Positions 1-9,121 of a DNA stretch of 9,121 nt are shown here, one piece after another. The stretch is from a virus. Its lineage: Duplodnaviria > Heunggongvirae > Uroviricota > Caudoviricetes. The DNA is taken from IMG/VR virus record IMGVR_UViG_2645727991_000010, positions 1 through 9,121 of that record. One strand, 5' to 3'. How positions within the stretch are numbered: position 1 is the first letter of the stretch; each line of letters starts with the position of its first letter. The notes under the pieces were generated by a model. It did no database searches. It was given only the letters and a program-made list of their open reading frames with translations, and was not told the origin of the DNA. Both the position numbers and the translations under genes were made by a program.

Positions 1-3000
1 CACTATGGGTATGCGCCCCGGTGTTATTCGTGGATTTAGTGCCGTAATCAAACGACGATGTGGTTTTCGTCCCCAAATCCGTACTGGATGCGCTGGCGCT
101 GTGGGTATGCGATTTAATGCCGTCCTGTTCCTGAGACAATACGGCCCGACCACTGGCAGGTTTGCCCTTAATCGTCCAGCCACGCATATCAGGGATCACG
201 CCTGACGGATAAGCGGCTGCAAGTTTCGGGTAAGCAGATTTGTCAAAAGTCTGCCCCTGCATCAGGGCATAACCAGACGGAACGGTATCTGATGGCCACG
301 GGATTGGTGCGCCGACTGGGTAGCTTTCTGGTGGAAGATTTTTCGAGGTATAAACTTCTGCCCAGTCTTCCTCAAAACCATAACCGTCTCTTGAAGAACG
401 GTAGAACAGACCACCATTTCTGTAATGCGCCTTCATCTGCAAGGTCCGGCAACTTCCGACTCCGGTATAGAAGTTAACCAGAATATAGCTGTCGCCAGAG
501 CGGGTGACATTGTAAGCACCTGATTCGGCATTCCAGGGAACGCCACCATCCGCATCGGCATATGTATCCGTTGCCCTTCTGGCAAAAGCAGCCACATGCG
601 CGGCGGTTAAAGTAATATCTCTGGAACCATCAAACTCAACACCAGAAACCCGTCTTGGCGTTTGCAGCTTTGTTGCTGTTAATGCATTACCGTTCAGACT
701 TGCGGACAGTTTGGTTCCAATAACCAGTTCGCCGGTTGCGTTATCAATAGCAAACGGTCTTAATGTATTCCAGCTACCATAAACATCACCTTGATTGGTA
801 AGCAGCAGGTAAGTTTTAGCGCCATCATTACGCCATAATGCCCCATACTCCCCACCTATCATTCGAATCTGATTACCACCACGCGCTACAATTTCGTCTG
901 TGGCAAAAAGTTTTTTGCACGACAAATTATCGTTAACGATTAACGAATGAGACTCATAAAAACCACGCCCACTCTTAAAATCAAGGATAACGTCCGCCGC
1001 GATACATTCAGTCGCTGGATTTGTTGCCCCAAACTTATAGGTCGTATCATTAACAACGAGATCAGCACCAGGTGCGGATATTGACAGGCCATCTTCGATA
1101 AACGCAAAAACAGGGAAAGCAGCGCCATCAACATAGAACACAGAGCGCAAATCATCGCCCTTATTACTCATCATTATTGAGTGGATGGCTCGTTCATTGT
1201 TTTGATATTGCCAGAACATTCCATAAGCATAACGCCCCCTGTCAGTCCAGCCACCAGGCATAACAAATCCGTTAAACTCGCAGTTATTCATCGGATCGCC
1301 TGCGGTTCGCGTTGCCGTGGTGATAATGACCCTTGATGCCAGTTCGCTTACTGAGCCAGCAGAACGCATAACAACAACAGGGTAATATTTTCCAGATGTT
1401 GCACCTGCAGGAGCGTTAACCCGCACATAACGCATACCACGCTTATCAGCAAAGTCTGTTTTACTGACCGCGTTAATGTTGTTCAGGAAGCGTCCCTTAT
1501 CGGGTATATCAGCGCCGTTCTGGTCTTTCTGCAGACGTTTCTCTGCATTGTCATAGGCTGATTTTACTGCCTTTGGCGTTGCCGCCAGCGTTTCAGACGT
1601 ACTGTTGGTCGCACTGCTGAGCTGTACTATCCCCTTTTTCGTCGTGCTCGCATCCTCAAGCGCCACGGCGGATGCAATATCCTCTGCCCGTTTTGCCGCT
1701 GTCTCGGCGCGCGTTGCCGCGGATTCCGCCGTACTTTTGCTCTGTGCTGCCGCCGTCGCACTGCCAGCTGCCTCTGTCGCCTTCGTGGATGCTGTCGTGG
1801 CGCTGCCCTTCGCTGCTGACGCCTGTCTGGTCGCCTCATCTTTTGAAGCAGACGCCGATGATGCCGATGACGCCGCCGAACTGGCTGACGATGCGGCAGC
1901 CGTTTTTGAGGATTCTGCGCTGGTTTCCGACGCTTTCGCGTTCGTTTCGGATGTCTTCGCTGCGGAAGCAGAACTCGCTGCTGCGCTGGCCTGTTCAGTG
2001 GCTTCGCCAGCCTTCGTTGTGGCTGTTGAAGCGGATGATGCGGCGCTTTCTGCCGATTTTCCGGCGGCGGTGGCACTGGCTGAGGCCTGCCCGGCACTTG
2101 TTGACGCGGCGCTGGCAGATGATGCAGCCGCTGTTTTTGAGCCTGCCGCAGCTGAGGCGCTCTGTCCCGCTGCCGTCTCAGAAGACTTAGCGTTCGTCTC
2201 GGACGTTTTTGCCGCCTTCGCGGAATTTCCTGCCGCCGTTGCCGAGGAAGTTGCGCTACTGGCGCTCGAGGATGCGTTCGTTTCTGATGATTTCGCTGCC
2301 TCTTTTGAGGCCGCCGCATCCCGGGCTGAGGTGGCAGCTTCTGACGCTTTCGTGGTCGCGGTGGATGCAGAAGTGGCTGCTGATTGTTGTGACGCTGCAG
2401 CATTCGTTTCTGACGTTTTCGCCGCACCGGCACTGGTAGCCGCCGCGCTTTTTGAGGACTCTGCAGCGGCAGCACTTTTTGAGGCTTCAGTGGCCTTTGT
2501 TGATGCCGTTCCTGCGCTGGAAGACGCTGACTGAGCCGACGACGCGGCCTGTCCGGCTGACGTGCTGGCTGCACGTGCTGAATCTGCAGCATCAGTCGCA
2601 CGGGTTGCCGCCTCACTGGCAGATGTGCTGGCATCACTGGCTGACTTCTTCGCGGCTGCCGTGTTCTGTGCCACCACGGACGCGTTACGCGCCACCTCTT
2701 CCACCATCAGTTCAAAACGACGCAGTGCCTCCGGACGGGCATCATCCTCCGTCATGGCACCGAGAAAATCATTCAGCGTACCGGGTTGAGAATCTTCATA
2801 CACGGTGATGGTCCCGGCATGTGACGGCGGGAATCCCTCCACCAACAGAATAACGCTGTACTGACCGTACTCAACGTCCATGCTGTAACGCCCGGCTTCA
2901 TCCGGATTTTCTGAGGCCAGCGTGTTCACCACCACAGTGGTACTGTTACGTTTTGCTTTCAGCTGGATTGTGCAGTTCTGTACCGGTTTTCCTGTGCCGT

Positions 3001-3031
3001 CTTTCAGTACACCTGAAATCTTTACTGCCAT
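1..3031 (-). CDS. stf: Side tail fibre protein (lambda Stf / Rac StfR-like), 3'-truncated by the window edge; ATG at 3029-3031, open frame through position 2 (at least 1010 codons)
   Basis: Not in the ORF track because there is no in-frame stop inside the window; the absence of any listed minus-strand ORF in this frame implies it is open throughout. My translation from 3031 gives [26 protein letters not shown]..., which I recognise as the lambdoid side-tail-fibre N-terminal domain. I translated the last 360 nt codon by codon: ...[104 protein letters not shown], matching the distal lambda Stf region as I recall it. Upstream in-frame stop at 3071-3073. Preceded by GGGG/GGTG 5-8 nt upstream of the ATG. 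Confidence 0.88.
1650..2700 (-). repeat. Degenerate in-frame Ala/Ser/Thr-rich repeat tract encoding the fibre shaft of Stf; recurring peptide unit ~AKTSETNA / SKSAAA
   Basis: Recurring nucleotide motif on the plus strand, gcgttcgtttc(g/t)ga(c/t)g, at about 1936-1955, 2190-2210, 2276-2290 and 2400-2420. Very high GC (about 67% in 1741-1800). Spawns long spurious ORFs in all other frames (1605-2534 +, 1627-2637 -, 1672-2190 +, 2452-2808 +). Confidence 0.6.
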
Positions 3032-3040
3032 ATTCACCCC

Positions 3041-3069
3041 ACAAAAAAGCCCGCCTGAACCGGCGGGCT
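3041..3069 (-). terminator. Rho-independent terminator downstream of lom (minus-strand transcript)
   Basis: Stem 3048-3055 (agcccgcc) pairs with 3062-3069 (ggcgggct), loop 3056-3061. On the minus strand the stem is followed by UUUUU (plus-strand A-run 3043-3047). Sits 27 nt after the lom stop and about 10 nt before the stf ATG. Confidence 0.7.
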
Positions 3070-3095
3070 GTCATAACACTGTGTTACCTGGCTAA

Positions 3096-3695
3096 TCAGA
3101 ATTTATAACCAACACCCACGATGAACCCGTCAGTGCGCCAGTCACCACTGCCGGAGCCTTCATAAGCGACATCAATGGCCACGGATTCGGTCGGGTTAAA
3201 CTGCACGCCAGCCCCCCACGCCAGAGACGTGTTGCTGTGGCGACCGTCATCACTTCCGGTCAGCACATCGTGCGTTTTCCCCTTGTTGTCAGTTACGCGA
3301 AGATAATCCCCGGAGAAAGTCGACACACGGCTGTAAGCCACGCCTGCCATCGCATACGCGCTGAACCATTCATTCACGCGTACAGACGGCCCCGCCATCA
3401 CGCTGAACCAGCGGTTACGCACGGAATCTTCATGCCAGCGGGTATCGCTGTAATGGGTCAGCTGGCGATTCTTGTCTCCTGCATAGCTGAATGACGTAAC
3501 CAGCCCCAGTGTGTCCGTAAACTCATAACGGTATTTCACGTTAATCCCGTTCAGATCATCACTGCCGGGAACGTTCGTCCGGGCATGAAGATACCCAGCG
3601 CTCAGCGTGGACTGATGTTCAGACGCCCATGCAGGCGCACCGGATACGGCCAGACAAATGGCTGCGGACAAAATGGCGGCATAAAGTTTACGCAT
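3096..3695 (-). CDS. lom: Outer-membrane beta-barrel protein Lom (Ail/Lom/PagC family), 199 aa
   Basis: ORF-track translation has a Sec signal peptide (MRKLYAAILSAAICLAVSGAPAWA, AxA cleavage site), alternating hydrophobic beta-strand pattern and C-terminal aromatic residue (…VGYKF) typical of small OMP barrels. Recognised as lambda Lom. Position between J and stf as in lambda. RBS gagagg upstream of the ATG at 3693-3695. Confidence 0.93.
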   Translation of the reverse strand: MRKLYAAILSAAICLAVSGAPAWASEHQSTLSAGYLHARTNVPGSDDLNGINVKYRYEFTDTLGLVTSFSYAGDKNRQLTHYSDTRWHEDSVRNRWFSVMAGPSVRVNEWFSAYAMAGVAYSRVSTFSGDYLRVTDNKGKTHDVLTGSDDGRHSNTSLAWGAGVQFNPTESVAIDVAYEGSGSGDWRTDGFIVGVGYKF

Positions 3696-3716
3696 AATTA
3701 CCTCTCGCTTTTCTGC

Positions 3717-3743
3717 AATAAAAAAGGCGTCATTTCTGACGCC
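3717..3743 (-). terminator. Rho-independent terminator immediately downstream of J (minus-strand transcript)
   Basis: Stem 3726-3732 (ggcgtca) pairs with 3737-3743 (tgacgcc), loop tttc. On the minus strand it is followed by UUUUUUAUU (plus-strand 3717-3725 aataaaaaa). Lies 19 nt after the J stop (3762-3764). Confidence 0.75.
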
Positions 3744-3761
3744 CGTTCTGGGTTATAAAAT

Positions 3762-7163
<3,402 letters not shown>

Positions 7164-7181
7164 TCACGCTCCATAACGACA

Positions 7182-7202
7182 AAACCGCCCGGGGGGCGGT
7201 TT
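7182..7202 (-). promoter_or_regulatory. GC-rich stem-loop in the I-J intergenic spacer, terminator-like on the coding strand
   Basis: Plus strand aaaccgccc (7182-7190) / ggg / gggcggttt (7194-7202): 9-bp stem, 3-nt loop. On the minus-strand RNA it is followed by UUUUGUCGUU and then the J Shine-Dalgarno (GGAG) and ATG. Function not established. Confidence 0.35.
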
Positions 7203-7220
7203 CACATAAAACGTTTTTCA

Positions 7221-7868
7221 TCAGCGACCAATCACCACAACCTGACCACCATCACCTTCATCTGCTGTGCTGATCTCCTGAGATACCACCCGCGACCCCA
7301 CACGCATTTCACCGTACAGAACCGGCAGAGCATTACCCTGGGCAACCATATTATCCAGTGAAGAAAAATAGGTGTTCTGTTTGCCGTTATCTGTTGTCTG
7401 TGTGCGGGGAGTTCTGGCTTTCGGTGCCAGCATCTGCGCCACACCGCCCAGAATCATACTGGCCCCTGCCGCATACATACCCGATACAGCCGCGGCACCC
7501 AGCCAGCCCACAGGGTTCCACCATGCCACCGCAATCAGCGCCGCCCCCAGCACAGCCTGAAACACACCGCCACTTTTGGCTCCTGCCAGACGCGGCACGA
7601 TATGGATCACAGCACCATTTGCCAGCGGTTCATTAAGACGGGCTGATAATTCCGTTTCACCTGTATCACGCCCGGCAATGCGTACCTGATACCAGCCGTC
7701 GCTCAGCTTCTGACGAAACGCCGGGATCTGCATGGCCAGCGCCCGGATGGCTTCGGCCCCCGTTTTCACACGAAGGTCGATGCGGCGGCCAAATCGTTGC
7801 AAATCCCCGTAAAGGCAGATGCGTGCCATGCCCGGTGACGCCAGAGGGAGTGTGTGCGTCGCTGCCAT
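7221..7868 (-). CDS. I: Tail tip assembly protein I, 215 aa
   Basis: ORF-track protein MAATHTLPLASPGMARICLYGDLQRFGRRIDLRVKTGAEAIRALA… and C-terminus …VVSQEISTADEGDGGQVVVIGR recognised as lambda gpI. ATG at 7866-7868 with purine-rich RBS (gagagagg) upstream. Its 5' end overlaps the 3' end of K out of frame, as in lambda. Confidence 0.95.
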   Translation of the reverse strand: MAATHTLPLASPGMARICLYGDLQRFGRRIDLRVKTGAEAIRALAMQIPAFRQKLSDGWYQVRIAGRDTGETELSARLNEPLANGAVIHIVPRLAGAKSGGVFQAVLGAALIAVAWWNPVGWLGAAAVSGMYAAGASMILGGVAQMLAPKARTPRTQTTDNGKQNTYFSSLDNMVAQGNALPVLYGEMRVGSRVVSQEISTADEGDGGQVVVIGR

Positions 7869-8509
7869 TTGTCGGTATACCTCTCTCGTTTACTCAGTTG
7901 TTCAGGAATATGGTGCAGCAGCTCGCCATCACCACAGTAAATGGCGGCATGATTCGGCACCGATGAACCAAAACAGCACAGCAGCACATCGCCCGGTTGT
8001 GCTGATGACAACGGCACCTGATACAGCCCTGTGGCCTCCAGATTATCCAGATAGAGATTCTGACCGTGACGCCACCAGTCATCCTCGCGATGAAAATCCG
8101 GCATCTCAATCCCCGCCAGATGATAAGCATCCCGGAACAGCGTGTAACAGTCCGTCACCCCGTGCTCAAAGCGCCGTCCGGTGAGATGCGGCACACAGCG
8201 GAACTTATGAATCGCCCCCCGGCAGACCAGCCACCACGGCAAATCACTCTGCACCTGCAGCCGCCGGTCAGTCTCACTCAGCCAGGGCAGACCACCGGGG
8301 TGGCTGTGGACCAGCGCCACAATCTCACCCTGCATTTCTGCCTGCAGCCAGTCCTCCGGCGACATACGGAAATACGCCTCCGGCTCACCGGAGATATTCA
8401 CGCAGGGAAAATAGCTTTCCCCCTCCGGCGTTCTCACCACGAAGCCGCACGACTCCGCTGGCGCACATCGCCGGGCGTGCGCCAGAATCGCTGATTCTGT
8501 CTCTGTCAT
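7766..8509 (-). CDS. K: Tail tip assembly protein K: N-terminal JAMM/MPN metalloprotease-like domain plus C-terminal NlpC/P60-like domain; 247 aa from the ATG at 8507-8509
   Basis: Recognised as lambda gpK (MTETESAILAHARRCAPAESCGFVV…). JAMM motif H-x-H-x7-S-x2-D is present (HSHPGGLPWLSETD, nt 8267-8308) with the upstream E-x-C-G motif (AESCGF, Glu codon 8453-8455). Cys/His candidates for an NlpC/P60 fold (…VTDCYTLF…, …NHAAIY…). The track's start at 8551 is a TTG lying inside L; the ATG at 8509 sits 4 nt after the L stop. Alternative internal Met at 8365 would give 199 aa. Confidence 0.88.
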   Translation of the reverse strand: MTETESAILAHARRCAPAESCGFVVRTPEGESYFPCVNISGEPEAYFRMSPEDWLQAEMQGEIVALVHSHPGGLPWLSETDRRLQVQSDLPWWLVCRGAIHKFRCVPHLTGRRFEHGVTDCYTLFRDAYHLAGIEMPDFHREDDWWRHGQNLYLDNLEATGLYQVPLSSAQPGDVLLCCFGSSVPNHAAIYCGDGELLHHIPEQLSKRERYTDKWQRRTHSLWRHRAWHASAFTGICNDLAAASTFV

Positions 8510-8513
8510 GGGA

Positions 8514-9121
8514 TTACTGCGAAAGTTTGTTAATGGAAAGGAAACCGCCAAAGTTGCCGACGTTATTGCGGAACTTACAGCCGCTCAGGCATTTGCTGCA
8601 TTTATCCTTCGTTATATCGGACGTCGGCTGGTCATATTCATCCGCGACAGCCGGACCGTTATAACCGCACTCATCACCGCGATAGGTCCAGGTGCAGGTG
8701 TTGGCCAGCATGGTACGTCCCGGAAAAACAGCGCCATCCGTTTCCGTCGGCGTGGCCAGTACAAAAGAGGCACTGACTGCGCTCAGTTCGCTGCACTGCT
8801 CGATGCGCCAGCGGCTGATCACCTCCTGCTCCGGATCGGCGTTGCTGTTTCCGCTGACGAAGTTCACCGCATCCAGAAAACGGGCGTAAACCTTACGCCG
8901 GACCACCGTTCCGCCGACCAGACTCTGCATATCTTCCGCCATCCCGGTGACCATACCGTACAGGTTAGAAACCGTCAGCGTGGGGCGCGTACTGGTGCCT
9001 TTGCCATTCAGTTCAAAACCGCCCCCCTGAATGGGATACGGCTGATACTGTCGCCCCTGCCAGGTGACCGGCTCACCTTTTTCGTTCTGCTCATTACAGA
9101 AAAAATAACGTTCTCCACCGA
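8514..9121 (-). CDS. L: Tail tip assembly protein L, 5'-truncated by the window edge (C-terminal ~200 codons present)
   Basis: The track lists only 8514-8954 from an internal Met. Translating upstream in the same frame to the window edge gives …GGERYFFCNEQNEKGEPVTWQGRQYQPYPIQGGGFELNGKGTSTRPTLTVSNLYGMVTGMAEDMQSLVGG… with no stop, continuous with the listed ORF. C-terminus …CSKCLSGCKFRNNVGNFGGFLSINKLSQ (Cys cluster) recognised as lambda gpL. Confidence 0.92.
   Translation of the reverse strand, partial: GGERYFFCNEQNEKGEPVTWQGRQYQPYPIQGGGFELNGKGTSTRPTLTVSNLYGMVTGMAEDMQSLVGGTVVRRKVYARFLDAVNFVSGNSNADPEQEVISRWRIEQCSELSAVSASFVLATPTETDGAVFPGRTMLANTCTWTYRGDECGYNGPAVADEYDQPTSDITKDKCSKCLSGCKFRNNVGNFGGFLSINKLSQ

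Follow-up and report, generated by a model that had tools for sequence, protein, structure and literature searches.

A Rac-type side tail fibre gene with an exchangeable central cassette in a lambda-type tail module

A long gene lies at the edge of the 9,121-nucleotide stretch of viral DNA analysed here (IMG/VR record IMGVR_UViG_2645727991_000010; hereafter the window). An earlier reading of the letters, made by a model that ran no database searches (hereafter the sequence-only reading), took it for a mosaic side tail fibre gene carrying a horizontally acquired internal module, possibly involved in receptor recognition or in the binding or degradation of glycans. This raises three questions: which fibre is encoded, where its central block begins and ends, and what that block may do in the fibre.

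The reading frame starts at the ATG at 3031 and runs on the minus strand to nucleotide 1, which gives 1010 codons and an N-terminus MAVKISG. Upon re-translation no in-frame stop was found, and the chance of such a stop-free frame in random sequence is about 1e-21. An SD-like GGGGTG is found close 5' of the ATG. The frame is absent from the list of stop-bounded ORFs because it runs off the window edge, as the sequence-only reading had pointed out. The gene is an ordinary truncated copy of the Rac-type stfR of E. coli and is thus already known; stfR has been part of the annotation of the K-12 genome for decades. The encoded protein is 98.6% identical, with no gaps over aa 1-1010, to the Rac StfR of E. 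coli K-12 (b1372, NP_415890.2, 1120 aa), and the two genes are 97.8% identical in DNA with no indels, which agrees with the earlier suggestion of a fibre closer to the long Rac StfR type. Identity to a prophage fibre of 1116 aa (WP_074147718.1) is 98.8% for the protein and 99.0% for the DNA, also with no indels. The domain order and the central cassette are the same as in K-12, and the two proteins are collinear over all 1010 residues of the window. The loci differ in their surroundings: in K-12 Rac, IS5 interrupts lomR and there is no J, whereas in the window stf lies behind an intact lom and an intact J.

Genes of this type are frequent. At least 80% of a 3.1-kb stf query was found in 1231 of the 5426 complete E. 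coli genomes, and the isolated lambdoid phages PhiR34_1, 2H10, Kati, ev099 and mEp332 carry stf at 97-98% identity. The proteins of the relatives have 1116-1120 aa (1134 aa in the annotation of PhiR34_1, where the start is two codons upstream). Their genes end 106-110 codons past the position of the window edge, so about that many codons are missing here. In every close relative examined, stf is immediately followed by tfa, the gene that the sequence-only reading expected downstream; in the StfR relatives just described, a pin invertase gene comes next. More generally, a serine invertase of the pinQ/pinR type is encoded just after tfa in most StfR-type loci; no second inverted fibre-tip cassette was obvious downstream of stf-tfa in the stretches of the relatives examined. 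A search of NCBIfam with StfR gave no match, and we found nothing specific in the literature on mEp332, PhiR34 or the function of StfR.

The genes encoded upstream, identified with Pfam, are lom and J (Table 1) and, beyond J, the genes I, K and L, all on the strand of stf and in the order L, K, I, J, lom, stf. The genes lom, J, I and K are intact, and so is the segment of L contained in the window. The fibre gene is thus directly downstream of J and lom, as is typical of StfR-type fibres in lambda-like tail modules, and since lom, J, I, K and L precede it, this region corresponds to the tail-tip end of a lambdoid (pro)phage with an unremarkable tail module of the lambda type. Over its full length the window matched none of the complete E. 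coli genomes at better than 96.7%. The window is therefore another mosaic combination of common parts.

Other observations concern the neighbours of stf. The minus strand shows two strong hairpins that resemble terminators, each with a GC-rich stem of 8 bp and a T run behind it. One is directly after lom (3048-3069) and ends ~17 nt before the ATG of stf; the other is directly after J (3725-3744). Given the hairpin between lom and stf, the expression of stf presumably depends on antiterminated late transcription that reads through it. The last ~150 codons of J (~3762-4214, minus strand), corresponding to the C-terminal receptor-binding domain (PF12421), gave no megablast alignment to lambda J, and the preceding ~1.9 kb of the gene align to it at 94%. 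The prophage with the best match to stf is unaligned over about 3845-4662, which overlaps the 3' end of J. Within the window, this end of J seems to be a second mosaic joint in a host-range determinant. A 510-codon ORF antisense to J (4536-6068, plus strand) is probably spurious and a result of the high GC3 of J (0.68).

Table 1. Features of the stf locus, with residues numbered along the fibre protein and positions along the window.
Feature	Residues (aa)	Position (nt)	Strand	Evidence or remark
stfR-type side tail fibre gene, 5' part		1..3031	-	1010 codons plus one base, cut at the window edge
N-terminal tail-attachment domain	1-134	2630..3031	-	PF08400, E 1e-71; PDB 9e7m, lambda tail fibre residues 1-94, E 6e-52
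Ala/Ser/Thr-rich low-complexity shaft	135-470	1622..2629	-	A 36%, S 25%, T 13%
Fibre repeat and conserved junction motif	471-521	1469..1621	-	Mu gpS residues 90-172 and 146-172
Exchangeable central cassette, ~354 residues	522-875	407..1468	-	Breakpoints against other Stf alleles; low GC3
Sub-domain b, compact beta-sandwich, ~140-150 residues	521-672	1016..1471	-	Predicted fold
gp34-type triple beta-helix and P4 beta-prism shaft element	663-778	698..1045	-	PF21446 (Gp34_trimer)
Mu gpS/S'-like pre-tip domain	809-901	329..607	-	PDB 8ju3 residues 318-409
gp37-type putative receptor-binding tip, first half	902-1010	2..328	-	Collar and start of the His-x-His needle; remainder past the window
lom		3096-3695	same as stf	Pfam; adjoins stf
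J		3762-7160	same as stf	Pfam

The comparison with lambda bears out the earlier description of a fibre with lambda-like ends and a non-lambda middle. Residues 1-404 share 72.8% identity with lambda orf-401, and residues 903-1010 (nt 2-325) share 83% with residues 69-186 of lambda orf-314; aa ~500-900 have no lambda counterpart in the alignment to these two proteins. The Stf of Ur-lambda has 774 aa and is split as orf-401 and orf-314 in lambda PaPa. It shares with StfR the N-terminal domain, the start of the shaft, the distal tip (gp37-like and dependent on Tfa) and the location after lom, but lacks the cassette at aa ~522-875 and has a shorter Ala/Ser shaft.

The ends of the protein are readily assigned to known modules. 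The N-terminus carries the prophage tail fibre domain PF08400 that is expected of StfR-type fibres. The Ala/Ser shaft that follows aligns repeatedly to residues 111-394 of lambda orf-401. TRF gave scores of only 43-50 in the shaft, too low to be convincing for tandem repeats in the DNA, and its recent expansion by repeats at the DNA level is thus unsupported. Several stop-free ORFs overlap the shaft in other frames or on the opposite strand (1605-2534, plus strand, 309 aa; 1627-2637, minus strand in another frame, 336 aa; 1672-2190, plus strand). They are almost certainly artefacts of its GCN/AGC-rich codon composition; the lambda record has a similar antisense 'orf206b' annotated inside stf. 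At the other end, the tip shows the Pfam domains Collar (PF07484) and Phage_fiber (PF03335), and the full tip of the K-12 protein (aa 902-1120) matches the tip of T4 gp37 (PDB 2xgf) with an E-value of 3.5e-87, the likeness to gp37 covering StfR from aa 902 onward. Of this gp37/lambda-type tip the window encodes aa 902-1010, which include the collar and the first of the HTHS motifs; the distal half is outside.

We delimited the central block by comparison with other alleles of Stf. The fibres of PhiR29_1, PhiR26_1 and PhiR68_2 (966-1025 aa) have the same flanking genes as the StfR type and share with it aa 1-521 (88-96% identity) and aa 876-1010 (86-88%), but have in the central slot an unrelated ~200-residue segment that is Mu-gpS-like and lacks PF21446. 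In phage Turner the cassette is homologous and has diverged to 52-74% between flanks that are 96-100% identical. Since the alternative alleles cease to match after aa 521 and match again from aa 876, the exchangeable slot corresponds to aa 522-875 (nt ~407-1468). This displaces both limits of the block from the 600-1550 given by the sequence-only reading. The left joint is inside a conserved junction motif, L-x-KD-x-NGADIP-x-K-x-F-x-x-N (~1469-1549, aa 495-521), which occurs twice in Mu gpS (residues 146-172 and 181-205) and is a candidate homology patch for the exchange of modules between unrelated fibre genes. The right joint, near aa 876, is within the pre-tip domain. Mosaicism of fibre genes among lambda, P2, Mu and T4 is the classical picture (as cited in PMC3945230). 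The cassette is the standard state of StfR and not a new insertion. The idea of an acquired internal module thus holds in part: the block is exchangeable and mosaic relative to lambda Stf, but it is collinear and conserved, at 98.6%, in the ordinary StfR of K-12. The sequence-only reading had itself named such conservation as telling against it, and the mosaic is not novel.

The base composition gives a similar picture. The three 60-nt values quoted earlier (32%, 43% and 67% GC) are exact, with GC contents of 0.317 at 901-960, 0.433 at 1441-1500 and 0.667 at 1741-1800; over larger segments, GC is 0.458 at 600-1550 and 0.611 at 1551-2700. Yet amino-acid content accounts for most of this raw contrast: the shaft upstream has ~61% GC because it is rich in Ala, Ser and Thr, which brings GC2 to 0.79 in aa 135-470, where GC3 is 0.52. 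A difference persists in GC3, which is 0.40 in the cassette (aa 522-875) and 0.53 in the rest of the gene (z = 4.1). Among 280-codon windows, GC3 is lowest in the one starting at aa 523, a value not reached in any of 2000 permutations. The central block is thus compositionally distinct at synonymous sites, as had been proposed, but less dramatically than raw GC suggests.

The earlier reading could not assign the ~400 residues of the block to any known fold. We recognised folds in about two thirds of them, by matches to PF21446 and to Mu gpS/S', and only sub-domain b was left unassigned. The family PF21446 (Gp34_trimer) matches aa 663-762 with an E-value of 3e-27 (95.7 bits against a gathering cut-off of 27), and aa 663-778 match residues 1036-1107 of T4 gp34 (PDB 4uxe/5nxf; E 4e-11) and also residues 268-336 of Mu gpS. 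In this region of gp34 the P4 beta-prism interrupts a triple beta-helix; the region is purely structural, being part of the proximal half-fibre that does not bind the receptor (PMC5537660). The segment with the triple beta-helix and the P4 prism is all that StfR has in common with the C-terminal region of gp34; in a myovirus, gp34 forms the proximal half-fibre, and it has neither a Stf-type N-terminus nor a Stf-type tip. Over the block, matches to Mu gpS/S' in the PDB have E-values of 1e-26 and 4e-15. For the pre-tip domain, the match to the gpS/S' chimera in 8ju3 has an E-value of 1.2e-26 for the whole chain and 6.6e-21 for the stretch at aa 809-901. The likeness to Mu gpS/S' (PDB 5yvq and 8ju3) covers the junction motif, a single domain of the shaft and the domain before the tip, but Mu has a different tip and another chaperone (U). 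What StfR shares with Mu gpS/S' and T4 gp37 are separate modules, recombined in another order and context.

Sub-domain b has no Pfam family, and profiles built with 9 or 32 diverse homologues gave no significant match among PDB sequences. The antibody VH and nanobody chains that appeared in these searches (E 0.02-0.8) were set aside as noise from one over-represented family. The sub-domain matches tail-fibre families of PHROG and was found by tblastn in 263 phage records, including fibres of T5-like, rV5-like, Aeromonas T4-like (annotated gp36 or hinge) and Nonagvirus phages. An exhaustive search of 1.84 billion representatives gave only 126 clusters at 50% identity, mostly in proteins of ~950 residues; repeating the search for homologues with a distant-homologue profile retrieved nothing but short fragments from E. 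coli, which did not increase the diversity. The AlphaFold2 model made with the diverse alignment of 32 sequences is a beta-sandwich of about 11 strands (pLDDT 90, pTM 0.86), and a monomer model of aa 520-790 (shallow alignment of 27 sequences, 44-96% identity; pLDDT 53) was discarded. Foldseek found no match to this model in the PDB at E <= 1e-3 (best TM-score 0.44), but in BFVD, a collection of predicted viral structures, the same fold is present (TM 0.57-0.91) in long, uncharacterised fibre proteins from a wide variety of phages. There was no significant similarity, in sequence or structure, to a known CBM or lectin. In nearly all of 87 diverse relatives sub-domain b is internal, with a median of 436 residues after it (fewer than 60 in one of the 87), and it is paired with varied distal modules: tips with a Peptidase_S74 chaperone, Collar, or gp36/gp37. 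Because it is internal and combined with many different tips, sub-domain b fits a shaft element better than the receptor-recognition domain initially suggested.

The explanation that best accounts for these results, and which we consider probable, is a standard StfR fibre with a swappable gp34/gpS-type shaft-extension cassette and a gp37/lambda-type tip. The fibre would be a modular homotrimer docked on the tail tip by its N-terminal domain. Its length and geometry would be set by the Ala/Ser shaft and by the cassette, which, after the junction motif, would provide a beta-sandwich knob, a gp34-type triple beta-helix with P4 prism and a Mu gpS-like domain. The low GC3 of the cassette would be that of a shaft-extension module exchanged into the gene through recombination at conserved junction motifs. 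The needle tip, of the gp37/lambda Stf type and presumably folded with the aid of the downstream Tfa chaperone, would be the first part to contact the cell surface, and would do so reversibly. Such a layout would follow what is established for the Stf of Ur-lambda and for engineered Stf chimeras: Ur-lambda Stf binds OmpC and the replacement of the C-terminal part of Stf has retargeted engineered particles (PMC11338833), and a component of lambda Stf can take over the function of the part of T4 gp37 that recognises the receptor (Montag 1989, as cited in PMC3945230 and PMC11338833).

Some of the same data could be read differently. The cassette, and especially sub-domain b, might be an accessory lateral module that binds a receptor or a glycan (e.g., LPS/O-antigen) and provides a second specificity or avidity, which is consistent with its hypervariability between alleles and with its weak tailspike-like structural neighbours. 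We regard this as unlikely, because the internal position, the gp34-like shaft neighbours and the promiscuous pairing with many different tips favour the role of a structural knob or spacer. A glycan-degrading domain, also raised by the sequence-only reading, has a negligible probability: there is no match to a hydrolase or lyase and no catalytic beta-helix in StfR in Pfam, NCBIfam or the PDB, the model of aa 521-672 is a ~150-residue beta-sandwich with no right-handed beta-helix, and the alignments to tailspikes span ~100 of their 540-680 residues at 7-13% identity. The gene might also be the decaying remnant of a cryptic prophage, encoding no functional fibre, given that its closest named homologue is in the defective Rac prophage (with IS5 in lomR and without J) and that its 3' end is outside the window. 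This is very improbable, since the frame of 1010 codons is intact, like the upstream genes lom, J, I and K and the segment of L in the window, and near-identical genes are found in phages that form plaques and were propagated on K-12 or on E. coli C. We therefore rejected the depolymerase and the pseudogene and retained the swappable shaft-extension cassette.

As a discovery the locus is of little value, because stfR has long been annotated and the mosaicism of fibre genes in lambda, P2, Mu and T4 is textbook knowledge. It does illustrate that a list of stop-bounded ORFs gives no sign of the largest gene in a window when this gene is cut by the edge. The only mildly new item is sub-domain b, a ~140-residue part of a K-12 protein with neither a family assignment nor a solved structure. 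It may found an undescribed family of phage-fibre beta-sandwiches and could be a lateral, lectin-like module with a second specificity, directed at glycans and not dependent on the gp37-like tip, although we consider this proposal doubtful. Its place in a defined and swappable slot could help those who engineer lambda-based delivery particles.

Follow-up and report, generated by a model that had tools for sequence, protein, structure and literature searches.

What does the Ala/Ser-rich repeat in the side tail fibre gene of this virus encode, does it make the fibre change length between related prophages, and why is the same interval crossed by long open reading frames in other frames? We considered these questions in the window, by which we mean the whole stretch of 9,121 nucleotides that was analysed, and in its relatives. 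The window is the tail-tip end of a lambdoid prophage, in which the genes L, K, I, J, lom, and stf follow one another in that order on the minus strand:

8954-8514, minus strand, L
8551-7766, minus strand, K
7868-7221, minus strand, I
7160-3762, minus strand, J (1132 aa)
3695-3096, minus strand, lom
3048-3069, minus strand, terminator-like hairpin between lom and stf
2-3031, minus strand, stf, partial (stfR-type side tail fibre; ATG at 3031, open at the left window end, at least 1010 aa)

The fibre gene lies downstream of J and lom, as in the lambdoid tail module, and the matching places in E. coli are annotated as Lom followed by stfR. Judged from its sequence, it is an StfR-type side tail fibre gene, because window positions 1400-3100 are 97% identical in DNA, without an indel, to the gene for StfR of the K-12 Rac prophage (P76072), and the whole window is 96-97% identical to the lambdoid phages 2H10, Chlobot, and mEp332. 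The first-pass annotation had described the repeat as a shaft in Stf, an attribution borne out by this identity to K-12 stfR, by the position after J and lom, and by a match to PF08400 at the N-terminus. Five segments can be delimited in the encoded protein:

2684-3031, minus strand, N-terminal domain PfN (collar/attachment), residues 1-116, from PF08400 and the Ur-lambda chain 9e7m/9mgh
1661-2683, minus strand, heptad tract, 48.7 uninterrupted heptads, residues 117-457, from autocorrelation, the heptad stack, a single Viterbi phase, AlphaFold2, and the homologue literature
1532-1648, minus strand, conserved post-coil motif (Pf2-like), residues 462-500, common to the P2 H, 186 K, P1, and Mu S fibres
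746-1045, minus strand, T4 gp34-like trimerisation domain, residues 663-762 (PF21446, Gp34_trimer, E 1.1e-26)
2-328, minus strand, Collar domain and start of a T4 gp37-like receptor-binding tip, residues 902-1010, the tip being cut by the window end

In the Pfam search, PF08400 (phage_tail_N) matches Stf residues 1-134 (E 9e-72), and the PDB sequence search aligns residues 1-94 with the "Tail fiber protein" chain of Ur-lambda, which is the fibre collar (9e7m/9mgh, E 4.9e-52). The post-coil motif is homologous to segments of the lambda, P2, 186, P1, and Mu fibres; tblastn finds it in P2-, 186-, P1-, and Mu-type phages, and the Mu S chain 5yvq aligns with Stf residues 441-521 (E 3.6e-29, PDB sequence search). 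An extra copy of this motif is present in some relatives, and those with two copies carry a precomputed PF03406 (Pf2) annotation, which is not reported for the window protein at E <= 0.1. Further along, residues 706-777 have weaker matches to the solved T4 gp34 chains 4uxe and 5nxf (E about 1e-10), and residues 902-1010 match the T4 gp37 tip (2xgf_A, E 2.2e-55), with the Collar family PF07484 at 907-954. The heptad tract itself is covered by no Pfam family in the search of Stf, and no solved structure in the PDB sequence search covers residues 117-440, the matches falling on the N-terminal, post-coil, and distal parts only. The tract is also masked by the BLAST low-complexity filter.

Self-comparison of the tract reveals a strict seven-residue period, and not compositional bias alone. 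At lags of 7n up to 119, the fraction of identical residue pairs in the autocorrelation is 0.38-0.46, compared with 0.225 in shuffled sequences. The corresponding z is 7.3-10.5 at every multiple of 7 to lag 119, against a maximum of 4.2 over 1000 shuffles, and no significant residue autocorrelation occurs in the tract at other lags. Stacking the tract in rows of seven gives the consensus x-x-S-A-x-x-A, with Ala in 89% of the heptads at position 7, Ser in 70% at position 3, and Ala in 65% at position 4. A heptad hidden Markov model in which phase shifts were allowed places residues 117-457 (window 2683-1661) in one unbroken phase of 48.7 heptads, and this strictness of phase across 49 heptads is mildly new. 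There are no Gly-X-Y triplets in the tract, where Gly is rare and there is no period-3 signal (z = 0.9 at lag 3). The limits of 1650-2700 initially proposed for the repeat agree well with the 1661-2683 of the heptad model, on the minus strand. The recurring unit of the AKTSETNA type, initially put at a minimum of four or five copies, exists as the motif K-x-SET-x-A, which occurs six times (at residues 205, 247, 275, 282, 359, and 366), but the motif is only a subset of the true repeat, whose unit is seven residues long and is present about 49 times.

With high confidence, we interpret the tract as the proximal shaft (the proximal coiled coil, or "PCoil") of a lambda/Rac-type side tail fibre, made of about 49 consecutive heptads. 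Ala would occupy core positions a and d alike (positions 4 and 7 of the heptad), with Ser beside the core (position 3), and three chains would twist together as a single continuous, parallel, alpha-helical coiled coil. Residues 90-520, modelled as a monomer with AlphaFold2, are predicted to be helical from 95 to 474 (mean pLDDT 80), with one interruption at 281-284. This interruption lies at the midpoint, where the modelled monomer folds back, an artefact of one-chain modelling. The core of Ala and Ser, in place of Leu or Ile, is atypical for coiled coils, and the lack of a Pfam family or solved structure for the tract likewise counts against a coiled coil.

A domain of the PCoil type has already been described in the literature, and the tract of the window is the same domain in its longest common form. 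The Ala/Ser low-complexity region after PfN in prophage fibres of E. coli O157 was named "PCoil" in work that counted lambda Stf and K-12 StfR among the relatives of these fibres (Ghosh et al., 2012; PMC3368898). There, CD showed the O157 region to be alpha-helical, SEC-MALLS showed it to be mainly trimeric, and rotary-shadowing EM showed a stalk; a loose A-x-x-A/S-x-x-S heptad was noted, along with PCoil lengths that differ by multiples of seven. More recently, the gpStf trimer of Ur-lambda was divided into a collar domain (1-91), a linker, and a proximal coiled-coil domain (102-393), the proximal region being modelled as a coiled coil of the trimeric fibre (PMC12617516, 2025). In the passages found in a paper on chimeric Stf engineering (PMC11338833), nothing is said of the heptad tract. 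By analogy with the published homologues, the tract of the window would be expected to be trimeric. At 0.148 nm for each of the 341 residues, we estimate a shaft of about 50 nm, some 15 nm more than in lambda. Such a shaft may serve as a spacer that holds the distal, T4 gp37-like receptor-binding part off the N-terminal collar on the tail, a function also suggested by the homologue work.

The same region could be read as a disordered linker of low complexity, with compositional bias only and without a defined structure. Ala, Ser, and Thr make up 70-80% of Stf residues 151-450, and this composition favours such a linker, as do the lack of a Pfam or PDB match and the masking by the BLAST filter. 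A linker of this kind is hard to reconcile with a strict heptad whose phase is unbroken over 341 residues, with length differences that come in whole heptads (see below), with the high-confidence helix prediction of AlphaFold2, and with a homologous domain shown to be a folded coiled coil by CD, SEC-MALLS, and EM (PMC3368898). We consider it extremely unlikely.

If the tract is a coiled-coil shaft at the protein level, is it also a repeat in DNA that could change length quickly? The initial description included matching near-repeats in the DNA, and these do exist, with a 21-nt period: the top DNA autocorrelation lags in the tract are all multiples of 21 nt, and near-repeats of 15-45 nt are 60-88% identical, many of them spaced by multiples of 21 nt. 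They are weak, however. Exact DNA repeats in the 1023-nt tract reach 11 nt at most, compared with a mean of 12.5 nt in column-shuffled controls and 10 nt in an ordinary part of stf. Tandem Repeats Finder, run on 1400-3100, returned only three arrays of 25-54 nt, none of which spans the tract. Identical residues in different heptads show no excess of codon sharing (|z| < 2 at 27 of 29 lags, maximum 2.4); synonymous codons are thus unshared between heptads, and we see no recent duplication or homogenisation. A unit larger than the heptad was sought in blocks of 1-15 heptads against column-shuffled controls, and none stood out convincingly (DNA, p = 0.06-0.77; protein, p = 0.02-0.5). An inverted repeat with arms at 1649-1665 and 2260-2276 was judged to be a chance match in biased sequence. 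The 21-nt period is only what the protein pattern imposes on the DNA. Given the short arrays, the 11-nt maximum, the lack of codon sharing, and the lack of a larger unit, the heptads are old and diverged in DNA, and they offer little substrate for slippage.

These results bear on the possibility of a contingency-type hypervariable repeat, in which near-identical DNA units slip or recombine often and fibre length changes fast among close prophages. The 21-nt periodicity would fit such a repeat, but an exact repeat that does not exceed the column-shuffled null and is close to that of ordinary coding sequence, the lack of any array across the tract, and the unshared synonymous codons do not. The comparison of relatives points the same way. 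Anchor-to-anchor length is identical in 112 of 120 close protein clusters (both anchors being measurable in 118 of the 120). Exceptions among the close relatives include two independent, in-phase deletions of four heptads, one of which (in P0106 and P0116) runs between KSSETNA (247) and KTSETNA (275), and phase-breaking changes of +3 or -3 aa (in P0049, P0055, and P0062). The latter imply that the constraint on register is not absolute, or that those copies are defective.

The 1.7 kb around the tract is matched in 4962 of 5426 complete E. coli genomes, and over at least 80% of its length in 3546 of them, with 16,356 matching places in the 5,426 genomes. For the length comparison we took an evenly spaced sample of these matches, in which 27 alignments span the tract. 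Nineteen have no net change, five differ by 1-5 nt, and three are longer by about 132 nt; all 27 are consistent with the same number of heptads. The three +131/132 nt variants (H9, H10, and H15) were considered as gains of heptads; in H9 (strain T43), the only one inspected, the addition is a second, 44-aa post-coil motif together with a frameshift.

Over longer distances the tract does vary. Among representatives that share PfN (clustered at 50% identity), it ranges from 0 to 48.7 heptads, nearly always in a single phase. The lambda tract, aligned in register, is exactly 15 heptads (105 aa) shorter than that of the window, and Gifsy-2 shows the same 105-aa difference in span. In 20 of the 21 diverse relatives with both anchors, the difference from the window is an exact multiple of 7 aa, although these relatives are not phylogenetically independent and make up only about six length classes (-32, -31, -29, -16, -15, and 0 heptads). 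The suggestion that fibre length differs between related prophages is thus upheld in the form of whole-heptad differences, from the 15 heptads missing in lambda to classes as short as -32, but these belong to long evolutionary distances. The terms "hotspot" and "slip" do not survive, in view of the 11-nt maximum, the absence of codon sharing, the constant length of 112 of 120 close clusters, and the fact that none of the 27 alignments fits a change in heptad number.

The range of 0 to 49 heptads across the family and the few indels in close relatives (the two four-heptad deletions and the changes of +3 or -3 aa) remain in favour of a hypervariable repeat. Set against them are those same close clusters and sampled E. 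coli alignments, and the presence of the full-length version in 3546 of 5426 E. coli genomes, and we regard hypervariability as very unlikely. Length changes in the coiled-coil shaft come as whole heptads on an evolutionary time scale, and the tract is not a fast-changing hotspot. We propose that the helical register would have to stay unbroken from the N-terminal domain to the post-coil motif, and that the surviving length changes are whole heptads because of this requirement. The sources of such changes would be infrequent events between similar heptads, either recombination in register or deletion, together with mosaic exchange that involves other fibre genes; replication slippage would not be among them.

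The positions of the recognisable events draw attention to the heptads that carry the K-x-SET-x-A motif:

2399-2419, minus strand, KTSETNA heptad, residues 205-211, mosaic junction with the fibre gene of a 112-kb plasmid
2273-2293, minus strand, KSSETNA heptad, residues 247-253, one end of the four-heptad deletion in P0106 and P0116
2168-2209, minus strand, KTSETNA and KSSETAA heptads, residues 275-288; KTSETNA is the other end of that deletion, and the mosaic junction with the Stf of strain LR-24 lies between the two heptads
1916-1957, minus strand, KTSETNA and KASETSA heptads, residues 359-372

The Stf of strain LR-24 is near-identical to that of the window through the KTSETNA heptad at 275-281 and unrelated beyond it. 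In the fibre gene of the 112-kb plasmid the N-terminus is different, and near-identity (at least 18 of 21 nt per heptad) starts immediately after a KKSETNA heptad aligned with residue 205. Within the tract, DNA conservation between heptads is confined to K-x-SETNA heptads, which also contain both of the tract's exact 11-mers. Three independent events coincide with K-x-SETNA heptads, namely the 205 and 281 junctions and the deletion from 247 to 275. This clustering of junctions, which rests on three events, is mildly new. We put forward tentatively, as a possibility that we rate well below even, that K-x-SETNA heptads are preferred in-register crossover points at which distal modules might be swapped and the shaft changed by whole heptads with the coil left unbroken, and that shaft length (34 vs. 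49 heptads, or ~35 vs. 50 nm) might be matched to how thick the host surface layer is.

The remaining question concerns the long open reading frames in other frames, all of which had been attributed to the repeat. They include the following:

1605-2534, plus strand, antisense ORF of 309 aa, a by-product of codon composition and not a gene
1627-2637, minus strand, +1-frame ORF of 336 aa, Pro/Arg/Gln-rich, a by-product of codon composition and not a gene
1672-2190, plus strand, a further long ORF of the same origin

We shuffled the codons of the tract, which keeps its composition and destroys the order of the repeat. In four of the five alternative frames the shuffled tracts stay open for just as long, the fractions that reach the observed length being 0.27-0.55, and the fifth frame is marginal, with a fraction of 0.045. 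The +1 sense frame is open for a mean of 273 codons in the shuffles (fraction reaching the observed length 0.35), and one antisense frame for a mean of 240 codons (0.30). No open frame exceeds 88 codons in an equally long control segment of stf. Since the codon-shuffled tracts keep comparable open frames, the long alternative-frame ORFs are by-products of the usage of GCN, TCN, and ACN codons, and not of the order of the repeat. The earlier attribution is thus right in that the tract accounts for them, but it does so through codon composition and not through repetition, and one frame remains marginal (0.045).

One of these ORFs, such as that at 1605-2534 on the plus strand or 1627-2637 on the minus strand, might instead be a real overlapping gene. 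Their lengths of 309 and 336 aa could be taken as a sign of this, as could the GenBank record of lambda, which annotates a comparable antisense orf206b inside lambda's own tract. Frames just as long are produced by the codon shuffles, the predicted products are of extreme low complexity (Pro/Arg/Gln-rich or Ala/Val/Asp/Phe-rich), and the equal-length control segment has nothing similar, so that we give an overlapping gene almost no credence.

The feature is real but ordinary, a known domain in a gene carried by most E. coli genomes. Its value lies mainly in annotation and engineering, and the understanding of tail fibres is unchanged. For annotation, the tract should be labelled as the Stf coiled-coil shaft, and no long ORF in another frame should be annotated as a gene; an ORF of this compositional type, orf206b, is still present in the lambda record. 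For engineering, the whole-heptad rule and the positions of the K-x-SETNA junctions can guide the design of chimeric or length-altered lambda-type fibres for phage-based delivery.

Among the closest known systems is the Rac prophage of K-12, whose stfR differs from the window by point substitutions only. In the window prophage, L, K, I, J, and lom are all intact upstream of stf; the Rac prophage of K-12 is presumably a remnant without most of these genes. Chlobot has the same span as the window for residues 1-520 and therefore very probably the same tract of 49 heptads. Lambda Stf shares the N-terminal domain (9e7m, residues 1-94), the heptad motif and its register, and the post-coil motif, and its heptads align one to one with those of the window up to about residue 302. 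It differs in the shorter tract, the 15 heptads (105 aa) corresponding to about 15 nm, and in the middle part of the fibre, which is unlike that of the window, where there is a gp34-like domain. Alanine-zipper trimers, such as the Ala-rich stretch of Braun lipoprotein (Lpp-56), have Ala at positions a and d of a parallel trimer. They offer a structural analogy only, with no sequence relationship, and the tract of the window is far longer.

Another close counterpart of the tract is the PCoil of the EHEC prophage fibres EPclA and EPclB (PMC3368898), which also follows the same PfN and is likewise an Ala/Ser-rich, low-complexity sequence with an A-x-x-A/S-x-x-S heptad. The EPcl PfN-PCoil fragment is alpha-helical and mainly trimeric by experiment, and there, too, lengths differ by multiples of seven. 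The EPcl PCoil is much shorter, at about 16 nm by EM with coiled coil predicted for residues 101-245, compared with 341 residues in the window. It is followed by a collagen triple helix, whereas the tract of the window, without Gly-X-Y, leads into the Pf2 motif and T4-like fibre domains.

Three of the loci in an evenly spaced sample of E. coli genomes (H9, H10 and H15) are approximately 132 nt longer than the window. In H9, which is strain T43, the extra DNA encodes an additional 44-aa copy of the post-coil motif, the conserved Pf2-like segment that follows the Ala/Ser-rich heptad tract of the side tail fibre (1532-1648 of the window, minus strand), and it is located just 3′ of that tract. Two copies of this motif are also present in the consensus of 17 aligned homologues. 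With the placement of the extra copy taken from T43, the length difference in this genome sample is outside the heptad tract. The T43 stf gene (NZ_CP106954.1) is annotated as a pseudogene and carries a frameshift close to the end of the tract.

Base composition shifts across the tract (window 1500-2700), with GC content climbing to 0.60-0.63 and plus-strand AT skew dropping to between -0.3 and -0.5, both probably because of the use of GCN, TCN and ACN codons. Several other sequence features were identified in the window:

3048-3069, minus strand: terminator-like hairpin followed by a T run, between lom and stf
3725-3744, minus strand: terminator-like hairpin followed by a T run, between J and lom
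1649-1665 and 2260-2276: arms of a 17-nt inverted repeat, 94% complementary, 594 nt apart

The stf ATG lies 17 nt downstream of the end of the hairpin between lom and stf. The inverted repeat is probably a chance match within biased sequence. The GenBank record of phage lambda (J02459) includes an antisense “orf206b” (1998-2618, minus strand) within the Ala/Ser tract of orf-401. This frame resembles the antisense ORF at 1605-2534 (plus strand) of the window in that both are open frames driven by composition, and orf206b is most likely not a gene.

Comparison with related fibres revealed two mosaic relatives:

2253-5954 of the plasmid pJSWP021_2 locus (L003; plasmid of 112 kb): fibre gene
2570-5875 of the E. 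coli LR-24 locus (L004): Stf

The 58-aa N-terminus of the plasmid-encoded fibre is unrelated. The fibre gene shares the heptads at residues 212-428 of the window stf, with 18-21 identical nt out of 21 in each heptad, and the junction falls at a KKSETNA heptad. Phage tail proteins adjoin the fibre gene in the plasmid record, and because of these neighbors pJSWP021_2 may be a phage-plasmid. The LR-24 Stf is nearly identical to that of the window as far as a KTSETNA heptad (residues 275-281), beyond which it has 9-10 heptads that are unlike those of the window and rich in K-x-SETNA, followed by an unrelated C-terminal part. Several partial fibre homologues (P0014, P0022, P0031 and P0036) are named “short-chain fatty acid transporter” at NCBI, which looks like a misannotation.

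Sequence matches indicate that the distal part of the fibre is T4-like. PF21446, the gp34 trimerisation domain, is matched by residues 663-762 (window 746-1045, minus strand) with E 1.1e-26, and residues 902-1010 (window 2-328, minus strand) match the tip of T4 gp37 (2xgf, E 2.2e-55).

Follow-up and report, generated by a model that had tools for sequence, protein, structure and literature searches.

In the stretch of DNA analysed here (9,121 nucleotides, referred to as the window) the outer-membrane protein gene lom is flanked by two canonical Rho-independent terminator signatures, both co-oriented with the operon. Only the second of these is part of the optional DNA that carries lom; the first, lying between J and lom, is shown by alignment with lom-less phages to be an element of the J/stf backbone, and the cassette itself is without a recognisable promoter. 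We consider it probable that lom is made mainly by Q-antiterminated late transcription, and that polymerase not modified by Q is stopped at the terminators of the prophage, so that lom is expressed there weakly at best. What the analysis contributes is the placing of the upstream terminator in the backbone by the boundaries of the indel, which also leave the cassette without a promoter region, a modest addition to a familiar genetic arrangement.

Gene order and gene products

The list of open reading frames and the sequence of the 9.1-kb window give the order J-lom-stf, the whole set being on the minus strand (Table 1), and the window is the tail end of the late operon (..I-J-lom-stf..) of a lambda-like E. 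coli prophage. J matches the Pfam families Ig_J, Phage-tail_3, FNIII-A_GpJ, Ig_GpJ_C and Phage_Tail_Tip with E-values of 1e-34 to 1e-43, while the matches of stf are to phage_tail_N (9e-72), Gp34_trimer and Collar; the SD-like GGGGTGA of stf is found immediately 3' of the lom terminator. The segment 2900-3960, which spans lom and both of its spacers, has 97-98% identity to several temperate E. coli and Stx phages and 99.9% identity to prophages of complete E. coli chromosomes. A match covering at least 80% of this segment is present in 3806 of 5426 complete E. coli genomes (~70%), and among the genomes with any match to it the median is two places per genome.

The assignment of lom to the Ail/Lom outer-membrane proteins, which had been proposed in an earlier note made from the sequence, is borne out by a full-length match to PF06316 (Ail_Lom), with residues 1-199 on profile positions 1-199 at E = 1e-121 and 404 bits, compared to a cut-off of 23. 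Inspection of the translation by eye gives an N-terminal Sec signal peptide, MRKLYAAILSAAICLAVSGAPAWA, followed by SEHQ, and a C-terminus, ...VGVGYKF, ending in the aromatic residue typical of beta-barrel outer-membrane proteins. As to non-coding RNA, when the full 9.1 kb were compared with Rfam at E <= 1, no known RNA family was returned in the spacers, and a match to isrG inside stf was set aside as sub-threshold (19 bits, the gathering score being 100).

Table 1. Coordinates of the genes, the lom cassette and the terminator-like elements in the window
Feature	Position	Strand	Basis or detail
stf (side tail fibre), ATG 3031-3029	1..3031	-	open for at least 1010 aa; exits window at left edge
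Intrinsic terminator signature after lom, within lom cassette	3041..3069	-	stem 3069-3062 / 3055-3048, loop GGTTCA, tail TTTTTTGT
Optional lom cassette, ~673 bp	3044..3716	-	presence/absence alignment; both joints in or beside T-tracts, slide ~2 nt
lom (199 aa, Ail/Lom family outer-membrane beta-barrel protein)	3096..3695	-	Pfam PF06316 Ail_Lom
lom leader GCAGAAAAGCGAGAGGTAATT, 21 nt, SD GAGAGG at 3706-3701	3696..3716	-	one end of cassette
Intrinsic terminator signature after J	3717..3744	-	stem 3744-3737 / 3732-3725, loop GAAA, tail TTTTTTATT
J (tail tip attachment / host specificity protein, 1132 aa)	3762..7160	-	ORF; stop TGA 3764-3762
Third terminator-like hairpin, I/J spacer	7170..7199	-	CCGCCCCCCGGGCGG (7199-7185) + TTTTGTCGTT; d = 17.1

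Two terminator signatures flank lom

On the coding strand the spacer after J reads TGA-N17-GGGCGTCA-GAAA-TGACGCCT-TTTTTATT, the stem (3744-3725) starting 17 nt past the J stop and comprising 8 pairs, of which 5 are G-C, with the tail TTTTTTATT ending at 3717. Between lom and stf the sequence is TGA-N26-AGCCCGCC-GGTTCA-GGCGGGCT-TTTTTGT; here the stem (3069-3048) starts 26 nt past the lom stop and has 8 pairs, 7 of them G-C, and the tail TTTTTTGT extends to 3041, 9 nt ahead of the stf ATG. In both elements the T-tails abut the stems, and by inspection the reverse strands are without T-rich tails. The coordinates proposed in the earlier note, 3717-3743 and 3041-3069, are right to within one base, as is its estimate of about 21 nt between the upstream terminator and the lom ATG (3716-3696, 21 nt).

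Free-energy calculation, which the same note had named as the check that might expose the hairpins as weak, gives -11.4 kcal/mol for the bare stem-loop after J and -16.0 kcal/mol for that after lom, and these are not weak. In a 51-nt context the post-J element is folded by RNAfold at -14.7 kcal/mol (z = -3.7, with 0 of 200 shuffles as good), and for the post-lom element the same 8-pair hairpin appears in both the MFE and the centroid structures. A d'Aubenton-Carafa-type score (d, after d'Aubenton-Carafa et al. 1990), used comparatively against shuffles rather than absolutely, is 30.8 for the post-J element and 42.8 for the post-lom element, the latter being the top terminator score of the window.

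One question then is whether hairpins followed by T-tracts could occur here by chance. A lax consensus scan of the window does return 14 terminator-like sites where 9.2 are expected, and weak matches of this kind are common. The post-J and post-lom sites, however, rank as the first two of the 14, and sites with d of at least 30, of which there are 2, occur on average 0.025 times in 40 dinucleotide-preserving shuffles of the window. Moreover, lom has no short spacers on its flanks other than the two that these sites occupy, both sites face the same way as the genes, and both compensatory substitutions and conservation are found among relatives, so that a chance origin has a negligible probability and is regarded as refuted. 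The strong co-oriented terminator signatures of hairpin and U-tract type claimed in the earlier note are thereby confirmed.

For the comparison with relatives lom loci were gathered from IMG/VR and from GTDB genomes, and flanks were taken for 106 of them, including 85 with a Lom at least 90% identical to that of the window. Among these 85 loci d exceeds 0 for the post-J element in 82 and for the post-lom element in all 85, and uninterrupted runs of six T right after the stems are kept in nearly all loci. The post-J stem occurs among relatives as GGGCGTC/GACGCC, GGGCACC/GGTGCC, GGGCGCC/GGCGCC, TGGCGTC/GACGCC and GGGCACCT/AGGTGCC, with a Citrobacter version GAGCGCT/GGCGCT. When 21 distinct variants of this stem are aligned 98.2% of cells are paired, with both-side changes in 4 of the 8 pairs and 14 compensatory cells, and neither the observed pairing nor the covariation score is matched by any of 500 column shuffles, figures which, since the variants are kin, are not to be read as probabilities. 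Sliding the partner columns reduces pairing to only 35-61%, and the six-T run after the stem is invariant over the 21 variants. Variation of this kind is the pattern that selection for the stem would give. The post-lom stem has few variants; the lambda version has another loop and a G-U wobble, and in the Citrobacter relative the lom-distal stem is kept with a poor T-tract.

Hairpins at successive gene junctions

The hairpin in the I/J spacer (Table 1) is the sole further site in the window, on either strand, with d above 0. In the coding strand of lambda between 10.0 and 23.5 kb the top three sites are likewise those at I/J, J/lom and lom/stf, with d values of 18.6, 9.0 and 40.4, respectively. 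Because the I/J hairpin exists and lambda carries all three, a hairpin followed by a T-tract is something that the gene junctions in this region of the lambdoid late operon have in common, and it is not specific to lom. The proposal that the pair of terminators marks lom as a moron consequently loses its footing, the more so as the post-J terminator is kept in phages without lom.

The presence of hairpins at three successive junctions, I/J, J/lom and lom/stf, could also be understood if their main role lay in the processing or stability of the RNA, or in a partial attenuation that sets the ratio J : lom : stf in the late transcript. The J/stf hairpin kept in lom-less phages, which is able to act only on the J-to-stf transition, is consistent with such a role, and so is the Citrobacter stem with its poor T-tract. 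Against this, the conserved six-T runs after the stems are a signature of termination and not of a stabilising stem-loop alone. We therefore regard it as improbable that processing or attenuation is the principal function of the hairpins, although a role of this sort is compatible with the late transcription of lom past terminators that we favour, the two not being mutually exclusive.

An optional cassette in a J/stf backbone

A composite query consisting of the last 400 nt of J and the first 400 nt of stf retrieves phages in which the two halves are separated by ~60 nt as against ~730, including 4A7, mEp460_4F5, PhiR63_2, Lambda_ev245 and Lambda_ev066. Four of these were aligned, 4A7 (LR595864), PhiR63_2 (PV340574), Lambda_ev245 (LR597648) and mEp460_4F5 (LR595868), and the annotation of all four has a tail-fibre gene directly after J. 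The order in the alignment is the J stop, ATTTTATAACCCAGATAC, GGGCGCCAGAAATGGCGCC, TTTTTTATT and then TGTGGAGTGAATATG-stf without a gap, the J-proximal terminator running straight into the ribosome-binding site of stf. The lom-less phages thus resemble the window in having the same type of J-proximal hairpin (GGGCGCC/GGCGCC or GGGCACC/GGTGCC), the T-tract and the stf start, and differ from it in that the 673-bp cassette is missing and a single terminator is left between J and stf. Since they keep the same terminator joined straight to the stf start, the alignments assign the post-J terminator to the J/stf backbone, outside the lom cassette.

The exact empty junction, GCCTTTTTTATT joined to TGTGGAGTGAATATG, is present in 60 IMG/VR contigs with 11 flank variants, the filled junction is present in at least 120, and close relatives of Lom are encoded in at least 597 IMG/VR stretches. 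That lom is extra DNA in the late operon, as the earlier note had it, is accordingly upheld both by the 673-bp indel relative to lom-less phages and by the 60 empty junctions. Its description as self-contained does not survive: the cassette brings just the 21-nt leader, the open reading frame and the downstream terminator, the upstream terminator being part of the backbone. More precisely, the content of the cassette is the leader GCAGAAAAGCGAGAGGTAATT with its SD sequence, lom, a further 26 nt and, as far as its T-tract, the lom terminator. Nearly all loci that have this lom allele share the leader unchanged, irrespective of the J 3' end that precedes it, and lom-less phages are without it. 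A compositional mark of foreign origin was sought in lom by comparing its GC content (0.557) with that of the window (0.555), J (0.564) and the first 600 nt of stf (0.568), and none was found.

The promoter question

The principal alternative is that lom is indeed a self-contained moron and a lysogenic-conversion gene. Its own promoter, lying across the terminator or the J 3' end, would then drive independent transcription in the lysogen, and a terminator on either side would insulate it. Such a unit would accord with the presence/absence polymorphism of lom and with its possession of a terminator. The cassette defined by the indel, however, holds only 21 nt ahead of the ATG, and this is too short for a promoter. 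A σ70 consensus scan found no site near lom, and over the 300 nt upstream of lom the best weight-matrix score was 5.2, with the -10 element lying ~250 nt upstream of the ATG within J; scores of 8-9.5 are reached by intragenic sites in other parts of the window. On both types of scan, then, no site above background is found within this distance, in agreement with the earlier note, whose author could discern no convincing -35/-10 pair.

Two further candidates were examined and rejected. TTTATT-17-AATTAT, the sole candidate downstream of the hairpin, has a -10 element that overlaps the lom ATG. TTATAAC(CC), which is conserved between the J stop and the hairpin, is without the final T of the -10 hexamer, would fire into the terminator and is found equally in lom-less phages.

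A promoter within J is also difficult to reconcile with the distribution of the lom allele. One allele (97-99% identity) is found behind at least two unrelated J 3' ends, GATCTGCTGGTTGTGGTGATGAA... and GTACGGTGATTGTGACCAAAAAAGC..., and therefore no J-internal promoter is linked to it. The existence of the upstream terminator in the absence of lom and the lack of a GC anomaly likewise tell against a moron with its own promoter. The cassette, in short, has no recognisable promoter, although a weak, activator-dependent or alternative-sigma promoter may lie beyond the reach of consensus scans; no mapped start of lom transcription came up in searches of the literature.

Comparison with lambda and phi24B

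Lambda (NC_001416, 15.4-19.7 kb) has the same order as the window, J-lom-stf(orf-401), with hairpins and T-tracts at I/J (15466-15479), J/lom (18920-18935) and lom/stf (19613-19632). Identity between the two is ~90% over the final ~100 nt of lom and on through its terminator and the stf start, whereas the 5' two-thirds of lom are diverged, the Lom proteins being ~46% identical, and the J C-terminus differs. The lambda J/lom hairpin is of unrelated sequence and is weaker, with 6 pairs, -9.0 kcal/mol and d = 9 compared to -11.4 kcal/mol and 30.8 in the window. The window is thus the already known J-lom-stf arrangement of lambda with another lom allele and a stronger J terminator.

Between the hairpin and the lom ATG lambda has the -10-like elements TATTAT/TATAAA, with scores of 3.2-3.4 and poor -35 elements; in the allele of the window the corresponding sequence reads TATTGC. 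Lambda lom and bor are listed among the genes expressed from the prophage, Lom is cited as a moron product in PMC3594210, and expression of lambda lom from the repressed prophage has been repeatedly reported, although in one array study lom was undetected in lambda lysogens. If lambda lom is expressed from the prophage as reported, it follows that a promoter exists in lambda despite the same layout. Two papers that cite Liu 2013 (PMC12366544 and PMC9836094) describe a dramatic late rise of lambda Lom during infection, and with these secondary reports the late-transcript account of lom agrees.

Expression data for the short-tailed Stx phage phi24B (HM208303) might also seem to favour a promoter proper to lom, as lom of phi24B is reportedly expressed constitutively, without coupling to the regulation of the phage and alike in lysogens and in induced cells. 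This phage resembles the window in having, in its late/tail region, an Ail/Lom gene that is followed by an intrinsic terminator, ACCCGCTGTGATGGCGGGT TTTTTATT. Its Lom, however, is longer (244 aa) and 41% identical to that of the window, the gene is located elsewhere than between J and stf, and it is preceded by an AT-rich spacer of ~90 nt that has no upstream terminator and could accommodate a promoter. The lower identity, the different site and the terminator-free AT-rich spacer mean that phi24B expression is not transferable to lom of the window, and as support for its constitutive expression it was set aside as coming from a different allele in a different context. Taking the evidence from both phages together with that from the cassette, we find an independently transcribed lom with its own promoter rather unlikely for the allele considered here.

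Probable late transcription of lom

In lambda, transcripts from pR' stop at tR' unless Q modifies the polymerase, and Q-modified polymerase then ignores terminators. The promoter itself is constitutively active and its transcription is terminated in lysogeny, the late genes requiring antitermination (PMC7547250). Because stf lies downstream of both terminators flanking lom, late transcription must read through the two of them, and the read-through under Q proposed in the earlier note is, by analogy with Q in lambda, the likely means.

During lytic growth Q-modified RNA polymerase starting from pR' would pass the I/J, J/lom and lom/stf terminators, both Q and pR' being encoded outside the window, and J, lom and the downstream stf/tfa would then all share a single late transcript. 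As long as the prophage is repressed, polymerase without the Q modification would be expected to halt at the hairpins. Stray transcripts, whether begun within J or ahead of it, would in this way be kept out of lom and stf, and transcripts starting at lom would be kept out of stf. Any lom product made from this allele in the prophage state would presumably derive either from leakage through the terminator or from a weak promoter, non-consensus in sequence, that overlaps the tail of the terminator, and its level would be expected to be low.

Is lom a moron?

Morons in the sense defined for HK97 and HK022 (Juhala et al. 2000; summarised in PMC3594210) share several properties with the lom cassette, which consists of extra late-operon DNA absent from related phages, has its own factor-independent terminator (3069-3041) inside the indel and encodes a host-interaction protein. 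It differs from them in that no promoter is recognisable in or beside it, that the GC content of lom equals that of its surroundings instead of being distinct and that the upstream terminator lies outside the insert. Of the features of a moron, extra DNA and a terminator are hence observed, an own promoter is not demonstrated and a differing composition is absent; expression in the lysogen with benefit to the host is a trait reported for lambda Lom, apart from the array study mentioned above. Were lom a self-contained moron after all, this would merely restate textbook lambda biology.

A more general reading, which we put forward only tentatively, is that lom at the J/stf site is a promoterless late-operon cassette with a mainly lytic job rather than a true lysogenic-conversion unit, and that the T-tracts act as microhomology joints for the gain, loss and duplication of cassettes. 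For lambda Lom it was proposed in 2025 that the protein acts late in infection, for example by stopping progeny from adsorbing to infected or lysing cells, and the boundaries of a promoterless cassette fit this suggestion of a late-acting Lom. Caution is in order whenever lom is found in a prophage, as such a gene is not automatically expressed in the lysogen, nor is it automatically a factor for adhesion or serum resistance and hence for virulence. With the arrangement occurring in ~70% of complete E. coli genomes, and often in multiple copies, the timing of lom expression, once clear, would bear on the annotation of prophage 'virulence genes'.

Sequence elements between I, J and lom

The late operon carries, besides the terminators that follow J and lom, a third terminator-like hairpin in the I/J spacer (see the table below), the counterpart of which in lambda (NC_001416) is found at 15466-15479 as CCGCCTGCGGGCGG followed by TTTTGTC. 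This hairpin lies within the essential tail-gene block, and late transcription must therefore read through it.

Sequence elements outside the coding regions of I, J and lom (d, a d'Aubenton-Carafa-type terminator score, is used comparatively)
Feature	Position in window	Strand	Sequence	d
Terminator-like hairpin, I/J spacer	7170-7199	minus	CCGCCCCCCGGGCGG + TTTTGTCGTT	17.1
Motif between J stop codon and J-proximal hairpin	3751-3759		TTATAACCC	

The short motif preceding the J-proximal hairpin is kept at homologous positions in the loci L002-L005 and L006-L116, both behind differing J 3' ends and in the lom-less phages, the relatives in which J is joined to stf. Unlike the window, neither lambda, between the J stop and the hairpin, nor the Citrobacter relative conserves it. 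As a -10 element the motif was rejected, being a poor match, and transcription fired from it would run into the J terminator.

Mosaicism and rearrangement around lom

In comparison with lambda, the 5' two-thirds of lom are only 30-68% identical (in 50-nt bins), whereas the last ~100 nt of the gene (lambda 19480-19585, window 3096-3200) are 84-92% identical, as are the terminator after lom and the start of stf. The gene is a mosaic relative to lambda, which points to a recombination joint within it. The stf gene (1-3031, minus strand), which has Gp34_trimer and Collar domains, is intact as far as the window reaches: its reading frame meets no stop codon there and spans at least 1010 codons. The annotation of lambda PaPa (NC_001416) divides the tail-fibre region into two ORFs, orf-401 and orf-314.

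In the Citrobacter meridianamericanus locus L093, a G+C-rich stem (GCCCGC-TTCCCG-GCGGGC) is retained 3' of lom and is followed by ATCTTATGG in place of the T-run, giving, on the comparative scale, d = -11.6; termination at this site may be weak.

Another locus, L221 (IMGVR_UViG_2671180353_000009), carries at 4200-6450 a tandem duplication of a C-terminal J fragment, the J terminator and lom. The gene lom is complete in both copies (4310-4909 and 5806-6405), and between them lies a 241-aa ORF (5013-5738), the 3' end of which matches the last ~50 nt of the contig's own J gene. This duplication suggests unequal recombination in the J-lom region.

At two IMG/VR loci (L007 and L041) the lom allele of the window is preceded by different upstream DNA; the break cuts into the left stem arm of the J terminator at one locus and lies 20 nt upstream of the lom ATG at the other. 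These breaks are probably due to rearrangements or insertions by which the upstream terminator is removed.

Lambda-type lom in unrelated assemblies

Lambda-type lom, the product of which is 46% identical to Lom of the window, was matched in genome contigs (L097-L108 and similar loci) from assemblies labelled Amycolatopsis, Neobacillus, Kitasatospora, Bradyrhizobium, Pseudomonas, Shewanella, Paenibacillus and others. Among these contigs, several match the lambda genome in length (~48.4-48.5 kb), and the coverage values given in most of the contig names are low; the occurrences look like contaminating lambda DNA.

Follow-up and report, generated by a model that had tools for sequence, protein, structure and literature searches.

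Gene K of this lambda-like phage very probably starts at the ATG at position 8509 of the window (the whole 9,121-nucleotide stretch of DNA analysed in this study) and encodes a 247-residue product carrying two peptidase domains. The full coding sequence occupies 7766..8509 on the minus strand, where a 744-nucleotide open frame, confirmed here, extends from ATG (8509-8507) to TGA (7768-7766) and specifies a protein of 247 amino acids (28.2 kDa). This start had been proposed in a preliminary description of the same DNA, all of whose coordinates proved right when checked on the minus strand, and the 247-residue form is supported by homologue alignment, Pfam, a PDB profile search and AlphaFold. 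The same 744-nucleotide K is annotated by PGAP and in phage 21 and PhiR63_2.

The start codon of K (8507..8509, minus strand) adjoins the end of gene L. The 3' part of L, which encodes minor tail protein L, occupies 8514..9121 on the minus strand (Pfam Phage_tail_L, E = 8e-99); gene L continues beyond the window edge. Its TAA stop codon (8516-8514) is followed by TCCC (8513-8510) and then by the ATG of K, which places the start 4 nucleotides past the L stop, as originally described. This junction, in the form TAA(A)TCCCATG or TGAATCCCATG, is present in 74 of 80 close relatives, and an intact 247-residue open reading frame from the aligned ATG is found at all 80 of these loci. At 48 of 50 divergent loci, the distance of the K start from the L stop is between -8 and +12 nucleotides. 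There is no Shine-Dalgarno sequence at ATG 8509, where the best anti-SD duplex has a predicted energy of +0.7 kcal/mol, and therefore restart at this codon by ribosomes that have just terminated on L is the most likely route of initiation. Translational coupling of K to L, as judged from the position of the start, is plausible because the K start adjoins the L stop across the family.

Conservation extends upstream of Met49, the internal methionine (ATG at 8363..8365, minus strand, codon 49) from which the classical 199-residue annotation begins. Alignments with 96 of 97 full-length representatives (34-60% identity) begin at query residue 19 or earlier, and the median alignment start is query residue 6 versus residue 8 of the homologues themselves. 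The preliminary description had named an absence of conservation upstream of the methionine in MSPEDW as the outcome that would count against the long form; the opposite was found, with conservation reaching residue 3-10 in 96 of the 97 distant homologues. Residue conservation was scored in 40 homologues at 33-58% identity, in which P17, E19, C21, G22, N38 and F47, all upstream of Met49, are invariant or almost invariant. There is no such conservation of Met49 itself, and most distant homologues carry I, V or L at that position. Across the 80 close loci, codons 1-48 have 7, 3 and 21 variable sites at codon positions 1, 2 and 3, respectively (p = 9e-5), and thus vary mainly at third positions, like the rest of K.

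The N-terminal portion of K (residues 4-98; 8216..8500, minus strand) matches Prok-JAB (PF14464), a JAB/MPN (JAMM) metalloprotease domain. Against the Pfam gathering threshold of 25 bits for this family, the 247-residue form scores 53.6 bits (E = 2.5e-14) over profile positions 4-103 of 114; the 199-residue form scores 23.9 bits, below the cutoff, and keeps only profile positions 63-103. The JAMM motif, defined as E-x(n)-H-S/T-H-x7-S-x2-D (PMC300881), is present in perfect form (E19, H68, H70, S78 and D81). Its conserved zinc-binding part, HSHPGGLPWLSETD (H-x-H-x7-S-x2-D), is encoded at 8267..8308 on the minus strand, with HSHP at 8308-8297 and SETD at 8278-8267. The general-base glutamate, Glu19, lies within AESCGF (codon 8453..8455, minus strand) and is paired in alignments with the E-x-C-G of two solved JAMM proteins, 2kks and 2kcq. 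Among the 40 homologues, H68, S69, H70 and D81 are invariant, and Glu19 and S78 are each at least 90% conserved. The earlier argument that the JAMM signature needs the upstream glutamate, and that a start at the internal methionine at 8365 would lose it, is borne out by these results, with Met49 downstream of Glu19 and the short form failing the Pfam search.

Structural comparisons also include the segment upstream of Met49. In a PDB profile search, K residues 2-102 align with whole solved JAMM domains, and the matches to 2kks, 2kcq and 5lda begin at profile position 2-16. In the AlphaFold model of K (pLDDT 96.3, pTM 0.90), residues 1-48 belong to the core of the MPN fold and form a helix (3-15) and two strands (21-27 and 30-36) with pLDDT values of 97-98. 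Foldseek matches this domain to PfJAMM1 (5ld9; rmsd 2.6 A) and also to AMSH, CSN5 and Rpn11, with a probability of 1.00. The N-terminal domain is a motif-complete, predicted JAMM/MPN+ zinc isopeptidase.

The C-terminal portion of K (residues 111-224; 7838..8179, minus strand) matches the NlpC/P60 (C40) family of papain-like peptidases (PF00877 NLPC_P60; 49.2 bits, cutoff 23, E = 5.5e-13) over the entire profile, positions 1-105 of 105. Its predicted catalytic residues, encoded on the minus strand, are Cys121 (8149-8147), His187 (7951-7949) and His199 (7915-7913), of which the cysteine is at least 90% conserved and the two histidines are invariant in the 40 homologues. Foldseek matches for the papain-like fold include 9ubf, 8xup (MepS), 7v6u and 8i2e (LytE), with TMt values of 0.55-0.68, and the Foldseek and PDB matches of this domain comprise MepS/Spr, LytE and Acd33800. 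On the strength of its motif and modelled fold, the C-terminal domain is a predicted NlpC/P60 cysteine peptidase. The JAMM motif and the two Pfam matches go well beyond what chance would produce. The two-domain organization suggested by the preliminary description therefore stands on Pfam, the PDB profile search, AlphaFold and Foldseek; its wording of K as a tail-tip protein does not hold in the sense of a structural protein, as K is an assembly factor. The JAB plus NlpC/P60 architecture was published in 2006 (Iyer, Burroughs and Aravind; PMC1779556).

Lambda K is annotated as 199 amino acids in NC_001416 (14276..14875), as the preliminary description had stated, and this length stems from one G missing in the 1982 reference sequence rather than from biology. 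J02459 and NC_001416 lack a G at 14266/14267. OM418625, EU078592, KT232076, PV340536 and LC730321 all have this G, as does every independently sequenced lambda stock examined. The same G is present in lambda-gt10, listed as '14266 C>CG' for MutaMouse (PMC6760142, Table 5); a 137/138 G deletion appears in the same variant lists. A 26-mer without the G has 0 matches in viral and genome collections, versus at least 120 for the version containing it. The deletion breaks the K frame such that a TGA falls eight codons before the annotated lambda methionine. The short lambda K does not reflect a poor choice of start, because the deletion in the reference closes the frame upstream. Loss of the G puts the N-terminal 46 codons in another frame, so that translation can first begin at Met49; from there the short K spread both by annotation transfer and by the independent choice of gene callers. 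Such callers arrive at the short form on their own because they favour the internal GGAGG, which probably draws them to Met49; the long K frame is open on contigs where a 199-residue K was called. A true K frameshift in the lambda strain sequenced in 1982 was also considered. This is unlikely because K is essential, because the G is present in all of the independently sequenced derivatives of the same stocks that were examined, and because no other sequence in the collections searched has the G-less 26-mer. For lambda K, programmed frameshifting was rejected on the same grounds.

The internal GGAGG (8377..8381, minus strand) lies within P-E-A codons, 10-11 nucleotides upstream of ATG 8365, forms an anti-SD duplex of -9.5 kcal/mol, and is annotated as a ribosome_binding_site in OM418625. 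It could mean that K yields two products, namely the 247-residue protein from ATG 8509 and a 199-residue, NlpC/P60-only protein of 22.9 kDa from ATG 8365, nested in frame in the manner of lambda C/Nu3 or S107/S105. Consistent with this, 78 of 80 close relatives retain the internal ATG and 76 of 80 the GGAGG, and NlpC/P60-only versions of phage K were noted by Iyer et al. (PMC1779556). If such a pair were made, the ratio of the 247- and 199-residue forms would tune two peptidase activities in tail-tip assembly. However, we consider this arrangement unlikely. The divergence of codon 49 among distant homologues argues that an internal start is no feature of the family, and two of the 80 close relatives have ATA or CTG at this codon, with the GGAGG broken in four. 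The GGAGG can be explained by coding alone, as the P-E-A codons are partly conserved, and its spacing exceeds the optimum of 5-9 nucleotides. Furthermore, the short form would retain an MPN fragment (residues 49-103) stripped of helix 1 and strands 1-2, which is unlikely to fold.

The same GGAGG would also serve the classical annotation, by which K is made only from ATG 8365 and the preceding 144 nucleotides are an untranslated spacer between L and K. Although the 199-residue form appears in RefSeq NC_001416, in J02459 and in the curated records OM418625 and EU078592, this reading is highly improbable: the supposed spacer varies at third codon positions, the conserved half of the JAMM domain with its catalytic glutamate is encoded there, and the short lambda annotation is explained by the one-base reference error. 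Two other in-frame starts have even poorer prospects and can be given almost no credence. The TTG at 8549..8551 (minus strand) comes first among the start codons of the frame and opens its longest open reading frame (261 amino acids), but it sits 38 nucleotides within L, has no Shine-Dalgarno sequence, and adds no extension that is conserved in homologues. These align from residue 1-10 and begin at the residue aligned to the methionine at 8509, in agreement with the initial view that this TTG is not the K start. GTG 8401 (codon 37; 211 amino acids) corresponds to the 636-nucleotide K annotated in KT232076, but this choice would delete Glu19, helix 1 and both N-terminal strands. ATG 8509 is therefore the start that we adopt for K.

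K belongs to a lambda-type tail cluster, in which it lies between L and I and upstream of J; its neighbours are Phage_tail_L, Lambda_tail_I, a 1132-amino-acid J and a 199-amino-acid Lom-like open reading frame. Gene I (7221..7868, minus strand) encodes a tail tip assembly protein whose N-terminal part is a ubiquitin-like domain (Pfam Lambda_tail_I, residues 14-97). The conserved I protein begins at Met14 (ATG 7829), and homology at divergent loci begins at residue 14-17. The C-terminal tail of K (codons 214-247) and the N-terminus of I are encoded in two frames of the same segment (7766..7868, minus strand), in which variable sites number 2, 9 and 3 at K codon positions 1, 2 and 3, K position 2 being I position 3. 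Two antisense open reading frames on the plus strand (7819-8184 and 8066-8494) lie opposite conserved coding sequence and probably arose by chance in GC-rich DNA.

In lambda, tail assembly requires K, and the virion does not contain it (PMC10721106, PMC12617516); gpK has been described as an assembly factor that is not detected by mass spectrometry of virions (PMC10721106). K of this phage would be a 247-residue assembly enzyme that has two peptidase domains and acts in the cytoplasm. As the tail tip is assembled, its JAMM domain most likely cuts the ubiquitin-like domain off the N-terminus of gpI. Processing of gpI by the K JAMM domain was predicted in 2006 and, according to a meeting summary of Davidson's 2025 talk, lambda gpK has been reported experimentally to cleave the ubiquitin-like gpI (PMC12908700). 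The NlpC/P60 domain was suggested to process gpI as well (Iyer et al., PMC1779556).

Comparison with known systems identifies K as an orthologue of lambda gpK (TAPK of Iyer et al. 2006), with 96% identity once the missing G is restored (PV340536), and K matches phrog_30 over residues 1-247 (E = 7.5e-163). The two phages share the L-K-I-J-lom gene order, the JAB plus NlpC/P60 architecture and the L-stop/ATG junction, which has one extra A in lambda. The proteins show few differences, such as T2-E3 in the window versus T2-Q3 in lambda and R26-T27 versus S26-T27. Whereas the lambda reference K is frameshifted and annotated as 199 amino acids, K in the window is an intact 744-nucleotide gene. The best structural match is to the archaeal JAMM1 desampylases (P. 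furiosus JAMM1, 5ld9/5lda; Haloferax HvJAMM1, NF041370), which are minimal MPN+ proteins of about 110-130 amino acids (for K, rmsd 2.6 A over 109 columns, profile E = 1e-10). Both have the E...HxH...S..D zinc site, and JAMM1 acts on ubiquitin-like beta-grasp proteins. However, identity is only 22-25%, and K is not a member of the NCBIfam desampylase family NF041370 (31 bits, cutoff 130). Unlike JAMM1, K has a fused second peptidase domain, and the substrate proposed for it, a ubiquitin-like domain, is fused in cis to the gpI N-terminus rather than being a C-terminal conjugate. K shares the papain-like fold and Cys-His-His triad with NlpC/P60 (C40) enzymes such as E. coli MepS/Spr but, unlike MepS/Spr, has neither a signal peptide nor a lipobox and is a cytoplasmic, non-virion protein; a cell-wall substrate is therefore unlikely. 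The F-type pyocin proteins PA0639 and PyoF8 are described as the counterparts of gpK in the tailocin cluster and are likewise absent from mature particles.

The long K is already used by modern annotation, with PGAP and recent phage records calling 744 nucleotides, and the finding is in that sense a known one. K in the window is an ordinary, intact orthologue that offers nothing new biologically. Its value lies in curation, since lambda K still has a length of 199 amino acids in RefSeq NC_001416 and J02459. Presumably the same length is given in UniProt P03729. The short call recurs in approximately 11,000 database sequences of the top clusters, and at least one recent structural-bioinformatics review analysed the truncated K, in which it recognized no domain but the peptidase at residues 52-182 (PMC7291167). 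The lambda K record is mended by inserting a single G at 14266/14267 and placing the start at 14133, so that K spans 14133..14876 in the corrected numbering. Any gpK that is cloned, modelled or mutated from the reference record lacks the catalytic glutamate as well as one third of the deubiquitinase-like domain, a domain now reported to drive ordered tail-tip assembly.

The minus strand of the window carries a lambda-type tail-tip gene cluster comprising the 3' part of L (Pfam Phage_tail_L, E = 8e-99), K, I (Pfam Lambda_tail_I), J (1132 aa), a Lom-like outer-membrane protein (199 aa), and a side-tail-fibre-like ORF (2–3070) that continues beyond the left window end. The DNA is 96–98% identical to that of many lambdoid phages and E. 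coli prophages and is distinct from that of lambda itself. The side-tail-fibre ORF runs for >1,000 codons without interruption up to the left window end, with its first in-frame ATG at ~3031, unlike the stf gene of laboratory lambda, which is split by a frameshift. Ala/Asp-rich and Arg/Pro-rich ORFs at 1605–2637 are alternative frames of this gene. Two plus-strand ORFs antisense to K (7819–8184 and 8066–8494, 121 and 142 aa) have probably arisen by chance in GC-rich coding sequence.

The preliminary description had placed the start of K at an ATG adjoining L, and all of its coordinates proved to be right when checked on the sequence. The L stop codon (TAA, 8516–8514) is followed by the four bases TCCC and then by ATG 8509, which opens a frame of 744 nt to TGA 7768–7766 (247 aa, 28.2 kDa). 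The codon for Glu19, in AESCGF, occupies 8455–8453, and positions 8308–8267 correspond to HSHPGGLPWLSETD. With Glu19 added, this segment completes a JAMM motif that matches E-x(n)-H-x-H-x7-S-x2-D perfectly. Initiation at codon 49 (ATG 8365) would yield a protein of 199 aa (22.9 kDa). The TTG at 8551 is, as had been proposed, an unlikely start, since it lies inside L and only opens the longest ORF.

Six concordant lines of evidence assign the stretch before Met49 to the K protein and place the K start at ATG 8509 rather than at the internal Met. The Pfam profile Prok-JAB aligns with residues 4–98 of the 247-aa form (profile positions 4–103 of 114; 53.6 bits against a cutoff of 25 bits), whereas the 199-aa form matches positions 63–103 only and falls under the cutoff, at 23.9 bits. 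A search of 1.84 billion representative proteins yielded 97 full-length hits (34–60% identity), and the alignment begins at or before query residue 19 in 96 of these (median start at query residue 6 versus residue 8 of the hit itself); the remaining hit starts near residue 47. In an alignment of 40 sequences (33–58% identity), G22 and N38 are invariant, P17, E19, C21 and F47 reach 90% conservation or more, and the position of Met49 is occupied by I, V or L in most homologues. Thus, conservation upstream of the MSPEDW Met, the check that had been suggested, favours the long form.

Structural comparisons yield the same result. Positions 2–102 of the K family profile match the entire solved JAMM domains 2kks, 2kcq and 5lda (E = 2e-12 to 1e-10), with the E-x-C-G segment included. 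An AlphaFold model of K (pLDDT 96.3, pTM 0.90) places a helix (3–15) and two strands (21–27 and 30–36) in residues 1–48 at pLDDT 97–98. In Foldseek comparisons, the N-terminal half superimposes on JAMM1 of P. furiosus (rmsd 2.6 Å), AMSH, CSN5 and Rpn11. The C-terminal half does so on MepS, LytE and Acd33800, which are NlpC/P60 enzymes. The 247-aa ORF is intact in every one of the 80 viral contigs compared from close relatives. Across the 74 unique sequences, codons 1–48 have 7/3/21 variable sites at codon positions 1/2/3 (binomial p = 9e-5), a pattern indistinguishable from that of codons 49–213 (31/10/75). These findings confirm the earlier observation and support its interpretation. In biological terms, the K gene of the window is intact and is an unremarkable lambda K orthologue.

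When translated from the equivalent ATG, the lambda reference sequence meets a stop codon. Alignment reveals that J02459/NC_001416 reads GGAGGC-TATTTCCGTATG where the window and all relatives read GGAGGCGTATTTCCGTATG. Because this G is missing (lambda position 14266/14267), the N-terminal segment of the reference (MTQTESAILAHARRCAPAESCGF...) sits in a different frame. An in-frame TGA precedes the annotated Met by eight codons, and therefore Met49 was the first start available in 1982. Each of the lambda stocks examined that had been sequenced independently contains the G, namely lambda imm21 (OM418625), DE3 (EU078592), lambda from K-12 CV601 (KT232076), PV340536 and lambda_AGU (LC730321). The constitutional differences of the lambda-gt10 transgene include '14266 C>CG', listed in the MutaMouse variant table beside a second indel, 137 AG>A (lambda position 137/138) (PMC6760142 Table 5). 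A 26-mer lacking the G has zero matches in 2.9 million viral contigs and 185,579 species-representative genomes, versus at least 120 matches for the G-containing 26-mer.

The deletion recurs in just two further phage records, both identical to the reference over the compared stretch. These are OR974322.1 and OR474059.1, recent 'lambda' entries, one of which is described as a chicken cloacal swab isolate. Because the G-less state has no other occurrence in the collections searched, these records suggest reference-guided assembly or copying rather than independent sequence. The missing G is most simply read as a sequencing error made in the 1982 lambda reference.

The 199-aa call was then propagated by annotation transfer. 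Although the G is present in OM418625 and EU078592, their K genes are still annotated as 199 aa, one with an explicit RBS feature, and the K call in KT232076 is 211 aa. Gene callers also choose the short form independently. Four clusters of exactly 199-aa K, with ~11,000 member sequences, are among the top matches listed, and in the two of these that were checked the contig shows an uninterrupted long frame from the same ATG adjoining the L stop. These clusters are start-choice artefacts, probably driven by an internal GGAGG, which lies 10–11 nt upstream of ATG 8365 (-9.5 kcal/mol); a Shine-Dalgarno sequence is lacking at ATG 8509 (best anti-SD duplex +0.7 kcal/mol). A minor product initiated at ATG 8365 might be made from this signal beside long K, but we consider this unlikely. 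Neither element is universal among close relatives: ATA or CTG replaces the ATG in 2 of 80, and 4 of 80 have a broken GGAGG.

The start of long K adjoins the L stop in most of the relatives compared. The junction reads TAA(A)TCCCATG or TGAATCCCATG in 74 of 80 close loci, and in 48 of 50 divergent loci K starts -8 to +12 nt from the L stop, usually with one candidate start only upstream of the Glu. This arrangement is a family feature, and it is consistent with a putative termination-reinitiation coupling of K to L, as had been suggested.

The start of I, the gene downstream, is also inconsistently annotated, in a mirror image of the K problem. Candidate minus-strand starts are ATG 7868, ATG 7829 and GTG 7769, with a K/I overlap of 7766–7868. 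PGAP and pharokka-style records begin I at the GTG overlapping the K stop (190 aa in relatives, 182 aa here), which strips the first two strands from the ubiquitin-like domain of I. The start of the I domain precedes the K stop in 64 of 65 divergent loci, usually by 55–61 nt, and it often lies just 1–4 codons past the opening of the I frame. Because of these domain starts, and because Lambda_tail_I aligns from residue 14 ('MARICLYG'), the conserved start is ATG 7829 (Met14), or possibly ATG 7868 as in the lambda RefSeq. Across 74 close relatives, the variable sites in the 103-nt overlap number 2/9/3 for positions 1/2/3 of the K codons. The second K position coincides with the third of I, which puts the constraint on the I frame. 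The K residue is altered by 12 of 13 variable codons, and the C-terminal tail, absent from about a third of distant homologues in the 40-sequence alignment, tolerates amino-acid change.

The GenBank protein AAA96551 is presumably the 199-aa form, in which case it is without the motif glutamate. Lambda K was recognised as carrying the JAMM motif in a 2003 paper that lists it under that accession (PMC300881). The JAB plus NlpC/P60 architecture was published in 2006, together with a predicted cleavage by K of the ubiquitin-like domain at the N-terminus of I (PMC1779556). Tail assembly needs gpK, which is absent from virions (PMC10721106, PMC12617516), and a 2020 review analysed the 199-aa protein and described the peptidase domain only (PMC7291167). 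Current pipelines already annotate the long form, with a 744-nt K called in PV340536, phage 21, PhiR63_2 and PGAP-annotated E. coli prophages, and therefore this finding is already known. Our incomplete coverage of the literature found no publication tying the 14266 G to the K start. What is added here is that the discrepancy between 199 and 247 aa is most simply traced to a single wrongly missing base in the lambda reference rather than to a poorly chosen start.
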